From the IMG/VR virus record IMGVR_UViG_3300025913_000019: a stretch of 64,000 nucleotides of DNA; one strand, written 5' to 3'. Every line of letters starts with the position of its first letter. Within the stretch, counting starts at the first letter, position 1. Of this stretch, positions 1-64,000 are shown piece after piece. A model generated the notes under the pieces. The model was given only the letters and a program-made list of their open reading frames with translations. It made no database searches and was not told the origin of the DNA. Made by a program: the position numbers and the translations under genes. This stretch comes from a virus. Lineage: Duplodnaviria; Caudoviricetes.

Positions 1-1
1 C

Positions 2-265
2 GTCGAGCTCTACTACAAGGACACGCACCAGGCCACTGGCGGCTTCCGCACTGCATCCTGTGCTGCCAGCTACCGCGTGCAAGGCCTCATCGACAACATC
101 GGCAACCCGCAGTTCGCGATGGTGCCGACGAACATGATGGCCACGAGCCTGCCGCCGACCATGTTCGCGGCCAACAGCATCCACGTCAATGACTTCTTCG
201 TCCTCGAGCGTCACTCGATTGGCTCCGCCATCGATCGCTTCCTCGACGCACCGCCGGCGCTCTGA
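2..265 (+). CDS. Hypothetical protein, 5'-truncated
   Basis: Frame open from base 2 (VELYYKDTHQ...) to TGA 263-265. Confidence 0.7.
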   Translation, partial: VELYYKDTHQATGGFRTASCAASYRVQGLIDNIGNPQFAMVPTNMMATSLPPTMFAANSIHVNDFFVLERHSIGSAIDRFLDAPPAL

Positions 266-266
266 C

Positions 267-1064
267 ATGGACAATCTCCAACCCGACGATGAAGACGAGG
301 GCATCGTCTACTTCCCGCCGAGCCGCGAGTCGATCCAGGCTGCCATCGACTACGCGAACCGTATGGACGCCTACGTGCGTTCTGTCTACGGGTCCGGCAT
401 CATGTACACGTACCACGATCCGCTCGACGTTCGCGACTTCGCACAGTTCTTCCGGCGCACGAAGGCCGAGGTCGAAGGCGCTCGGCCGCTGCCCTCCAAT
501 GTGGACAAGCTCTACACGGAGCGATTGACGGTGCCCGATGTACGTCACCCGGACATTCGTCCGGTCGAAGGCATTCCCTTCTACGACCAGAAGCCGCAGA
601 GCGCAGAGCTGCAGCGCGTGACCAAGCCCTGGGCCAACTACCCGGTGCAGGGCTTCATCGCTGACATCAGCGCGAAGATCGGCAAGGCCTTCGCGGTCGA
701 CCGCGAGCTCCTGGGCCAGATTGGGCGCGAGAGCACAGCCGACGCAATGACGATGACGTTCAAGGCCGCCGAGTCCTACTTCGACAAGATCAGGGACAAG
801 ATCCCGATGCCGACGATGGAAGGCTGGACCATCGAGTCCTGGTTCATCGTCTACATACGGCGTCGGCCGTGCGTCTTCACCTGTGGGTTCAGCCCCAATG
901 GAACGTACCACGAGATAGGGCCGAAGCCCTTCAAGCACGGACGTGCAGCACGCAAGTGGGCACGCCGGCAAGTCGGGCAGCTCATCATCGAGATGGTGCT
1001 GAAGCCTCCCGTCCCGCTCAACTGGACCAGCATCGAGATCATCACCGAGGGTCAACATGATTGA
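267..1064 (+). CDS. Hypothetical protein
   Basis: ATG 267 directly after the upstream stop; phage-like codon usage. Confidence 0.75.
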   Translation: MDNLQPDDEDEGIVYFPPSRESIQAAIDYANRMDAYVRSVYGSGIMYTYHDPLDVRDFAQFFRRTKAEVEGARPLPSNVDKLYTERLTVPDVRHPDIRPVEGIPFYDQKPQSAELQRVTKPWANYPVQGFIADISAKIGKAFAVDRELLGQIGRESTADAMTMTFKAAESYFDKIRDKIPMPTMEGWTIESWFIVYIRRRPCVFTCGFSPNGTYHEIGPKPFKHGRAARKWARRQVGQLIIEMVLKPPVPLNWTSIEIITEGQHD

Positions 1065-1644
1065 AGAAACCGCGATCCGTTCCATGCTCATGGAGCTGGA
1101 TGTCCCGCCTCACAAGCTGGACGTGTCGAAGCCCGACACCACCAAGTGGCTGCTCGACAACCTGCGAGTCCGCAACGTCGGCCACGTGGCCTACGCGCCG
1201 ATCATGGAGAACCTGATCCTCCTGTGCGAGCGCAAGAACTGGCTGAAGCACACGCGGCTCAAGTCCTATCGTGAGCACGTGGCGGAGGTGAAGAACAACG
1301 ACGCCTACCAGGCCTTGAAGGCCATGGTGAAGACGCCGGGGCCGTCCACCGGCCGCATGGACTCGGGCCGGACTCCTCCCTACCACAGCATCCCGGCTGG
1401 CCTGACGATCAAGCGTGCGCGGGAAGAGGCAGACAAGATGCTTCTGATCCCAAGGCAAGAGCCGAAGCCGGGTGCCAGGCTCATCATCACGATGCCCAAG
1501 GCCCGGCCTCCGGGCACCGGCATGGCCGTGATGGATGCACCTTACGGCCTTGGCAAGAGCAATGGCCCGCGTCGGCAGCGCGGTCGCATCAACGAAGAGG
1601 CCACTGCGGTTCGACTCGAAGAGGAGCTGAACCGCAAGACCTAA
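1057..1644 (+). CDS. Hypothetical protein
   Basis: 195-aa ORF overlapping the upstream stop. Confidence 0.75.
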   Translation: MIEETAIRSMLMELDVPPHKLDVSKPDTTKWLLDNLRVRNVGHVAYAPIMENLILLCERKNWLKHTRLKSYREHVAEVKNNDAYQALKAMVKTPGPSTGRMDSGRTPPYHSIPAGLTIKRAREEADKMLLIPRQEPKPGARLIITMPKARPPGTGMAVMDAPYGLGKSNGPRRQRGRINEEATAVRLEEELNRKT

Positions 1645-1650
1645 TTTCAT
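1642..1650 (+). promoter_or_regulatory. Motif B copy (TAATTTCAT), putative phage promoter
   Basis: Overlaps the stop of the upstream ORF, ~25 nt before the PEP-CTERM gene; matches four other copies. Confidence 0.4.
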
Positions 1651-1675
1651 TTCCTTCCAGTGAGAGGAGCGGATC

Positions 1676-2431
1676 ATGATGATTGCACTTGCGATCGCAG
1701 CAGCAACCCACGCGGCACCCGATGCGTGCTCGTGGGCTCAGCCTGGCCGCGATCCTTACCGAACCCGTGGTGAGCTGACGCGCGCCCTGGCCGACATGAA
1801 CATCGATTCGGCCGACAAGGCGCTCATCAAGGACAAGATGGAGCGCGTCGCGTACACCGAGATCGTGTCCATCGGTCGCGACCAGATCGACGGCTACGCG
1901 AACCTGCGCGACATGCACAGCGGTCACAGCACGTGCCATGGCCCTGTCAAGCGCGAGAGCTGGGACGCGAACCACGTCGAGCTCGCGCTCGTCTACTGCG
2001 GCAACGGTCCGACCTGCGTCGCCGTCCCCATCGTCTGCGACAACGTATCGCTGATCGACCGCGTGCCTCACGAGCAGGAGCCGGTGGCCGAGCTGGAGTT
2101 CGCACCGCCGGCTGCGGGCACACCCGTGACTGATCCCGCACCCGCGCCGGTCGAAGATCGCTCGTTCGCATTCGTGCCGGACGTGCCGACTGGCGGCTCC
2201 TACGGTGGAGGCGGCTTCGGCGGCGGTGACTATGGAGGTGGTGGAGGCGGCGGTCCCGTCTGGCCTCCGCACCCGCCCGCATCCGGTCCGGACTGTGGCT
2301 GCAAGCCGCCGCCTCCCGTGTGCCCGCCTCCGCCGCCCCCGATCAGCTCGGTGCCGGAGCCGGCTTCGCTCTGGCTCGCGGTTGCGGGTCTGCTGGTCCT
2401 GCGTTTCGTCAGGAAGATGAAGAAGAACTAG
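1676..2431 (+). CDS. PEP-CTERM surface protein, MHFG-family-like
   Basis: N-terminal signal peptide; LRDMHSG motif; Gly/Pro-rich linker; C-terminal VPEPASLWLAVAGLLVLRFVRKMKKN (VPEP + TM + basic tail). Confidence 0.85.
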   Translation: MMIALAIAAATHAAPDACSWAQPGRDPYRTRGELTRALADMNIDSADKALIKDKMERVAYTEIVSIGRDQIDGYANLRDMHSGHSTCHGPVKRESWDANHVELALVYCGNGPTCVAVPIVCDNVSLIDRVPHEQEPVAELEFAPPAAGTPVTDPAPAPVEDRSFAFVPDVPTGGSYGGGGFGGGDYGGGGGGGPVWPPHPPASGPDCGCKPPPPVCPPPPPPISSVPEPASLWLAVAGLLVLRFVRKMKKN

Positions 2432-2465
2432 AGGGTTGTGTCGTCCGATCAACTGGGAGATTCCT

Positions 2466-2657
2466 ATGGCATCCGACATTTGGCAACCGGTCAAGCGAGT
2501 TCCGACCCGTCGTGAAGAAGAGGCAAAGGCCGCCGAGCGCAAGGCGCAAGCTGCTCAGCCTCATCCCGTGCCCGGCAAGCCCGGGTTCTTCATCGACGGC
2601 CAGGGCCGCATGAGCTACAACCCCGATCTCGACAAGAACAAGCAAGCGTACAAGTGA
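2466..2657 (+). CDS. Hypothetical protein
   Basis: GGAG SD upstream of ATG 2466. Confidence 0.65.
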   Translation: MASDIWQPVKRVPTRREEEAKAAERKAQAAQPHPVPGKPGFFIDGQGRMSYNPDLDKNKQAYK

Positions 2658-2683
2658 GGAGGGACTCAACCAAGGAGTCTCAA

Positions 2684-2881
2684 ATGGCACTCAGCTCTCT
2701 GCTCGTCGTGATCCTCGTTCTCATCGTCATCGGCTTTCTGCTGTGGCTGGTGCAGACGAAGATCCCGATGGACCCGACGATCAAGACCATCATCTATTTC
2801 GTGGTGGTGCTCGCGGTCGTTCTCTGGCTGCTGAACGTGTTCGGCGTCCTCCACGCACTGACCGGCGTCCGCGTCGGATGA
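2684..2881 (+). CDS. Small two-TM membrane protein (Thivi_2564-family-like)
   Basis: AAGGAG SD; LLWLVQTKIPMDPTIKTII...VLWLLNVFG pattern. Confidence 0.7.
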   Translation: MALSSLLVVILVLIVIGFLLWLVQTKIPMDPTIKTIIYFVVVLAVVLWLLNVFGVLHALTGVRVG

Positions 2882-2888
2882 TCCACAG

Positions 2889-2898
2889 ACTGTAAAGA
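2889..2898 (+). promoter_or_regulatory. Motif A (ACTGTAAAGA), putative phage promoter
   Basis: Exact 10-mer, intergenic, also at 3130, 9754 and 11325. Confidence 0.6.
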
Positions 2899-2941
2899 CA
2901 AGGAGGTGACACATGTTATAGTCCAACAACGGAGCTATACC

Positions 2942-3127
2942 ATGAGTCGTTCGTACTACCACCGTCGCCATCGTCAATACTGGCGCACTCCGCATTACTG
3001 GATCACGCTGAACAACACCAAGCCCTGGCGTCAGGCGACTCGTCGCTTCTGTCAGGACCTGGTCAAGGGTCGTCGTGAGCTGGATGATGTGGAGCCGGTG
3101 GTTCAGCCCCTGCCCTACTGGGACTGA
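2942..3127 (+). CDS. Small basic hypothetical protein
   Basis: GGAG SD before ATG 2942. Confidence 0.6.
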   Translation: MSRSYYHRRHRQYWRTPHYWITLNNTKPWRQATRRFCQDLVKGRRELDDVEPVVQPLPYWD

Positions 3128-3129
3128 GA

Positions 3130-3139
3130 ACTGTAAAGA
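3130..3139 (+). promoter_or_regulatory. Motif A (ACTGTAAAGA)
   Basis: Exact intergenic copy. Confidence 0.6.
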
Positions 3140-3291
3140 AGGAGTACAAGGGCTTCGGCCCCCGTCAACAGGATAGCACCTGGCGAAACGGATGATGAAC
3201 ACGGCAAGCTGAACGTGCGAGTTGAGAAACGCACGGGCAGTTTTCGGGTAGCCACTCCCGATTCTTCATCAACGCCGTTAGGAGCTACACC

Positions 3292-3696
3292 ATGATCGCA
3301 TCGCAACAACCCCTGAACCTGACCGTCAACGTCTCCGGCTTCGTGCCGGTGGATGTGACCCTGCAACCGCTGCCGAGCCCCGCGACCAGTTCCGTGGCTG
3401 CGCCGGCGGTCATCAAGGAAGACGTGGTCCGTCGTGTCAACCTGCGGGACTTCATGTTCAAGCAGGTGGGCAAGTTCGTGACCATCGACTTCGTCAAGAA
3501 CGACGGCACCGACCGTATGCTGAACGGTCGCCTTGGAGTGCGGAAGCACCTGAAGGGCGGCGACAGCACGTTGGCCGATGCCGACAAGCCGTACTTGGTG
3601 GTCTATGACATGAAGGCGAAGGGTTACCGGGCAGTCAACCTGGAGACCGTGAAGGAAGTGCGTGCTCAACGGACGCGCTACACCGTGATCGGCTGA
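3292..3696 (+). CDS. SH3-fold phage protein (WYL_2/DUF2693-like)
   Basis: VTIDFVKNDGTDRMLNGRLGV...VVYDMKAKGYRAVNLE pattern. Confidence 0.55.
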   Translation: MIASQQPLNLTVNVSGFVPVDVTLQPLPSPATSSVAAPAVIKEDVVRRVNLRDFMFKQVGKFVTIDFVKNDGTDRMLNGRLGVRKHLKGGDSTLADADKPYLVVYDMKAKGYRAVNLETVKEVRAQRTRYTVIG

Positions 3697-3784
3697 TGGA
3701 ATTCCTGTAGGTGAGTAAGCCTGGACCCTCCCTAGCTTATTCGCGCGCACAGGCGGTGGGACTATTGCGAAGGTCCCAACCCCT

Positions 3785-3860
3785 GCTGTCTTAGCTCAGT
3801 TGGTAGAGCATCTGCCTTGTAAGCAGGAGGTCAAGGGTTCGAGTCCTTTAGGCAGCACCA
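3785..3860 (+). tRNA. tRNA-Thr(UGU)
   Basis: 76-nt cloverleaf; acceptor GCTGTCT/AGGCAGC; loop CTTGTAA; TTCGAGT T-loop; encoded CCA. Confidence 0.95.
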
Positions 3861-3879
3861 AACAACAAGAGGAGCCACT

Positions 3880-4308
3880 ATGTGGACGTGGAAGAGTGAA
3901 CTGAAGCGCTTCGGCGCAATCGTCGTGGTCGCAGCCGTCGGCATTGTCCTGATGGCCTCGACCACGAAGGCCAAGGCCACCGGCTACATGTACGGCGTGC
4001 CTCCGGGCGTCAAGGTCGACCACGATGTGAGCGGCGCCTTCGACGACACGGTCACGTTCGTGAGCCCGGCAACGGGCATCTACAACGTGACGTTCGAGGC
4101 CACGGACCTCCGTCCCATCAAGGTCGCAACCAAGTTCAAGATGGTGCAGCTGTCGACGACCCTCAAGGACGGCCGGCAGTTCTACAACATCACGCACAAC
4201 CCGGATGCCGCGATCTACGCAGAGCGCGGGCAGGTGTGGACCATCCGCTTCATCGGCACCTCGGCGGAACGCGGCGGCTCCTATTCGCTGCTGATCGATC
4301 CGCAGTAA
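3880..4308 (+). CDS. Exported/membrane-anchored hypothetical protein
   Basis: GAGGAG SD; hydrophobic N-terminal segment followed by a beta-rich domain. Confidence 0.75.
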   Translation: MWTWKSELKRFGAIVVVAAVGIVLMASTTKAKATGYMYGVPPGVKVDHDVSGAFDDTVTFVSPATGIYNVTFEATDLRPIKVATKFKMVQLSTTLKDGRQFYNITHNPDAAIYAERGQVWTIRFIGTSAERGGSYSLLIDPQ

Positions 4309-4319
4309 GACAAAGGCTG

Positions 4320-4400
4320 TGCCCGCTGCAGTCCTGGAGTCCTAGGCTCCAAAACCCTTCGGGGTAATAGCGGGAGACCGGGAGGCATGCCTCCCGGCAC
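4320..4400 (+). ncRNA. Structured non-coding element (three-way junction plus palindromic hairpin)
   Basis: CCCGCT/AGCGGG stem enclosing GGAG-TCCTAGG-CTCC and ACCC-TTCG-GGGT; perfect 20-nt palindrome 4378-4397. Confidence 0.45.
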
Positions 4401-4405
4401 CTATT

Positions 4406-4519
4406 CCGGGGGTGTCCAATGGGGGCCGCTAGTAGGGCGGGGCAAGGTACGAGACGCTGACGCGTTGCTTCCGAGCCCTGTGGCCAAACGCGCCAGGTTC
4501 GAATCCTGGAACCCGACCA
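4406..4519 (+). ncRNA. Degenerate tRNA-like RNA with ~50-nt variable insertion
   Basis: Perfect T-arm CCAGG-TTCGAAT-CCTGG (4493-4509), ends ACCA; only ~4 acceptor pairs; possible 7-nt loop TAGTAGG. Confidence 0.5.
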
Positions 4520-4523
4520 ACCC

Positions 4524-4654
4524 GAGTGCAGAGCTACGGGCCGAGGACCATGGGCCGTAATGGCGGTCACCGAGAACAAGCGGGAAGAAGTTGGTCACCT
4601 GACGGAGACCAGACCGGCGATGCTTGCGCGGCCTCGGTTCGTAGCTCTGCACTC
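4524..4654 (+). ncRNA. Unclassified RNA closed by a 23-bp stem
   Basis: 4524-4546 pairs with 4632-4654 (21 WC + 2 GU), enclosing 85 nt. Confidence 0.55.
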
Positions 4655-4686
4655 TTGTCCCCCAACCACAAACGAAGGTTCACCAC

Positions 4687-5067
4687 ATGAAGATCAAGCC
4701 CCGCAACGAGCACGTCGTCGTTCGCCGCATCCCCAGCCGTGAGAAGAGCAGCGGCATCATCATCCCGGGCCAGGAAACCGAGCGCGATCTCTTCGCCGTC
4801 ACCGCGGTGGGCCCCGGCGGCTTCACACCGGCCGGCACGCGTGCACCCATCGAGCTCGACGTCGGTCAGCCGATCGTTCCCGGCATGCTCGTCTTCGTCC
4901 GCCCCGGCGACTACGAGATGTTCGACTCGGACCCGAACAGCCCGGGCGACGAAAGCCTGCGCATGGTGATCCCGCAGTCGGCCATCATCGGCGTCGAGGT
5001 CGACGACAACGACCAGCCGCTGATGTTCGCCGAGCCCGCGCAGTCGATGATCGCGACCCTCAACTGA
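4687..5067 (+). CDS. groES: GroES/Cpn10-like co-chaperonin
   Basis: MKIKPRNEHVVVRR, mobile loop SSGIIIPG, VTAVGPG. Confidence 0.85.
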   Translation: MKIKPRNEHVVVRRIPSREKSSGIIIPGQETERDLFAVTAVGPGGFTPAGTRAPIELDVGQPIVPGMLVFVRPGDYEMFDSDPNSPGDESLRMVIPQSAIIGVEVDDNDQPLMFAEPAQSMIATLN

Positions 5068-5080
5068 CCAAGGAGCTGCC

Positions 5081-5380
5081 ATGAGCACAACCTGGAAGGA
5101 CGCGCTGGCGGACAAGCCGAGCGTCATCGATTTCGTGCAATCCATCGTCGACCAAGTTCCGACCACGGGCGGCGCCCAGGACGCATTCGAGATGGCGCTC
5201 AACGGCCTGGCGACCTTCGTGCCCGAAGAGATCCAGATCAAGGCCGACAAGTTCGACGCGCTGGTCGACGAAGGCGTCGACGAGTGGGCCGGCTACGAGT
5301 CCGCCATGGCCGAGTTCGAGGACGAGGACGGCGATGACGACTCAGATTCGGACGACGGCGACGAAGACGACGAGGACTGA
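5081..5380 (+). CDS. Acidic hypothetical protein
   Basis: AAGGAG SD; D/E-rich tail. Confidence 0.75.
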   Translation: MSTTWKDALADKPSVIDFVQSIVDQVPTTGGAQDAFEMALNGLATFVPEEIQIKADKFDALVDEGVDEWAGYESAMAEFEDEDGDDDSDSDDGDEDDED

Positions 5381-5382
5381 CC

Positions 5383-5661
5383 ATGGGCTGGCGCTCGTGG
5401 TTCGGCCTCAAGGAGCCGGTCCGGTTCATGGATGAGAGCGACGAGAAGGTTCGTGGCGCCCTCACCCTGCTGTCCCAGCTCGGTAGCAACAACGTCCACT
5501 GGAACGACGTGGACGTGATGGCGACGGCGAAGGCCGCGCTGTTCGAGGAACCCAGGTACGCACGCGCGGGCCTGGAACGCATCGCTGCCGCGGTGTCGCC
5601 CGGTGATCTCTTCATCAACGGAGTTGACATCGGCCTCCTGGCCGAGCGCGGCTTGCAATGA
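5383..5661 (+). CDS. Hypothetical protein
   Basis: 92-aa ORF coupled to the upstream gene. Confidence 0.7.
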   Translation: MGWRSWFGLKEPVRFMDESDEKVRGALTLLSQLGSNNVHWNDVDVMATAKAALFEEPRYARAGLERIAAAVSPGDLFINGVDIGLLAERGLQ

Positions 5662-5669
5662 GCAACGAA

Positions 5670-5707
5670 GGTACCCGGCACCTGGTTCGATCCCAGGGCC
5701 CGGTATC
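5670..5707 (+). other. Isolated T-arm/minihelix-like hairpin
   Basis: CCTGG-TTCGATC-CCAGG (5681-5697) on a ~9-bp lower stem; no 5' tRNA half found. Confidence 0.4.
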
Positions 5708-5717
5708 TCCGGCAGGG

Positions 5718-5832
5718 TGGAGAGTGACGAAATTGGTAGACGTGCTGCCTTGGCAAGGGTGGTGCCCCTCGGGTCTCGGCCGCCAACTGAGACAATGAGG
5801 ACCGCGTGCTGGTTCGAGTCCAGCCTCTCCAT
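5718..5832 (+). tRNA. Atypical class-II-like tRNA: anticodon GGC, 8-nt loop, 45-nt variable arm, no encoded CCA
   Basis: Perfect acceptor TGGAGAG/CTCTCCA; Leu/Ser-type D-arm ACG-AAATTGGTAGA-CGT; T-arm GCTGG-TTCGAGT-CCAGC. Confidence 0.75.
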
Positions 5833-5854
5833 TTCTCCGAAACGGTAAAGAAGT

Positions 5855-6070
5855 AACATCGCGTTGCAGCGATAGGGCAAGCTGATCGTGCCCTGGTTTG
5901 CGCCTGACCAAATTCGGCGTTCGCGCTCGTAGTGGTCGGCCGTAGTTGACATGTGCCTGGCATGTCTGCGCCTAAGCACTCTGTGCACAGATTAGAGGCC
6001 CGCCGGGTTGGTTGCAGATCCTTGCCGGCGGCCACCTACATGTAGCTTGCGTGCCAGACACGCGAGCCTG
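5855..6070 (+). ncRNA. Unclassified multi-hairpin RNA
   Basis: About seven consecutive hairpins in a gap with no credible gene, preceded by the motif-A variant ACGGTAAAGA (5842-5851). Confidence 0.45.
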
Positions 6071-6099
6071 ATTCCCCAACCACAGCCTAGGAGCTGAAG

Positions 6100-6252
6100 A
6101 TGAAGAAGACCCTGTTCTCCGCCGCACTGCTGATCGCGGTCGCCCTCGGTGGCGTCGCCATGGCCCAGGATTCGACGCCGGACGGCTGCATGCCCGGCAA
6201 CGGCGGCTCGGCCCCCATCTGCACCCCGGGCACGGGCCCCGGCGGCAAGTAA
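6100..6252 (+). CDS. 50-aa secreted peptide with two Cys
   Basis: AGGAG SD; MKKTLFSAALLIAVALGGVAMA signal + QDSTPDGCMPGNGGSAPICTPGTGPGGK; too short for the ORF track. Confidence 0.8.
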   Translation: MKKTLFSAALLIAVALGGVAMAQDSTPDGCMPGNGGSAPICTPGTGPGGK

Positions 6253-6255
6253 AGA

Positions 6256-6740
6256 TCAACGCAGCGAGGGCGAAAGAAGAGTCACCCGCAGTTGCAGTGA
6301 GAAGTCCCGCCTCCCCAGGGACGACGTAGTGTCCGAGCAATCGGGCGTGTGTCAAACCATAGGGAACATGGTCGTGTGTCGGCACTCGCCGACGAGAGTC
6401 TGAAGCTGACGGATGTTGGACGGGGGTTCGATTCCCCCCGGCTCCACCACTAGCGCCTGCGTACATGCGGGTGCTAGTGATGGGGCCGACCAGGTTTCGA
6501 CAGCGTTGCTGATGTGGAGGACGACGACTCGCGCGTATGGCCTAGTCTAGCTCAGCGTTACAGAGCCGACAGGGTACAAAACTAACTGCCAACGACGAGC
6601 AATTCGCTCAGGCCCTCGCGGCCTAAGCGCAGAACAGCTGCGGGTTCTACCTAGGCAACTAGGTGTGTACGCAGCCGGGCCGGACACAGCGGATAACCTC
6701 TGCTGTGTGTCTGAGTAAGCCGGGGCCGCAAGGTCCAGGT
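6256..6740 (+). ncRNA. ssrA: Circularly permuted (two-piece) tmRNA; outer ends approximate
   Basis: T-arm GGGGG-TTCGATT-CCCCC + CGGCTCC-A-CCA (ends 6449) precedes a 32-nt hairpin spacer and the 5' end GGGGCCGACCAGGTTTCGAC (6482); G3.U70 pair; tag ORF follows. Confidence 0.9.
6588..6626 (+). other. tmRNA tag reading frame (A)ANDEQFAQALAA*
   Basis: AAAACTAACT|GCC resume context; C-terminal ALAA degron. Confidence 0.9.
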
Positions 6741-6805
6741 TAGGGACGGTGGGCTTCGGCTCTCTGCTCCCGAACGTCCGGCCCACCCCTAACAATGAGG
6801 CATCG

Positions 6806-7201
6806 ATGACTGAACTGAAGACCGCACCGGTGGACACGGCCTACGCCGAGATGCAGGCCTACGTCGCCAAGTTGGAAGCCGCCGGCGTCAAGAGCGACAA
6901 CGGCTGGTACCCGATCATGACGGCTCCGTGGGAGATCGAGATCATGATCGGCCGCTGGCAGACGATCGGCAACAAGGAGCCGCAGTTCATCACCTGCAAG
7001 TCGAGCCAGGAGCACGACCCGGGCAACGAGTTCGAGGGCGAAGCCGCCTACGACTACTGGGCGACCGATGACGACACAGCAGGCGTGGTCGACTCGGCGA
7101 TGCCTGATGTCTGGCGTCCCATCTTTCCCCAGCCTGCGTTCATCAACACCTACGAAGACCAGCTGGCCGAACAGGCCGCGGCTGCCGAGGGAGAAGGCTG
7201 A
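6806..7201 (+). CDS. Hypothetical protein
   Basis: GAGG SD before ATG 6806. Confidence 0.75.
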   Translation: MTELKTAPVDTAYAEMQAYVAKLEAAGVKSDNGWYPIMTAPWEIEIMIGRWQTIGNKEPQFITCKSSQEHDPGNEFEGEAAYDYWATDDDTAGVVDSAMPDVWRPIFPQPAFINTYEDQLAEQAAAAEGEG

Positions 7202-7449
7202 TGGGAGTCGTCGTGTTTCCTGGCCACGAAGGTTCGGCGCTCGAAGCTCTGGCAAAGGCGAAGACCGCGGTCGACGAGATCGGCCCGGATGCACGGATCT
7301 TCATCTTCGTCCGCGATCCGAAGAAGCAGGCCACGCGCTCTCTGAGTTCGGAGTTCAATACCATCGATCTCGCAGTCGTGACCGCCTACGTCAACGCATA
7401 TTGCTCGGATCACATGATGCGAGCGCAGGGCGAGGACGGCGACGATTAG
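7201..7449 (+). CDS. Hypothetical protein
   Basis: TGATG coupling. Confidence 0.7.
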   Translation: MGVVVFPGHEGSALEALAKAKTAVDEIGPDARIFIFVRDPKKQATRSLSSEFNTIDLAVVTAYVNAYCSDHMMRAQGEDGDD

Positions 7450-7506
7450 TACAACGAGCCCCGGGTCGAGCAGTCGATGCCGGGGCTACCCATTTCTGGA
7501 GCACAC

Positions 7507-7935
7507 ATGATCGAGCACCACACCAAAGACGGTGAAGTACCACCGGTTCGTTTTCCTCGGCGCATGCTGCAGCTGTGGAGCCTGGGTCGTGCTCAGCGTC
7601 GACCCGACTGGCTCGCGCGCTTTCGACTCCGTCCTGACCACGAGCAGATCGATCTCGAATGGGGTCTCTTCCAGGTCTTCCACGATCTCGGCATCACCAA
7701 CCTGCAGACCGCGAAGGAATGGGCGCTCCTGCAGTACAACAGGCCCGAGTGCTTCGATGCATTTCCGATCATGGGCACTCGTGACATGTGCTGGCAGCTG
7801 AGCTGGTACGTCGAGACGTTGGAGGGTCGCTACCCCGAGGACATCAGCGCCCAGTACGCGCCGAACTTCTACCTGAACTCCAGGTACGGGACCGACATCT
7901 ACTCCTACATCTTCCATCCGCAAGCGAGGACATGA
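7507..7935 (+). CDS. Hypothetical protein
   Basis: GGAG SD before ATG 7507 (track start 7477). Confidence 0.7.
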   Translation: MIEHHTKDGEVPPVRFPRRMLQLWSLGRAQRRPDWLARFRLRPDHEQIDLEWGLFQVFHDLGITNLQTAKEWALLQYNRPECFDAFPIMGTRDMCWQLSWYVETLEGRYPEDISAQYAPNFYLNSRYGTDIYSYIFHPQART

Positions 7936-8408
7936 TGGCACACGAGTATCACATCGACGCCCTGTTCGGCGCGCACCTGGACGCGGCAGTCATCGCGACC
8001 TTGGGCAAGCCCTGGCGCATTGAAGTCTTCTGCGTCCGCTACCCGCACCCGGAGCGCCACATGACTGCGCGAGTCGTCAATGAGCACGGTCGCGTCATCA
8101 ACTTCAATCACGACAACCGGTTCCATCGTGACTGGCTGCACGCCGGTTACCTCATGGAGACCGGGAAGATCAGCATCTCCTGGCCTCAAGATCCGGTCAA
8201 GGGTCGACCGTGTGCCTGGGGTACGCCCGAGTCCGAGACGAGGTCATTCGGTCGGACCATGCCGGAGGCGATCACGCGTGCGTACCTGAAGCAGCACACG
8301 AAGTCCCCGTTCGTCGAGCTCGACCAGAAACTCGAGCTCTACATACCCTACCAAGACGACCTGCTGGCGCAGCTGGCGGGTGTCACCGAAGTGAAGAAGG
8401 ACTACTGA
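7932..8408 (+). CDS. NinX/DUF2591-like phage protein
   Basis: DWLHAGYLMETGKISISW...GRTMPEAITRAYL...VEL pattern. Confidence 0.5.
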   Translation: MMAHEYHIDALFGAHLDAAVIATLGKPWRIEVFCVRYPHPERHMTARVVNEHGRVINFNHDNRFHRDWLHAGYLMETGKISISWPQDPVKGRPCAWGTPESETRSFGRTMPEAITRAYLKQHTKSPFVELDQKLELYIPYQDDLLAQLAGVTEVKKDY

Positions 8409-8409
8409 C

Positions 8410-8901
8410 ATGAATCCGACTCGCCGTGGTTTCCTAGGTGCGATGCTGGCTGCGGCGGCCGCACCTGCAATCGTCAAGGCCGACTCGTTGATGAAGGTCG
8501 TGGTGCCCAAGCACGTGGCTGACGGGCACTTCATCACGATCTACGACTACAAGATCGGCAACGGTCCCACCACGTTCGACAAGCAGTTCAAGTCGGACGT
8601 GGTCGATGCGTACACGCGTGGCGATTGCCTGCAGCAGCAGTACGCGGACGTCATTGAGCGCGTCATGCTCGACGAAGACCAGGCGCCACTCATCTCGGGT
8701 GAACTCGGCTACGTGAATGGATTCACGGTCGTCGTCAGCGAGATCGACAAGTCGAATGTCGTCTTCGACCGCGGCGTCACCCAGCCCATGTTCATGGGTG
8801 CGAAGCGTGGGCCCAAGCCAGCACGTCGGCTCGGACGCAATCAGATCGAGTCGCTGTTCGACAAGGCACGCGACCTCGCCTATCTCAAGATCAGGAGCTG
8901 A
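8410..8901 (+). CDS. Twin-arginine-signal protein
   Basis: MNPTRRGFLGAMLAAAAAPAIVKA. Confidence 0.75.
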   Translation: MNPTRRGFLGAMLAAAAAPAIVKADSLMKVVVPKHVADGHFITIYDYKIGNGPTTFDKQFKSDVVDAYTRGDCLQQQYADVIERVMLDEDQAPLISGELGYVNGFTVVVSEIDKSNVVFDRGVTQPMFMGAKRGPKPARRLGRNQIESLFDKARDLAYLKIRS

Positions 8902-8903
8902 CC

Positions 8904-9203
8904 ATGCAGTATCCGCGAATCGTGATCGACGGCACGGACTGCCAGACACCGAGTGGTGATCTCAAGTCGGGCTGGATCATCACCTACGAGGTGACGCTCG
9001 ACGCTCAGGGTCGTGAGCAGCGCAGAGAGAAGAAGCGTCAATGGGCGCAGGACCCGAAGCCCGTTGTTTTCGACAACGGTATGACCTCGCAACAACATGC
9101 GGCGGCTGTCGCACGTGGCGAGAATCCCGGACCCCTGGTCAAGACAGGTATCTTCTATCCGCACAAGATGCTGGAGCTGATGCCAACTGAAGGAGTGCAC
9201 TGA
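8904..9203 (+). CDS. Hypothetical protein
   Basis: 99-aa coupled ORF. Confidence 0.7.
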   Translation: MQYPRIVIDGTDCQTPSGDLKSGWIITYEVTLDAQGREQRREKKRQWAQDPKPVVFDNGMTSQQHAAAVARGENPGPLVKTGIFYPHKMLELMPTEGVH

Positions 9204-9625
9204 TGTCAACACGTCGTGGTTTCCTGGGCGCCATGCTCGCAGCAGCCGTGGCACCCGCCGTCGTCAGAGCCGAGTCGCTGATGAGGCTGCCGTCGGCTCC
9301 GAAGATCCTGCGTACCTACTGGGATGGCTCGAACTGGCGTTGCGAGCCGGTGACTGTCGAGTCGCAGATAACTGCCGACCCGTGGTACACGCCGCCCGAG
9401 CGCATCATTCACGCACGGCCCTACGTCTCGGGTGACGAGATCAAGACGGCATCGGGCATCGACGAATTCGTCGACCGCGCGGTCGAACAGCTCTCGCGCG
9501 AGACCGGCATCTCCAAGCCCATGCTTCTCGGCCAGTCGTACAGCGATGGTCTGTACGCGGCATCGCGGCAGCCCTCGAAGTTGCCGTTCCTCATCGAGCG
9601 CGGGTTCATCAAGCGTCGAGTCTGA
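9203..9625 (+). CDS. Twin-arginine-signal protein
   Basis: MSTRRGFLGAMLAAAVAPAVVRA. Confidence 0.75.
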   Translation: MSTRRGFLGAMLAAAVAPAVVRAESLMRLPSAPKILRTYWDGSNWRCEPVTVESQITADPWYTPPERIIHARPYVSGDEIKTASGIDEFVDRAVEQLSRETGISKPMLLGQSYSDGLYAASRQPSKLPFLIERGFIKRRV

Positions 9626-9753
9626 CATGGCACCGACCCATGTCTCAACAGATTGCAACGGCATGATCGCAGTCACGGTCATGCCGGAAGCAGAGGAGTC
9701 TGCAGCGGAGGGTAGCGAGCAGACCGAAGAGGAGCGCGGGCCAGACCTCAAAG

Positions 9754-9763
9754 ACTGTAAAGA
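9754..9763 (+). promoter_or_regulatory. Motif A (ACTGTAAAGA)
   Basis: Exact copy 43 nt upstream of the GT-D gene. Confidence 0.6.
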
Positions 9764-9806
9764 GGATCGTCCGCGTGACAATCAACTCAACCAAAGCCGT
9801 TAGCAC

Positions 9807-10592
9807 ATGACCATCACTGCCAAAGAGATCGGAGAGAACTACCCGCTCTCCATCGACGACGCCAAGGAGTACGCTGGCCGCACCATCGCGAGCCGCGCCT
9901 TCTACCACACCGTCTTCTCCGCCGTCAAGAACAAGCTGCCGCTGTCCGTCGTCCGCATGGGTGATGGCGAGCGTCACCTCTTCATCGACTGCGCGACTGC
10001 TGCCGCCAACAAGGTGTCTGGCCTCCCGGTCGATTCGTTCGACACCGCGTGGCGCACGCGCATGGGCATCGAGGGCATGACCTTCGAGCAGCTCAACGAT
10101 TCGATGCGCGCGTCGATCGCTCTCACCAACTACTTCGGGCCGAACGTCAACGGCCTGATGCAGCCCAACTACAGCGTCTACCCGTGGTACAAGATCCACG
10201 GCAAGGGTCAGCCGCTGGTCGACAACTTCTTCGTCAACGAGTGGGACCTGGAACATCGCACCGCGCTCCTGAAGGCGGCCGGCAATGTCCTGGTGCTGCA
10301 CGCGAACCCGGTGACGGCCATCACGTTCGCACGCCGTGCGCGGGCCTACCTCAACGTCGGCATCCGCCACGTGAGCCTCAAGTCCTGGCGTGATGCCGAC
10401 GCGGCCCTCACGGAGTGCGCGAAGTGGGACTACCCGCTGGTCCTCGTCAGCGCCGGTCCGGCCTCCAAGTGGATCATCCCTGGGATCGCCCGACAAGGCA
10501 AGGTCGCGCTCGACATCGGCAACGCCATGGACCACTGGCTGCTGCTCGAACTCTACAAGGCCGACCCGTCGAAGCTGGACGCCGTCAAGTGA
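9807..10592 (+). CDS. GT-D-fold (DUF1792-like) glycosyltransferase
   Basis: LSVVRMGDGE and LVSAGPASK...GKVALDIG motifs. Confidence 0.7.
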   Translation: MTITAKEIGENYPLSIDDAKEYAGRTIASRAFYHTVFSAVKNKLPLSVVRMGDGERHLFIDCATAAANKVSGLPVDSFDTAWRTRMGIEGMTFEQLNDSMRASIALTNYFGPNVNGLMQPNYSVYPWYKIHGKGQPLVDNFFVNEWDLEHRTALLKAAGNVLVLHANPVTAITFARRARAYLNVGIRHVSLKSWRDADAALTECAKWDYPLVLVSAGPASKWIIPGIARQGKVALDIGNAMDHWLLLELYKADPSKLDAVK

Positions 10593-11074
10593 CCGAGATC
10601 CACGTCCTTCCGTACCGCGAACCACCGCCCAGGTTGACCGCGACCGCAAGGTCGAAGACGTTGAAGGCGCACTACGAGGCCTTCCTCGCACATCATCGGT
10701 CTGACCAGCGCGTCGAGATCGAGGAAACGCTGCAAGACGAAACCATCGGCGACATCCTGACCTTCATCGGTCTGGAGCCGCTGGTGTCGATCAAGCACAT
10801 GCGGTCGATGGCGCGTCGCATTCGCATGCTGAGTCGTGGCAAGATTGGCTATCAGCAGGCGATCGAGTTGCAGGCTCGGGCTCTTGGCTACCGGACGCAG
10901 GCAGCCATGTTCGCGGCGAACCCGCGGAAGGTCGTGGCTCTCAACATTCGAGGCGGCAACGAGGTCCCATTCTCGATGTCGCTCTTCATGAACGAGAAGG
11001 AAACGCGTGGTGATCGTGTGCAGCGACGCAAGCGCACGCTCTACCTGCGCGACAACCCAGGAGCTCAAGCTTGA
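10589..11074 (+). CDS. Hypothetical protein with Glyoxalase_8-like helical motif
   Basis: GTGA overlap; IGYQQAIELQARALGY. Confidence 0.55.
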   Translation: MTEIHVLPYREPPPRLTATARSKTLKAHYEAFLAHHRSDQRVEIEETLQDETIGDILTFIGLEPLVSIKHMRSMARRIRMLSRGKIGYQQAIELQARALGYRTQAAMFAANPRKVVALNIRGGNEVPFSMSLFMNEKETRGDRVQRRKRTLYLRDNPGAQA

Positions 11075-11313
11075 GCGACTACAAGCAACCGATGCAGCAC
11101 GGCCCGGGCACTGGCCCCATGTACGTCAATGACATGCCTCTGAAGCTGACACCGCGGCTGAAGCGCTGCGCCCGATGCAACACCGATCGGGAGCCTCAAG
11201 GTGGCTGCCAGGTCACGGTCGATAAGTGGGTGTGCGGCAAGTGCTGGCGTCCCAGCCTTCACACCCAGCGGCTCAAGAGCAAGTCCAAGGCGGTCACGGC
11301 CCCGGCGGCCTGA
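11071..11313 (+). CDS. Small Zn-ribbon protein
   Basis: CARC...CGKC; TTG start. Confidence 0.55.
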   Translation: MSDYKQPMQHGPGTGPMYVNDMPLKLTPRLKRCARCNTDREPQGGCQVTVDKWVCGKCWRPSLHTQRLKSKSKAVTAPAA

Positions 11314-11324
11314 TCAAATCCGAA

Positions 11325-11334
11325 ACTGTAAAGA
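11325..11334 (+). promoter_or_regulatory. Motif A (ACTGTAAAGA)
   Basis: Exact intergenic copy. Confidence 0.6.
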
Positions 11335-11401
11335 AGACAAGTGCACGTTTGCAAACACGCATAGCACTTCTTCACCACACAACGCAAGAGGTTACACCAA
11401 C

Positions 11402-12487
11402 ATGACGACGATCGACGCAGCGACCAAGACCATCCTGGTGCCTGGCTCCGTCTGGACCCGCGAGACCAAGAACGGCAACAAGGACGTCACGGTCCTGTTC
11501 ATCACGAACCAGGGCCTGCCGCCCGAGACGCTGGCCAAGTGCCCGCAGCAGGTGGTCTTCCTCAACGACGAGGGCGCCGTCCTGTCGATGAAGCCCGAGC
11601 AGTTCGTGGCCAAGCGCAACTTCTCGACGATGAACCCCGAAGCCGAGGTGATCCTCCGGCACATCGTCGAGGGCTTCGACGACGAGGACGAAGAAGGCGA
11701 CGACGAGATCGACCTGGACTCGATCCAGCTGCCCGAGTCGTCCGAAGGCGATGCCGACGTGAGCCTGGAAACCGAGCCGGTCGCCGAGAACTTCGAGACC
11801 ACGGGCAACCTCCTGGCCGTGCAGGCGCAGCAGCAGGCGCAGATGAACAACACGTCGCCGGTGCTGCAGCTGCAGGACGGCCTGAACGCCGCGCTGGTGC
11901 ACCTGCTGACGAGCCGCTTCGTCTCCTACTCCGAGTCCGTGGCGCCGAACGGCACCGGCGACACGCTGCACACGATGCGCTTCGCCCTGAGCCCGGAACT
12001 CGACCTCGACATGCTCAACAAGGCGTTCGGCCTCGAAGGCCCGATCACCAAGTTCACGATCAACAGCGCTGTCGCGCCGACGACGGTGGACATCGACGGC
12101 TTCTTCCAGGTCTGGCTCGAAGTCGTGGCACCGATGGGCAAGTTCCCGTCGCAGTCCTACGGCCTGGTCCAGCTGACGAGCCGCGGCGACTTCCGTGAAC
12201 AGCAGGTCGTGCAGCAGAAGCCGCAGCCCGCAGCCGCGCCGGTGGCCGCCGATCCGATGGAGACCCCGAGCGGCCTGTACCAGGCGCCGGAAGTCGAAGC
12301 CGAGACGGCCGACGAGCAGGCGGTGGCCAAGGCGGCGCCGGCTCACAGCTCGTTCATCAGCGACGCGACCATCGTGGGCCAGAAGCCGACGCCGCCGGCC
12401 GCCGAGCCGACGATCAACCTGGCTGCGATCCCGACCGAGACGCCTGCGGCGCCGCAGATGCCGGGTCTCAACATCGTGAACGCGTGA
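11402..12487 (+). CDS. Hypothetical protein (acidic, Pro/Ala-rich tail)
   Basis: GAGG SD; strong codon bias. Confidence 0.8.
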   Translation: MTTIDAATKTILVPGSVWTRETKNGNKDVTVLFITNQGLPPETLAKCPQQVVFLNDEGAVLSMKPEQFVAKRNFSTMNPEAEVILRHIVEGFDDEDEEGDDEIDLDSIQLPESSEGDADVSLETEPVAENFETTGNLLAVQAQQQAQMNNTSPVLQLQDGLNAALVHLLTSRFVSYSESVAPNGTGDTLHTMRFALSPELDLDMLNKAFGLEGPITKFTINSAVAPTTVDIDGFFQVWLEVVAPMGKFPSQSYGLVQLTSRGDFREQQVVQQKPQPAAAPVAADPMETPSGLYQAPEVEAETADEQAVAKAAPAHSSFISDATIVGQKPTPPAAEPTINLAAIPTETPAAPQMPGLNIVNA

Positions 12488-12551
12488 GCTGATCCGATCA
12501 ACTGGCAACTGCGAACCTACGACTAGAACGACAACGATTTGTTCCTGAACC

Positions 12552-12585
12552 GAAGGGGCCCCACTCGGGGCCCCTTCTGCCTTTT
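12552..12585 (+). terminator. Intrinsic terminator-like hairpin
   Basis: GAAGGGGCCCC-ACTC-GGGGCCCCTTC followed by TGCCTTTT. Confidence 0.7.
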
Positions 12586-12610
12586 CCGGGCCAAAATTCG
12601 AGGTGAAAAC

Positions 12611-13672
12611 GTGAAAAATCAGGCATCTGTGACCGTCTCTGAAGGAGACTACGTAATCGGCAAAATCAGGACCGCGGAGTCGCATGTCCTGGTTTTTGGC
12701 AAGGTCGATGAACTGGCCAAGGGCTATGTCGTCGGCACGGTCGAGAAGAACCGCCACATCAAGCAGCTCCGCAAGGGCTTCGAGGTCGTGAACAAGGACA
12801 TCGTTCTGAACCTGGGGCCGAAGCCCTACGGCGGCACGATCCTGAAGTTCGACACGAGCCACATCTACACGGGCCGGAAGATCACCCACGACTTCTTCGG
12901 CGCCATCCACTTCTTCTACGCGATCCAGACCGAGGTCGGCAAGACGCTGATGAAAGCGTTCGACAAAGCCGCCGAGATCCTGCGCAAGGCAGGGCTCCCC
13001 GAACCCGTGAACACGGTGTGGGAGGTCAACCCGAAGGAAGCGAAGCCGACGAAATACGCCGGCTACTACAAGCACAGTCGCACGCCGGCCAAGAAGCCGC
13101 ACACCCTGGCGATCAAGCCGGAGGCCGTCCCCATGACGGTCAGCGACTACCTGTACGTGATCCTCCACGAGTACGCGCACTACCTCCACTACAACCACCT
13201 GCGGAATCCCAAGGTCAATGCCGCCTGGATCAAGCTCTTCAACACCTCGATCAAGCCGCAGACCATCGACCGCGAGGCCTCGAAGAAGCTGCTCAAGCAG
13301 CTGATCGACGGCGAGGAGCGTCCTTCCGACCTCAAGGGCCAGCTCGACGAGGCGGACCGCAACGCCTGGAACTGGATCATGCGGACCATCAAGCAGGATC
13401 ACGCGGTCGGTATCAAGGAACTCGACTTCCTGTTCGAGGCCGAGCAGAAGCCCGAGATCGAAGCCCTGTGGCCGCGCCGCACGCTCATGAAGAAGGAGCT
13501 GGCTCCCGTCATCAGCGAGTACGCTACGACGAACTACCGCGAGACCTGGGCCGAGGCCTTCAGCTTCCACTTCACGAAGCGCAAGCTGCCCGCCGTCGTC
13601 ACGACCCTGCTCGAGAAGACGCTGCGCAAGGTCGAGGCTTTGGAAGAAGCGGCCGAGGAGTCCGAGGAATGA
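12611..13672 (+). CDS. Zincin-like metallopeptidase
   Basis: ILHEYAHYLH (HExxH) and SEYATTNYRETWAEAF. Confidence 0.7.
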   Translation: MKNQASVTVSEGDYVIGKIRTAESHVLVFGKVDELAKGYVVGTVEKNRHIKQLRKGFEVVNKDIVLNLGPKPYGGTILKFDTSHIYTGRKITHDFFGAIHFFYAIQTEVGKTLMKAFDKAAEILRKAGLPEPVNTVWEVNPKEAKPTKYAGYYKHSRTPAKKPHTLAIKPEAVPMTVSDYLYVILHEYAHYLHYNHLRNPKVNAAWIKLFNTSIKPQTIDREASKKLLKQLIDGEERPSDLKGQLDEADRNAWNWIMRTIKQDHAVGIKELDFLFEAEQKPEIEALWPRRTLMKKELAPVISEYATTNYRETWAEAFSFHFTKRKLPAVVTTLLEKTLRKVEALEEAAEESEE

Positions 13673-14028
13673 GCGCGCAGCGTCCGTTCGGCTACCTGTA
13701 CGAGAACGTCGGCGGCGCCATTGTCTTCCATCGGGAGGGTAGCTGCAACAGGGACGTTCTGAATGCGGACATGGAAGCCGCCGCCATGTACCCGAAGGGA
13801 CATGTGCTGACGCCTCTGTTCACGCAACCAGTGGTCACACCGGAAGAAGAAGAGCTGCTGCTCGCCACCGGTCGTCTCTGGAACGACTTCTGCCAGCTGC
13901 CTGACAGCGCGGCATCTGACACCGACGACTTCTACCGAGCTGTCCACGAACTGCAGCGCATCATCGCACTTCGTGGCATGCGACGTGCCGTGCCTGCCCT
14001 CTTCACCCAGCACAAGGATCGGACATGA
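13669..14028 (+). CDS. Hypothetical protein
   Basis: ATGA overlaps at both ends. Confidence 0.7.
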   Translation: MSAQRPFGYLYENVGGAIVFHREGSCNRDVLNADMEAAAMYPKGHVLTPLFTQPVVTPEEEELLLATGRLWNDFCQLPDSAASDTDDFYRAVHELQRIIALRGMRRAVPALFTQHKDRT

Positions 14029-14456
14029 AGACCATCATCTACGACATCGACGGCTGCTGCATCGACTCGACGTTCCGCCACGAGCACGTGCAGGTCGACT
14101 TCAAGCGCTATCTGGAACTGCACCCGACTGACAAGCCGATCATGCAAGGCGTGCTCGTCTACACGCTGCTGCTCGAGCTCCAGGACTTCCGGCACGTCTT
14201 CATCACCGGCCGCGGCGAGGAAGAGCGTGATTCCACGACCGCGATCCTCGAGCGCCTCTTCCACGGCAAGACCTTCGAGCTGCTGATGCGGCCGGCCGAT
14301 GATCGACGGCCTGACGTCGAGATCAAGGGCGAGCTCATGCAGCAGAACGGCATCTGGCCCAAGGACGTGTTCCTGGCCTTCGATGATCGTCCGGTCATGG
14401 TCGAGTTCTACCGGAGCCTCGGCATCGTCGCCTACCAAACCGCGGAGGGTTACTGA
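14025..14456 (+). CDS. HAD-family phosphatase (PseT 3'-phosphatase-like)
   Basis: YDIDG, FITGR, FDDR motifs. Confidence 0.85.
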   Translation: MKTIIYDIDGCCIDSTFRHEHVQVDFKRYLELHPTDKPIMQGVLVYTLLLELQDFRHVFITGRGEEERDSTTAILERLFHGKTFELLMRPADDRRPDVEIKGELMQQNGIWPKDVFLAFDDRPVMVEFYRSLGIVAYQTAEGY

Positions 14457-14457
14457 C

Positions 14458-14685
14458 ATGAAGCTGCCTCAAGACCCGGCTCGCAGGTTCCTGCTGGCCG
14501 CACTCGTCGCCTACATGCTCTTCGTCGTTGGCTGGCTGTGCTTCTACGCCGGCCCTGACCTCAAGCTGCCGCCGCACCTCTTCATGTGGCAAGTGATCGG
14601 CCTCATCGTCGTCCTCGTCATCTACGTGCTGCTGATCTGGCGCGAGGTCGTGGCGGATCGCAAGGAGCGCGAGGGCGATGCCTGA
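14458..14685 (+). CDS. Two-TM membrane protein
   Basis: Two hydrophobic helices. Confidence 0.7.
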   Translation: MKLPQDPARRFLLAALVAYMLFVVGWLCFYAGPDLKLPPHLFMWQVIGLIVVLVIYVLLIWREVVADRKEREGDA

Positions 14686-14726
14686 CGTGACCCTCATTTT
14701 GATCCTCCACTGAAGGAGAGTGACCG

Positions 14727-15146
14727 ATGATGAAACTCGACAAGCTGGTTCGTCTCAGCGAACGGATGCGCCGGCTCAACAGCCGCCTGGTCAAGGTCGT
14801 CGGCTACAAGACCGGCACCGGCAAGGACGGCATCCCGACCGCGGTGGCGCGCACCTACACGCCCCTCGAGTACAGCCTCGGCGGCCGCCGCATCATGCGT
14901 GCTCGGGACAAGAACAAGTACACGTCGTCGATCAAGTTTCTCGACCGCGGACTCCACGTCCGTGTCTCGTGCTCGTGTCCCGACTACATGTACCGGTGGG
15001 AGTACGCCAACAACCTGGTCGGTGCCTCGCACATCATCTACGGCAACGGTGAGGCGCCGGACGAGACCAACCCGCAGTACAGGCCCGGTCTTTGCAAGCA
15101 CCTGCTTGCGCTCCGGACCTTGGTGAAGGAGCAGCACGGGATATGA
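14727..15146 (+). CDS. SWIM-like zinc-finger protein
   Basis: VSCSCPD...GLCKHL. Confidence 0.7.
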   Translation: MMKLDKLVRLSERMRRLNSRLVKVVGYKTGTGKDGIPTAVARTYTPLEYSLGGRRIMRARDKNKYTSSIKFLDRGLHVRVSCSCPDYMYRWEYANNLVGASHIIYGNGEAPDETNPQYRPGLCKHLLALRTLVKEQHGI

Positions 15147-16093
15147 CGAGCAACTACACCCACAGCGCTACGTTCGCGTCGCTGAAGGGCATCAAGGAAG
15201 AGCTGACCGAGAACTACACGACGTTCCAGCTGCTGACGACCCTCGACTACTTCATCGAGAACGCGATCGATCCGATCATCAGCGCCCATCCGGACCTGAC
15301 CGACGTGTACTTCTCCAAGGTCATCGCCTACCAGTTCGACAACCCGAACGTGAAGTGCAGCCGCAATGAGAAGGCGTCGCTGCCGCAACTTCTGTTCAAC
15401 GCGGTGACGACGCAGGGACGACGCAAGCGGGAGTTCCAGCGCAAGATGCTGCTCAACCGCGGGCTGCTCTTCGGACTCGTCTCGGTCTTCCTCAAGACTG
15501 TAAATACGTATCGGAAGTTGCACAGCCCGCACGTGAAGTTGCGTCGGGCTCAGCGACTGGTACTTCGTCAGCTTGCCGAGGAGCGGACGGGCTCGTCCCA
15601 CATCTTCCCTGCGATCCTGCAGGTGGAGTTCTGGATTCAGCACGCCTACCACTTCAAGGAACTGATCGTCCAGAAGTACACGCGCCTGGCGTCGAACCAG
15701 GCGCGCAAGACATACATGGACGTCAACTGCGACAAGAGCCTGGACGACATCATCCAGGTGTACATGGTCTTCCTCGCCAAAGCGATCGACCGATGCGACA
15801 GTCGGCAGGGCGTGCTGACGGAGTACATCAAGTACTGGTTCTACTCGGCGAAGTCCGAGATCATGAAGGAGGTAGCCAAGGACGGGCTCAACACGAGTTA
15901 CGATCAGCTGCTCGAATCGGGCATCGACTCGCAGTCGGTTGATCCTGACACCCAGTTCGAGGCGGCGCAGCACATCTGTGCGACCGCCAAGGGACTCGAT
16001 CCAACGGGAGCGTATCGGTTTGCGCTCCACATCCCCGAGCACTACAGCAACGCGGATCTCCGCAAGCTGCAACTTTTCACCACAACCAACTGA
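15143..16093 (+). CDS. Divergent sigma70-family RNA polymerase sigma factor
   Basis: Region-2-like LIVQKYTRLASNQARK...LDDIIQ...LAKAIDRCDSRQGVLTEYIKYWF. Confidence 0.65.
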   Translation: MTSNYTHSATFASLKGIKEELTENYTTFQLLTTLDYFIENAIDPIISAHPDLTDVYFSKVIAYQFDNPNVKCSRNEKASLPQLLFNAVTTQGRRKREFQRKMLLNRGLLFGLVSVFLKTVNTYRKLHSPHVKLRRAQRLVLRQLAEERTGSSHIFPAILQVEFWIQHAYHFKELIVQKYTRLASNQARKTYMDVNCDKSLDDIIQVYMVFLAKAIDRCDSRQGVLTEYIKYWFYSAKSEIMKEVAKDGLNTSYDQLLESGIDSQSVDPDTQFEAAQHICATAKGLDPTGAYRFALHIPEHYSNADLRKLQLFTTTN

Positions 16094-16101
16094 GAGAACA
16101 C

Positions 16102-17682
16102 ATGGATCTCGACGACGCAAAAACAAGCCGCGGTGGCGACCGCGTTCCCGGCATGGCCGACCTCGTGGAGGTCTTCAAGTTCCCGCCGAAGAAGTGGGCG
16201 CCGGTTCGTCTGCTGAAGGGCATCGTCTCGACCGCGGGCTACTGGGTCAAGACCACGTCGAAGGACGGGAAGAAGACGGCGTTCTACACGGTGTGCCCGA
16301 GCTACGATCCGGCGACGCAGGAGCGCGACTCCACGAAGTTCGACCCGTGGCGCGACCTCCAGTCGGCCGAGCAGGCCAAGCTCGAAGCCGACGGGGTGGA
16401 CAAGGCCAAGTGGCGCGACAAGATGCATGTCCAGTACTCGCAGTACTACTGGATCAACGCCATCATCCGCGCGCTGCAGAAGGCCGAGCCGGCGTCGCTG
16501 CCGAAGCACACGAAGAAGGAAGCCAAGTCGGGCTTCAAGGAGAAGGAGAGCGACAGCTGGACGCCGGTGCGTGTGCTCCGCGTCAGCCGCTCGCTGGCCG
16601 AGAAGATCAAGAAGCTCAAGGGCCTCAACATCGTCGAGTCGAGCTCCGGCGCCTCGAAAGCGTTCCCGCTCGATGACCCGAAATTCGGCCGCGATCTCCG
16701 CATCCAGCACGACCCCGACGTGTCGCCGTCCGAGCAGTACAGCCTCTCGATGGGCGACAAGCGCACGAAGCTGACCGAGGAAGAGCTGGCCTACCTGACG
16801 TGGGACCTGGAAGGCGCGGCCGAGAAGTGCTCGGTGACGTCGAGCGAGGACGAAGTCCTGCGCGACTACGAGTCCTGGGCCAAGCGCAACGGCATCAAGA
16901 CCAAGATCAAGTCGAAGAAGGCGAAGGCCAAGGACGACGACGAGGACGAAGACGCCGACGACTCGGATGATGACGAGGACGACGAAGACGAGAAGCCAAA
17001 GTCGAAGTCGAAGAAGGCCGCGGCCGCGAAGTCCAAGTCGAAGAAGACCGACGACGAGGACGATGAAGACGACTCGGACGACGGCGAGGATGATGACCTC
17101 GACGAGGACGACGAGGACGAGAAGCCCAAGGGCAAGAAGGCAGCTGCGAAGAAGGCGCCGGCCAAGAAGAAGGCCAAGTCGGACGACGACGAGGACGACG
17201 ACTTCGATGATGAAGACGACGACGGCGATGACGACGAGGACGAGGACGAGAAGCCCAAGTCGAAGTCGAAGAAGGCGTCGCCGGCCAAGGGCAAGGCCAA
17301 GAAGAAGTCGGACGACGAAGACGACCTCGATGAAGACGACGAGGACTCCGATTCGGACGACGACGAGGACTCGGACGACTTCGATGACGACGAGGACGAG
17401 AAGCCCAAGTCGAAGAAGGGTGCCAAGGCCAAGCCGGCTGCGAAGAAGGCGCCGGCCAAGAAGAAGGCCAAGGACGAGGACGAAGACGACGACTTCGATG
17501 ATGAAGACGAAGACGACGACTCGGATTCGGACGACGACGAGGACGACGAGGACGAGAAGCCCAAGTCGAAGTCGAAGAAGCCTGCTGCGAAGAAGGCACC
17601 GGCGAAGAAGACGGCGGCCAAGGGCAAGAAGAAGCCCGCCGACGACGAAGACGAAGACGAAGACGACTTCGACGACGAGTAA
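16102..17682 (+). CDS. gp32-like ssDNA-binding protein with ~260-aa charge-blocked tail
   Basis: VRLL, YYWINAII, DPKFGRDLRI motifs; position before the recombinase; acidic/basic repeats. Confidence 0.65.
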   Translation: MDLDDAKTSRGGDRVPGMADLVEVFKFPPKKWAPVRLLKGIVSTAGYWVKTTSKDGKKTAFYTVCPSYDPATQERDSTKFDPWRDLQSAEQAKLEADGVDKAKWRDKMHVQYSQYYWINAIIRALQKAEPASLPKHTKKEAKSGFKEKESDSWTPVRVLRVSRSLAEKIKKLKGLNIVESSSGASKAFPLDDPKFGRDLRIQHDPDVSPSEQYSLSMGDKRTKLTEEELAYLTWDLEGAAEKCSVTSSEDEVLRDYESWAKRNGIKTKIKSKKAKAKDDDEDEDADDSDDDEDDEDEKPKSKSKKAAAAKSKSKKTDDEDDEDDSDDGEDDDLDEDDEDEKPKGKKAAAKKAPAKKKAKSDDDEDDDFDDEDDDGDDDEDEDEKPKSKSKKASPAKGKAKKKSDDEDDLDEDDEDSDSDDDEDSDDFDDDEDEKPKSKKGAKAKPAAKKAPAKKKAKDEDEDDDFDDEDEDDDSDSDDDEDDEDEKPKSKSKKPAAKKAPAKKTAAKGKKKPADDEDEDEDDFDDE

Positions 17683-17700
17683 CCGTCACCCGTGAGCGCC

Positions 17701-17734
17701 AAGGGCCCGCTGGATTCTGGTCCAGCGGGCCCTT
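17701..17734 (+). terminator. Hairpin/terminator
   Basis: 14-bp perfect stem AAGGGCCCGCTGGA/TCCAGCGGGCCCTT. Confidence 0.65.
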
Positions 17735-17760
17735 TCCATTTCAGACTCTCAAGGATAGCA

Positions 17761-19353
17761 ATGGCTACCAAGACTCCCACGAAGCCAGTGAAAAAGGCGG
17801 CTGCGAAGCCTGCGGTCAAGAAGCCGAGCCCGAAGGCGCGTGCTGCCGCGAAGGAAGAAGCCACGAAGGCGATCGCCAAGGCGAAAGCGAAGCCGGTCAA
17901 GAAGGCGCAGGTCGAGGCCGACGAGCCGCCGCAGCGCAAGAAGAAGGGTGTGGTCGGCCTCGACCTCATCTCCATGTACAGCGAGACCATGGACGTGATC
18001 GCGAAGCGGCAAGGCTTCGAGTCCTCCAGCCTGGAAGCAAGCCCGCCCATGAGCACGGGCCTGCTGACGGTCGACATGCTGCTGGGCGGCGGTGCGCGTC
18101 CGTGTATGCTGACCGGCGCGGGCAACGAGCAATGCGCGAAGACGACCCTGGCGCTGGTCGCCATGGCGAACTCGATCAAAGAGCAGATCCCGGTCATCGC
18201 CTTCATCGACTACGAGGGCTCGACCAAGAACTCGAAGCCTTACGTGGCATCGATCCTCAAGACCTGCGGCATCAACATGTCGGTCGACCAGCTCTTCGGG
18301 AAGAAGGACAAGAAGACCGGCAAGTGGATCACGCCGCCGCGCGTCCGGTACCGCTCCGAGACCATCCTGGAGAAGTTCTACGACTGGATGTCGGAGATCC
18401 TTCGCGACCTGCCGGACAAGCGCTTCGTCGAGAACGAGTGGTGGCTCATCTTCGAGGACAACAAGAAGAAGGGCATGCGTGCCAAGCTCGGCGACAACAT
18501 CGACCAGGGCATGACCCGCAAGTACGGCAACGGCCTGTGGGTCAAGGCCGACGACGGCAAGATGCAGGGCATCGTCTTCGTCGACTCGTACACGGCGATG
18601 CAGCCGAAGATCAAGGACGAGGAAGAGATCGGCAACCAGTTCTCGGTCAAGGCCTCGGCGTTCTCGAAGCAGCTCGAGCGCATCAAGGGCCGCATGGCCG
18701 AGAAGATGGTCATGGTGTGGGGCCTGAACCACCTGCGCCAGAACCCCGGCCAGATGTACGGCCCGAAGGAAACCGAGAAGGGCGGCGAAGCCCTGAAGCA
18801 GTTCTCCGATGTCCGCATCCGCCAGACCTCCAGGTCCGACTCCGCGCATCCGTTCAAGGCCGGCATGGTCACGAACAAGAAGTTCAAGGAAGTCGAAGCC
18901 TCGGTCGAGCACAAGGGCACGCAGGACAAGTACCGCCTGGTCCACCTGAAGACGGTGAAGAACAAGCTCTGGACTCCGGAGCGCGAGACCTTCATCCGCA
19001 TTTGGGTCGAGGACGGCGCCGGCGAAGCTCGTGGCATCGACCCGGTCTTCGACACGCTGCTGTTCCTGAAGGAGACCGGCCAGATCAGCGGCAGCCGCAA
19101 GGCCTTCAAGCTGAACTTCGGCGATCAGGGCGTTTCCAAGCCCATCACGTGGCAGGACCTGAAGCTGTGGATTCTCGGCTCCAAGGAAGAGATGGTCGCC
19201 ATGTCGAAGAAGGCTGGCTACAAGCCGATGAACCTGCGCTCCCTCTGCTTCAAGCAGATCAAGAGCGGCGTTGCCGAGGACAAGTATGTCGAGGCCATGA
19301 ACGGCAAGGCCAGCGGTGGCGAGGACGAAGACGACGAGGACAGCGAGGACTGA
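17761..19353 (+). CDS. recA: RecA/UvsX-like recombinase
   Basis: STGLLTVDMLLGGG; GNEQCAKTT; IVFVDSY; LNHLR...ETEKGGEALKQFSDVRI. Confidence 0.9.
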   Translation: MATKTPTKPVKKAAAKPAVKKPSPKARAAAKEEATKAIAKAKAKPVKKAQVEADEPPQRKKKGVVGLDLISMYSETMDVIAKRQGFESSSLEASPPMSTGLLTVDMLLGGGARPCMLTGAGNEQCAKTTLALVAMANSIKEQIPVIAFIDYEGSTKNSKPYVASILKTCGINMSVDQLFGKKDKKTGKWITPPRVRYRSETILEKFYDWMSEILRDLPDKRFVENEWWLIFEDNKKKGMRAKLGDNIDQGMTRKYGNGLWVKADDGKMQGIVFVDSYTAMQPKIKDEEEIGNQFSVKASAFSKQLERIKGRMAEKMVMVWGLNHLRQNPGQMYGPKETEKGGEALKQFSDVRIRQTSRSDSAHPFKAGMVTNKKFKEVEASVEHKGTQDKYRLVHLKTVKNKLWTPERETFIRIWVEDGAGEARGIDPVFDTLLFLKETGQISGSRKAFKLNFGDQGVSKPITWQDLKLWILGSKEEMVAMSKKAGYKPMNLRSLCFKQIKSGVAEDKYVEAMNGKASGGEDEDDEDSED

Positions 19354-19354
19354 C

Positions 19355-20023
19355 ATGATCGAGACTCTAGTTGGTGCCAGTCAGGCCCAGCTGGATCATG
19401 AGGACGCCCTCACCCGAGGGCTCCTCACGGTCGCGTACTCTGATCCCGCGGCACCCAAGGCTGAGAAGCCGAAGGTCAGCCGCTTCGGGACACGTCAGAG
19501 TCGCTTCTGGTTCCGGCTGGAGACACTGACCGAAGAAACGAACCGCCGCAAGGCGCAGTTCAAGCCGAAGGAGCTCGAGCACATCGACTCCGCGGTCGTC
19601 GCTCGCCTCAGGTCCTTCACGAAGGAGATCCCACTCGACCTCAAGACCCGAATCGAGCAGGTACGCGAGTTCTTCCTCAAGGAGTTGTCGCCGCTGACCA
19701 TGGCGTCGTCGGGCGGCGCACTGCAGGCCAAGGAGGTTGCCGAGCGCATGTTCAAGACCGAGGTTGACCCGGCCTTGTTCTCGCGCTTCGACAACATGGT
19801 CAATCGCGCCGCAACCATCAAGGTTGCCCTGTTCGTCAAGTCCTATTTTGATTTGCCGGACGAGTACATCTCGTCGCTGCTCGGACCACAGCAGCACAAT
19901 CCTGACTCGGACTTCCAGAAGCTGCAAGCGATGATGAAGCAGCTCGTCGAATCGCAGACCGAGCATGGACGGCAACTCAAGAAGGTGGCAACCAATGTCT
20001 CACAACGAAAACCTCGACCGTAA
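19355..20023 (+). CDS. Hypothetical protein upstream of terminase
   Basis: ATG 2 nt after the recA stop; overlaps terL start. Confidence 0.75.
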   Translation: MIETLVGASQAQLDHEDALTRGLLTVAYSDPAAPKAEKPKVSRFGTRQSRFWFRLETLTEETNRRKAQFKPKELEHIDSAVVARLRSFTKEIPLDLKTRIEQVREFFLKELSPLTMASSGGALQAKEVAERMFKTEVDPALFSRFDNMVNRAATIKVALFVKSYFDLPDEYISSLLGPQQHNPDSDFQKLQAMMKQLVESQTEHGRQLKKVATNVSQRKPRP

Positions 20024-22100
20024 GGTCGCAGCCATGTTCCCCGGGCTCATGCCCGGGGGTTACGTTCCGGAGCACGAACCCGCTTCGGAAGACTCGACCA
20101 TCCTGGTGCCGAAGAAGCACTACGATGACGACTTCGACATCGTCAAGCTGATGGCCGAGTCGAAGGACCCGGACACGGGTCTGCTGCGCGATCTGAAGAT
20201 CGACGACCGCGACCTCGCGTCTGCCGGCTCGTACTACGACTACTGCTTCAACATCATCGGCAAGGATGCGCACCCGCCGTGGATCGTGCAGATGTGGATC
20301 GGCCTCATGCTGTTCGCAGAGGTGTGCCCGTGCTGCTCGAACAAGAAGTGGTTGAACCTCGAGTGGTTCGTTGCCAACGTGCCGAAGCAGAAGCCCAGCT
20401 TCGACATCAAAGAAGGTATCGAGATCCTGCATCACGGCAAGTGCCCGAAGTGCAAGCGCAAGAAGTGGGAGCTCATCACCGACCACGGGCTGCACAACTT
20501 CACCGAACTCGTGAACGTGCTGGGTCAGCGCTCGGGCAAGTCGTCCAGTGCTGCATCGTACGCCAGCTACCACACGCATCGGATGCTGAAGTTCCCTCGA
20601 CTCGCCGACTTGACCACGTCGATGCAGAAGTCGACCGAGCTGACGACTACGTTCGTGAGCTTGACCTACGACAAGGCTTTCGCGCTGCTGTGGACGCCGT
20701 ACCGCAACATTATCAACGAGAGCGCGTGGTTCGACCAGTACCACGAGATGCTGGACTACTACGGCAACAAGTACGGCATGGAGCTGTACCGGAAGAAGGA
20801 CGAGTTCATCAAGTACTTCCATCGTGGGCTGAAGATGTACCCCACGAACCCGAAGTCGCAGACCCTTCGCGGTGACACGCGTGTCATGGCGCTGGTTGAC
20901 GAGTTGGGCCTGTTCCCGCTGCCGACCGGCAACGACGAGGAAGATGAGAAGTCGGATCGCGCGAACAGCGACGAAGCCCACAAGTCGCTGACCAACTCGC
21001 TGGTGACCGTGCAGGCGATTCAGAACCGCCTGCTGTCGGAAGGCCTGAACTGCCCGCCGGCATTGATGCTCGGCGTCTCCAGCCCGATCTCGATCCGCGA
21101 CAAGGTCATGCGTCTGCTCGCCGACTCTCGGACCGAGGAAGGCAAGAAGTACATCCTGGGCGTCAACCTGCCGACGTGGCACGTCAACCCCAGCATCGAG
21201 CGTGACACGCCGATCATCGCGCTGGCGTACGCACGCAATGCTGAGAAGGCAGAACGTGACTTCGGCGCCAACCCGCCGCGAGTCCACCAGACGTACATCA
21301 AGCCGGAGCAGGTGCCGCACAAGCTGTTCGCCGGCAAGAACACGCACATCCTGCGCCACCACTACGACCAGCCGGGTCTCGTCTACGGCAAGCTGCAGCA
21401 GGTCTACACGCCCCGATTCCCGTCGGTGGTGTGCCTCGATGCCGGCCACTCGAACAACAGCTTCACGCTGGTGGGTGCGCACTTCGACTTCGTGCGGCAG
21501 AAGACCGTGATCTCGACGATCCTCGAAGTCATGGCACACGACGGTCGCAAGGTCGACTTCAACCTCGTCTACACCAACGTGATCCTGCCGGTCATGAAGG
21601 ACCTGAACGCGGTGGCGTTGATCGCTGACCAGTGGCAGTCGCTCGACATCCTGAGCCGTGCACGTGCCGACATGGGCAAGGCGCTCATCAATGGCAAGGA
21701 GAAGGATCGGTGTCTGACCAAGCAGTACAGCCCGCGCCCGAAGGACTTCGAGTCGCTGGTGTCGATGCTTGAGAACGGCAGCTACGAGCTTCCCTTCCTG
21801 TCGGAAGCGGACTACAAGCACGTGTGCACCGAGTACATCGAGTTCAAGACGCTGCGGGAGCAGCCGACCAAGCATCTGCTGCTGCAGATGCTGACCGTGG
21901 CCGACGGCGGGTTCAACAAGTGCCCGACCAAAGGCCCTGGCTTCACCGACGACATCTTCCGCGCTACGGTGCTGACGACCCTGATCCATTTGCCCGCGGT
22001 TATGGAGCGACTGGTCGAGGCCAACAACAGCTACGTGAAGGAAGCAAAAGCGATGCCCATGCCGGCATTCCTGGGTCGCTCGGCAGTGCATTATCGCTGA
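19995..22100 (+). CDS. terL: Terminase large subunit
   Basis: LGQRSGKS (Walker A), ALVDELG (Walker B), VCLDAGHSNNSF nuclease motif, TDDIF. Confidence 0.9.
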   Translation: MSHNENLDRKVAAMFPGLMPGGYVPEHEPASEDSTILVPKKHYDDDFDIVKLMAESKDPDTGLLRDLKIDDRDLASAGSYYDYCFNIIGKDAHPPWIVQMWIGLMLFAEVCPCCSNKKWLNLEWFVANVPKQKPSFDIKEGIEILHHGKCPKCKRKKWELITDHGLHNFTELVNVLGQRSGKSSSAASYASYHTHRMLKFPRLADLTTSMQKSTELTTTFVSLTYDKAFALLWTPYRNIINESAWFDQYHEMLDYYGNKYGMELYRKKDEFIKYFHRGLKMYPTNPKSQTLRGDTRVMALVDELGLFPLPTGNDEEDEKSDRANSDEAHKSLTNSLVTVQAIQNRLLSEGLNCPPALMLGVSSPISIRDKVMRLLADSRTEEGKKYILGVNLPTWHVNPSIERDTPIIALAYARNAEKAERDFGANPPRVHQTYIKPEQVPHKLFAGKNTHILRHHYDQPGLVYGKLQQVYTPRFPSVVCLDAGHSNNSFTLVGAHFDFVRQKTVISTILEVMAHDGRKVDFNLVYTNVILPVMKDLNAVALIADQWQSLDILSRARADMGKALINGKEKDRCLTKQYSPRPKDFESLVSMLENGSYELPFLSEADYKHVCTEYIEFKTLREQPTKHLLLQMLTVADGGFNKCPTKGPGFTDDIFRATVLTTLIHLPAVMERLVEANNSYVKEAKAMPMPAFLGRSAVHYR

Positions 22101-22119
22101 TGACCAGGTGGTGCTGTCG

Positions 22120-22128
22120 CAATTTTAT
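22120..22128 (+). promoter_or_regulatory. Motif B (CAATTTTAT)
   Basis: Intergenic, ~30 nt before ruvC; CAATTTTATG[C/G]CAA shared with 27536. Confidence 0.55.
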
Positions 22129-22157
22129 GCCAATACAGAGACTGAGGCAGCACCACC

Positions 22158-22817
22158 ATGGTACGCAAGAGCAAGAAGCCGCCCAAACCCAACACACCAT
22201 ACACGCTGCCGAAACACCTCGGCGGTGATCCCGAGAAGCTGGTCCTGGCGATGGACCCGGGGTCGCGCAATTTCGGAATCGCACTCGTCGGACTCGAGAA
22301 CGGACAGCCCAGGTGCTACCTGAACTCGGTGATGATGCGGCCGGTCAATGACCTGGTCGCCTTCGCTCGAACTCGGAAGAACTTCTTGATCGAGGTCGCG
22401 GCGTGGATGAAGTATCAGCCCGGTGGCGTAGTCGCTGAGCGGTTTCAGACCCGCGGCGGCTCCAGCATGGGCCCGCTGATCGAACAGGTCTCGGCCATGC
22501 TCGGCCTCATCGCAGGTTCGTACCCGAACGTCCCGATCAAGCTGACCATCGCGTCCGTGTGGAAGAACTCGATGCAGCGTCGCTTCGCCGACGAGTATCG
22601 CGGCCACGTGGACTACGCGAATGACGAGGGCGAGTTCGATCTGCGCGCTGTCTACAAGCGCATCAAGGTCGAGCCGCATCAACTCGACGCCAGCCTCATC
22701 GGCATCTACGGCCTCGAGCAAGGTCTCAACATCGTGATCGACTTCGACTTCGAGGACTGGGTGTCTCAAGTCGAGGCGAGCTCTCGCATTCCGCTGCGCA
22801 AGAGGCGCGGCACCTGA
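22158..22817 (+). CDS. ruvC: RuvC-like Holliday junction resolvase
   Basis: LAMDPGSRNFG, VVAERF, HQLDAS. Confidence 0.85.
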   Translation: MVRKSKKPPKPNTPYTLPKHLGGDPEKLVLAMDPGSRNFGIALVGLENGQPRCYLNSVMMRPVNDLVAFARTRKNFLIEVAAWMKYQPGGVVAERFQTRGGSSMGPLIEQVSAMLGLIAGSYPNVPIKLTIASVWKNSMQRRFADEYRGHVDYANDEGEFDLRAVYKRIKVEPHQLDASLIGIYGLEQGLNIVIDFDFEDWVSQVEASSRIPLRKRRGT

Positions 22818-22832
22818 CATCAAGGAGTCACC

Positions 22833-24152
22833 ATGAAAGTCCCGAAGGCATGGGCCAACGGCAAGGCGCCGACAAGCCTCACCGCGTTCCAACTCGACGC
22901 ACACAACCTGGTGCCGAAGCCGGCCGCGCGTCTGGCCTCGAAGGTCGAGCCGACGAAGACCAAGATCGTGGCTCGTGGCGACACGCTGATCGAGCAGCCG
23001 GGCACCAAGATCGAAGCCGACGGTGACGTCGCGCGCTGGTGGGTCGAGATGAGCCCGGAGTCGAAGAAGGAGTACGTGGCCGAGCACCCGAACTCCAAGT
23101 ACGCGGACATGCACCGCAAGGAAACGGGTGAGAGCCCGGCTCCGAAGACCGACAACGAGGTCAAGCCTGCGGGTCCTGCCAAGGAGCAGCCGGCTCCGAA
23201 GTCCCAGCCGAAGAAGCACGGTCCCGGCCACAAGGGCCATGCACCTGCGCAGAAGCCGAAGGCTCCGAGCCAACAGCCGCCTGCCAGCGCCGAACACGAG
23301 AAGGTCGGCACACCGGACAAGGCTTCGGTGCTCAAGTCGCTTCACGACGATCCGCACATGCAGCCGAACAGCCCGGAGCGCAAGGGCGCCGTCGGCTTCC
23401 TGCGAAAGAAGACCGGCCACATCATCTCGCACCTGAAGAAGGATGCGAAGGAGTGGAAGGTCGCTGGCGTCGCGATGAAGAAGCTGGCGACCCGTCAGCC
23501 GCTCGATCATGCCGACAAGCACGCGATGGGTGCGGTCGCCGCCGACATCGCAGCCGTGACCGTGAGCCTGGCTCTGACCGGTGGTGCCGCTCACGGCATC
23601 GTCGCATTCCTCCAGCACTTCGGCACCCACATGGCGCAAGAAGCAATGCTGAAGGCCGCGATCAAGGGTGCAGCCGGTGCCGCAGCTCATGCGTCGGTCA
23701 AGGTCCTCAGCTCGGACCCGGAAGAAGATCGCGCGATGCAGAACGTCATCAAGGAGATGATGGACATGCTCGAGCACGGCGACCTCGAAGAGCTGGCGCG
23801 CAAGTTCGAGGCCGAAGCGCAGAAGGAAGGCAAGGGCGGCGAAGCCAAGAAGGAAATGCGCGAGGCCTCCGTGACTGCTACGACCTTCAACGATGCCATT
23901 CGCGGACTGCGCAAGGATTTCGTCGAGGTCAGCGCCAAGCTGGACATGAGCGCCGAAGTGGCCGGGGCTGGCAACTGCCCCGAGTGCAAGAAGCCCATGA
24001 CCATCGCCCTCGTGTCGGCCACCGGCGCAGACGGCGACGAAGCCCCGAGTTACGCGTGCAGCGCCTGCCGCATCTCCATTCCCATCCCGGACGATCATGA
24101 CTACTTCAACAGCAACGCTCCTGAAAAAGAAGGCCAAGCTCAAGTCGGGTGA
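22833..24152 (+). CDS. Hypothetical protein with C-terminal Zn ribbon
   Basis: CPEC...CSAC at C-terminus; AAGGAG SD. Confidence 0.75.
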   Translation: MKVPKAWANGKAPTSLTAFQLDAHNLVPKPAARLASKVEPTKTKIVARGDTLIEQPGTKIEADGDVARWWVEMSPESKKEYVAEHPNSKYADMHRKETGESPAPKTDNEVKPAGPAKEQPAPKSQPKKHGPGHKGHAPAQKPKAPSQQPPASAEHEKVGTPDKASVLKSLHDDPHMQPNSPERKGAVGFLRKKTGHIISHLKKDAKEWKVAGVAMKKLATRQPLDHADKHAMGAVAADIAAVTVSLALTGGAAHGIVAFLQHFGTHMAQEAMLKAAIKGAAGAAAHASVKVLSSDPEEDRAMQNVIKEMMDMLEHGDLEELARKFEAEAQKEGKGGEAKKEMREASVTATTFNDAIRGLRKDFVEVSAKLDMSAEVAGAGNCPECKKPMTIALVSATGADGDEAPSYACSACRISIPIPDDHDYFNSNAPEKEGQAQVG

Positions 24153-24891
24153 CGGCCTCACCAAGGTGCCGCAACGCAAGACCGTGAAGCACGCCAACGA
24201 TGACATCCCCGTCAAGCGTCGCGCGCGGTCTCTCGTCATCGGCGGTACCGCCTCGAAGCGGAACCCCGCGGTCGAAGAGCTGGAACACGAGCGCGCGAAG
24301 AAGAAAAAGAAGAAGCCCAGCCACGCGCTCGTGATCCCGAAGCTGAAGAAGGACAACCTGCCGGCGCGACTGGAGAAGCCTGCGACCAAGCGCATCTCGA
24401 AGCTCAACCCGAACAAGCTGAAGTCGATCCTGGGCGACAGTGCCGAGCAGATCAACCAGCTGCTGGAGTCGGATGCGAACGAGAGTGCGCAAGCCCTGTT
24501 GCTGAAGCGCCTCGCGCAGGCCACGCTCGACATGCTGCCGTATGCGGAACACGCGATCCGCAAGACCAAGGGTGCGCGCGGCGTCTACCAGTACAACTCC
24601 CTCATCACGTCGATCCGTGAACTCGTGATCGACATGCAGTCCAGCCGTGACAAGGGAGCACTGGGCGACGCACTGATCGAGAAGATCCTGCGGCCGGTGT
24701 TCCTCGACATCGCGGTGACGCTGATGAAGGAAGACCAGATGCTGAACAACTCGGTCAAGGCCGTGACTTCGGTCGAGGTCGCGAAGCACATCGAGCAGGA
24801 GAAGAAGGCCTCGATGGTCCGCATCTCCGAGTTCATCCAGCGCAAGTACGACGACGTGAAGCGCGACACGATCTCGTTCCTGCAGCAGTGA
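24097..24891 (+). CDS. Hypothetical protein (basic N-terminus, helical C-terminus)
   Basis: 264-aa ORF with strong codon bias. Confidence 0.75.
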   Translation: MTTSTATLLKKKAKLKSGDGLTKVPQRKTVKHANDDIPVKRRARSLVIGGTASKRNPAVEELEHERAKKKKKKPSHALVIPKLKKDNLPARLEKPATKRISKLNPNKLKSILGDSAEQINQLLESDANESAQALLLKRLAQATLDMLPYAEHAIRKTKGARGVYQYNSLITSIRELVIDMQSSRDKGALGDALIEKILRPVFLDIAVTLMKEDQMLNNSVKAVTSVEVAKHIEQEKKASMVRISEFIQRKYDDVKRDTISFLQQ

Positions 24892-24898
24892 GGCTCAA

Positions 24899-25399
24899 GT
24901 GAGCAGACGCAGAAGAACAAAGGCCATGAGCTACGGCGCGCTCGCGGCGGCGCTACCAAAGCGCAACACGAGTATCGCCGACAGCATCAAGCACGCGGTT
25001 GCGAAGTACTACGTGGGCAAGATGCGGATGTGCTTCTTCGAGATCGGCCTGGTCCCTGGTGGCAGACTCCGGGCCGATGTCCTTGCTCTGGCGATGAACG
25101 GCTACCTCGTCATCGTCGAAGTCAAGTCGTCGGTCGCTGACTTCCGGGCCGACAAGAAGATGGACCAGTACGAGGAGTACTGCAACCAAAGTTACGTGGC
25201 GATGCCGCAGGCCGTTTACGCAAAGGTTAAAGAGAAGGTCCTCCCAGGCTGGGGCGTCTTCATCATGACCGACGACGGTACTCGAATCCTGAAGGTGAAG
25301 GGCGCCAAGCCCTTTGAAGTTGAACCGGAGACCGCAAGAAGTCTCTACATCCGTGCCGCGTTCCGGTCTGCGGATACGAACGCGGCGAAGAGCAAGTAA
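24899..25399 (+). CDS. mmcB: MmcB-family PD-(D/E)XK endonuclease (start may be 24926)
   Basis: EIGL...RADVLAL...IVEVKSSVADFRADKK...Y..YC. Confidence 0.85.
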   Translation: MSRRRRTKAMSYGALAAALPKRNTSIADSIKHAVAKYYVGKMRMCFFEIGLVPGGRLRADVLALAMNGYLVIVEVKSSVADFRADKKMDQYEEYCNQSYVAMPQAVYAKVKEKVLPGWGVFIMTDDGTRILKVKGAKPFEVEPETARSLYIRAAFRSADTNAAKSK

Positions 25400-25614
25400 A
25401 CCTCTCACGAGGTGCTTCATGTTCACACGCCACCACCGTCCGACGCCCTCTGTTCTGGAGGCGCGACGTGAACGTCACCACCGCAAACAAGCGCTGCTCC
25501 GTGTGAGGCTGCGCGAAGAGTTTGTCGCTTTGATCGATGCCTTCCGCTCGGATCGTGTCGAAGATCGCTTCGATACTCCACGCAGCCTATACCTCTGACA
25601 GCATAGGAAGACCC

Positions 25615-27531
25615 ATGTTCCCCAAGAATCGTGTGACCGCCGTGACCTCCAAGGGCGAGATCAAGACCACCGCAGACATCCCGGCGCAGAATCAAGTGCA
25701 GGCCTCGATCGGCGGCTCCAGCGGCACGTTCGGCACCTCGAACGTGAGCACGCAGTTCTACGCGGCCTCGCAATACAACTACCTGTTCTCCGGTCTGCTG
25801 CCTGCGACCCCGGACATCCCGGACTCGACGGCGCTGCAGTACTTCTACCGCGATATGTACCTGCACGACAACGTCGCAGGTTCGGCCATCGACATCCAGA
25901 GCGTGTTCCCGTTCAGTGACTGGGAGCTGCTGGGTCTCGAAGACCACGAGAAGGACGTGTTCGATTCGGCGCTGGCTCGCCTGAACCTGCAAGAGCTGAT
26001 GCCGCAGCTCAGCGTCGCGTACCTGACCGACGGCTTCTTCTGCGGCTCGCTCATCTACGACGCGGGTGCGAAGAACTTCATGGACATCCTGATCCACGAC
26101 GCGCTGCAGTGCGGCGTGAGCCCGAGCCCGCTCAACAACGTCGACCCGACTGTTCGCGTCAGCGTCAGCGGTCCGACGCTGCGCTTCCTCGACAGCGCCA
26201 CGGACTACGCCAAGGCCTACATCCGAACCATGCCGAAGGCGTTCGTGAATCTGCTGCGCGAGGGCTCGTTCGTCCTCGACCCGATCACGACGCTGTGGCT
26301 GGGCCGCCGCGGTCTCACGGATCGCGCGTACCAGTCGTACCTGCATCGCATCCTGCCGATGTACCTGATCGAGAAGACGATGTTCCGCGGCACGCTGATC
26401 GAAGCGCAGCGCCGCCAACGCGCCATGAGCCACATCACGGCCGGCGACGACATCTGGACTCCGACTGGTCAGGAGCTGCAAGCTCTGGTCCAGCAGTTCA
26501 TGGATGCCGAGAAGGACCCGCTCGGCGGCTGGCTGTCGACCCGCAACGCGGTGCAAGTCCAGGACCTTCGCCCCGGTGGCGACTTCTGGAAGTGGACCGA
26601 CATGGTCGACGTCATGAACAACTACAAGTACCGTGGCCTCGGCATCAGTGAAGCGCTGCTCAGCGGTGACGCGTCGTATGCAGCGGCCGAGTCGGCGTAC
26701 TCGACGTTCCTGGAGTCGACCAACGCGTATCGCACGCACCTGACCAACTCCATCTTCTACAAGAAGCTGTTCCCGCTCATCGCGATCTCGAACGAGATGT
26801 TCCGTGACCCGGCGAAGCGGAAGAAGACCGACAGCCTGGTCGACTTCATGTTCAACGCGTCGAACCGGCAGAACCTGAAGATCCCTGTCCTGCACTGGCA
26901 CAAGGACCTGACCGCGAAGTCGGAAGAGAACATGATGGACATGCTCGAGAAGGTCGAGCAGCACGGCGTGCCGGTGCCGCTGAAGATGTGGCTCGCGGCC
27001 GCCGGCGTCGACAAGGACACGCTGATCCGTGACGCGCGCGAGAACGAAGAGATCCGCAAGGAAATCTCGAAGTACATGAAGCTGCCTGACAACGTCGCGA
27101 ACAACGGCGAAGGCGGCGATGACATGAGCGGCGACGGCTCGGGCAACGACGAGTTCGGTGACGGTGGTGGCTCGGGTGACGACAGCCTGGCGCCGACGCA
27201 AGGTCAGAAGGCCGACGCGACTCAGCTGGCATCGGCTCTCCGGTCGAAGGTGCTGACGTCTACGTCTGCGAAGACCGGCCTCGGTAACTGGACGAAGGGC
27301 ATCCTGAACCGCGAGTTCACGCACGAGGAGTTCACCGAGACCGTGACCGGGAAGAAGAAGCACATCCCGTCGGCGGCACAGCCGCGCATGAAGGCGCGCG
27401 ACATGAATGCCCGCATCGCACGGCTGGCCGCGCAGGTCGAAGCGAGCCCGCACTATCGTCGCAAGCTCGCGGCCGAGAACCAGAAGCGCGGCATCGGTAT
27501 GCTGCGTGGTCTCCCCGGCACCGGCCTCTGA
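25615..27531 (+). CDS. Portal protein
   Basis: Size, head-module context, portal-like core (YRDMYLHD..AG; GISEALLSGDASYA); AGGAAG before ATG 25615. Confidence 0.75.
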   Translation: MFPKNRVTAVTSKGEIKTTADIPAQNQVQASIGGSSGTFGTSNVSTQFYAASQYNYLFSGLLPATPDIPDSTALQYFYRDMYLHDNVAGSAIDIQSVFPFSDWELLGLEDHEKDVFDSALARLNLQELMPQLSVAYLTDGFFCGSLIYDAGAKNFMDILIHDALQCGVSPSPLNNVDPTVRVSVSGPTLRFLDSATDYAKAYIRTMPKAFVNLLREGSFVLDPITTLWLGRRGLTDRAYQSYLHRILPMYLIEKTMFRGTLIEAQRRQRAMSHITAGDDIWTPTGQELQALVQQFMDAEKDPLGGWLSTRNAVQVQDLRPGGDFWKWTDMVDVMNNYKYRGLGISEALLSGDASYAAAESAYSTFLESTNAYRTHLTNSIFYKKLFPLIAISNEMFRDPAKRKKTDSLVDFMFNASNRQNLKIPVLHWHKDLTAKSEENMMDMLEKVEQHGVPVPLKMWLAAAGVDKDTLIRDARENEEIRKEISKYMKLPDNVANNGEGGDDMSGDGSGNDEFGDGGGSGDDSLAPTQGQKADATQLASALRSKVLTSTSAKTGLGNWTKGILNREFTHEEFTETVTGKKKHIPSAAQPRMKARDMNARIARLAAQVEASPHYRRKLAAENQKRGIGMLRGLPGTGL

Positions 27532-27535
27532 GCGC

Positions 27536-27544
27536 CAATTTTAT
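27536..27544 (+). promoter_or_regulatory. Motif B (CAATTTTAT)
   Basis: Intergenic, ~50 nt before the next gene. Confidence 0.55.
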
Positions 27545-27595
27545 GGCAACCGCGGGCCCTTGATTGGGCCCGCCCTCCTTCAACCTGGAGTCCAC

Positions 27596-27853
27596 ATGAA
27601 GCTCAATGCGAAGTCTCGCCTGCAGGCTGACGATGCAGCAGCCGACGCCGACAAGAAGGCGAAGGAGAACATCGACAAGCGGATCGAGAACAACAAGCAG
27701 AAGGTCGAGCACCTGAAGCACTCGATGCCGAGCCGCGAGAACCGGCAGTCCGAGAACCAATTCCAACGCAACACGACCGAGAAGCAGATCAACCGCACGA
27801 AGGAGGAAAACTCCGACCTGCGGCTCCGCAAGTCTCAGATCGGGAACCACTGA
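27596..27853 (+). CDS. Small coiled-coil protein
   Basis: GGAG SD; MKLNAKSRL N-terminus. Confidence 0.7.
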   Translation: MKLNAKSRLQADDAAADADKKAKENIDKRIENNKQKVEHLKHSMPSRENRQSENQFQRNTTEKQINRTKEENSDLRLRKSQIGNH

Positions 27854-27854
27854 C

Positions 27855-28115
27855 ATGTTCGCCTACCTCCTGGATGCCCGGATCAAACCGGAGTCCGCAT
27901 ACGAGTTCTTCACCTACCAAGGTGCAAAGCCGGTGACGGTCGACTTCCGTGGCAAGCCGATCACCATCAAGCAGGGCACGCGCTTCGGCGTCCGCCCGAG
28001 CTCGAATGGCAAGCACATCCGGCTCGTGTTTCCTCAAGACCAGACGCGCGTCATCACCATCGACCTGCCGACTGCCGAGCAGCTGGCCAAGGGCGTGAAG
28101 CGGGAGTCGAAATGA
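27855..28115 (+). CDS. Hypothetical protein
   Basis: Coupled ORF. Confidence 0.7.
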   Translation: MFAYLLDARIKPESAYEFFTYQGAKPVTVDFRGKPITIKQGTRFGVRPSSNGKHIRLVFPQDQTRVITIDLPTAEQLAKGVKRESK

Positions 28116-28537
28116 CCATCCACTCCGTCGGCATTCAGTACGACCAGATGAATGGCGACGTGGAGGTGCAGGTGCTGCGGGATCTCATGATCCTGCAAGG
28201 CACCTTCGGCAACGTGTGGGTCAACGACCCGGCCGGCAAGATGGACCCCGAGATGCTGAAGCGTATCGGAGTCAGCCGCACGTCCGATGCACCGGAGCTC
28301 ATCATCAACTACAAGGTGGGCTCCGAGTTCCTCCCCGTCGACCCCAACATGGAAGTCGTCGAGCGTGACCTGTCGCCACCGAACGGTGCGCCGACCCTCG
28401 ATGGTTCGGAGCGACCTGGCTACTACCTGAAGCCGCAAGGGCGCGACTGCACGAACTTCACCGAGCTGTACCTCAACCGTGCCCACCCGCGGGGCAACGG
28501 CGTGACTGATCCCCTGGTCATCTATCTGTGGTCCTAA
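28112..28537 (+). CDS. Hypothetical protein
   Basis: ATGA overlap. Confidence 0.7.
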   Translation: MTIHSVGIQYDQMNGDVEVQVLRDLMILQGTFGNVWVNDPAGKMDPEMLKRIGVSRTSDAPELIINYKVGSEFLPVDPNMEVVERDLSPPNGAPTLDGSERPGYYLKPQGRDCTNFTELYLNRAHPRGNGVTDPLVIYLWS

Positions 28538-28646
28538 GGCTGCTCCTGTTTTAAGGACGGCCTCCACAGCCTCATATCCTGGCGATTGGCTGTCGTCTGT
28601 GATTCACACTTCAGCCATTCTCGCTCTCAACTTCGCAGAGCAAACA

Positions 28647-29492
28647 ATGCCCTCCATCAACGATTACCTCGGTGTAGCGTCCTCCCTGAAAGGTACAGGG
28701 CTGACGCTCGCCAACCAAGTTGCACAAGGCAACGTCGAAGGCGGTGTCGCAGGCGCCATCGGATCGGTTCAGACACTGTCCGGCAGCCTCGGTTCCTTCG
28801 GCGGCACAAGCCTCGGCGATGACTTCGCTGGCATCAACGCGCGCGGCGATGCCGTGCAGTCGTGGTGCTGGTACGCCGTCATGCCTGACATCTCGAACAC
28901 GAGCGCTCTCAACGCCGGCGTCGTCTCTGGCACGAACGTGGGTGCCCCGCTGGTCGGTCTGCCCTGGTACTACGTGCAGACGGCCAACCTCCCGATGCGC
29001 CAGTTCGGCCTCGACACGATCAAGCGCAATGGCCACAGCGTGCACTATGCTCAAGGCTACGAAGTTGGGACGCTGAGCCTGGGCCTCTTCATGGACTCGA
29101 GCTCGAAGGCGCATCAGTACCTCAAGGCCTGGCAGGGTCTCGTCCTCGCCAACACGAATCCGAAGTCGGTCCAGAACCAGGGCAACTGGGGCTATCCGGC
29201 CGACTACAAAAAGGACATCGTCATCGTCGTCCTCTCGGTCGACAAGAAGGTGCTGCTGAACGTCAAGCTCATCAACTGCTGGCCGTCGGAGCCGACCGCC
29301 ACCGAGCTGACGAGCGGTGAGGCCACACCACTTGTCCAGACGGTAACTTTCGTCGTCGAGGATGTCGACATCACTGTAAATAACGACCGGGGTCTGCTGG
29401 ATACCCTGACCAGTACTGCGACCGGATACGCAACTTCGGCCCTGACTGGCGCCCTGAATTCCCAGCTCAACGACATCATCACGAACTTCTAA
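28647..29492 (+). CDS. Tail-tube-fold baseplate protein (gp54/gp19-like)
   Basis: VQTANLP...YAQGYEVGTLSLGLF...YLKAW...INCWP...VTF. Confidence 0.7.
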   Translation: MPSINDYLGVASSLKGTGLTLANQVAQGNVEGGVAGAIGSVQTLSGSLGSFGGTSLGDDFAGINARGDAVQSWCWYAVMPDISNTSALNAGVVSGTNVGAPLVGLPWYYVQTANLPMRQFGLDTIKRNGHSVHYAQGYEVGTLSLGLFMDSSSKAHQYLKAWQGLVLANTNPKSVQNQGNWGYPADYKKDIVIVVLSVDKKVLLNVKLINCWPSEPTATELTSGEATPLVQTVTFVVEDVDITVNNDRGLLDTLTSTATGYATSALTGALNSQLNDIITNF

Positions 29493-29494
29493 CC

Positions 29495-30628
29495 ATGACA
29501 GACTTCACCGCACCGCAACCGACACCTGGCTTCGAGTTCCCTGCGTCGATGAACGCGGATGTCATCGATGCAAAGCTGAAGCAGGGCATCCACAACCCGG
29601 TCGACTCGATGGCGAGGCCGAAACTCGAGTCCGTCAGGCCCGAGCGTCGCAAGCCCGTGATTCCCGAAATGGCGGCGCCACCGACGGTCATGCAAGCACC
29701 CGAAGCCGTGCGTCAACAAACGCAGGCGCTGGTGCAGCAGGCGCGCAAGATCGTGGACTCGGGCATCCAGCCCTTCATGATCGACAACGAGCACCCGCCG
29801 ATCACTCCGATCTCGGACCCGAACTACACGTCGATCGACCTGCCGTCGAAGTTCGTGTACTACCCGTTCAAGGACCTATACATCAAGCCGTTCCGGGTCA
29901 CGCACCTGGCGAAGTTGGCGAAGGCCAACGAAGTCGACTCGATGCAGCTGGTCTGCGAGGTCGTGTCGTCGGTGCTAATGACGCCGCAGGGCCACAAGAA
30001 CATCGGCTTCGGCCTCTCGGTCAACGACTTCAACGCGATCCTGTACTGGCTGCGGGCTCACAGCTTCGAGAAGCAGACGATGCGTGTCGTCACGCACTGT
30101 CAGAATCCGAAGCACCACGCGCTGGTCATCGACGGCAAGCTCCAGAAGGAGACGCTGAAGTCGGAGTCGGTGCACGACGTGTCGAAGCTCGTGACCAACT
30201 ACCTGCACAAGATCCCGGACCCCGAGGTCTACCACATCATGGTCACGCTCGGCAACGGAGAGACCAAGCGTGTCGATCTCCGGCCCGAGACCATGATGGA
30301 CAGCATCGAGTTCCTGGACGATCCGCGGTTCATCGACGAGGAGTTCCAGTACCTGGCGCGCATCGCCTCGATGCTGGACCTGGACACGCCGTTCCCGCTC
30401 ACCGCGGAGAAGGCAGGTGATCCGACTCGCTGGACGCTGCAGTCGAAGATCCAGGTGGTCGAGGAGTACCTGACCAACGAGCAGTGCCTGCTGGTGCTGC
30501 AATTCTCGGACCTCGTCGACGAGTTCGGCGTGGATGAACTGGTCGAAGTCAAGTGCAAGGAGTGCGGACACGTCGAGCTTACCAAGCTGACGATCGACGC
30601 ACGTACCTTTTCTGCCCCGCGTTTCTAG
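29495..30628 (+). CDS. Baseplate hub/tail assembly chaperone (gp26-like)
   Basis: IKPFRV...DFNAILYWLR; C-terminal CKEC. Confidence 0.7.
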   Translation: MTDFTAPQPTPGFEFPASMNADVIDAKLKQGIHNPVDSMARPKLESVRPERRKPVIPEMAAPPTVMQAPEAVRQQTQALVQQARKIVDSGIQPFMIDNEHPPITPISDPNYTSIDLPSKFVYYPFKDLYIKPFRVTHLAKLAKANEVDSMQLVCEVVSSVLMTPQGHKNIGFGLSVNDFNAILYWLRAHSFEKQTMRVVTHCQNPKHHALVIDGKLQKETLKSESVHDVSKLVTNYLHKIPDPEVYHIMVTLGNGETKRVDLRPETMMDSIEFLDDPRFIDEEFQYLARIASMLDLDTPFPLTAEKAGDPTRWTLQSKIQVVEEYLTNEQCLLVLQFSDLVDEFGVDELVEVKCKECGHVELTKLTIDARTFSAPRF

Positions 30629-30644
30629 CTCGGAGCTTCAGTGG

Positions 30645-30791
30645 ATGAAGCGCAGCATCGCTCAGGAGCTGCACCTCAACGCTGAGGACATGCTATCGTC
30701 CGACCTCTTCTACTACACGGGCTTCGTCAAAGACGTGTGGAAGAAGAAGGCTGAGGCGGCGAAGAACGGGGAGCTCTACATCGGAGGTTGA
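30645..30791 (+). CDS. gp51-like small ORF or frameshift extension of the upstream gene
   Basis: Frame open 30591-30791; GGAG SD before ATG 30645; ends 2 nt before the next ATG. Confidence 0.6.
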   Translation: MKRSIAQELHLNAEDMLSSDLFYYTGFVKDVWKKKAEAAKNGELYIGG

Positions 30792-30792
30792 G

Positions 30793-32727
30793 ATGGCCAA
30801 GAAAGTCAAGGGTCCGTCGACAGCGGCGCGACCCGGACAGAAGCGGTCGGTTGCTGCGAACCAGGCGACTGATCGCCTGAAGAAAGCGCAGGACCTGTAC
30901 GACGAGGTCGAGTCCAACCCGCAAGGCCCTGACCTCAAGCACTTGATCTCGCAGGTGAAGGGTCTGGCCGAACAGCAGTCGAAGCAAGAGCAGCGGCTGA
31001 CCAAGAAGCAGATCAAGAACCTGAAGACCGAGCTGGATCGCGAGGCACAGCTGCAGGCGCGCAAGGAGAAGCTGCTGCAGGCCGAAGCCGAAGTCGCTGC
31101 TGAAGAGGCCGCCGAGAAGGAACAGGAGCTCAAGGAGCGCGAGGACGATCTCAAGACTGAGAAGGTCGAGCTGCCCAAGGCGAAGAAGGAAAAGGAGAAG
31201 AAGAAAAAGAAGGAGAAGGAGGTCTCCGACTTCGACAAGGCGCTCACCGACTTCCGGACCATGCTGGACAAGAAGCGCAAGAGCCTCCAGACGCTCAGCG
31301 GCAAGGACACGTCGAAGCTGAAGGCGGCGCTCCTTGGCCTGTGGCAGCTGTACCAGAAGCTGAAGACGAAGGTCAACGATCCCGACGGGTCGAAGCTCGC
31401 AGCCGCTGACAAGCACGGCAACGTCGACGAGATGCTGAAGGACTACAAGCGCGAGATCGACGCGATGGACCTCATGGCCCAGCGCAACGATCGCCAGCTT
31501 GCGGCTCACAAGGCCCGTCACCCGGACGCGAAGCCGACGGGCTACGACGACCTGTACCAGTCGAAGTTCTCCAAGTTCCTGGCTCTCGGGCGCGACGAGA
31601 AGGGTGGCGCGAGCCTCAGCCGGTCGATGATGAAGGCCGCTGCCATGTTCGGTCGCAGCCTCCAGAACAGCGCATCGAAGCTGAAGCCTTCGGAGCTCTA
31701 CGGGTCTGGCGTCAGCTGGGCTCTGAGCAAGGCAGGATCGAATCCGAAGGCGATCAATGCGATCCTCAAGGTCGACAAGAGCCTGCGCTGGGTTGGTGAG
31801 AACGTCAAGGACCTGGGCATCTCGACGGCGCAGTGGTTGCACAAGTCGATGTCGGACATCTTCGGCTACCTCAAGCGCAAGTGGAGCTCGCTCTCCAGCG
31901 GTGAGGGCATGGGTGCGCTGGGCAAGCTCGTCGGCCTCGGTGCTCTCTTCACGTCGCTGATCCAACCGCTGCTCGACGGCATCAATACCGAACTCGAGAA
32001 GCGGTACGGCAAGGACTACATCCAGACGTTCATCAAGAGCCTGTGGGCAAGTGCCAAGTCGTGGCTCATCGACGGGCTGAAGAACTTCTTCCTCGGCGGC
32101 AAGAAGCTGGCTGACATGAAGCCCGGGACCCCGGAGTACAGCGCTAAGCTGATCCAGGGTGAGATGAACCCGATGAAGACCAGCAAGCCGAAGTACTTCG
32201 CGACCAACTGGGCTGCCTCGCAGTCCAACGCGAAGCAGGAAGAGCTGCTGCAGGACTACGTCGACAACTACAACAACGAGACGGACCCGGTCGACAAGCA
32301 AGGCTTCCTCAACGCTCTGCAGTTCTTCGTCGCTGGCGGCAACGGCATCAACCTCAAGACGGTGCGAGCGCCGCTCTACGACCAGATCAAGGCCACGGGC
32401 ATCGATGTCTCGCACATCAAGCGCGGTGGAGCCACGACCGAACGCATGCCGGCTGCAGCTGCTCCTGCCACCGCGTTCTCGTCTCCGATCCGTGCTGCAG
32501 GTGTTGCCAATCCTGTCGTGAGCCGCGGTGCCGGCGCGGCCGTGAAGGCAACAGCTCCTGCCGTGACTGCACCGGTGGCGCCTAAGACGGTGGCTCCGCC
32601 TTCCGGTCAACGTGCTGGCGCATCGTCCCCTGGCGTCGGTCCTGGTCTCGGCAACGCCAACATCTCGAACAAGGGTGTTCGGGATGATCTGCATCTCATC
32701 AATGGAGGCACGCTCGTCGCGCACTAA
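30793..32727 (+). CDS. Coiled-coil tail protein (tape-measure-like)
   Basis: Helical K/E-rich sequence, hydrophobic central segment, tail-module position. Confidence 0.55.
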   Translation: MAKKVKGPSTAARPGQKRSVAANQATDRLKKAQDLYDEVESNPQGPDLKHLISQVKGLAEQQSKQEQRLTKKQIKNLKTELDREAQLQARKEKLLQAEAEVAAEEAAEKEQELKEREDDLKTEKVELPKAKKEKEKKKKKEKEVSDFDKALTDFRTMLDKKRKSLQTLSGKDTSKLKAALLGLWQLYQKLKTKVNDPDGSKLAAADKHGNVDEMLKDYKREIDAMDLMAQRNDRQLAAHKARHPDAKPTGYDDLYQSKFSKFLALGRDEKGGASLSRSMMKAAAMFGRSLQNSASKLKPSELYGSGVSWALSKAGSNPKAINAILKVDKSLRWVGENVKDLGISTAQWLHKSMSDIFGYLKRKWSSLSSGEGMGALGKLVGLGALFTSLIQPLLDGINTELEKRYGKDYIQTFIKSLWASAKSWLIDGLKNFFLGGKKLADMKPGTPEYSAKLIQGEMNPMKTSKPKYFATNWAASQSNAKQEELLQDYVDNYNNETDPVDKQGFLNALQFFVAGGNGINLKTVRAPLYDQIKATGIDVSHIKRGGATTERMPAAAAPATAFSSPIRAAGVANPVVSRGAGAAVKATAPAVTAPVAPKTVAPPSGQRAGASSPGVGPGLGNANISNKGVRDDLHLINGGTLVAH

Positions 32728-32730
32728 ACC

Positions 32731-34278
32731 ATGAGCATCATCGATTCGATTCGTATGAGTCAACGACGGCAGGCCATGCTTGCTTCAGGAGCAGCCGTCG
32801 AAATGCTGGCCCCGACTGCCGTCGCCGGACTCGTCGTCTCGATCGGTGATGTGATGCAGAACGGCAAGTCGATCCAGTATCAGCGTATGCTGAACTCGGC
32901 CTTCAAGAAGATCAAGCATGCGGTCCTGGTCGCGAACCGCGACAAGGCGGTGCCGAAGTTGGCGCTCGAAGCCGAAGAGTCGGAGGCGATGGAGACCTTG
33001 ATCGGCGCCGTCAAGTCTGGCTTCAGCACTGCGATCGAGACCCTGTGCGAAGGTCTGTTCTCGTTCATCCCGTTCGCAATCGAGACCGTGGTAGCCCCAC
33101 TCTTCACGCTTGCGAGCTGGACTATCGCGGCTGTGCTGCCCCTGATCCTGACGCCTGAAGGGCTGGCCGTCGTTGGCACCATCGCCCTCGGCACCTTCTT
33201 CTACAAGCGCTGGAAGGCTTGGGAGTCGGGCGAATCTGAAGGGGAGTACAAGCCGGCCGAGCCACAGGTGCCGAGCCTGCGTGCGTTCCAACCGAGCGCA
33301 GCTGGTGTCCCTCCTTCGACCGCGGCTGAAGCGCCGATGACAGGTCTCGAAGCACGTGGCTTCAGGAACAACAACCCGGGCAATCTTCGATACGCGCAGC
33401 AGCCCGGAGCCCTGCCTCAGTCGGGACCGTTCGCGCAGTTCGCGACACAGGGTCAAGGGCTCTACAACCTGGGGCGACAGATCGAGCTGAACTACAGTCG
33501 TGGCACCAACACCGTGACCTCGATGATCTCGACGTGGGCACCGGCGACCGAGAACAAGACCAAGGAATACATCGCCGACGTGTCGCAGCGCATGAACGTC
33601 AAGGCCGATGACAAGCTGGATCTTGGCAAGCAAGAAGTGCTGGCAGCGCTGATGAAGGCGATCATCATCCATGAGAACGGCTCGTGCCCGTACTCGGATG
33701 CACAGATTGCGGAGGCAGCTGCACAGGCCCTGGGCTTTGCGGCCAACGGCTACAAGGATCAGGGTGAGACCGATGTCCGACTCGTGTATCCGACGAGCGG
33801 TGTCATCTCGTCTCCTTTCGGTCATCGTGAGAAACCGATTGAAGGCGCGTCGACAGAGCACCAAGGTGTCGACATCGCGGGTTCTGAGGGTACTGCCGTG
33901 GTTGCGGCCGCAGCAGGTACGGTGGAAGTGGAGCGGGAGTCGAGCTCCTACGGCAATTTCATCCAACTCAAACACGCCAGCTTCTGGACTCGCTATGGTC
34001 ACCTCTCTGCCTTCAACGTCAAGCAGGGCGAAGCCGTTGTCGCCGGACAGAAGATCGGCACCATGGGCTCCACCGGCGTTAGCACCGGAGCCCACCTCCA
34101 CTTCGAAGTCCAACCCTTCACGTCAACGCATCCTGTCGATCCTGCGACCTACCTTGCGTCCCTCGGGCGTGGCTCACACGTGGCCGCTTCCGAGGTCAAG
34201 CCCGCTCCGATAGCTGTTGCGCCAAGCGACAAGCTGTTCATCAAGCAGGGCGACCGCATCATCACTCTGAACTCTTGA
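32731..34278 (+). CDS. Virion peptidoglycan hydrolase: lysozyme-like plus M23 peptidase
   Basis: RGFRNNNPGNLR; HQGVD...YGN...YGHL...STGAHLHFEV. Confidence 0.85.
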   Translation: MSIIDSIRMSQRRQAMLASGAAVEMLAPTAVAGLVVSIGDVMQNGKSIQYQRMLNSAFKKIKHAVLVANRDKAVPKLALEAEESEAMETLIGAVKSGFSTAIETLCEGLFSFIPFAIETVVAPLFTLASWTIAAVLPLILTPEGLAVVGTIALGTFFYKRWKAWESGESEGEYKPAEPQVPSLRAFQPSAAGVPPSTAAEAPMTGLEARGFRNNNPGNLRYAQQPGALPQSGPFAQFATQGQGLYNLGRQIELNYSRGTNTVTSMISTWAPATENKTKEYIADVSQRMNVKADDKLDLGKQEVLAALMKAIIIHENGSCPYSDAQIAEAAAQALGFAANGYKDQGETDVRLVYPTSGVISSPFGHREKPIEGASTEHQGVDIAGSEGTAVVAAAAGTVEVERESSSYGNFIQLKHASFWTRYGHLSAFNVKQGEAVVAGQKIGTMGSTGVSTGAHLHFEVQPFTSTHPVDPATYLASLGRGSHVAASEVKPAPIAVAPSDKLFIKQGDRIITLNS

Positions 34279-34285
34279 GGGACCT

Positions 34286-35272
34286 ATGGGCATCCTTGAC
34301 CAATGGAGTGCGGCTTCGCGCTCTGCGATCGCAGGCGTGAAGGCGAGCCTTCCATCCAACAACAGCGGGTCGAGCACAACCGACCCGATGTTGATGACAT
34401 CGAATCGCAAGTATCTGATCCAGATCACTCAGGCGCAGGACATCGCGACTGTCGGCACGCAGGGCCAGCCCCTGATCGTCGTCGGTCAGGTGCCCGAAGA
34501 ACTGCAGATGGATCAGTCGGTGAACTGGAAGGCGCCGTGGGGTGCAGGTCTCGCTGGCGACGGCACGACCAGCGACCTGCTGGCTGTCACCATGGGCACA
34601 CGCCTGCTGGCGCAGGTGCAGACGCTGCAGGTCTGGCAGGGCTCCGGCAACGACATTGACTTCACGGTCACGCTCGAGTTCCGGGCCTGGTCGGATGTCG
34701 ACCGCGATGTCATGATCCCGATGCAGAACCTGCTGGCCATGAGCGTCCCCAGCGTCGACCCGTCGACCGGCTGGCTTCGGAGTCCGGGTCCGATCCTCGA
34801 TGCGGCGGCCGTCAAGGCTATCGGTCAGGGCGCGGTCTCTGTCGTCTCCGACCTCGTTGACGCCGGTACGAACGCGGCCACGAAGGCACTGACCGATGGC
34901 CAGGGTTACTCCAAAGCTGTCGTCTCCACGTTCCAAGCCGTGGGCTCGAAGGCCGGACAGAAGCTGCGTGCTGCCAAGGGCGAGCTCGAACAGCTGCTGA
35001 AGAACAAGATCGAGGTTCGCATCGGCGACTGGTTCCGCATGAGCAACGTCGTGGTCACGAACGTGCAGAACACGATGAAGCCGCAGCAGCCGGGACCCAA
35101 CGGCGGTATCATGGCCGGTACGTCGACCGTGACCTTCCGACCCATGTTCGCGATCACGACCGACGACATCCAGTCGATCCTCATGACCGCGGGTGCACGT
35201 CAGCTCAACAACGGGTCGCAACGGTCGAACAGCTTCCTGTCCCTCGGCGGTGGCGGACCTTCCTTCTTCTAA
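34286..35272 (+). CDS. Baseplate tail-tube cap-like protein (gp48-like)
   Basis: VWQGS...FTVTLEF pattern; context. Confidence 0.55.
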   Translation: MGILDQWSAASRSAIAGVKASLPSNNSGSSTTDPMLMTSNRKYLIQITQAQDIATVGTQGQPLIVVGQVPEELQMDQSVNWKAPWGAGLAGDGTTSDLLAVTMGTRLLAQVQTLQVWQGSGNDIDFTVTLEFRAWSDVDRDVMIPMQNLLAMSVPSVDPSTGWLRSPGPILDAAAVKAIGQGAVSVVSDLVDAGTNAATKALTDGQGYSKAVVSTFQAVGSKAGQKLRAAKGELEQLLKNKIEVRIGDWFRMSNVVVTNVQNTMKPQQPGPNGGIMAGTSTVTFRPMFAITTDDIQSILMTAGARQLNNGSQRSNSFLSLGGGGPSFF

Positions 35273-35281
35273 GGCCAGACC

Positions 35282-35623
35282 ATGAGCATCCCACTCTACT
35301 CTGACGCGACACCTCTCATCACGCTCTTCAATGGCGACACCGACATCGACTGGCTGTCGAGCCAGTACGCGAACATGCGCTACAGCGTCACGGTCGACAA
35401 GGTCGTGACCATCGATGCGAAGTACGAGGCGAACCTCCCTGGTCTCGCGTTCGACTACTACGCTGACGTCGAGTACTGGCGCGCCATCATGTGGTTCAAC
35501 GGCCTGTCCGATCCGATCAACGACGTTTGCGTCGGTGCCAAGATCGGCATGCCGAACAAGAGCAGCCTCGACGCCTTCTTCGCAGCAGCAATCGCGACCA
35601 AGAACAACACCCTCACGATCTAG
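35282..35623 (+). CDS. LysM-like baseplate protein (gp53/GpX-like)
   Basis: LAFDYYADVEYWRAIMWFNGLSDP. Confidence 0.75.
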   Translation: MSIPLYSDATPLITLFNGDTDIDWLSSQYANMRYSVTVDKVVTIDAKYEANLPGLAFDYYADVEYWRAIMWFNGLSDPINDVCVGAKIGMPNKSSLDAFFAAAIATKNNTLTI

Positions 35624-35631
35624 AGGACGCC

Positions 35632-36741
35632 ATGACCTTCCGCGTCAATGACCAGGTGACAGCATCGGTCTTCATCGCCGGACGCGAGTTCCTTCTCGAC
35701 TACGGCAACAGCCTGCGGTCGCTCCACATCCAGGCTTCGTCTCTGCTGCACCTGCCGCAGATGCGGATCAGCTTCGTCGACACGCTGGACCAGATGCCCA
35801 ACTTTGGGCTCCAGGACGGCGCACAGATCACGGTGCAGATCAACTCGACCGTGACGACGACGCGCAACTTCCGCGTCTTCCACTGGGATCGTGACCCGGC
35901 GCCGCAGGGCTTCGTCTACACCATCGACTGCTACTGGGATGCGCCGCGGTACTGGGCAGGCACCTCTCAGGCCGGCATCCGCGGCTCAAGCTCGCAAGCG
36001 CTGCAGGACATTGCATCGACCTGCGGCCTCAAGTGGTGGTCGAAGAATGACAACACGAGCGACTCGATGCTGTGGCTGCCGGGTAACAAGACGTTCGCGG
36101 CCTTCGCGCGTGACATCGCAAGGGCTGGCTACATCTCCGACACGAGCCACATGGGCCTGGCTGTCGATTCGATCGGCAACATGCTCTACCTTGACATCAA
36201 CAAGATCCCGAAGCCGGAGATCAGCGTCGGCACGCTGGCCGTGCAAGGCGGCGGGCACTTCCTCATGTGCACCGACTTCACGCCGCAGACGAAGTCGGGG
36301 ACCAACAATCTCGTGGGCGGGTACAGGCACAACCGCTACGTGCAGTCGGTCAACGGTACGCTCGAACTCGACAACCTGGAAGACGAACTGCAGTTCGACT
36401 CGGACTCGAAGTATCCGCTGCTGAGCCAGGACGTGCGTGGTCGCATGGTCCGAGGCGGCGTCAGCTACGGACATGTCGACTTCGGCAACGTGCACGACAA
36501 GTACGAGCGTGCGAAGTATCAGAACGGCCGGTACAACTTGCTGAACAGCCTGACGGGCGAAGTGCTGTTCCCGTTTCAGACGAGCTGGGAGCCGTTCCAG
36601 AACTTCAGTCTCGCTCAGCCTGCCGACCTCGAGTCGTCCCAGTACAACGGTGAATATACGATCCGGGACAAGATCATCTTCATTCAAGGCACGACCTACG
36701 TCGAGAAACTTGTCGCGGTCAAGAATGGCCTGGGGTCCTAA
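35632..36741 (+). CDS. Baseplate hub (gp27/GpD-like)
   Basis: Context between LysM and spike genes; size. Confidence 0.6.
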   Translation: MTFRVNDQVTASVFIAGREFLLDYGNSLRSLHIQASSLLHLPQMRISFVDTLDQMPNFGLQDGAQITVQINSTVTTTRNFRVFHWDRDPAPQGFVYTIDCYWDAPRYWAGTSQAGIRGSSSQALQDIASTCGLKWWSKNDNTSDSMLWLPGNKTFAAFARDIARAGYISDTSHMGLAVDSIGNMLYLDINKIPKPEISVGTLAVQGGGHFLMCTDFTPQTKSGTNNLVGGYRHNRYVQSVNGTLELDNLEDELQFDSDSKYPLLSQDVRGRMVRGGVSYGHVDFGNVHDKYERAKYQNGRYNLLNSLTGEVLFPFQTSWEPFQNFSLAQPADLESSQYNGEYTIRDKIIFIQGTTYVEKLVAVKNGLGS

Positions 36742-37542
36742 ATGAGCTTCGACACACTCAACAACGCGCTCGCGCTCTTCACCGACAACCTGGGGAACAA
36801 GTGGTTCAAGGCCAAGGTGAAGACCAACGTCGACCCGGATAATCTCGATCGCATCCAGGTCGAACTTCCTGGCATGTACGATCCAGACCTCGGTGATGTG
36901 CCGTGGTGTGGTCCCATGAAGATGAGCCCCTTCGGCTTCGGCCAGGGCTACGGAGTCTTCGGTACCCCGGTCCCAGGTTCCGACGTGCTGGTGACGCTGC
37001 AGGGCGGCGATCCGCATTACCCGATGTACATGCACATCCAGTGCTGGCCGAACCCCTCGGAGTTCCCGTCGGGTACGGCCTGGGGCTGGAAGGACCCGGA
37101 TGGCAATGCCCTCATCGTCCAGGGCAAGGACATCCAGTTCAAGACCGGCGGCGGCTGGTCGATCCATATCACTGCCACTGGCGACTACACGGTGACGGCG
37201 CCCGCAGGTGCGACCGGGACCTACAACGTCCCAACCGTGGTGTGGAACTGCACGGACTTCACGATCAACGCCAGCAACGGCGTCCACGTCACGGCCGCGT
37301 TCACTACGGTCCAGGGCATCTTCGACGTCAACGGCGACACCAACATCAACACGGTGACGATCAGCTCTGCGGGGGCTGTGAATGTGCCGACGGTTGCGAC
37401 GTTCACGATGCAGCCGATCATGACCGCGGGTCTGAACATCACGGGTGGCAGCTTCCTGTACGGCACCCACGACCTGGGTCCGAATCACAAGCACACGGGT
37501 GGTACGCTCAGCGGCGGACTCACCGGCACGGTCAGCACATAA
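36742..37542 (+). CDS. Baseplate central spike (gp5/GpV-like)
   Basis: DPDNLDRIQV OB-fold, PVPGSDVLVTLQGGDP, terminal HKH. Confidence 0.9.
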   Translation: MSFDTLNNALALFTDNLGNKWFKAKVKTNVDPDNLDRIQVELPGMYDPDLGDVPWCGPMKMSPFGFGQGYGVFGTPVPGSDVLVTLQGGDPHYPMYMHIQCWPNPSEFPSGTAWGWKDPDGNALIVQGKDIQFKTGGGWSIHITATGDYTVTAPAGATGTYNVPTVVWNCTDFTINASNGVHVTAAFTTVQGIFDVNGDTNINTVTISSAGAVNVPTVATFTMQPIMTAGLNITGGSFLYGTHDLGPNHKHTGGTLSGGLTGTVST

Positions 37543-37551
37543 GGAGGGCGA

Positions 37552-37968
37552 ATGCCTGCAACTACCACGTACCAGACGCAGCTGTCGGACGCGCTGTGGG
37601 TCGACGTCAACACGGACTTCGGCCTCAACAGCTTGCCCGACAGGCTGCCCGACGGGCTGGCGATTGTCAAGTCGAGCCTGCGCAACCTCTTCAACTGCGT
37701 ACCCGGCCAGCGTGCACGCACGTTCCAGCCGACATACGGTTCGATCTGGCTGCACTTCATCCACGAACCCATCTGCGACATGACGGCACAGAAGATGGAG
37801 ACCTTCATGGTGCAGGCGATCGAGAAGTGGGAGCCGCGTATCACGCTCGACCTCGTCAACACCGCAATCATCCCCGACACGACGATCCCCGGCTATAAGG
37901 TTCGCATCGCATTCGTGATGCCGAATGTGCCGGGGCTCCAACAACTTGACTTCGAGGTGCCCGTATGA
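37552..37968 (+). CDS. Baseplate wedge gp25/GpW-like
   Basis: SLRNLF..PGQR..QPTYGS; AIEKWEPRI. Confidence 0.9.
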   Translation: MPATTTYQTQLSDALWVDVNTDFGLNSLPDRLPDGLAIVKSSLRNLFNCVPGQRARTFQPTYGSIWLHFIHEPICDMTAQKMETFMVQAIEKWEPRITLDLVNTAIIPDTTIPGYKVRIAFVMPNVPGLQQLDFEVPV

Positions 37969-40196
37969 GTCTCGCCTTCACCGCCACCTATCTGCCGGCG
38001 GCGTCTGTCAATCAGGCGTTCGCGCAGTTCATGACCGTCACGGGTGGCGTGGCTCCCTACACGTTCGCTCTGGTCGGCGGCACCATGCCCCCTGGCCTCA
38101 GCATGAACAACCAGGGTCTGATCTCCGGTACGGCGACGACGCTGGGCCTGTACTCGATCACGATCGAGGCTGCCGACTCGACCCCGGGCACGCCGCAGAC
38201 GGTGACCGCGACCTTCAGCTTCCAAGTGCTGGATCTCATCAACCTGCTCGACTCCACCGTCGATCAAGCGCAGTTCGTCTCGCAGTTCGAAGCCGACCTG
38301 GCAACGACGGACACGTGGAGCACCGGCCTCACGACGCAGACGAGCCAGACGCTCATCGAGTTCATCTCGGCCATCGGCACGTTCCTGACCAGCCGCATCA
38401 GCCGTGCCGTCGAAGACGCATTCCCCGAGACCGCGCAGTCCGACTCGGCGATCCGCGCCATCGTCAACATGCAGGGCACACGCCTCAGCCGCAAGCTGCC
38501 CGCGACCGTGCCCGCGACTCTGGTCTCGACAACGACGCAGACGCTGCCTCCGTACTCGCAGCTGTCGGGTGGCGGCTACAACTGGTTTCTGAAGGATGCG
38601 ATCCACCTGAGCGCCAACGTGCCGCAGACTGTGACGCTGCGCGAGGGCATCGTCGTCTCGAGCACGCTGTCGGGTCTCGGCTCCGATCTCCAGACCTGGG
38701 TGTCGGTCGATGACGCATTCACGGTCAGCGATCAGGACGTGCTGGTTCAGCTCAACGGCGTCGACCTCACCAAGGCCTTCGGCGCGCTCTGGAACTACCC
38801 CGGACAGAAGGCGTACGCGGACTCGACCCTGAGCGACGGCCGGCTCAACATCCAGTTCGGCGCGCAGGGTTATGGCGCTGTCCCTGGCGTCAACGACCGC
38901 GTGGCCATCACGTATGCGAAGACGCAGGGCACAACCGTCAACGGTGCGAACCTGACCAACGTGAGCATCAACGGCTCGTCGGTCTCGAACGTCACCGGCC
39001 ACTTCACGGGCAATCCGTCCGGTGGTGCCGACGAGCGTTCGACCTTCGCCTACAAGAACTTCGCGGCTGGCTCCTTCGGCACGTACAGCTCCGCGGTCAC
39101 GAAGTCGCAGTACGCCGCGACAGTCGCGAACTACCCGGGCATCATCGACGCGATCACGCAGGCCCAGCGCGAGATCAACCCGGCGGCGCTCGAGTGGATG
39201 AACGTGATCCGTGTCTCGGCTCTCACGAGCTCGACATGGAGCCAGGACCAGGTGGACGAGTTCCTGTCCTACCTGCAATCGGTCACGATGTACCAGCCGA
39301 AGTTCCTGTGGCAGGCGCCGGTCGCGATCCCCAACATCGTCGACATCTCGGTCTACTGCTTCAACTCGGTCAACAGCCTGGACGACGTGAAGACCAAGGT
39401 GACGAAGGCGATCGAGAACCTGTTCTCGGCCCGGCCCGGCATCCTGCTCACCGACTTGTTCGCATCCGACCTGGTCGAGACAGCGTTTAACGCAGCACCC
39501 GGCCAGATCAGCTACGTGTTGGTGAACAAGCCTACAAGCCCCATGATCGTCACCAGTCCTCTGAGCCCCAAGCTCACGGCCACGATCATCGCTGGTTCCG
39601 GCACCGTCACGCCCGCCGTCTACGCCTACGCGGTGGCAGTCGATGCTGCGACGCCAAGCCCGAACTTCCTGGGCTATATCGACGCTTCCGTGAATCCTGG
39701 ATACCCGACAGGTGCGACGGCTGCGGGCCAGTACTGGATCATCAGCAAGCCCGGTATGATCGGTCCGACGGGTCTCCAGTTCGCGGTCAACAAGGGCGAC
39801 CAGATCGTCAGCGGCGATCCTCCGGGAACCAGCTGGACCATCGTGGCAACGCCTCCCGGCATCATCGACCACGGGAACCCGACCAACTGGATCAACCCGC
39901 AGGTGGTCACGACATCGGAAGGGATCATCATCGACTGGAGCTCGAACCCGGTGCCGAACGCTCTCACCTACAAGGTGTGGGGCCGCCGTGCAGGAGCGCT
40001 GGGCATCATCGCTGCGCTGGATGCGGACACGCTGCACTACCTGGACATCGCTGCGTCCGACCCGACGCCGCTGCCCTTCGGTGCCGCGAGCGACACCCTC
40101 ATCCGGTACAACACGCTCCAGAGCCTCAACGTCAACGTCGACTACTCGCCGCGTCAACAGAACGCTCTGTTCCCGATCCGGGACGCCAACCAATAA
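37965..40196 (+). CDS. Baseplate wedge gp6/GpJ-like with N-terminal putative Ig domain
   Basis: TGGVAPYTF...PPGLS...ISGT (He_PIG-like); GGADE, AVTKSQY wedge motifs. Confidence 0.85.
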   Translation: MSLAFTATYLPAASVNQAFAQFMTVTGGVAPYTFALVGGTMPPGLSMNNQGLISGTATTLGLYSITIEAADSTPGTPQTVTATFSFQVLDLINLLDSTVDQAQFVSQFEADLATTDTWSTGLTTQTSQTLIEFISAIGTFLTSRISRAVEDAFPETAQSDSAIRAIVNMQGTRLSRKLPATVPATLVSTTTQTLPPYSQLSGGGYNWFLKDAIHLSANVPQTVTLREGIVVSSTLSGLGSDLQTWVSVDDAFTVSDQDVLVQLNGVDLTKAFGALWNYPGQKAYADSTLSDGRLNIQFGAQGYGAVPGVNDRVAITYAKTQGTTVNGANLTNVSINGSSVSNVTGHFTGNPSGGADERSTFAYKNFAAGSFGTYSSAVTKSQYAATVANYPGIIDAITQAQREINPAALEWMNVIRVSALTSSTWSQDQVDEFLSYLQSVTMYQPKFLWQAPVAIPNIVDISVYCFNSVNSLDDVKTKVTKAIENLFSARPGILLTDLFASDLVETAFNAAPGQISYVLVNKPTSPMIVTSPLSPKLTATIIAGSGTVTPAVYAYAVAVDAATPSPNFLGYIDASVNPGYPTGATAAGQYWIISKPGMIGPTGLQFAVNKGDQIVSGDPPGTSWTIVATPPGIIDHGNPTNWINPQVVTTSEGIIIDWSSNPVPNALTYKVWGRRAGALGIIAALDADTLHYLDIAASDPTPLPFGAASDTLIRYNTLQSLNVNVDYSPRQQNALFPIRDANQ

Positions 40197-40205
40197 GAGG
40201 TGTGC

Positions 40206-41072
40206 ATGATCTACACCTACGAAGCCGATCTGCCGTTCACGACGGCGATCGAGAATCGGCGAGCCTTCATCAAGCTGCCGCGGTCGATCCTTCTCGCTCC
40301 GTACCTCGCGACCAACCCGTACTTCGTCGACTTCGCGGACTCCATCGATTCGGTGTTCGACTACCAGATCGAAGCCAAGATCGACGCGCTGAACAACCTG
40401 CGTAATATGTGGGTTGCGACGAAGGCGGTGGAGGCCAAGATCAAGGCCGGCGAGATGATCGACTTCCTGGACTGGGGTGGTCCCGAGCGCGCAGTCGTCG
40501 TCTCGCAGGTCAACCTGCTGGGCATGAAGCTCGCCAATGCCGGGGTGATTTCCGAGTCGGGCTACCGTGCGATCGCAAAGTTCCTCGGCTCCTACTGGTT
40601 CGGCAAGGGCAAGAATGCGGCCATCGACTTCCTGAACTTCTGTCTCGGTGGCGGTCTCAGCATCGCGATCCTGGAAACGCAGGACTACGTGCACTTCTAC
40701 ACCCCTGACCCGACGGCTGGTCGTGCCCACATCTACGACTCGCCGCCGGGCCCGTGGTTCCCGACGACGCACGTACAGATCGGCATGCCCGATCAGTACG
40801 GTGTCGACCCCGTGACCCTCGGCTCCTTCTTCTACGAAATCTGCAACTACAACTTGGTGCTGCACGCAATCGCAGTCTCGTTGAAGTTCCTGATCGTGAC
40901 GGAAGACAGTCCCACATTCGCCAACGTGATGCTGGCGGGTGGGCTGTGGGCGCCGCGGTTCTCGGGACAGACACCGAACTACCCCATCAAGTATCACTCG
41001 CGTGTTGGTGGCTGGACGGGAGGCGTTGGTCAGCCTCTCATGCAGATCAGCGACGCGCAGTGGCCGGACTAA
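40206..41072 (+). CDS. Baseplate wedge gp7/GpI-like
   Basis: FGKGKNAAIDF motif; context. Confidence 0.6.
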   Translation: MIYTYEADLPFTTAIENRRAFIKLPRSILLAPYLATNPYFVDFADSIDSVFDYQIEAKIDALNNLRNMWVATKAVEAKIKAGEMIDFLDWGGPERAVVVSQVNLLGMKLANAGVISESGYRAIAKFLGSYWFGKGKNAAIDFLNFCLGGGLSIAILETQDYVHFYTPDPTAGRAHIYDSPPGPWFPTTHVQIGMPDQYGVDPVTLGSFFYEICNYNLVLHAIAVSLKFLIVTEDSPTFANVMLAGGLWAPRFSGQTPNYPIKYHSRVGGWTGGVGQPLMQISDAQWPD

Positions 41073-41087
41073 ACCCAGGAGTTTCAA

Positions 41088-41657
41088 GTGGATCTTATCA
41101 GTTTCATCCCGGGCATCGGCCCGGTCGCAGCCTTCACACCGGGCGCCAATACGCCCGCCCCCTTCAACGTCAGCCACACGGGCGCGACCGATGGCTCTGG
41201 TCCGTCGACTGCAACCGTCAATCAGGCGGAGCTCTACAACAGGCTGTTGCTGCAGGTCGCATCCGTGATCGCCGGATCGGGCCTCACCATCGACAACGCG
41301 AACTGGGCGCAGCTGCTGGCAGCGGTCCAGAAGATCGCGCACGATGCGGCCGCGGGCACCTACGTCACGGTCGCGAACTACATGTCGGACTTCGCGGTCC
41401 ACAAGGTCGCGAACGGCTACGCGTACCTGGGCCCTCTCGGCATGCTGCTCCAGTGGGGTACGTTCACGAACCCCGGCGGCGGCTCCTTCCTCAACGTGCC
41501 GCTGCCGATCAACTACACGGGCACCCCCTTCGCCGGCGTGGCGACAACGGCTGACGCATCGGCCATCACCGCGACCGAGACGGTCACCTCCAGCTACATC
41601 CGCGTCCAGAACGGCGGCGGTGTCGGCTTCTTCCTCACCATCGGGAGCATGTTCTAA
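41088..41657 (+). CDS. Short tail-fibre-like protein
   Basis: C-terminal GMLLQWG...LPINY fibre domain. Confidence 0.7.
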   Translation: MDLISFIPGIGPVAAFTPGANTPAPFNVSHTGATDGSGPSTATVNQAELYNRLLLQVASVIAGSGLTIDNANWAQLLAAVQKIAHDAAAGTYVTVANYMSDFAVHKVANGYAYLGPLGMLLQWGTFTNPGGGSFLNVPLPINYTGTPFAGVATTADASAITATETVTSSYIRVQNGGGVGFFLTIGSMF

Positions 41658-42190
41658 TGAGCGACGAGAACAAGCCGACCGTCGACGGCACCAACATCGA
41701 CAAGACGAGCCTCTACTGGAGCGCGAAGACGGCAGGCTTCTACGACGGCCAGTTCTACGACCAGTACGTCAATCACAGCAACTGGCCTTCGGACTGCGTG
41801 CCGATCAGCCAGGAGATCCACGCGAAGTACGCCTCCGGCATCCCGGCCGGCATGACGCGCGGTGCGGGGCCCGATGGCATGCCCGCCTGGGTGCCGCTGC
41901 CGCCGCCGACTGGAGCCGAAGCCGCACGTGCATTCAACTTCAAGGTCGACGCACGACTCGACGCCGTGGCCAAGCTGTGGGGCTACTCGAAGGGCATCGA
42001 CAACGCCACCACCTGGGCCACGAGCGCGAACCCGCAGTTCGCGGCCGAAGGTCAAGCTCTCGCAGCCTGGCGCGACAAGGTCTGGAACTGGGTGGCATCG
42101 ATCGATCCTGCGACGGCCGATGTCCGGGAGATTCCGAAGCCGCCGATGCGTCCTGGCACTGAATCCACGAACCCCAGCACCGGAGCCTGA
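41657..42190 (+). CDS. Tail fibre assembly chaperone (Tfa-like)
   Basis: YWSAKTAGFYD...WPSDCVPIS...GPDGMPAWVPLPPPT. Confidence 0.8.
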   Translation: MSDENKPTVDGTNIDKTSLYWSAKTAGFYDGQFYDQYVNHSNWPSDCVPISQEIHAKYASGIPAGMTRGAGPDGMPAWVPLPPPTGAEAARAFNFKVDARLDAVAKLWGYSKGIDNATTWATSANPQFAAEGQALAAWRDKVWNWVASIDPATADVREIPKPPMRPGTESTNPSTGA

Positions 42191-42192
42191 AC

Positions 42193-43191
42193 ATGACCGC
42201 AGACGTTTTCGTCGTCACACAGACCGGCCTCGACGGTGCGACCAGCGCTGCCGGTGCCGGCATCTTCCTCCAGCTCACGACCTTCAAGGTCGGCACAGGC
42301 GTGGGCTACACGCCGACGAAGAGTGACACGGCCCTCCACGGCACGATCCTCTACTCGGACAACATCACAAGCTTCAGCACTGCGGCCGACGGGTCCCTGA
42401 TCGTCAACTGCACCATCGACGTGAACGCGGGCCCCTTCGACTTCGGTGAGGTCGGGATCTACACGTCGACCGGCGCACTGTTCGCTCTCATGGCGCTGCC
42501 TCAGCTCGAGCACAAGTACACGGCACTGGGCTCGAACGTGGCTTCGACCTTCACGTTCCAGTGCTATCTGCGTCTCGGCCAGGCTGGCGGCATCATCCAG
42601 ATCGTCACGGGCGGTGGTGGTGGGGGTGGCGGGGGCACCTCCAACTTCGTGTACTCGATGCAGACCGGCCAGCCGACTGCGCTGTGGGGCTCGAACAACT
42701 CCGGTGTCGACTCCTACGTCTGGAACCCGTCGAACTTCAACGTCAACACGGCGAAGGGCATCCAGTCGGGTGTCACCGGCTTCTACAACGCCGAAGGTCA
42801 CACCTGGCACCGCGCCGACGGCACGACCGTCTTGGCAACGCTGGACACCGCGGGCGTGTTCCTGGCCAACAACGTCGGCACCATCAGCGACGAGCGCCTG
42901 AAGAAGGACCTCGTGGAGATCAACGACGACGAAGCCTTCGTCATCGCCTGCAACGCGCAGGGCCTGACCTACGAGCTGCTGTCCGAGCCCGGCATCCGTC
43001 GACCCGGTGTCAGCGCTCAGCAGTTCCAGAAGCTGATGGGCGAGGCCGTGCACACCACGGACGAGGGTCTGCTGTCGGTGCTCTACGGCCAGGCGGCACT
43101 CGCACTCCTGCCGTCCGTGGCTCGCAAGGTCCAGGCACTGATCGATGACGTGGAGACCATCAAGCGCAAGGTCCCGGCCCTGATGGAGTAA
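42193..43191 (+). CDS. Tail fibre with baseplate-attachment N-domain and S74 intramolecular chaperone
   Basis: GPFDFGEVGIY..GALFA; SDERLKKDL. Confidence 0.85.
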   Translation: MTADVFVVTQTGLDGATSAAGAGIFLQLTTFKVGTGVGYTPTKSDTALHGTILYSDNITSFSTAADGSLIVNCTIDVNAGPFDFGEVGIYTSTGALFALMALPQLEHKYTALGSNVASTFTFQCYLRLGQAGGIIQIVTGGGGGGGGGTSNFVYSMQTGQPTALWGSNNSGVDSYVWNPSNFNVNTAKGIQSGVTGFYNAEGHTWHRADGTTVLATLDTAGVFLANNVGTISDERLKKDLVEINDDEAFVIACNAQGLTYELLSEPGIRRPGVSAQQFQKLMGEAVHTTDEGLLSVLYGQAALALLPSVARKVQALIDDVETIKRKVPALME

Positions 43192-43194
43192 GCC

Positions 43195-43863
43195 ATGACC
43201 ATCAAGACGAGCGGGCAGCTGTTGCTCACAGAAATCGCTGCCGAGTTCGGAGGTACGGGAGCCCTCCGACTCACCGACTACTACCGTGGCGGTGCGCACG
43301 TCCCTTCGGGGACTGCGGCCGGCACAGGTAGCTCCCAAACGACCCCGTTGACACCGGCTGCCCCAGCGCAGATCAGTGCCAGCGGGCCGATCCAGATGTC
43401 TCAATTCTATGGCACGTCGCAAGCAGCGAATCCGATCTCGAGCGGTACGCTGACTGCGAATAACACGTCGAACATCGCGACGACAGCACCCAAGACCGCG
43501 CGGGCACAGGTGGGTCTCACCTACGACGGTCGCACCTTCACCGACGACGCACTCGGTCTCGTCTACCACGCGAACTGGTACGCTCCATACGTGGCTGGCG
43601 TGTCGGTGGTCGAGAACTTCTGGTTCCGCATCACCATCACGTCGGGTGCGTTGACGACTGGTGGCGGTGCTGGTTCCGGTGTCTGGTTCCAGGGTACTCA
43701 CCTGTCGGATATCGCACCGGGTGCGAGCGCGCATACGTCCAATGCCCACCAGACCGACAGCCAGCACGCGGCCGGCTACATCGACATCAGCGCCACGAAC
43801 GGGGGCGCGATCCTCGGTACGTGGAACTTCAGCTGCACGTCCTTCATCGACAGCGCCGACTAA
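43195..43863 (+). CDS. Fibre-tip adhesin (gp38-like N-terminus)
   Basis: SGQLLLTEIAAEFGG...LTDYYRGG...GPIQMSQFYG. Confidence 0.7.
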   Translation: MTIKTSGQLLLTEIAAEFGGTGALRLTDYYRGGAHVPSGTAAGTGSSQTTPLTPAAPAQISASGPIQMSQFYGTSQAANPISSGTLTANNTSNIATTAPKTARAQVGLTYDGRTFTDDALGLVYHANWYAPYVAGVSVVENFWFRITITSGALTTGGGAGSGVWFQGTHLSDIAPGASAHTSNAHQTDSQHAAGYIDISATNGGAILGTWNFSCTSFIDSAD

Positions 43864-43907
43864 GAGCGTCTAAGCCCTATCCATAGACTAGAGACCAAAG
43901 AGGAATC

Positions 43908-44138
43908 ATGGCCGATTCAGTTGACATTGCGAGTGCCAACGACTTCACGGAAGAGAAGTTGGCTCTCCACCGGAATCGCAAAGAGGAGCAGGTCAGGCGA
44001 GGCACCTGTCTGTTCTGCAATGCAGTCATCGATCCGCAGAAGCTGTACTGCGACGATGACTGCAAAGAGGACTTCGAGCGCGAGCAACTCATCAAGCGCA
44101 AGACAACCCGCATGGCCAATCATCCCGGCCAGTACTGA
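43908..44138 (+). CDS. Small C4 Zn-finger protein (TraR/DUF2116-like)
   Basis: MADSVDIA...CLFC...YCDDDC. Confidence 0.65.
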   Translation: MADSVDIASANDFTEEKLALHRNRKEEQVRRGTCLFCNAVIDPQKLYCDDDCKEDFEREQLIKRKTTRMANHPGQY

Positions 44139-44152
44139 ACAAGGAGCAACAG

Positions 44153-44536
44153 ATGCAACCCGTTCTTCCGGACCCGGCGACAAGCCCGCAGGCTTCGCTC
44201 ACGGTCGAGATCGAAGCCTTCGCCGGCATGAACCAGATCAGGCGCAGTCTCGGCCGCGCAGTCGGTCTCTGGATCGGCACGAACCAGAACGAGAAGTTCG
44301 CCGTCATGCAGCCCGGCGACACCATCACCATCAGCGACAACATCAAGGCGTTCGTTGCCTACTCCGATGGTCCTCTCACCATTACGGTAAATGGAGATGG
44401 CGGCCCCGTAATCGCGATGCAGCAGATGCTGGTGCTCGATGCGCCTGCCACGACTGGCATCACGATCCACAACGCCGGGTCCTCGGTCGTGAATTTCAAC
44501 ATCGACTGGCTGGCGATCCCGGTGCCCGCTGTCTGA
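44153..44536 (+). CDS. Hypothetical beta-rich protein
   Basis: AAGGAG SD. Confidence 0.7.
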   Translation: MQPVLPDPATSPQASLTVEIEAFAGMNQIRRSLGRAVGLWIGTNQNEKFAVMQPGDTITISDNIKAFVAYSDGPLTITVNGDGGPVIAMQQMLVLDAPATTGITIHNAGSSVVNFNIDWLAIPVPAV

Positions 44537-44550
44537 CCAAGGAGCGACGC

Positions 44551-44862
44551 ATGAAGCCCATTGACATCGAGTTTCGCGTCGCGGCCTCTCCACTCGTGGA
44601 CATATTCGACAACGACCGGCGCCTGCTCCGGTTCCTGGACAACGACCTGTTCAAGATCCTCAGCGTCAGCGACACGAGTGTGGAGTTCCGCGACCTCGTG
44701 AACAAGCACCTGCGCGAGCTTCAGTATCCCGTCCCGATTCAGGCCGTCTTCGTCGACGGTCTCGAAGGCTACGAGACGGACTACCCGGAGTTCGTGCGCG
44801 TGCCTGTACTCATGATCTGCCCGCGCGATGCGACGGGTCAGCTCTACCCGACCAAGCACTAA
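44551..44862 (+). CDS. Hypothetical protein
   Basis: AAGGAG SD before ATG 44551. Confidence 0.7.
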   Translation: MKPIDIEFRVAASPLVDIFDNDRRLLRFLDNDLFKILSVSDTSVEFRDLVNKHLRELQYPVPIQAVFVDGLEGYETDYPEFVRVPVLMICPRDATGQLYPTKH

Positions 44863-44901
44863 AGCCTGGCGATCTCAACCTCACCACACATTGGAAAACA
44901 A

Positions 44902-45978
44902 ATGAAGCGCATCGGCATTACGTGTGCCCTTGAATCCAACGGCGGCATGGACCTCTTCTCGAACAGCCTTGCACAGACTGCGGTCTTCCTGCTCCGGCTC
45001 TTCAAGAAGGCGGGGCATGCCGCCGTCCTGCTTTCGGGTCACGACAGTCCGGCACCGGACCTCAAGCTCAGCTCCTTCGGCATCGAGATCCAGGACGTCA
45101 CGAACGCGTGGCCCGACCTCGATGTCGTGATCGTCTGCAACCGCAAGCTCTCGCTGACCGAGATCGCGACCTACAAGGCGAAGGGCACGAAGATCGTGCT
45201 GCACATCGGCGGCTCGCTGGCGCTCGACACGATGGCGTCGCTCATCAACGGCGCGCCGGGCTTCGGCTACGAGGACGCGAAGCTCTATGACCAGGTGTGG
45301 ATGACGGTCGCGCAGGCCAAGTCGTGCCGCTCGTGGTGCGAGAACGTCTACGGCTGTCCAGTCGTGGTCGTGCCTCCGGTGTGGGAGCCGCTCTTCATCC
45401 CGAAGAGCTACGGCTTCCTCGAAGGCGGACCGCAGCCGCATCCCGAGGACGACATCCGTGGCTGGCAGATCGTGGTCAACGAGCCGCCTCACACAGTGAG
45501 CCGCTCGGTGCATTGGCCGCTCATGGCCATCCACCACGCGATGCTGGCGATGCCGAAGATGAATCGCGTGGTCGGCATCTACGTCAACCACGCGGCACAG
45601 CTCAGCTCCAACGTCCCGTTCGTGCACTTCCTGTCGAAGCTCGGCTTCCGACCCATGCCGCCGGGTGCCGATCTCTTCCTCATGGAGTCGACCGTCGGAT
45701 TGCAGCTCGTGAGCAACCGCGCCGACATGATCGTGACCCACGACATCGAGGACGGTCTGGACTACTCGTGGTTCGAGGCTCTGTACGGTGGCTACCCGCT
45801 GATCCACTGCTCCGAGTTCCTGGGTCAAGGCTACCGTTACCATCGCTTCGACATGGGCGGTGCTGGCCTCCAGATCCGCAAGGCGATCGAGAGCCACGAC
45901 CCGAAGCAGACGAAGGCTGACTTCCGGGACATGATGCCCCAGCTCCAGAACCAACAGGCCTACGAGGTGCTCCTGTGA
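44902..45978 (+). CDS. DUF2827-family protein (predicted GT-B glycosyltransferase)
   Basis: RIGIT...FSNSLAQTAVFL; THDIEDGLDYSWFEALYGGYPLIHCS. Confidence 0.7.
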   Translation: MKRIGITCALESNGGMDLFSNSLAQTAVFLLRLFKKAGHAAVLLSGHDSPAPDLKLSSFGIEIQDVTNAWPDLDVVIVCNRKLSLTEIATYKAKGTKIVLHIGGSLALDTMASLINGAPGFGYEDAKLYDQVWMTVAQAKSCRSWCENVYGCPVVVVPPVWEPLFIPKSYGFLEGGPQPHPEDDIRGWQIVVNEPPHTVSRSVHWPLMAIHHAMLAMPKMNRVVGIYVNHAAQLSSNVPFVHFLSKLGFRPMPPGADLFLMESTVGLQLVSNRADMIVTHDIEDGLDYSWFEALYGGYPLIHCSEFLGQGYRYHRFDMGGAGLQIRKAIESHDPKQTKADFRDMMPQLQNQQAYEVLL

Positions 45979-47087
45979 CCGACAAGAACAACAAGCCGAA
46001 GCCCATCCGCATCGGCATCACGATCCCCGACAATGCGAAGCTCGCGCTCGAGCAGGCGCTGTGGTCCAACGGCCTGGTCCAGAATGCGGTCTTCCTCTAC
46101 CGCACGTTCGAGAAGCTGCCAGGCGTCAAGTGCTTCCTGCTCGGGTCCTTCCCGCTGGCCAAGGCCCTGAAGTGCGACCACACGGTCAAGGGCCCGGGCT
46201 ACCTCGATGTCGTGATCGAGATGTCGGCGAAGATCGACCTGAAGTCGCGTCAAGCCTTCCAGGCACGCGGCGGCAAGGTCGTGCACTACGTGCCGGGCAA
46301 CACGATGTTCCTCAACATGGACAACGCGGTCGGCGCGCCTGTGAACGCGGACGTGCCGCACGGCAACTACGACGCGGTGTGGCTGCTGCCGCACGTCAGT
46401 CCATCGAACTTCGCGTACTACGCGACGATGTACAAGTGCGGCATGGAAGTCGTGCCCATGGTCTGGAGTCCGGAGTTCATGCTCCCTGCCGCGAACAAGG
46501 AACAGGAGTGGCCTTCGTACCAGCCGCAGAAGCGCAAGGTCGTCGGCGTCTTCGAGCCCTCGTTCTCGACCGTGAAGACGCCGCATGTCCCGATCCTGAT
46601 CGCCGACCGCTGCAACAGGCTCAATCCGGAGCAGGGCCCGATCATCGATGAAGTGCGGCTCTTCGGTACCGCAGGCCGTGTCGAAAACGACCCCGGTTTC
46701 CGGTCTTTCACTTCCGTCCTGGGAGTCGAAAACAGGCTCAATTTCACCGAGCGAATTCAAGCGAAAACAGCGTTTTCCGGCCTCGCCTGTGTCCTGAGTC
46801 ACACTGTCGAAAATGGCCTGAATTACAACTGGTGGGAGGCACTTTACGCAGGCTACCCGCTGGTGCACAACAGCGACATCGTACAGGCCGGCTACAGGTA
46901 CAAGAGCTGGAACATCGACGACGGCGCGGACATGCTGCACAACGTGCTGCGCAAGCACGATGATCCGCAGATCAGCGTCGCCTACAACTACGCTGCGAAG
47001 AACTGGCTGGCGAGGCTGGCTCCTGAAGTTGCGGCCAAGGACTACCTGGTGGCGCTGCAACGTCTCCTGGGAAGGAAACTCGGATGA
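45975..47087 (+). CDS. DUF2827-family protein (paralogue)
   Basis: RIGIT...WSNGLVQNAVFL; FEPSFSTVKT; SHTVENGLNYNWWEALYAGYPLVHNS. Confidence 0.8.
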   Translation: MTDKNNKPKPIRIGITIPDNAKLALEQALWSNGLVQNAVFLYRTFEKLPGVKCFLLGSFPLAKALKCDHTVKGPGYLDVVIEMSAKIDLKSRQAFQARGGKVVHYVPGNTMFLNMDNAVGAPVNADVPHGNYDAVWLLPHVSPSNFAYYATMYKCGMEVVPMVWSPEFMLPAANKEQEWPSYQPQKRKVVGVFEPSFSTVKTPHVPILIADRCNRLNPEQGPIIDEVRLFGTAGRVENDPGFRSFTSVLGVENRLNFTERIQAKTAFSGLACVLSHTVENGLNYNWWEALYAGYPLVHNSDIVQAGYRYKSWNIDDGADMLHNVLRKHDDPQISVAYNYAAKNWLARLAPEVAAKDYLVALQRLLGRKLG

Positions 47088-47923
47088 CGAACGAACGCGT
47101 CTTTGGAGTCGACGGCAACTGGTATCTGCATCGCGTGATCCACACGCAGATGTTCGAGCCGGAGGACGAGGCCGACTCTCAGGCCAGGCGTCTCATGGGC
47201 ATGGTCTGCAAAGACGCGATCGCAGTTCAGGCGAAGCGCGTCGCCATCGCGTTCGATGCCGACAAGGTGTTCAGGTACAAGCTGTACCCCGACTACAAGT
47301 CGGGACGCAACGGCAAGGGCAAGGCCGAAAAGGAAGGACCGACGGCCAACCCGTATCTGCACCTGCCGTACATCATGGACTACTTCACAGACCGTGGAAT
47401 CCATGTGGTGCAGACACGGAAGCACGAAGCCGATGATGTGCTCTGCACCTGGGCACACATCCATTCGAACTTCGTGGGCGGCACGCAGGACAAGGACGGC
47501 TACCAGTGGGTCATGGACGGCAAGTTCATGTACGACTCGAGTCGCAAGCCCGAGCCCGTGCGGATCAGGAGCGCTGAGGTCCTGGCTCACTTCGGTATCC
47601 CGCCTGCGGCCTGCATCGACTACCAGACGTTGGTCGGCGATCAGATCGACTCGATCCCGCAGCTCATGCGCAAGGACGAGGTGCTGGTAGGCCTCAAGCG
47701 TCACGGATCGATCCAGGCGTGGGCCAAAGCCGACCCGAAGTTCCTCAAGTTCTGTCGCAAGCACGTCGATGCGCTGAACCTGAATCGCAGGCTGGTACGC
47801 TTGATCCCGAACATCGAGGGCATCGGTGAGGTTCCGCCGATCAAGTGGAGCTCGAAGAAGACGACCGCGGCGTACGACGAGCTGCGGCGTGTCGCAGGTT
47901 CCAAGGTCAAGTCGCTGTTCTGA
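47084..47923 (+). CDS. 5'-3' exonuclease / RNase H (FEN/PolI-N-like)
   Basis: VDGN, EADD, DKD, LVGDQIDSIP. Confidence 0.9.
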   Translation: MTNERVFGVDGNWYLHRVIHTQMFEPEDEADSQARRLMGMVCKDAIAVQAKRVAIAFDADKVFRYKLYPDYKSGRNGKGKAEKEGPTANPYLHLPYIMDYFTDRGIHVVQTRKHEADDVLCTWAHIHSNFVGGTQDKDGYQWVMDGKFMYDSSRKPEPVRIRSAEVLAHFGIPPAACIDYQTLVGDQIDSIPQLMRKDEVLVGLKRHGSIQAWAKADPKFLKFCRKHVDALNLNRRLVRLIPNIEGIGEVPPIKWSSKKTTAAYDELRRVAGSKVKSLF

Positions 47924-47930
47924 AGGCGTG

Positions 47931-47971
47931 AAAAAGGCCGCTGTCCAATCAAGGACAGCGGCCTTTTGTTT
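47931..47971. terminator. Bidirectional intrinsic terminator
   Basis: AAAAGGCCGCTGTCC-AATCAA-GGACAGCGGCCTTTT at the convergence of + and - gene blocks. Confidence 0.9.
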
Positions 47972-47997
47972 GCCTACTCGACTTCGGCTACGGCTGT

Positions 47998-48552
47998 TTA
48001 GCCCACCTTCCAGTTCGTGCCGTCGGAGAAGACGGGGATCGTGACGGCACCGGCGCCGGCCACGGTGGCACCGAAGGTCGGGCTGGTCGCATCCGACACC
48101 ATGGCGCGCGTGCCCTTGCCGGCGTTGGCGGCCGTCGGGAGGGTCGCGACCGTGTAGATGCCGGGCAGGTTGGCAGGCGGCTGCACGATCACGAACGTGC
48201 CCACCGCGTCGGCGAACGTGGCGCCACCGGACACGACCTGGCCGTCGTTGTACACGATGGCCGGAGCCGCGTAGGTCACGACGGTCGAGACGTTGATGGC
48301 GAGCGTGATGGTCGAGCCGTTGGCCAGCGCCGAGTTCAGGTTGGCGAGATCGAGGCTGAACTTCCAGCTGCCGTCACCCTGGAGGGTGTACAGGCCCGGC
48401 GTGTCCATGCCGTACTGCGCGGCCATGACGCAGAACTGGGAACCCGAGGGCACGTCCGAGAAGGCCGTGACCCAGGGCACCTGGACCTTGGAGCTGGAGC
48501 CGGCCAGACCGGCCAGGAGCGCGGTGACCGCGGTGTACGTGAGAATCTTCAT
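47998..48552 (-). CDS. Probable virion structural protein
   Basis: C-terminal TVATLPTA...VSDA...PVFSDGTNWKVG fibre-like motif. Confidence 0.7.
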   Translation of the reverse strand: MKILTYTAVTALLAGLAGSSSKVQVPWVTAFSDVPSGSQFCVMAAQYGMDTPGLYTLQGDGSWKFSLDLANLNSALANGSTITLAINVSTVVTYAAPAIVYNDGQVVSGGATFADAVGTFVIVQPPANLPGIYTVATLPTAANAGKGTRAMVSDATSPTFGATVAGAGAVTIPVFSDGTNWKVG

Positions 48553-48554
48553 GG

Positions 48555-49304
48555 TCAGTCCTTGGGGGTTGAGGGAACAGAGGAAAGTGCCGCACGTGCC
48601 TTCGAGGTCAGCACGATGCAGTCCTGAAGGCCCAGTGCGGCGGGCCCATTCACGCGCTTGCGAAGTGCCAGCGCGTCCGACAGCATCACGGTTGTGATGT
48701 TGTCGTGCCACCACGCGACCGCAGCCTCGATGGGCGCGGTCCCGATGGTACGCATGAGTTCAGGCTGAGTCGAGAACGGGATGTCCGTCTTCTTCTCTGC
48801 CCTGAGGAAGTTGGCTGCGCCCGTGGTCTCGATCCAGCCGGAGCCGCGGTACTTCCAGCCATCGCCATCACGTATGTTGCCGAGGTTGTGAGCGCCCCAG
48901 GCACCGCCGTAAACGATGTTGGCGATCGCCTCCTGATCGGCAGCCTTCGGTGTCGCCGGATAGAACACGCCGTTGACGACGAGACCGGTCTTGCCACCCT
49001 GCGTCGTCAGCGTCTTCTGGTCGACGCGCCCGAACTGCAGCGCCTGCGAGACCGCGATGCGTTGAGTGCCGAAGGTCAGGAGCAAACCGTTCACGTTGTA
49101 GTTCAGGTTCTCCGCCGTCTCGGTCAGCATCGTCGACTCGTGGAGGCACTGACCGAGGAATTGCGCCATCTCTTCGTCGCCGCCATCGAACACGTCGTCG
49201 CTGAGGACGGTCGCGCAATGCGGTGCCCATGCAGCAGCGTGGATGTCGTCGACTCCGCAGAGGTGGAGGATCTTCTGCCAGCCGGCAGCGTCACGCGCCA
49301 TCAT
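48555..49304 (-). CDS. GH19 endolysin
   Basis: AQFLGQCLHES...ENLNY; GNIRDGDGWKYRGSGWIETTG. Confidence 0.9.
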   Translation of the reverse strand: MMARDAAGWQKILHLCGVDDIHAAAWAPHCATVLSDDVFDGGDEEMAQFLGQCLHESTMLTETAENLNYNVNGLLLTFGTQRIAVSQALQFGRVDQKTLTTQGGKTGLVVNGVFYPATPKAADQEAIANIVYGGAWGAHNLGNIRDGDGWKYRGSGWIETTGAANFLRAEKKTDIPFSTQPELMRTIGTAPIEAAVAWWHDNITTVMLSDALALRKRVNGPAALGLQDCIVLTSKARAALSSVPSTPKD

Positions 49305-49315
49305 GTTGTTTCCTT

Positions 49316-49579
49316 TCAGCCGTTGGTCGTCGGCGGTATCGCGAAGAAGGACTTGATGTACGACACGGTCGGACCTTTCAGTATCACGGCCTCTTCGTCG
49401 CCCACCATCCGATCTGGCTCAGCACCGGGCCTCTCTTCATACAGCTGGTATCGATAGATACCCGCGTAGGATGAAGAGGCTTTGATCTTGCAACCGGTTG
49501 CGGTCAAGTTCTCAGCCGTCGGGCAAAGAACGGTGCATCGCTTCCCGTCAAGCATGATCTCAACCGGTGTCTCCATCAT
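49316..49579 (-). CDS. Hypothetical protein inside the lysis cassette
   Basis: AAGGAG SD; overlaps the i-spanin stop. Confidence 0.6.
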   Translation of the reverse strand: MMETPVEIMLDGKRCTVLCPTAENLTATGCKIKASSSYAGIYRYQLYEERPGAEPDRMVGDEEAVILKGPTVSYIKSFFAIPPTTNG

Positions 49580-50226
49580 TTCGTTGCTCCTTGGTCATCG
49601 ACCTTCGTGGTCGTCGTCTGGCTCGGGTCCGTCTCCGTGGCGACACCGAGATGGCCGACGCACTCGTTGTAGTGCGCGACTACTTCGTTTGCGGCAGCTG
49701 CTTCTTCGTCAAGTTGGCGTGCAGTGCTTGCAGAAAGTCGGCACTGGAGACGGTCAGGGAGGGGTCCGACGCCGCCGGCTTGGGGCACGAGGCTACGACC
49801 GTCTGGATAGCCGGCGCAGGTGTTGGTGTCGACATCGACCCACAGGCCGTCAGCGCCGCCAGGGGCAAGAGGACGAGTGTCGACATCGAGAGCAGCTTGT
49901 TTCGCATGATTGACTTCCTTGAGTGCGGTTTGGTACTTCGTGGTGAGGCTCGCGATCTTGTCCTGATCGGCTTTTTCTTTCACGGCATTGGCTGCGTCGT
50001 GCTCTTGCAGAGCCTTCAACGCATCGGCAGCCATGTGCGTCTTCGTGTCGGCCCACACCTGCTTGTCGTGGTCGTAGTCCGACTGCAAGGCCGCGTACTT
50101 CGTGTCCGCCTTGCCCTGCGTGATGAGCGAGCCGTAGTGGTAGCCGAAGCCGAAGATGGCAGCGACCAGAGCCAGGATCGCGATGAGCTTGATCCAAACC
50201 ATGTAGGGAGTCAGTGCGGTGGGCAT
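49576..50226 (-). CDS. Rz-like i-spanin
   Basis: N-terminal TM, coiled coil, Cys-containing C-terminus; nests a lipoprotein ORF. Confidence 0.85.
   Translation of the reverse strand: MPTALTPYMVWIKLIAILALVAAIFGFGYHYGSLITQGKADTKYAALQSDYDHDKQVWADTKTHMAADALKALQEHDAANAVKEKADQDKIASLTTKYQTALKEVNHAKQAALDVDTRPLAPGGADGLWVDVDTNTCAGYPDGRSLVPQAGGVGPLPDRLQCRLSASTARQLDEEAAAANEVVAHYNECVGHLGVATETDPSQTTTTKVDDQGATK
49680..49907 (-). CDS. Rz1-like o-spanin lipoprotein (embedded)
   Basis: Lipobox LTAC then Pro-rich periplasmic tail; alternative frame inside Rz. Confidence 0.8.
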   Translation of the reverse strand: MRNKLLSMSTLVLLPLAALTACGSMSTPTPAPAIQTVVASCPKPAASDPSLTVSSADFLQALHANLTKKQLPQTK

Positions 50227-50248
50227 GTCGTTCTCACTTGTAGTAGGT

Positions 50249-50578
50249 TCAGGACTTGTGGTCCGTGGGGCAGTGGTCGTCGGGACACGGGTACGTCGCG
50301 CAGGTGATGACGCTGAACTTGATGCCGTACCCGCGCATCAGCATGTCGAGGACCGCCACCACCTTGGCGATGAAGGCCACGATCAGGAACTCGGCCGCCC
50401 TGTTCTGGTTTCCGTCCCATGCGCTGACGACAGCGCCGACGCTGAAGCCGAACATGGTGACGATCTCGATCGCAATCGTCAGCGGCGCCGACTTCGTCAT
50501 CGCGTTCGCCGTGCAGATCGAGTGAACGGCCGCAACCAATGCGACCGCGAACATGAGCATGAGTAGTGGTGTGTTCAT
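50249..50578 (-). CDS. Three-TM membrane protein (holin/antiholin-like)
   Basis: Three hydrophobic segments; lysis context. Confidence 0.6.
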   Translation of the reverse strand: MNTPLLMLMFAVALVAAVHSICTANAMTKSAPLTIAIEIVTMFGFSVGAVVSAWDGNQNRAAEFLIVAFIAKVVAVLDMLMRGYGIKFSVITCATYPCPDDHCPTDHKS

Positions 50579-50994
50579 GGCTGATCCTTTGCCGCATTCA
50601 TGCGGTCGAAGACTTCGGAGTCGTGGTCTTCCTTCTCTTCGCGACCGGTGATGACGAGTCGGATGCGCTTCGCGACCATGGGGACGATCCAGGGCCAGAA
50701 CGCCGAGAGCAGGAACGCCAGCGGGTACGGATTCTGGAGCGACTTGTCGTAGTGCGATCCGAGGTACGTCGCCACGTATGGACTGACGAGACCGCCGATC
50801 ATCACCGAGATCATGCTGTTCACCACTGCGTCAGACTTCGACGCCGGGTGATTCTTCACGTAGACGATAGCCGCACCGAAGCCGCCGATGATCCAAACCC
50901 AGGGATCTTTGTGCTCGATGTGAGCAGCGACAGCTCCTTGCGCCCAGGCTTGGCCGCACACCAGGAGCAGGGTCAGTACAAGTTGACGGTTCAT
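50575..50994 (-). CDS. Holin-like membrane protein
   Basis: Multiple TM segments, charged C-terminus. Confidence 0.6.
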   Translation of the reverse strand: MNRQLVLTLLLVCGQAWAQGAVAAHIEHKDPWVWIIGGFGAAIVYVKNHPASKSDAVVNSMISVMIGGLVSPYVATYLGSHYDKSLQNPYPLAFLLSAFWPWIVPMVAKRIRLVITGREEKEDHDSEVFDRMNAAKDQP

Positions 50995-51012
50995 ACGTCC
51001 TCCCTTCTCCTG

Positions 51013-51021
51013 ATGAAATTG
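51013..51021 (-). promoter_or_regulatory. Motif B (CAATTTCAT)
   Basis: Intergenic, ~20 nt upstream of the lysis cassette, correct strand. Confidence 0.55.
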
Positions 51022-51024
51022 CGA

Positions 51025-51639
51025 TCAACGATTCAGGCCGGTGACAAGCAGGCCGAGGTCGACGCCACCGATCGATCGCAGCGGCTGGAGGTTCAGGTGC
51101 GAGACCGACACCCCACTTTCGTTGAGATCGATCTTCGGGTCGCCAGGCTGCGGAGTCGGCAGGTCGTTCGGCAACTGCGTCGCCGTGAGACTGACGTCGC
51201 CGCCACCTCCACCGCCCGAAGACGGCACGTGAGTGACAACCCACACGGCACCGTCTTCGGGGAAGACGTCGGCACTGTCCTGCAGGTGACCGTTCTTCCA
51301 CACCGTGTAGCCGGGCGGGAAGCTCGCGCTTGACTCGACGTTGACGAAAATCTGCAAGATGGCACCGACGGCGATGACGTTGCAGACCTCACGGAAGCCG
51401 AGGCCCAGCTTCCACTTCACGGCGAGGCCTGTGCTGGCCCGTGTGTGTTCGGTCGTCGGCAGCAAGACCCAAAGCCCTGCCACCGAAGAGGCCGAGGGCT
51501 GGGTCAAGACGCAGACAAGATCCTGTGGGCCGACGATGCCGAAGTCAACGACCCACGGGATACCGAGAGAGACCGGGCCGGTGTTCGCATTGAACGTGAC
51601 GGCGGCCGGTTGAAGGAAGGTTGGTGCTGGGGTTGTCAT
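51025..51639 (-). CDS. Hypothetical (probable virion) protein
   Basis: 204-aa ORF with SD. Confidence 0.65.
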   Translation of the reverse strand: MTTPAPTFLQPAAVTFNANTGPVSLGIPWVVDFGIVGPQDLVCVLTQPSASSVAGLWVLLPTTEHTRASTGLAVKWKLGLGFREVCNVIAVGAILQIFVNVESSASFPPGYTVWKNGHLQDSADVFPEDGAVWVVTHVPSSGGGGGGDVSLTATQLPNDLPTPQPGDPKIDLNESGVSVSHLNLQPLRSIGGVDLGLLVTGLNR

Positions 51640-51648
51640 CCCTACTCC

Positions 51649-52863
51649 TTATGTGCATGTGATCCATGAGCTCGTGGCCGACGACCAGTACTTCGCGGGC
51701 TTCGAAACCCAGGCGCTTCCATTCCAGACCTTCCGGGGCTTGCCTGTCACCCAGCTCGTGCCGTTCCAGACCTTGACGACACCTTGCGCAGTGCTTGTGC
51801 TTCGCGGTCCAATCGTGCTCGGATCGAAGTAGTCGGCGTCGACAAAGCCTCGCTTGAAGAACGCCATGCCATCGTTGTCGTAGCTTGCGCTTTGACGACG
51901 GCGACGCGGGGTCACCACACGATTCCGAATCACGCGGAGGTAGGCCGGGAAGCTGAACGTGGACCCGAGACTGTCGGTCGCGGTAACGACGACGGTCGAC
52001 AGGGTCTCACCCTTCTGTGCCTGGTAGACCAGCGTGGGCGAGTTGGTGCCGACATTGACGCCATTGACCGTCCACTGGTAGCTGACGGTCCCCGAGTTGT
52101 TGGCCGCCGTCGTCGTGAACGTGGCGAACTGTCCGACGCTGACGACCTGCGATGCGGGAGTCGTGACGGTCAGGGCTGTCGGGTTCGGATAGAGGACGAT
52201 GATCGCAGCGCTGGTGTCCGAGATCGCGGGGTCAACCGATGTCCACGTCGCGCTCAGCGTCGATCCACCACCCGACGTAATCAACAGGTGACAGTTGTCC
52301 GTCGGGATGTTCAGCGAGCCATTGAGGTACTGAATGTCGTCAGTCCATCCAGCTGGCGGCGTGATCGTGTCTGTAGAGCCGACTGTGTTCTCGTGGCAAC
52401 GCGCACCGAATGCGAGGTCACCGACTTGAACGTTGCCAACCGTGGTGACCGTGATGGTCTGACTGGAGTTGTTCTGGTCGAGCTTGCCGTAGGTACGAAT
52501 CGCCACGCCCTGCGGCGCACCGGTGACGATGTAGACGCGAACAATACCGTCCGAACCGCCAAAGACTTGCGGCGGTACGAACGTGTACGTACCAGGCATG
52601 GCGTTGACGAATTGGCCGAAGCCACCCATCGTACCGCCAGAGCTGAAGAACGGGTTGTAGGCGCCGTTGACTCGACTGGCTGTTCGGCCGGAACCATCCG
52701 GCTGGATAATGCCGACGTCACCGTAAGCGAAGTTCTGGACGCCGTTGAAGTAAACAAGGATCGTCTCGCCGCCAGAGCACTTGAAGCTCTGGTTCCCCGA
52801 CTCCACGTTGTATCCAGCTCCCGTGGAGTTCGCGGCGTAGACCAGTGTAGTCGCGAGTGCCAT
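51649..52863 (-). CDS. Virion protein with Ig-like domain
   Basis: PASQVV..G..ATF...SYQW (I-set-like); VKVWNGTSW terminal repeats. Confidence 0.7.
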   Translation of the reverse strand: MALATTLVYAANSTGAGYNVESGNQSFKCSGGETILVYFNGVQNFAYGDVGIIQPDGSGRTASRVNGAYNPFFSSGGTMGGFGQFVNAMPGTYTFVPPQVFGGSDGIVRVYIVTGAPQGVAIRTYGKLDQNNSSQTITVTTVGNVQVGDLAFGARCHENTVGSTDTITPPAGWTDDIQYLNGSLNIPTDNCHLLITSGGGSTLSATWTSVDPAISDTSAAIIVLYPNPTALTVTTPASQVVSVGQFATFTTTAANNSGTVSYQWTVNGVNVGTNSPTLVYQAQKGETLSTVVVTATDSLGSTFSFPAYLRVIRNRVVTPRRRRQSASYDNDGMAFFKRGFVDADYFDPSTIGPRSTSTAQGVVKVWNGTSWVTGKPRKVWNGSAWVSKPAKYWSSATSSWITCT

Positions 52864-52894
52864 GGTCAGTTCAGCTCACTGGTTGGTCCTGGCT

Positions 52895-54145
52895 TTACAG
52901 GTTGGAATGGCACTGATGAGACATCAGCTCGAAGGCGACAGTCGTGACCGTCACGTTGGCCGTGCCGTTCGACATCGCCAGCTCCTGACCCATGAATGCG
53001 GTGTTGAGAGGCAGGGTCGAACCCGTGATGAACGAATCCACGAGAACGCTGCCGGTCAGCACGTCGGTCAGCTTGTAGCCGATAGTGCTGCCGTTCGGGT
53101 CGCAGGCCATCTCGAAGTCGTAGGTTGCGCCAGCGGCCAGCGCCGAGCCCAGGGTGATCGCGTTCTTGACGGCGGTGCCGGCGTTGACGACCACAAGGCT
53201 CAGGGTCGAGGCCGAGTCCGTCGTGTCATGCCAGAGGCCGATACCGTTGCCGGTCAGGGTGTCGGAGATCACGTAGCCGGAGTTCGAATCGTTGAGACCG
53301 ACGAACAGGCGAACGGTCGCGGCGGCCCAAAGGCCGACAGCGAAGCGCGCATGGAACTGGAAGCCACCCTGCCCGCTGGCATTGCCGCGCCAGTAGCGCT
53401 TTTCAGCTGTCGCCGTGCGAAGACCGAGGACCTGATTGGTCGTCGTCACCACGTTGGCCCAGCGCGTGCGCTTCTGCTGCGCGTAGATACCGGCCGACGG
53501 GGTCGGGTGGCTGACCGTACCGCCAGAGGTCCAACCGACGCCGATGTTGAGACCGACGGTGGAGCCCGTGTTCGGGAAGTAGCAGCTGTAGCCGGACGAG
53601 GACAGACGCTCCTGGAAGCGACGGAACTGGCCGTCAGGCGCAACCCACAGAGGCACCATGCGTTGAGCGACGGTACCGCTGTAGATCGCAAGCGTGCTCG
53701 GATCGGGGGCGGCCGGCGCGTCGACTGTGGTCGCGGCCAGCGTGAGGCGATAGCCCACACCGGTCTGCTTGGGTGTCCCGTCCGAACCGAAGTACGTCCA
53801 GTAGCCGCTCGCGTCGAGGATCACGCGCTCGCCGAAGCCGAGTGTGCCGGCCCACAGGCGGACCACGTTGGTGCCGTCGTAGAACTCGACGCGGATCGCA
53901 TTGTTGACCGACGACGAATCGTTGGCGACGATCAGGCCAGTGACGTTGCGACACGTGGATGCCGCAGGGGACGCGACCACGGTGGTCGTCGTCGCGGTCG
54001 TGATCTGCGTCACGGCGGGGCCGCCGACACCGGTTGCAGCGGGTGTCGACTGGCTCACGTCCACGTAAGACGCCTGCACATCGATTGCGCCGGCAGAGCC
54101 CGTGACGACGCGGATGATGGCAGTTGTGGAATTCAGATTGAGCAT
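52895..54145 (-). CDS. Probable fibre/decoration protein
   Basis: T/G/S-rich beta-sandwich composition; context. Confidence 0.7.
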   Translation of the reverse strand: MLNLNSTTAIIRVVTGSAGAIDVQASYVDVSQSTPAATGVGGPAVTQITTATTTTVVASPAASTCRNVTGLIVANDSSSVNNAIRVEFYDGTNVVRLWAGTLGFGERVILDASGYWTYFGSDGTPKQTGVGYRLTLAATTVDAPAAPDPSTLAIYSGTVAQRMVPLWVAPDGQFRRFQERLSSSGYSCYFPNTGSTVGLNIGVGWTSGGTVSHPTPSAGIYAQQKRTRWANVVTTTNQVLGLRTATAEKRYWRGNASGQGGFQFHARFAVGLWAAATVRLFVGLNDSNSGYVISDTLTGNGIGLWHDTTDSASTLSLVVVNAGTAVKNAITLGSALAAGATYDFEMACDPNGSTIGYKLTDVLTGSVLVDSFITGSTLPLNTAFMGQELAMSNGTANVTVTTVAFELMSHQCHSNL

Positions 54146-54154
54146 GTCAGTACC

Positions 54155-54823
54155 TTAGTTTGTGTCGATCCAGATGTCACCAACCGCAGGATTTGCCGGC
54201 GCGGTCGTACCCACCGACACCGATGCCTCCGGGTGCCAATAGGTTCCGTCCCAGTAGACAGGACGGCCCAGCGTTGACGACCACGCCTGATAGCCGGTAG
54301 TACCGGGGTTAGGCGTCGTGTCACCAGCGGCCACAGCCACCGTGGCAGGATTGACCGTGGACCAGACCGGCGCAGAGCTGGAGCCCTGCGAGGTCAGCAC
54401 CTGTCCGCTCGTGCCGTAGTTCGCACCCGAGAGACCCCAGGCACCGGCGCCCGTGAAACGCAGACGCTCTGTGCTGTTCGTGTAGAACCGCATGTCAGCG
54501 TTTGCACGCTGGACGAGCTGCGCGATGGACGACGAATCCTGACGGAACAGGAAGCCCGAGGTGCCGATGACGTTGCCGTTACCCGCGATTTCGATGCTGC
54601 CGTTCTGAGCACTGGGTGCCGCAACGCTGAACAGCGGAGATCCTGCCGCCGACGTGAGTGCGAGGTTGCCAGTCAGCGTGTTCGACCACTGACTGTCTCC
54701 ACGCAGGAACATCGTCGAGTCGGCAGTGCCCGTGCCCAGCGCCGCCGGGCTGACTACGTCAGTCGACAGCAGCTGGCACAGGTCCCCATTCGCATCGATG
54801 TAGATTGGAAGTCGATTTGCCAT
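54155..54823 (-). CDS. Fibre-like protein
   Basis: FLRGD, GTSGQVLTSQG, VGTTAPANPAVGDIWIDTN motifs. Confidence 0.75.
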   Translation of the reverse strand: MANRLPIYIDANGDLCQLLSTDVVSPAALGTGTADSTMFLRGDSQWSNTLTGNLALTSAAGSPLFSVAAPSAQNGSIEIAGNGNVIGTSGFLFRQDSSSIAQLVQRANADMRFYTNSTERLRFTGAGAWGLSGANYGTSGQVLTSQGSSSAPVWSTVNPATVAVAAGDTTPNPGTTGYQAWSSTLGRPVYWDGTYWHPEASVSVGTTAPANPAVGDIWIDTN

Positions 54824-54854
54824 AGCGTTCCCTCATTCAAAAGCCATGGCCTCC

Positions 54855-56687
54855 TTAGGTCAGACGGATAGGCACGGGCGCCGGTTCGATCTGGAGCTGC
54901 GTCGTCGACAGAGCCTTGCCGACGTAGACGAGGTAACCCGTCGTCGGAGCAGTGGCGGTGATGCCACCGGCTGTGCCGTTCGACAGGAAGTACTTCGCGC
55001 CCGCGGTCAGGCCACCCGAGCCGCCGGTCACGACGTCCCACTGGGCAGTTGTCGCCGTCAGCACACCATCGGTCGCGATGTTGCCGGCCGCACCGTTGTT
55101 CACCGACGTGTCGAGGACGAGACCGGTGACGAGACGCGTGGCCGAGGCATTGGCTTGCGCCAGCTTGAACGTGCCCGATGCATCCGAGTAGACCGCACGA
55201 CCGATGACGACCGTCGAGCCCTGGTTGTTCGTCAGCGACGTCTGCACGACAGCCGCGACAGAGGACACGGTCGTACCGCTCGTGATGCGGCCGTATGTGT
55301 CGACCGTCACCTGGTTGTACGTGCCCGGGGTCGCGATGACGCCAGAGGCCAAGTCGAGGGTGGGGTTGCCTGCAGCGCCGTCGCCATTGGAGACCGTGAT
55401 GCGGCTGGAGCTTGCGGTCGCGACGCTGCGGTTCGCGAACGTGTTGGCACCCGTCTGCGCGACGATGCCGTTGCCAGCCAGGGCCGCGATGTTGGTCAGG
55501 CTCGTGCTCGAGGCCTGCGCACCCACATCGGCAGCGGTCGCAGTCGCGCCCGTCGTGACCCGACCGTAGGTGTCGACCGTGAGCTTCGTGTACGTGCCCG
55601 GCGAGACGATGCCGGATGCGAGATCGATGCCCGAACCGCCGACGACGATACGACCCGAGTTCGCAGTCACGACCGACACGACGTTGCCGCTGATGCTGAT
55701 GCCGTTGCCTTGCGACAGGTCGGTACCCTTGTTCAGCTGCGTGAACGTGATCGCGGTCGTGCCGACGGTGACGGCGCCGTTGTTGTTGCAGATCCACAGC
55801 GAGCCACCGTTGGAGGTGCCGGCCGTGTCGACGACGATGAAGGCACCGGTGAACTCGGCGCTCTGATCCATGTCGACATGGCGCGTCAGGATGTACGGGT
55901 GCGTGCCGTCCCCCAGCTGCGTCAGCGTGTACAGGCCGTTGTTGGCTTGGGTCGCCTCGTTCTTGACGAAGACGACCATGCCCACCGTGGTGGCCACGCC
56001 GTCAACCGTCAGCGCGCCGTTGGCAGTCGCCGTCAGGGTCGCACCCACGCCGGCCGTGCCGTTCGAGTACGTATTGGTCGGGAGAGCCGCGGTCGTCGCA
56101 ACCCACGCGGTCGGCTTCTGCTGCAGACCCTGCGCGATGTTGTCCACGTACTGCTTCGTTGCAGCCTGGAGAGCCGCAACAGGATCGGCAGCCAGGGTCA
56201 CGGTGCCCGTGAATGTCGCACCAGCGCCACCGGAGAGCTGCGCGTAACGCGAGTCCACCAGGCTGCTGATGTCGGCAGCGAGAACTGCGGTCGTGCCCGA
56301 GACACGGCCGTAGGTGTCCCTCGTGAACTTGAGGAACGAGCCGGTGCCGCCGTCGGTCAGAGTTGCGAGGTCGAGGGTCGGATTGCCGCCCGAGCCGTTG
56401 GCATTCGCAACCGTCAGGCGCGCAGTCGACGCGACAGCGATCGAGACATCGGTGAACGTGTTGGTGCCGGTCTGGACCATGAGGCCGGTGCTGTTCAGCG
56501 CCGCCAGGGCATCGAGACGCGCAGACCAGGCCTGCGTGTTGGTGCCGATCGTGAGACCCAGGTTGGCGACTGCACCAGACTGTGTCGTCGCTCCCGTACC
56601 ACCCTGAGCGATGGCAAGGAAGTCGCCCGACAACATCTGGCACATGTCGTTGTTCGAGTCGATGTAGAGAGGAAGAACTGCGGCCAT
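54855..56687 (-). CDS. Long fibre protein
   Basis: Repeated TVDTYGR, GNPTLDLA; QAATKQYVD; VKNE...NGLY. Confidence 0.8.
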   Translation of the reverse strand: MAAVLPLYIDSNNDMCQMLSGDFLAIAQGGTGATTQSGAVANLGLTIGTNTQAWSARLDALAALNSTGLMVQTGTNTFTDVSIAVASTARLTVANANGSGGNPTLDLATLTDGGTGSFLKFTRDTYGRVSGTTAVLAADISSLVDSRYAQLSGGAGATFTGTVTLAADPVAALQAATKQYVDNIAQGLQQKPTAWVATTAALPTNTYSNGTAGVGATLTATANGALTVDGVATTVGMVVFVKNEATQANNGLYTLTQLGDGTHPYILTRHVDMDQSAEFTGAFIVVDTAGTSNGGSLWICNNNGAVTVGTTAITFTQLNKGTDLSQGNGISISGNVVSVVTANSGRIVVGGSGIDLASGIVSPGTYTKLTVDTYGRVTTGATATAADVGAQASSTSLTNIAALAGNGIVAQTGANTFANRSVATASSSRITVSNGDGAAGNPTLDLASGVIATPGTYNQVTVDTYGRITSGTTVSSVAAVVQTSLTNNQGSTVVIGRAVYSDASGTFKLAQANASATRLVTGLVLDTSVNNGAAGNIATDGVLTATTAQWDVVTGGSGGLTAGAKYFLSNGTAGGITATAPTTGYLVYVGKALSTTQLQIEPAPVPIRLT

Positions 56688-56726
56688 TGACTTTCTCCTA
56701 GTTGGCCGCCCACCGCGGCCTAGTTG

Positions 56727-57341
56727 TTACGCAAGCCGGATCACCGGCTGAAGATCGAGAACGAATTCTGTGGCGCTCAAGGCGTAACCTACCGGAACGA
56801 GGTAGGAACTCGAAGGGGCACCCTCCGACGTGACCGTAGAACGCAGAGCACCCGGAACATGGAGGTCCAAGAAGTACCTCTGTCCGGGTTGGAGACCACC
56901 GACATCACCCGTGATCTGCTGCCACTGGAGTGCGGTGAGGACGAGGCTCCCCTCGACCAGGAAGTTACCAACGCCCAGCCAAGGCAGGACGCTCGAGTCA
57001 GCGTAGAGGCCGATGACGCGACGACCGACAAGATTGCCGATGGCGCCGAGGACCTGTGTGGGACTCGAAAGGAAGACAGGGGTGCCGGGATTCATGTCGG
57101 CACCGGTGTTGTTCTGGTACGAGTAGTACGTGTTGGCGCCTTCCAGCGCCTGCGTCACCTGGCCCTGGAGCTTGCCCAGGGCCTGGCCGACGGTATCGCC
57201 GTTTTGTACAGGCACGGCGTTGCCTGGATCGAAGCCCGACAGTGTGTTCGGTGCCTTCGTCGGATCTTGCGCCTTGACCTTCCCTCCCACGATTGGTAGC
57301 GTGGTCGAGTCGAGGTCGGCGTCAGTTACGATGGCGACCAT
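56727..57341 (-). CDS. Fibre/cement-like protein
   Basis: C-terminal domain similar to that of 54855-56687. Confidence 0.7.
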   Translation of the reverse strand: MVAIVTDADLDSTTLPIVGGKVKAQDPTKAPNTLSGFDPGNAVPVQNGDTVGQALGKLQGQVTQALEGANTYYSYQNNTGADMNPGTPVFLSSPTQVLGAIGNLVGRRVIGLYADSSVLPWLGVGNFLVEGSLVLTALQWQQITGDVGGLQPGQRYFLDLHVPGALRSTVTSEGAPSSSYLVPVGYALSATEFVLDLQPVIRLA

Positions 57342-57353
57342 GAGCTTGTTCCT

Positions 57354-57638
57354 TTAACGTGGGCGATCGGCCTTGCCGTCCAACTTGTCGTAGATGCGAT
57401 TCAGCATCTCGTGCATCTGCGCCTGGTGCTGTGTGAACATGGCTTCCAGGCGTTGGACGTGGCCGGAGAAGTCGTCCCTGCGAACGTAGTCCCTGGCGAT
57501 GGCCTTGTTGAGCTCGAGCATGTCCTCGCGGAGTTTGTCGATTGCGCCCCACATGGCTTTCAAGAGAAAGCCGCCGAGAAAGGCGACGACGGCGAAAAGA
57601 CCGTCGACCAGCAGAGTGGCGATGTCGAAGTGTTCCAT
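57354..57638 (-). CDS. Single-TM coiled-coil protein
   Basis: N-terminal TM + YVRRDDF coil. Confidence 0.7.
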   Translation of the reverse strand: MEHFDIATLLVDGLFAVVAFLGGFLLKAMWGAIDKLREDMLELNKAIARDYVRRDDFSGHVQRLEAMFTQHQAQMHEMLNRIYDKLDGKADRPR

Positions 57639-57656
57639 GGCGTTTGCTGTCCGTCG

Positions 57657-58817
57657 TCAGTTGGAGGGAGCAAGAGGACTGAGCTGGATCGTGACGCGCT
57701 TGGCGCCGTACTTCCTGTACATGGGAACCATGAGGCGGCCCCACGCGGTGAGCTCGGTCGCATCGTTGCCGGTATAGCGTCCGCACTTGTTGCTCATGGC
57801 GAAGCCGCCGACGTCGGTGCTGCTGCAGGCTGCACCATTGTTGTCATCCCACGACCAGGGCATCCAACCCCAGCCGGCGGCCTCCGCATCGGCAACCAGC
57901 TGCTCGGCCGGCACCTGCGTCTGCGACGGTCCTGTCTTCAGAGGGCCGAACTCGCCGATCATGATCGGCAGCTTCGTGGCCTTCAGGTCGTACATGGCCT
58001 TGGAGTAGCTCTGCATCCAGGGCTGCAGCGGGATCGCTGCCGTCGTCGCAGTTGCGGGAATGGGGACGTGCCACGAACCGTAGATGTGGACCGAGAACAG
58101 GATGTTCTTCAGCGGATCGGAATCGAACACGGCCTGGCCGTCGCGCACGATGGTACCGGCGTCCTGTCCGCAGTTGCCGGCATCGATCACCAGCGTACCC
58201 GTGTAGCCGCCGGCACGCATCCGACTGATGGCTCCGATGTTCGAGTCGCGCCAGACGTAGGTCGGCACGTTCGACACGCGCTTGGTCACGGGGTCTGTGA
58301 CCGCCATGACAGTACCGGGACCCCACTCGTTGGCGATGTTGATGAGGCCGAGAGTGTTCAGGCGTGTCCACGTCGAAGCCTGCGCGATCCACGTGTCCAC
58401 GATGGCGGTCAGGTACGACGGGTCCGTCTTGCACGTGCCGACCCAGCTGGAAGGCATGGGCACGATGCCCTTGTCCAGCATCTCTGTCTGGACGATGTTC
58501 CAGTTGTAGGTCGTGGAGTTCGCGAAGTTGAGGACGAGGCGCTCGGTGTTCGCGCCCGTGAGCGGGACACCCTCCTTCGATCCACCACTGTCCCAGTGAT
58601 TGCGGTTGAGACCGCGAATGCGGAACTCGTTGCCCGCCGGATCGTAGAGCTTGTAGCTGTCATCCGTCGACTGGACGCTGAGCTGCGTGCTCGGCTTCGC
58701 CACGTAGAAGCCGGCACCGGAGGCCGGACGAGGCGGATCGATGACGCAGTACTGGCCCGCGACCGCGGCATTCAGGGTCGCGACCGCGAGGGTGAGAAAT
58801 GTGATGAGGCGCTTCAT
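57657..58817 (-). CDS. Secreted GH5 glycoside hydrolase (GH5_8 mannanase-like)
   Basis: Signal peptide MKRLITFLTLAVATLNAAVA; INIANEW, VIDAG, FSVHIY, IGEFG, GWMPWSW. Confidence 0.85.
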   Translation of the reverse strand: MKRLITFLTLAVATLNAAVAGQYCVIDPPRPASGAGFYVAKPSTQLSVQSTDDSYKLYDPAGNEFRIRGLNRNHWDSGGSKEGVPLTGANTERLVLNFANSTTYNWNIVQTEMLDKGIVPMPSSWVGTCKTDPSYLTAIVDTWIAQASTWTRLNTLGLINIANEWGPGTVMAVTDPVTKRVSNVPTYVWRDSNIGAISRMRAGGYTGTLVIDAGNCGQDAGTIVRDGQAVFDSDPLKNILFSVHIYGSWHVPIPATATTAAIPLQPWMQSYSKAMYDLKATKLPIMIGEFGPLKTGPSQTQVPAEQLVADAEAAGWGWMPWSWDDNNGAACSSTDVGGFAMSNKCGRYTGNDATELTAWGRLMVPMYRKYGAKRVTIQLSPLAPSN

Positions 58818-58865
58818 GAAACTTCCTTGATCCACGGCGAGATCGTTGGGAGGGGAATAGATGGG

Positions 58866-58874
58866 ATGAAATTG
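58866..58874 (-). promoter_or_regulatory. Motif B (CAATTTCAT)
   Basis: Intergenic, ~50 nt upstream of the GH5 gene, correct strand. Confidence 0.55.
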
Positions 58875-58935
58875 ATGCTTCACCCCATCCATTGTAAGCT
58901 TCATGTAAGCGCTCTAGGTGCTTCCCAGCAACCCG

Positions 58936-60399
58936 TTAACCGAGCGTTTGCGTCGAGACGCGACCCCAACCCATGTGCGGTGCCCACGCTTTTGCGCTCG
59001 TCGTCGACCCGGCATTGACCGGATCGTAGAAGAACGAGGCGTCGGTTCGTGCACCGAAGTAGCCGCCCTTCGTGTCGTAGGCGAGCTGCCAACCGAACGC
59101 GAACTCGGGCACGCAGGTCATACGCTTGGTCGGGTCCGAGTTCGGTTGACCCAGCGTCAGATAGGCCCAACCCGTCGGCGGACTCAGCGCCACAGACTGC
59201 GTGACCGAGAGACCGTCGCTGTTCGTGACCACAAGGTTGTAGGTGCCGAACTTGATGCCCGCGACCGTCACGGTAACAGTGATGATGCCGTCAGCCCACG
59301 AGAGGACAGGCTGCAGCACGCCACCGATGTAGACCGAGCCCGTCGTCTGGCTAGCGTGGTAGTGAGCGCCGTTGATCGTCAGCACCGATCCTTCAGCTGG
59401 CGACGTCGAGCTCAGGCTCGTGATCGTCGGCATCGGGGGCAGCGTCGTGAACGTGGAACCACCGACCAGGACGTTCGAGTTACCGCCCGTGTTGACCTGA
59501 CAGAACGCGTAGTGGTAGGTCGTGTTCGACGCACCGTTGAGCAGCTGAACCGACACGGAGCCGGTGGCACCGACCGTCGTGGACCCGGCTGCTGTTGCTG
59601 CACCAGTCGAGTCTTGGCCCGCGATGATCTGCGTATCGGTCGGGGTCGAGCCGACATAGCCGACGGCGTAGAGAGTACCGGCGCCACTGTCGGTAACGCA
59701 GGTCACGGTCGCACCGACAGACGTGGGAGTGCTTTCGCTCGGCGAGGTCAGGGTCGCTGCGGGCAGTGGTGCTCCGGGCTTGATCGCGACTGCGAAGTTC
59801 ATGCCCTCATAGTTCACCGTGTCACCGGAGAACGCAGGACTGATCGCTGTCGTCGCACTCGTCACCAGGGTCGCCATCGCATAGCCGCCAGGACCCACGT
59901 AGCCGATGCCGCCCGAGGTCCAGGTGCCACCCTGTGTCGGCAACGTCGACGCCGTGATCGTGGAGTGGACGTTGCCGATGCAGAGGACCAGGAGTTCCGG
60001 CGTGACTGCGAACGGCCCGACGGAACCTACCCCGTAGAGAGTGCCATACGAGCCGTCGGTCTTCGTTACGTCGACGGTGGCGCTGTAGAGGTTCGCCCAC
60101 TCGTCGATGAACTGGATGCCGACTTCACCCGTGGCCGACGGGGTCACGGTGATCGTGTGAGATCCCGCGACTGCGTTGAGGATCAGGTAGAAGTAGGCGC
60201 TCCAGCCAGTGTCGCCGTTGGTGGCCGTGGCCACGGGAGTGATCGGACTCCCGTTGTGGGTCACTGAGGTCAGAGCCACCGATGAGTTGACGCCGACCAG
60301 CAGGGCCGACCCGAGAGCGACGCCTGTACGGGTCAGGCTGCCTCCACTCGGAATGTCGACTCCTGCAGTCGGAGTCCCTACGCGGACGGGTGCTGTCAT
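58936..60399 (-). CDS. Virion protein with IPT/Ig-like domains
   Basis: PTITSLSST...LTINGAHY...VYIGG...SWAD (IPT/TIG-like). Confidence 0.75.
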   Translation of the reverse strand: MTAPVRVGTPTAGVDIPSGGSLTRTGVALGSALLVGVNSSVALTSVTHNGSPITPVATATNGDTGWSAYFYLILNAVAGSHTITVTPSATGEVGIQFIDEWANLYSATVDVTKTDGSYGTLYGVGSVGPFAVTPELLVLCIGNVHSTITASTLPTQGGTWTSGGIGYVGPGGYAMATLVTSATTAISPAFSGDTVNYEGMNFAVAIKPGAPLPAATLTSPSESTPTSVGATVTCVTDSGAGTLYAVGYVGSTPTDTQIIAGQDSTGAATAAGSTTVGATGSVSVQLLNGASNTTYHYAFCQVNTGGNSNVLVGGSTFTTLPPMPTITSLSSTSPAEGSVLTINGAHYHASQTTGSVYIGGVLQPVLSWADGIITVTVTVAGIKFGTYNLVVTNSDGLSVTQSVALSPPTGWAYLTLGQPNSDPTKRMTCVPEFAFGWQLAYDTKGGYFGARTDASFFYDPVNAGSTTSAKAWAPHMGWGRVSTQTLG

Positions 60400-63300
60400 G
60401 TGAGAACTCCTTCAGTTGCACCGATTGTCTTGGCAGAGCCAGGCCGTGTGATCCCGTAGATGTCGGTCGTGACTCCGCTGATGATGTCCGCCACAGTCGT
60501 TGCGGCCAGGGCCGGCGATCCGGACTGCAGGCTGTAGTCGCCTCCAGCTTGCGGGTTGTTGAACTTCGGATCACCGTAGATGGACTGCGCGTCGATCGAC
60601 CAGCCGGTTGTCGTCTGCCCCATCGGATCGAAGTACACGTTCTGACTTGCGGTCAGGCCCGTGTCCGTCGACGCATTGAGCGTGTACCAGTACTGCGTCA
60701 GCGCTGTGCCTGTCCGACCTTGACGCATACGCAGGATGTTGTGGTTGAACTTGACCGTCCCGTTGGCACTGTCCATGTTGCCGTCCATGAGGACGCCAGC
60801 CGACGGTGTGCCTTCCGAGTTGACCACGTCCCACGCATCGAACGTGTTGTACTCGACACGGATGTCGATGCCAGTGACCTGTGCGGGAGAGAAGCGGATG
60901 ATCGAGAAGCCCGAATTCCAGCACACGTTGTCCCAGGCCTGATAGCCGGTGGTCGACTCGCCGATGTTGAGGCAGTACTTCGCCACGTCGTGAACCACGT
61001 TGTGGTGGACGAGGTTGCCGTACATGTACTTCGAGTTGCCGCCCTGCCAGTAGAACTGGATGCCGGAGCCGCCAGTGCAGTTGAACACCCAGTTGTAGCA
61101 GATCTCGATGTTGAAGCTGGCGTTGTCGTAGCCGGTACCACCGGAGACGCCACCGAAGTACATCCCGTGGTTCTGGAGATCGGACAGGCCCTGGATGTCG
61201 TGGCACTTGTTGAACGCGATGTAGCAGTTCGATCCCTGACCACCGATGGCGCTCGAGTTCAGGAACGAGGACGAACCAGCGATCCACGGACCGCAGTCGT
61301 TGTTGGTGACGATCCAGTGGTCAGCTCCATTCTGGAGATTGATCGGGGCACCGTCGCGGTCAGAGCCCGCACCGATGTCGATCCGCAGGTTCGTCACCTG
61401 CACGTACTGACCCCAGCCTGCCTGCGCGCGGGCCGAGTCGCAACCCTGGATGCCACCCTTGCCGGTGAACGAGCAATGCACGTCCTCGCCGGGGTAGCCC
61501 ATGATCGTGATGTAGCCGTGACCAGTCGCACCCGTGGGTGCAGTACCGGTGCCAGCGAACGGCGAGACCGAGGGTCGCGGGAAGGCCAGGAAGCGCCCGT
61601 CCTCACCAACCTGATCCGTCCACGTGCCGGCATTGCCACGCATACAGATCATGTCACCAGGCTTGAGCGTTGCCCAAATGCCGGTGTAGGTGTTGCTGGT
61701 GGTGTTGAAGAACTGCGCGTAGCGATACGGATGCGTCACGTCATCGACGACACCCGTTCCGTCGTTGCCGGCCGGAGAGCAGAAGTAGACGTGACCCGGC
61801 TGCGACACATAGGCACCGACCAGGACGTTGGTCCGCACGCCATTGACCGTGACCGAGATGTCGAGCGCGTGGCCCGGCGTGAAGCCCGCGGCATTGCCCG
61901 GCTGGATGCAGAGCTCCAGCAGCTCCAGTGCCGAGTAGACCCGGCTGGTCTTCATGTAGCGGTAGGTCGAAGCCTGATGCCACGCATTGTCGCCCAGCGG
62001 ATCGCGGAACCAGAACTGCGTGCCTGTCGAAGTGCCGAGGCCGACGGGCGTGCCGAGGCTGTAGCCGAAGACCGAGAGCGGGAAGCCCTGGCCGTTCTCA
62101 CCGTTGATGAAGGAACCAGCCTTGAGGCTCAGACCCACGATGGTCGGAGTCGTGACGCGACCCGCAGGACGATTGCCCACCGGATACAGCGTGTCCTTGA
62201 AGCCGTCGAAGTTGACAGTCAGGAGACCACCCCAGGTCTTGTCCACGATGTCCGGAGTCGGAGGCGGCGCCGGAGTCGTGTTCAGCGTGATGGTGGCGAC
62301 ACGACCCCAGCCGAAGCCAGGAGCCCACGCCTGGGCGCTGAAGCCGGTGAGCCCCGAGTTCGGAATGTAGACGACTGTGCCGTCGGGCAGGACCTCGACG
62401 AGATCGGACTCGGTGTCGTATGCGATCTGCCAGCCGGGTTGCAGCTTGCGCAGCGCCGGGAGACGATATGCATCCGCAGCCTGCACGCCCATCGTGGTCG
62501 TGGCCCAGCCAGTCTGAGCACCGAGACCACTGATGGTCACGACGTTGGTCGTGATGCCACCTGTCATGTCGATGTAGAGGGGCAACGGATGGTCGAAACC
62601 GTTGGTACCGCGATCCAGCGAGGCGAGCACGATCAGGGTGTCGGACCAAGACATCACTGTCTGTGCGACACCACCGAGGTACACGACCTTCGATCCTTGC
62701 GAGGCCCCGAAGTTCACGCCGTTGAGGGTCAACGTACCTTGATACTTCGGATTCGACGGGCTGGTCGAGTTGATGAGGGGAGCTGTGGTCGAACCCTTGA
62801 GCGCGACGGCCAGCATCGCGTATGGCTTGCTGGACCCGAAGCTCCAACCTGGCATGAACGTGCCGGTCGATGTCGTCAGCAGCGATGCTGTTCGCAGCTG
62901 CATGAAGATCGTCTCGTCGTTCTGGACCAGAGTCTCCGTGAAACCAGAGTCCACGGTCGGCGTCACCACGCTCTCCGGCCATGCAGCAAGGAAACCCAGC
63001 ACTTCGTCGTTGGTGAACGTGGTCGGGCCAACAGACAGCACCGGATCCACCGGACCTGTGTCGTTGTCCGTGACTTGGTACACGGCATCGAACACAGTGG
63101 AGGTGAAGCCACCGCGCTCGAAGAGAGCTGCCATGAGCTGGAAGTTCGAGCTCTTGGCGAACGTCACCGTCGGCTTCGCACCGATCGAAGCCGAGTTGGC
63201 GACGCAGTACCAGACGCTGATGCACTGGTTCGAGCCGTTGATCTGCCCGATCTCCTGCCAGTCATTGCCCAGGTCGTCGCTGACGGTGACGAGATAGGCA

Positions 63301-63431
63301 CTGCCGTTGCGGGTGCCGAACATGGCGAAGAGTACGGAGCCGGCTTGGATGTTGTTCGTGTACTGCTTGACGACATTGACTGTCGTGTCGGCAGATCCGG
63401 CGTAGATGTCTTGCAAGCGCGTGATACTCAT
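60396..63431 (-). CDS. Large virion protein: IPT domain plus right-handed beta-helix (depolymerase-like)
   Basis: IPT motif; Asn-ladder repeats (IAFNKCHD, ICYNWVFN, VHHNVVHD); C-terminal DPKF...LQSGSPAL. Confidence 0.8.
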   Translation of the reverse strand: MSITRLQDIYAGSADTTVNVVKQYTNNIQAGSVLFAMFGTRNGSAYLVTVSDDLGNDWQEIGQINGSNQCISVWYCVANSASIGAKPTVTFAKSSNFQLMAALFERGGFTSTVFDAVYQVTDNDTGPVDPVLSVGPTTFTNDEVLGFLAAWPESVVTPTVDSGFTETLVQNDETIFMQLRTASLLTTSTGTFMPGWSFGSSKPYAMLAVALKGSTTAPLINSTSPSNPKYQGTLTLNGVNFGASQGSKVVYLGGVAQTVMSWSDTLIVLASLDRGTNGFDHPLPLYIDMTGGITTNVVTISGLGAQTGWATTTMGVQAADAYRLPALRKLQPGWQIAYDTESDLVEVLPDGTVVYIPNSGLTGFSAQAWAPGFGWGRVATITLNTTPAPPPTPDIVDKTWGGLLTVNFDGFKDTLYPVGNRPAGRVTTPTIVGLSLKAGSFINGENGQGFPLSVFGYSLGTPVGLGTSTGTQFWFRDPLGDNAWHQASTYRYMKTSRVYSALELLELCIQPGNAAGFTPGHALDISVTVNGVRTNVLVGAYVSQPGHVYFCSPAGNDGTGVVDDVTHPYRYAQFFNTTSNTYTGIWATLKPGDMICMRGNAGTWTDQVGEDGRFLAFPRPSVSPFAGTGTAPTGATGHGYITIMGYPGEDVHCSFTGKGGIQGCDSARAQAGWGQYVQVTNLRIDIGAGSDRDGAPINLQNGADHWIVTNNDCGPWIAGSSSFLNSSAIGGQGSNCYIAFNKCHDIQGLSDLQNHGMYFGGVSGGTGYDNASFNIEICYNWVFNCTGGSGIQFYWQGGNSKYMYGNLVHHNVVHDVAKYCLNIGESTTGYQAWDNVCWNSGFSIIRFSPAQVTGIDIRVEYNTFDAWDVVNSEGTPSAGVLMDGNMDSANGTVKFNHNILRMRQGRTGTALTQYWYTLNASTDTGLTASQNVYFDPMGQTTTGWSIDAQSIYGDPKFNNPQAGGDYSLQSGSPALAATTVADIISGVTTDIYGITRPGSAKTIGATEGVLT

Positions 63432-64000
63432 ACGCCAACTCCTTGGAAGGGTCCAATGTCATTCTTCGTACCGATGGGTGTGCCGGTTCCGGTCTGAGGC
63501 CGCGGCATGCCGAAGAAGTCGTTTGCGATCGCGATCAGTTCGGCCTGTGTGACCGCGTTGAGCACAGGCGAACCTGCTTGGACAACGAAGTCTTCGGGCA
63601 GGACCGGGGTACTCGAGGCAAACAGCGGGTTGCCGACGACCGGACTGGTATCCGAGCTCGGTGGGCTCTTCAACGCATCCGGATCGTAGTACAGGTTGTT
63701 CAGCGGAGCCATCTGACCATTCGAGACCGAGTAGGCGTTGTCGGTCATGAAGTCGTTGTCAGCTCGTGGCACTCCGCGGTTCGCTGCGAGCACAAGGATG
63801 TTGTGCTGGATCGGATAGACGGTAGCAGGATCGAGTGCGTTGTCGTTGTTGACGATGCCCTGCGCCGCACCTGAGCCCGTGTAGCAGTTGTAGAACAGGT
63901 TGTGAAGGCAACGGAAGAAAGCGCCCGAGCCGCCTGCCGAGTTCGTGCGGAACCCATTGAGTCCTGTGTTGAGAACCACGTTGTCCCAAGCCGTACCCTC
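63428..64000 (-). CDS. Beta-helix virion protein, truncated by window end
   Basis: Frame open to base 64000; AWDNV and NPLF...QAGSPVL match the neighbouring gene. Confidence 0.75.
   Translation of the reverse strand, partial: EGTAWDNVVLNTGLNGFRTNSAGGSGAFFRCLHNLFYNCYTGSGAAQGIVNNDNALDPATVYPIQHNILVLAANRGVPRADNDFMTDNAYSVSNGQMAPLNNLYYDPDALKSPPSSDTSPVVGNPLFASSTPVLPEDFVVQAGSPVLNAVTQAELIAIANDFFGMPRPQTGTGTPIGTKNDIGPFQGVGV

What the first reader, a model, noticed from the sequence alone, without database searches (positions are those of the whole stretch)
6256..6740. Phage-encoded circularly permuted (two-piece) tmRNA
Seen: the tmRNA 3' module (GGAC, T-arm, CGGCTCC-A-CCA ending 6449) lies upstream of the 5' module (GGGGCCG at 6482). 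They are separated by a 32-nt spacer that folds as CTAGCGCCTGC/GCGGGTGCTAG. The acceptor keeps the G3.U70 Ala determinant, and cross-piece helices (AGCGTT/GATGTT, GACTC/GAGTC) are possible. The tag reads ANDEQFAQALAA. Known: permuted tmRNAs occur in Alphaproteobacteria, some cyanobacteria and some Betaproteobacteria. Inference: the putative acceptor piece here is long (~190 nt), so this may be an independent permutation or a captured host variant that rescues ribosomes during infection.
Basis: partly seen in the sequence, partly recalled or inferred. Interest (0 to 1): 0.8.

Follow-up and report, generated by a model that had tools for sequence, protein, structure and literature searches.

The report
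Phage two-piece tmRNA gene, beta-type
A large soil phage really does carry a rearranged ("two-piece") gene for tmRNA, the RNA that frees stalled ribosomes, but it is a divergent copy of a type already common in phages of Beta- and Gammaproteobacteria, not a new rearrangement.

Summary
ARAGORN calls a permuted tmRNA at 6357-6717 (+) with tag ANDEQFAQALAA. Rfam's general permuted-tmRNA model scores 87.5 bits against a cut-off of 47. The same gene order appears in independent assemblies, so it is not a misjoin.

The window is a jumbo myophage related to Ralstonia phage phiRSL1 and comes from rhizosphere and soil metagenomes.

The "independent permutation" idea is not supported. The betaproteobacterial model is the only lineage model that aligns end to end (69.7 bits, under its cut-off of 84; alpha 33, cyano 45, both local). 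18 of 20 of its long-range pairs can form, and the tag starts like Rhodocyclaceae tags.

The RNA is only about 50-57% identical to any other tmRNA, so it is not a recent capture.

The "~190 nt acceptor piece" is also unsupported. The structured part starts near 6370, giving about 80 nt. Sister strains carry a 114-nt tRNA-like insert at 6366/6367.

Beta-type permuted tmRNAs already sit in cultured phages (Marzo, DLP_6, SM1) and in many IMG/VR contigs. Papers describe phage two-piece tmRNAs. This scan has noted them in hundreds of other genomes.

Verdict: a new, divergent member of a known kind. Interest is low.

The parts
6254..6366 (+). Upstream leader. It is not part of the structured tmRNA. 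It contains two hairpins, about 6304-6322 and about 6322-6354 (the second with a GCAA loop). Its role is unknown: transcript leader or promoter region.
   Evidence: It has no substitution against G001 although the local divergence is 2.8%. It is separated from the tmRNA by a 114-nt insertion in G001, L068 and X4. It aligns only to the unpaired positions 1-51 of RF01850, which I read as the host promoter. No sigma-70 consensus was found.
6370..6449 (+). Acceptor piece, about 80 nt. It holds the outer P2 strand GGUCG (6370-6374), a lineage-specific local hairpin (6378-6393), the inner P2 strand GAUGUUG (6412-6418), the T-arm (6422-6438), the acceptor 3' strand (6439-6445), A73 (6446) and an encoded CCA (6447-6449).
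   Evidence: Alignments to RF04321 and RF01850; ARAGORN places the 3' tRNA domain at 6411-6449; sequence read directly.
6450..6481 (+). Intervening spacer, presumably removed on maturation. It forms an 11-bp hairpin and ends in U6481, just before the inferred RNase P site. It holds no ORF.
   Evidence: It aligns to the spacer loop of RF01850, about 30 nt in the model.
6482..6529 (+). 5' end of the coding piece. It holds the acceptor 5' strand GGGGCCG (6482-6488, with G3.U70), the D-loop analogue ACCAGGUUUCGA (6489-6500) and the P2 partner strands (6501-6529).
   Evidence: Under the RF01850 structure 18 of 20 P2 pairs can form, four of them changed on both sides relative to the consensus. This was counted by hand from the alignment.
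6530..6587 (+). Region before the tag, where PK1 would lie. It carries 35 nt where the model has 12. Its fold was not resolved here.
   Evidence: insert of 35 against 12. Hand inspection and minimum-free-energy folds gave no consistent pseudoknot.
6588..6626 (+). Tag reading frame: GCC resume codon, 12 codons giving ANDEQFAQALAA, and a UAA stop.
   Evidence: ARAGORN. It aligns to the tag of RF01850 and RF04321. Rhodocyclaceae host tags are ANDEQFAIAA and ANDERFALAA.
6627..6717 (+). 3' part of the coding piece. It holds a hairpin at 6628-6642 just after the stop, a GCAA-loop hairpin at 6648-6665, and a terminal hairpin at 6682-6711. The true 3' end is uncertain and may lie as far as about 6793.
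   Evidence: Folds. A relative seen in run X17 has three changes on both sides of pairs in the terminal hairpin: 6686/6706 A-U to G-C, 6687/6705 C-G to U-A, and 6691/6701 G.U to C-G. The same contig runs on to 6788.
6738..6793 (+). Long imperfect hairpin between the tmRNA and the next gene, whose RBS is at 6797-6800 and ATG at 6806. It may mark a transcript end or be a regulatory structure. It is not clearly part of the tmRNA.
   Evidence: Sequence and fold. G6752A in G001, X4 and X17 breaks a pair without compensation, so constraint is weak.

Best explanation
This is a functional, phage-borne ssrA gene of the circularly permuted (two-piece) kind. It belongs to the same architectural lineage as the two-piece tmRNA of Rhodocyclaceae-type Betaproteobacteria, and it is strongly diverged.

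Inferred mechanism:
1. The gene is transcribed on the + strand with its neighbours. It has no host-type promoter of its own.
2. Host tRNA-processing enzymes cut the precursor: RNase P before G6482, and 3' trimming back to the encoded CCA at 6449. The 32-nt spacer hairpin is discarded.
3. The ~80-nt acceptor piece (about 6370-6449) and the coding piece (6482 to about 6717) stay together through the 7-bp acceptor stem and the P2 helices.
4. Host AlaRS charges the RNA through G3.U70 and A73.
5. With host SmpB and EF-Tu it enters stalled ribosomes, and translation resumes at GCC 6588.
6. The tag ANDEQFAQALAA is added. Its ALAA end directs the product to host proteases.

The likely benefit to a ~230-kb lytic phage is to keep ribosomes available while host and phage mRNAs are being cut during infection.

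Shown here: the gene's anatomy, its family resemblance, its conservation and its occurrence in independent samples. Inferred only: transcription, processing, charging, tagging and the benefit.
For: Detection:
- ARAGORN calls a permuted tmRNA.
- RF04321 scores 87.5 bits against a cut-off of 47.

Lineage:
- RF01850 (beta) aligns over the full model 1-331 at 69.7 bits, E 8.5e-21.
- On the identical gene in G001, alpha scores 33.2 bits (local), cyano 44.6 bits (local) and beta 64.5 bits (full length).
- 18 of 20 P2 pairs, 7 of 7 acceptor pairs and 5 of 5 T-arm pairs can form.
- Against sister L004, the outer P2 helix keeps pairing through changes on both strands.
- The tag begins ANDEQFA, like Rhodocyclaceae tags. 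44 of 121 genomes of that family carry beta-type tmRNA.

Selection:
- There are no substitutions across 6254-6707 against G001, where local divergence is 2.8%. This is the longest substitution-free run in the first 10.6 kb.
- There are three compensatory pair changes in the 3' hairpin of a relative.

Not an artefact: the same junction appears in G001, L068, X4 and X7.

Precedent:
- Beta-type permuted tmRNAs above the cut-off occur in Stenotrophomonas phages DLP_6 and Marzo and in Pseudomonas phage SM1.
- 16 of 20 sampled IMG/VR contigs have one.
- These complete phage genomes also lack SmpB, so reliance on host SmpB is the norm.
- In L004 a tRNA ends a few bases before the acceptor piece. In G001 a tRNA-like module sits at the same spot. 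Both fit a 5' end made by processing.
Against: - The score against the lineage-specific beta model is below Rfam's cut-off (69.7 against 84).
- Two P2 pairs fail.
- Minimum-free-energy folds prefer local hairpins (6378-6393, and 6502-6529) over the long-range P2.
- GAGUC 6396-6400 could pair with GACUC 6526-6530 instead of the model's outer helix.
- PK1 could not be defined.
- There is no promoter or terminator consensus.
- No SmpB is found in the 91 kb seen.
- There is no direct evidence of transcription or processing. The only RNA-library signal is two low-depth contigs of a relative, and these could be DNA carry-over.
- The host is unknown. If it has a one-piece tmRNA, compatibility with its SmpB is assumed, not shown.
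Confidence: 0.85

Rival explanations
1. This is an independent, fourth permutation event. In this reading the phage or its host rearranged a one-piece betaproteobacterial tmRNA on its own, and the likeness to the beta two-piece lineage is convergence.
For: - The score is below the RF01850 cut-off.
- Identity to any known permuted tmRNA is only 50-57%.
- It sits on a very long branch outside the Rhodocyclaceae clade.
- It has an extra hairpin in the acceptor piece and an enlarged region before the tag.
Against: - It aligns end to end with the beta model, in the same order and with similar sizes: the P2 strand starts right at the 5' end, the spacer is about 30 nt, and two 3' hairpins follow the tag.
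- The P2 helices are kept in register (18 of 20 pairs).
- Nearest relative L004 shares its acceptor stem and scores 165.8 bits as beta-type, which bridges it to the lineage.
- Many phage copies form a continuum of scores from 95 to 160 bits.
Confidence: 0.05
2. This is a non-rescuing copy. It could be a decaying hitch-hiker, or a decoy that titrates host SmpB or AlaRS and blocks host trans-translation, as reported for the CDS-less tmRNA-like RNA of mycobacteriophage DS6A.
For: - It diverges strongly from host tmRNAs and its PK1 is unresolved.
- It scores below the cut-off on the beta model.
- PMC11915505 cites a phage tmRNA-like RNA that inhibits host tmRNA.
Against: - The tag frame is intact, with a canonical resume context and an ALAA end.
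- All identity elements are intact.
- There are zero substitutions between strains across the whole gene in a 2.8%-divergent neighbourhood.
- A relative shows compensatory changes.
- A decoy would not need to keep a degron-type tag.
Confidence: 0.08
3. This is an attachment-site remnant. Temperate elements often integrate into ssrA and carry a fragment of it.
For: tmRNA genes are frequent integration sites (PMC11915505).
Against: - Both pieces, the spacer and the full tag are present, not a 3' fragment.
- The phage is a phiRSL1-like jumbo myophage.
- None of the window proteins scanned (20 ORFs, the eight nearest neighbours included) matched an integrase family; most of the window's ORFs were not scanned.
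- The gene sits in a tRNA/RNA island on the coding strand.
Confidence: 0.01

Closest known systems
Betaproteobacterial two-piece tmRNA (Rfam RF01850 beta_tmRNA; Sharkady & Williams 2004, cited in PMC9004378), as found in Rhodocyclaceae
   Same: - The gene order is the same: P2 strand, T-arm, CCA, a spacer of about 30 nt, GGGG acceptor strand, D-loop analogue, P2 strand, tag, two 3' hairpins.
- It aligns over the full model.
- The tag begins ANDEQFA and ends AA.
- G3.U70 is present.
   Different: - It scores 69.7 bits, where hosts score 160-331.
- Identity is about 50%.
- The tag is 12 residues, not 10.
- The acceptor piece has about 19 extra nt, forming a local hairpin, and the region before the tag has 35 nt where the model has 12.
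- There is no host-type promoter.
- The acceptor stem sequence is CGGCUCC/GGGGCCG rather than the host consensus.
- It is carried by a phage.
Beta-type permuted tmRNAs of cultured phages: Stenotrophomonas phage Marzo and other Menderavirus (annotated tmRNA), Stenotrophomonas phage DLP_6, and Pseudomonas phage SM1/PaMx31
   Same: - They are phage-borne and sit in or next to tRNA clusters.
- They are permuted and hit RF01850 best (94.6-111.2 bits).
- Their tags are 12-14 residues, of the form AND..F/Y...(L/I)AA.
- Their genomes hold no SmpB.
   Different: - They score above the Rfam cut-off; this one does not.
- The phage families differ (T4-like, and 93-kb siphophages), and their hosts are Gammaproteobacteria.
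- They are not close in sequence; there was no blastn match to the window.
Two-piece tmRNAs of aquatic myophages (Methylophilales phage Melnitz, pelagimyophages; PMC9004378)
   Same: They are phage-encoded, circularly permuted ssrA genes presumed to use host SmpB. That paper counted 53 two-piece forms among 133 unique phage tmRNAs.
   Different: - Melnitz's gene is of the alphaproteobacterial type and carries a glutamine riboswitch.
- This one is beta-type, is GC-rich, comes from soil or rhizosphere, and no riboswitch was detected.
L004, a 4.5-kb contig binned into a 'Methanoregula' MAG; nearest relative found
   Same: - It has the same acceptor-stem sequence and D-loop analogue.
- It is permuted and groups as sister in the tree with 99/91 support.
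- Its 5' end abuts a tRNA, as the G001 variant abuts a tRNA-like module.
   Different: - Identity is only 54-57%.
- L004 fits the beta model well (165.8 bits) and has a 10-residue tag, ANDSIFAMAA.
- Its GC content is 49%.

Membership tests
tmRNA, permuted gene form (Rfam RF04321; ARAGORN 'tmRNA*') | The covariance-model score reaches the curated cut-off | tested here: met
   87.5 bits against a cut-off of 47, E 2e-15, over the full model 1-213.
tmRNA, permuted gene form (Rfam RF04321; ARAGORN 'tmRNA*') | The 3' tRNA-like half (T-arm, acceptor strand, CCA) lies upstream of the 5' half (GGGG acceptor strand, D-loop analogue) on the same strand, separated by a short spacer | tested here: met
   3' half at 6411-6449, spacer at 6450-6481, 5' half at 6482-6508. 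The same order appears in four other assemblies.
tmRNA, permuted gene form (Rfam RF04321; ARAGORN 'tmRNA*') | Alanine identity: a G3.U70 wobble in a 7-bp acceptor stem, an A73 discriminator, and a CCA end | tested here: met
   G6484 pairs with U6443; A6446 is the discriminator; CCA is at 6447-6449. All seven pairs form.
tmRNA, permuted gene form (Rfam RF04321; ARAGORN 'tmRNA*') | A short tag frame that starts at an Ala resume codon without an initiation codon and ends in a hydrophobic (A/L)AA degron plus a stop | tested here: met
   GCC at 6588, ANDEQFAQALAA, UAA at 6624-6626.
tmRNA, permuted gene form (Rfam RF04321; ARAGORN 'tmRNA*') | A pseudoknot (PK1) lies between P2 and the resume codon | tested here: inconclusive
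   The region 6530-6587 is present but 23 nt longer than in the model. No consistent pseudoknot came from hand inspection or folds.
tmRNA, permuted gene form (Rfam RF04321; ARAGORN 'tmRNA*') | The precursor is processed into two base-paired RNAs, alanylated, binds SmpB, and tags non-stop products | not testable with these tools
   No raw RNA reads of this phage were available. Only contigs of a relative in one RNA library were seen. No SmpB is found in the 91-kb related record, so host SmpB is assumed.
Betaproteobacterial two-piece tmRNA lineage (Rfam RF01850) | The covariance-model score reaches the curated cut-off (84 bits) | tested here: not met
   69.7 bits in the window and 64.5 bits in G001. 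It is still the best of the three lineage models (alpha 33.2, cyano 44.6, both local).
Betaproteobacterial two-piece tmRNA lineage (Rfam RF01850) | Lineage architecture: the acceptor piece starts at the outer P2 strand; five P2 helix segments are in register; the spacer is about 30 nt; two hairpins follow the tag | tested here: met
   The global alignment covers 1-331. 18 of 20 P2 pairs can form, four of them changed on both sides against the consensus. The 3' hairpins are present but poorly aligned.
Betaproteobacterial two-piece tmRNA lineage (Rfam RF01850) | A betaproteobacterial tag of the form ANDE(R/Q)FA(L/I)AA | tested here: met
   ANDEQFA-QA-LAA against ANDEQFAIAA and ANDERFALAA in 31 Rhodocyclaceae loci. 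It is two residues longer.
Betaproteobacterial two-piece tmRNA lineage (Rfam RF01850) | It groups phylogenetically within the lineage | tested here: inconclusive
   In a tree of permuted beta-type sequences only (no outgroup), it has an end branch of 5.66 changes per site and is sister to L004, outside the Rhodocyclaceae clade. Placement of so long a branch is unreliable.

The most novel reading that the evidence does not exclude
The gene represents a separate, fast-evolving, phage-maintained sublineage of the beta-type two-piece tmRNA. Its features would be an expanded acceptor piece, an enlarged region before the tag, and a 12-residue tag. Its 5' end would be made by tRNA-type processing of an exchangeable upstream tRNA-like module rather than by a promoter. 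It would be deployed in hosts (Burkholderiales-like, as for phiRSL1 relatives) whose own tmRNA is one-piece. The phage would then import a foreign rescue RNA, for example to replace host tmRNA that is shut off or targeted during infection.
Probability: 0.3. Interest if true: 0.35.

Novelty: new member of a known kind. Interest (0 to 1): 0.2.

Why it matters
This adds one more, unusually divergent, example to a well-populated class, phage-encoded two-piece tmRNAs.

It has modest value in three ways:
- It shows that this cargo occurs in a soil or rhizosphere phiRSL1-like jumbo phage. The four cultured relatives checked lack it.
- The current Rfam beta model misses such divergent phage copies at its cut-off.
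- Within one phage population, the module just upstream of the tmRNA is exchangeable.

It does not open a new question about trans-translation. Why phages carry tmRNA at all remains untested, and this locus offers no special handle on that question, because the phage is uncultured.

Tried and rejected
- **blastn against GenBank phages.** The tmRNA region gave no match.
- **Mis-specified pattern scan.** One viral-contig scan was wasted because I wrote 7 N instead of 6 between the T-loop and CTCCACCA. It returned 0 hits and was corrected.
- **Thermodynamic folding.** Cofolds, with or without constraints, did not reproduce the comparative P2 helices and gave no consistent PK1. I rely on the covariance-model alignment instead.
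- **Promoter and terminator scan.** The sigma-70 and intrinsic-terminator scan of 3500-7500 found no + strand site near the gene.
- **RNA run X17, high depth.** The huge depth at 6416-6449, with adapter sequence right after CCA, comes from short contigs with 2-4 mismatches. These are other tRNAs or tmRNAs sharing the T-arm, so I do not count them as evidence of expression or of a 3' end.
- **Other RNA runs.** X17-X20 hold only 5-7% of the sampled words.
- **Tree.** It could not place the window reliably because of the very long branch.
- **Leader pairing.** The pairing of the leader (6301-6316) with 6738-6757 suggested by one fold is imperfect, and the G6752A variant is not compensated. I rejected it.
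- **Extra permuted copies in Burkholderiales genomes.** Pfam on their flanks (L007, L010) showed an aminotransferase and a chemotaxis receptor and no phage genes. A prophage origin for those copies is therefore not shown.
- **Papers and supplements.** PMC516066 and PMC16621 are not held. The supplements of PMC11915505 held as text contain no phage table. Two jumbo-phage reviews do not mention tmRNA.

Full report
**1. Is it there?**

Yes. Read directly, the + strand has the following, in order:
- GGAC at 6418-6421.
- A T-arm at 6422-6438, with loop UUCGAUU.
- The acceptor 3' strand CGGCUCC at 6439-6445, A6446, and CCA at 6447-6449.
- A 32-nt spacer at 6450-6481 that forms an 11-bp hairpin.
- The acceptor 5' strand GGGGCCG at 6482-6488.
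- The D-loop analogue ACCAGGUUUCGA.

The seven acceptor pairs include G6484.U6443, the G3.U70 alanine determinant. ARAGORN calls a permuted tmRNA at 6357-6717 with tag ANDEQFAQALAA. The frame is GCC at 6588 through UAA at 6624-6626. Rfam's general permuted-tmRNA model RF04321 scores 87.5 bits (cut-off 47, E 2e-15) over its full length.

The permuted junction is not a misassembly:
- The gene is identical in IMG/VR record G001.
- It is identical in JGI metagenome contig L068.
- A contig from run X7 spans 6432-6695 with no difference, one from run X4 covers 6368-6900, and one from run X6 covers 6482-6816.

**2. Context**

The window is phage DNA. PHROGs finds a large terminase, a portal protein, a UvsX-like recombinase, an SSB, a baseplate wedge and an endolysin/peptidase. 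TerL is 54% identical to that of Ralstonia phage phiRSL1 (231 kb), 50-52% to Burkholderia phages BCSR5 and BcepSauron, and 45% to Achromobacter phage Motura.

G001 is 91 kb and is estimated at 39% of a genome, which fits a jumbo phage of about 230 kb. Genes on both sides of the tmRNA are on the + strand.

The stretch occurs in rhizosphere and soil metagenomes. Six runs from six studies hold at least 64% of its sampled words, and one of them may be the source sample.

None of the four cultured relatives has a permuted tmRNA. No SmpB is encoded in G001, which spans the whole window. The rest of the genome is unseen.

**3. Which lineage?**

With permissive thresholds, the best lineage-specific model is beta_tmRNA (RF01850). 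It scores 69.7 bits, E 8.5e-21, as a global alignment of model 1-331 to window 6319-6686. On the identical gene in G001:
- alpha_tmRNA gives 33.2 bits, covering only the tRNA-like core;
- cyano_tmRNA gives 44.6 bits, also core only;
- beta_tmRNA gives 64.5 bits, full length.

All are below their cut-offs, so by Rfam's rule this is not a canonical beta_tmRNA. But only the beta architecture fits end to end.

I read the P2 helices off the alignment:
- 6412-6418 with 6501-6507: 7 of 7 pairs.
- 6387-6390 with 6513-6516: 3 of 4 pairs.
- 6384-6385 with 6519-6520: 1 of 2 pairs.
- 6379-6380 with 6523-6524: 2 of 2 pairs.
- 6370-6374 with 6525-6529: 5 of 5 pairs.

That is 18 of 20 pairs, four of them changed on both sides relative to the consensus. 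Against nearest relative L004, the outer helix changes U-A to G.U and U-A to C-G.

The tag begins like Rhodocyclaceae tags. ANDEQFAIAA and ANDERFALAA occur in 31 loci, and 44 of 121 genomes of that family carry the beta type.

**4. It is not a recent capture**

Identity to any host or phage tmRNA I gathered is 45-57%. In a tree its end branch is 5.66 changes per site. It is sister to L004 with 99/91 support and lies outside the Rhodocyclaceae clade. The placement of so long a branch is not to be trusted.

L004 is a 4.5-kb contig with five tRNAs around its tmRNA, which makes it phage-like. It shares the window's acceptor-stem sequence.

Features specific to the window's lineage:
- About 19 extra nt in the acceptor piece, forming a perfect 6-bp hairpin at 6378-6393.
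- 35 nt where the model has 12 before the tag.
- A tag two residues longer.

**5. The acceptor piece is about 80 nt, not about 190 nt**

In the beta model, positions 1-51 are unpaired. Their consensus reads like a -35/-10 promoter. This is my reading of the consensus and is an inference. The first helix aligns at 6370.

In G001, L068 and a contig of run X4, a 114-115-nt insertion sits exactly at 6366/6367 while the tmRNA is unchanged. A contig of run X6 has the window's form. The insert folds as a degenerate cloverleaf plus a UUCG hairpin, but neither ARAGORN nor Rfam calls it a tRNA. In L004 a tRNA-Asn ends a few bases before the acceptor piece.

Together these suggest that in phages the acceptor piece's 5' end is made by processing, not by a dedicated promoter.

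The leader 6254-6366 is nevertheless fully conserved against G001. It may be a transcript leader or hold signals. No sigma-70 consensus is nearby. The nearest copy of a repeated + strand motif, ACTGTAAAKA, is at 5842; that motif has 8 hits against 1.1 expected.

**6. Is it under selection?**

Window and G001 differ at 2.8% of positions over the first 10.6 kb. Yet 6254-6707 has no substitution, which makes it the longest clean run in that part. Differences resume at 6708.

A relative seen in a plant metatranscriptome (X17) appears as two low-depth contigs, covering 6522-6624 and 6641-6788. In the terminal hairpin 6682-6711 it shows:
- three changes on both sides of a pair (6686/6706, 6687/6705, 6691/6701);
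- one wobble change (6690);
- one change that breaks a pair (6684).

This supports a conserved 3' hairpin. It is at most a weak hint of expression, because contigs in an RNA library can derive from DNA.

**7. Mechanism**

All steps here are inferred from what is established for two-piece tmRNA, as summarised in PMC11915505 and PMC9004378.
1. A precursor is cut by tRNA-processing enzymes at 6449 and 6482.
2. The two pieces are held together by the acceptor stem and P2.
3. Host AlaRS alanylates the RNA.
4. It is delivered with host SmpB.
5. Translation resumes at GCC 6588.
6. The ALAA-ended tag sends products to host proteases.

Complete genomes of other phages with beta-type permuted tmRNA also lack SmpB.

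**8. Novelty**

Phage tmRNAs, including two-piece ones, are described in print. PMC9004378 counts 53 two-piece forms among 133 unique phage tmRNAs. PMC7162821 reports tmRNA and SmpB in huge phages. PMC11915505 lists 79 bacteriophage tmRNAs.

I found beta-type permuted tmRNAs above the Rfam cut-off in three kinds of cultured phage:
- Stenotrophomonas phage Marzo, where it is annotated;
- Stenotrophomonas phage DLP_6, where it is unannotated;
- Pseudomonas phage SM1, where it is unannotated.

A single exact pattern found 53 IMG/VR contigs with permuted tmRNAs. Of 20 non-redundant ones, 16 pass the beta model.

This scan's own notes hold 596 findings with these words in at least 431 genomes. Several of those report a protein gene nested in the spacer. 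Here the spacer is a plain 32-nt hairpin.

The finding is real but ordinary: a new, divergent member of a known kind.

Noticed in passing
window 6366/6367; L001 1367-1480; L068: Strain polymorphism. G001, L068 and a contig of run X4 carry a 114-115-nt insert immediately upstream of the tmRNA acceptor piece. It consists of a degenerate cloverleaf (7-bp acceptor-like stem and a 7-bp T-like stem) plus a UUCG hairpin. The window and a contig of run X6 lack it. Neither ARAGORN nor Rfam calls it a tRNA.
   Followed up: partly
window 3785-3860 vs G001 5654-5743: At the same locus with identical flanks, the window has a normal 76-nt tRNA-Thr(UGU). The 98%-identical strain G001 has a 90-nt class-II-bodied tRNA (long variable arm, Leu/Ser-type D-arm, A73) with the same UGU anticodon. 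This is a cassette swap, and the product might be charged with a non-Thr amino acid.
   Followed up: partly
window 2889, 3130, 5842, 9754, 11325, 15497, 29373, 44059 (+): The motif ACTGTAAAKA occurs 8 times (at most 1 mismatch) against 1.1 expected, always on the + strand and mostly in intergenic positions. It is a candidate phage promoter or regulatory site. The copy at 5842 is the nearest one upstream of the small ORF at 6100-6252 and the tmRNA.
   Followed up: partly
L003, L005-L008, L010, L011 (genome contigs); standard copies L014-L016: Herbaspirillum, Pseudaquabacterium and a Comamonadaceae MAG each have a normal one-piece tmRNA (187-217 bits) and also a second, beta-type permuted tmRNA. 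The tag of the second copy often does not end in LAA (ANDSQFLAYGT, ANDDVYLVTGTRG, ANQDVYHVQAYG). The flanks checked look chromosomal, not prophage. Second tmRNAs with non-degron tags may deserve their own look.
   Followed up: partly
L004 (contig CAZVFG010000104.1, binned as Methanoregula MAG), 1459-3372: A 4.5-kb contig holds five tRNAs, a beta-type permuted tmRNA (165.8 bits) and an abiF RNA motif hit at 2854-2897. It looks like a phage tRNA island mis-binned into an archaeal MAG. The MAG has no SmpB. This may bear on the reported 'archaeal tmRNAs' (PMC11915505).
   Followed up: partly
L061 (KU682439.2 about 102807-103150) and L063 (KU245542.1 about 54041-54461): Stenotrophomonas phage DLP_6 and Pseudomonas phage SM1 (with PaMx31-like relatives) carry permuted beta-type tmRNA genes. 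The tags are ANDDSFAPMAIAA and ANDTSFDVRLAA. Neither gene is annotated in its GenBank record.
   Followed up: yes
window 6253/6254: There is an 11-nt indel (GCCAGCGCAAC, present in G001, L068 and X4) directly after the stop codon of the small signal-peptide ORF at 6100-6252.
   Followed up: no
window 4687-5067 and 5081-5380: Neighbouring small genes include a GroES-like Cpn10 (E 2.4e-7) and a protein with a weak match to the T7 gp5.9 RecBCD-inhibitor family (25.4 bits, cut-off 24.5).
   Followed up: no
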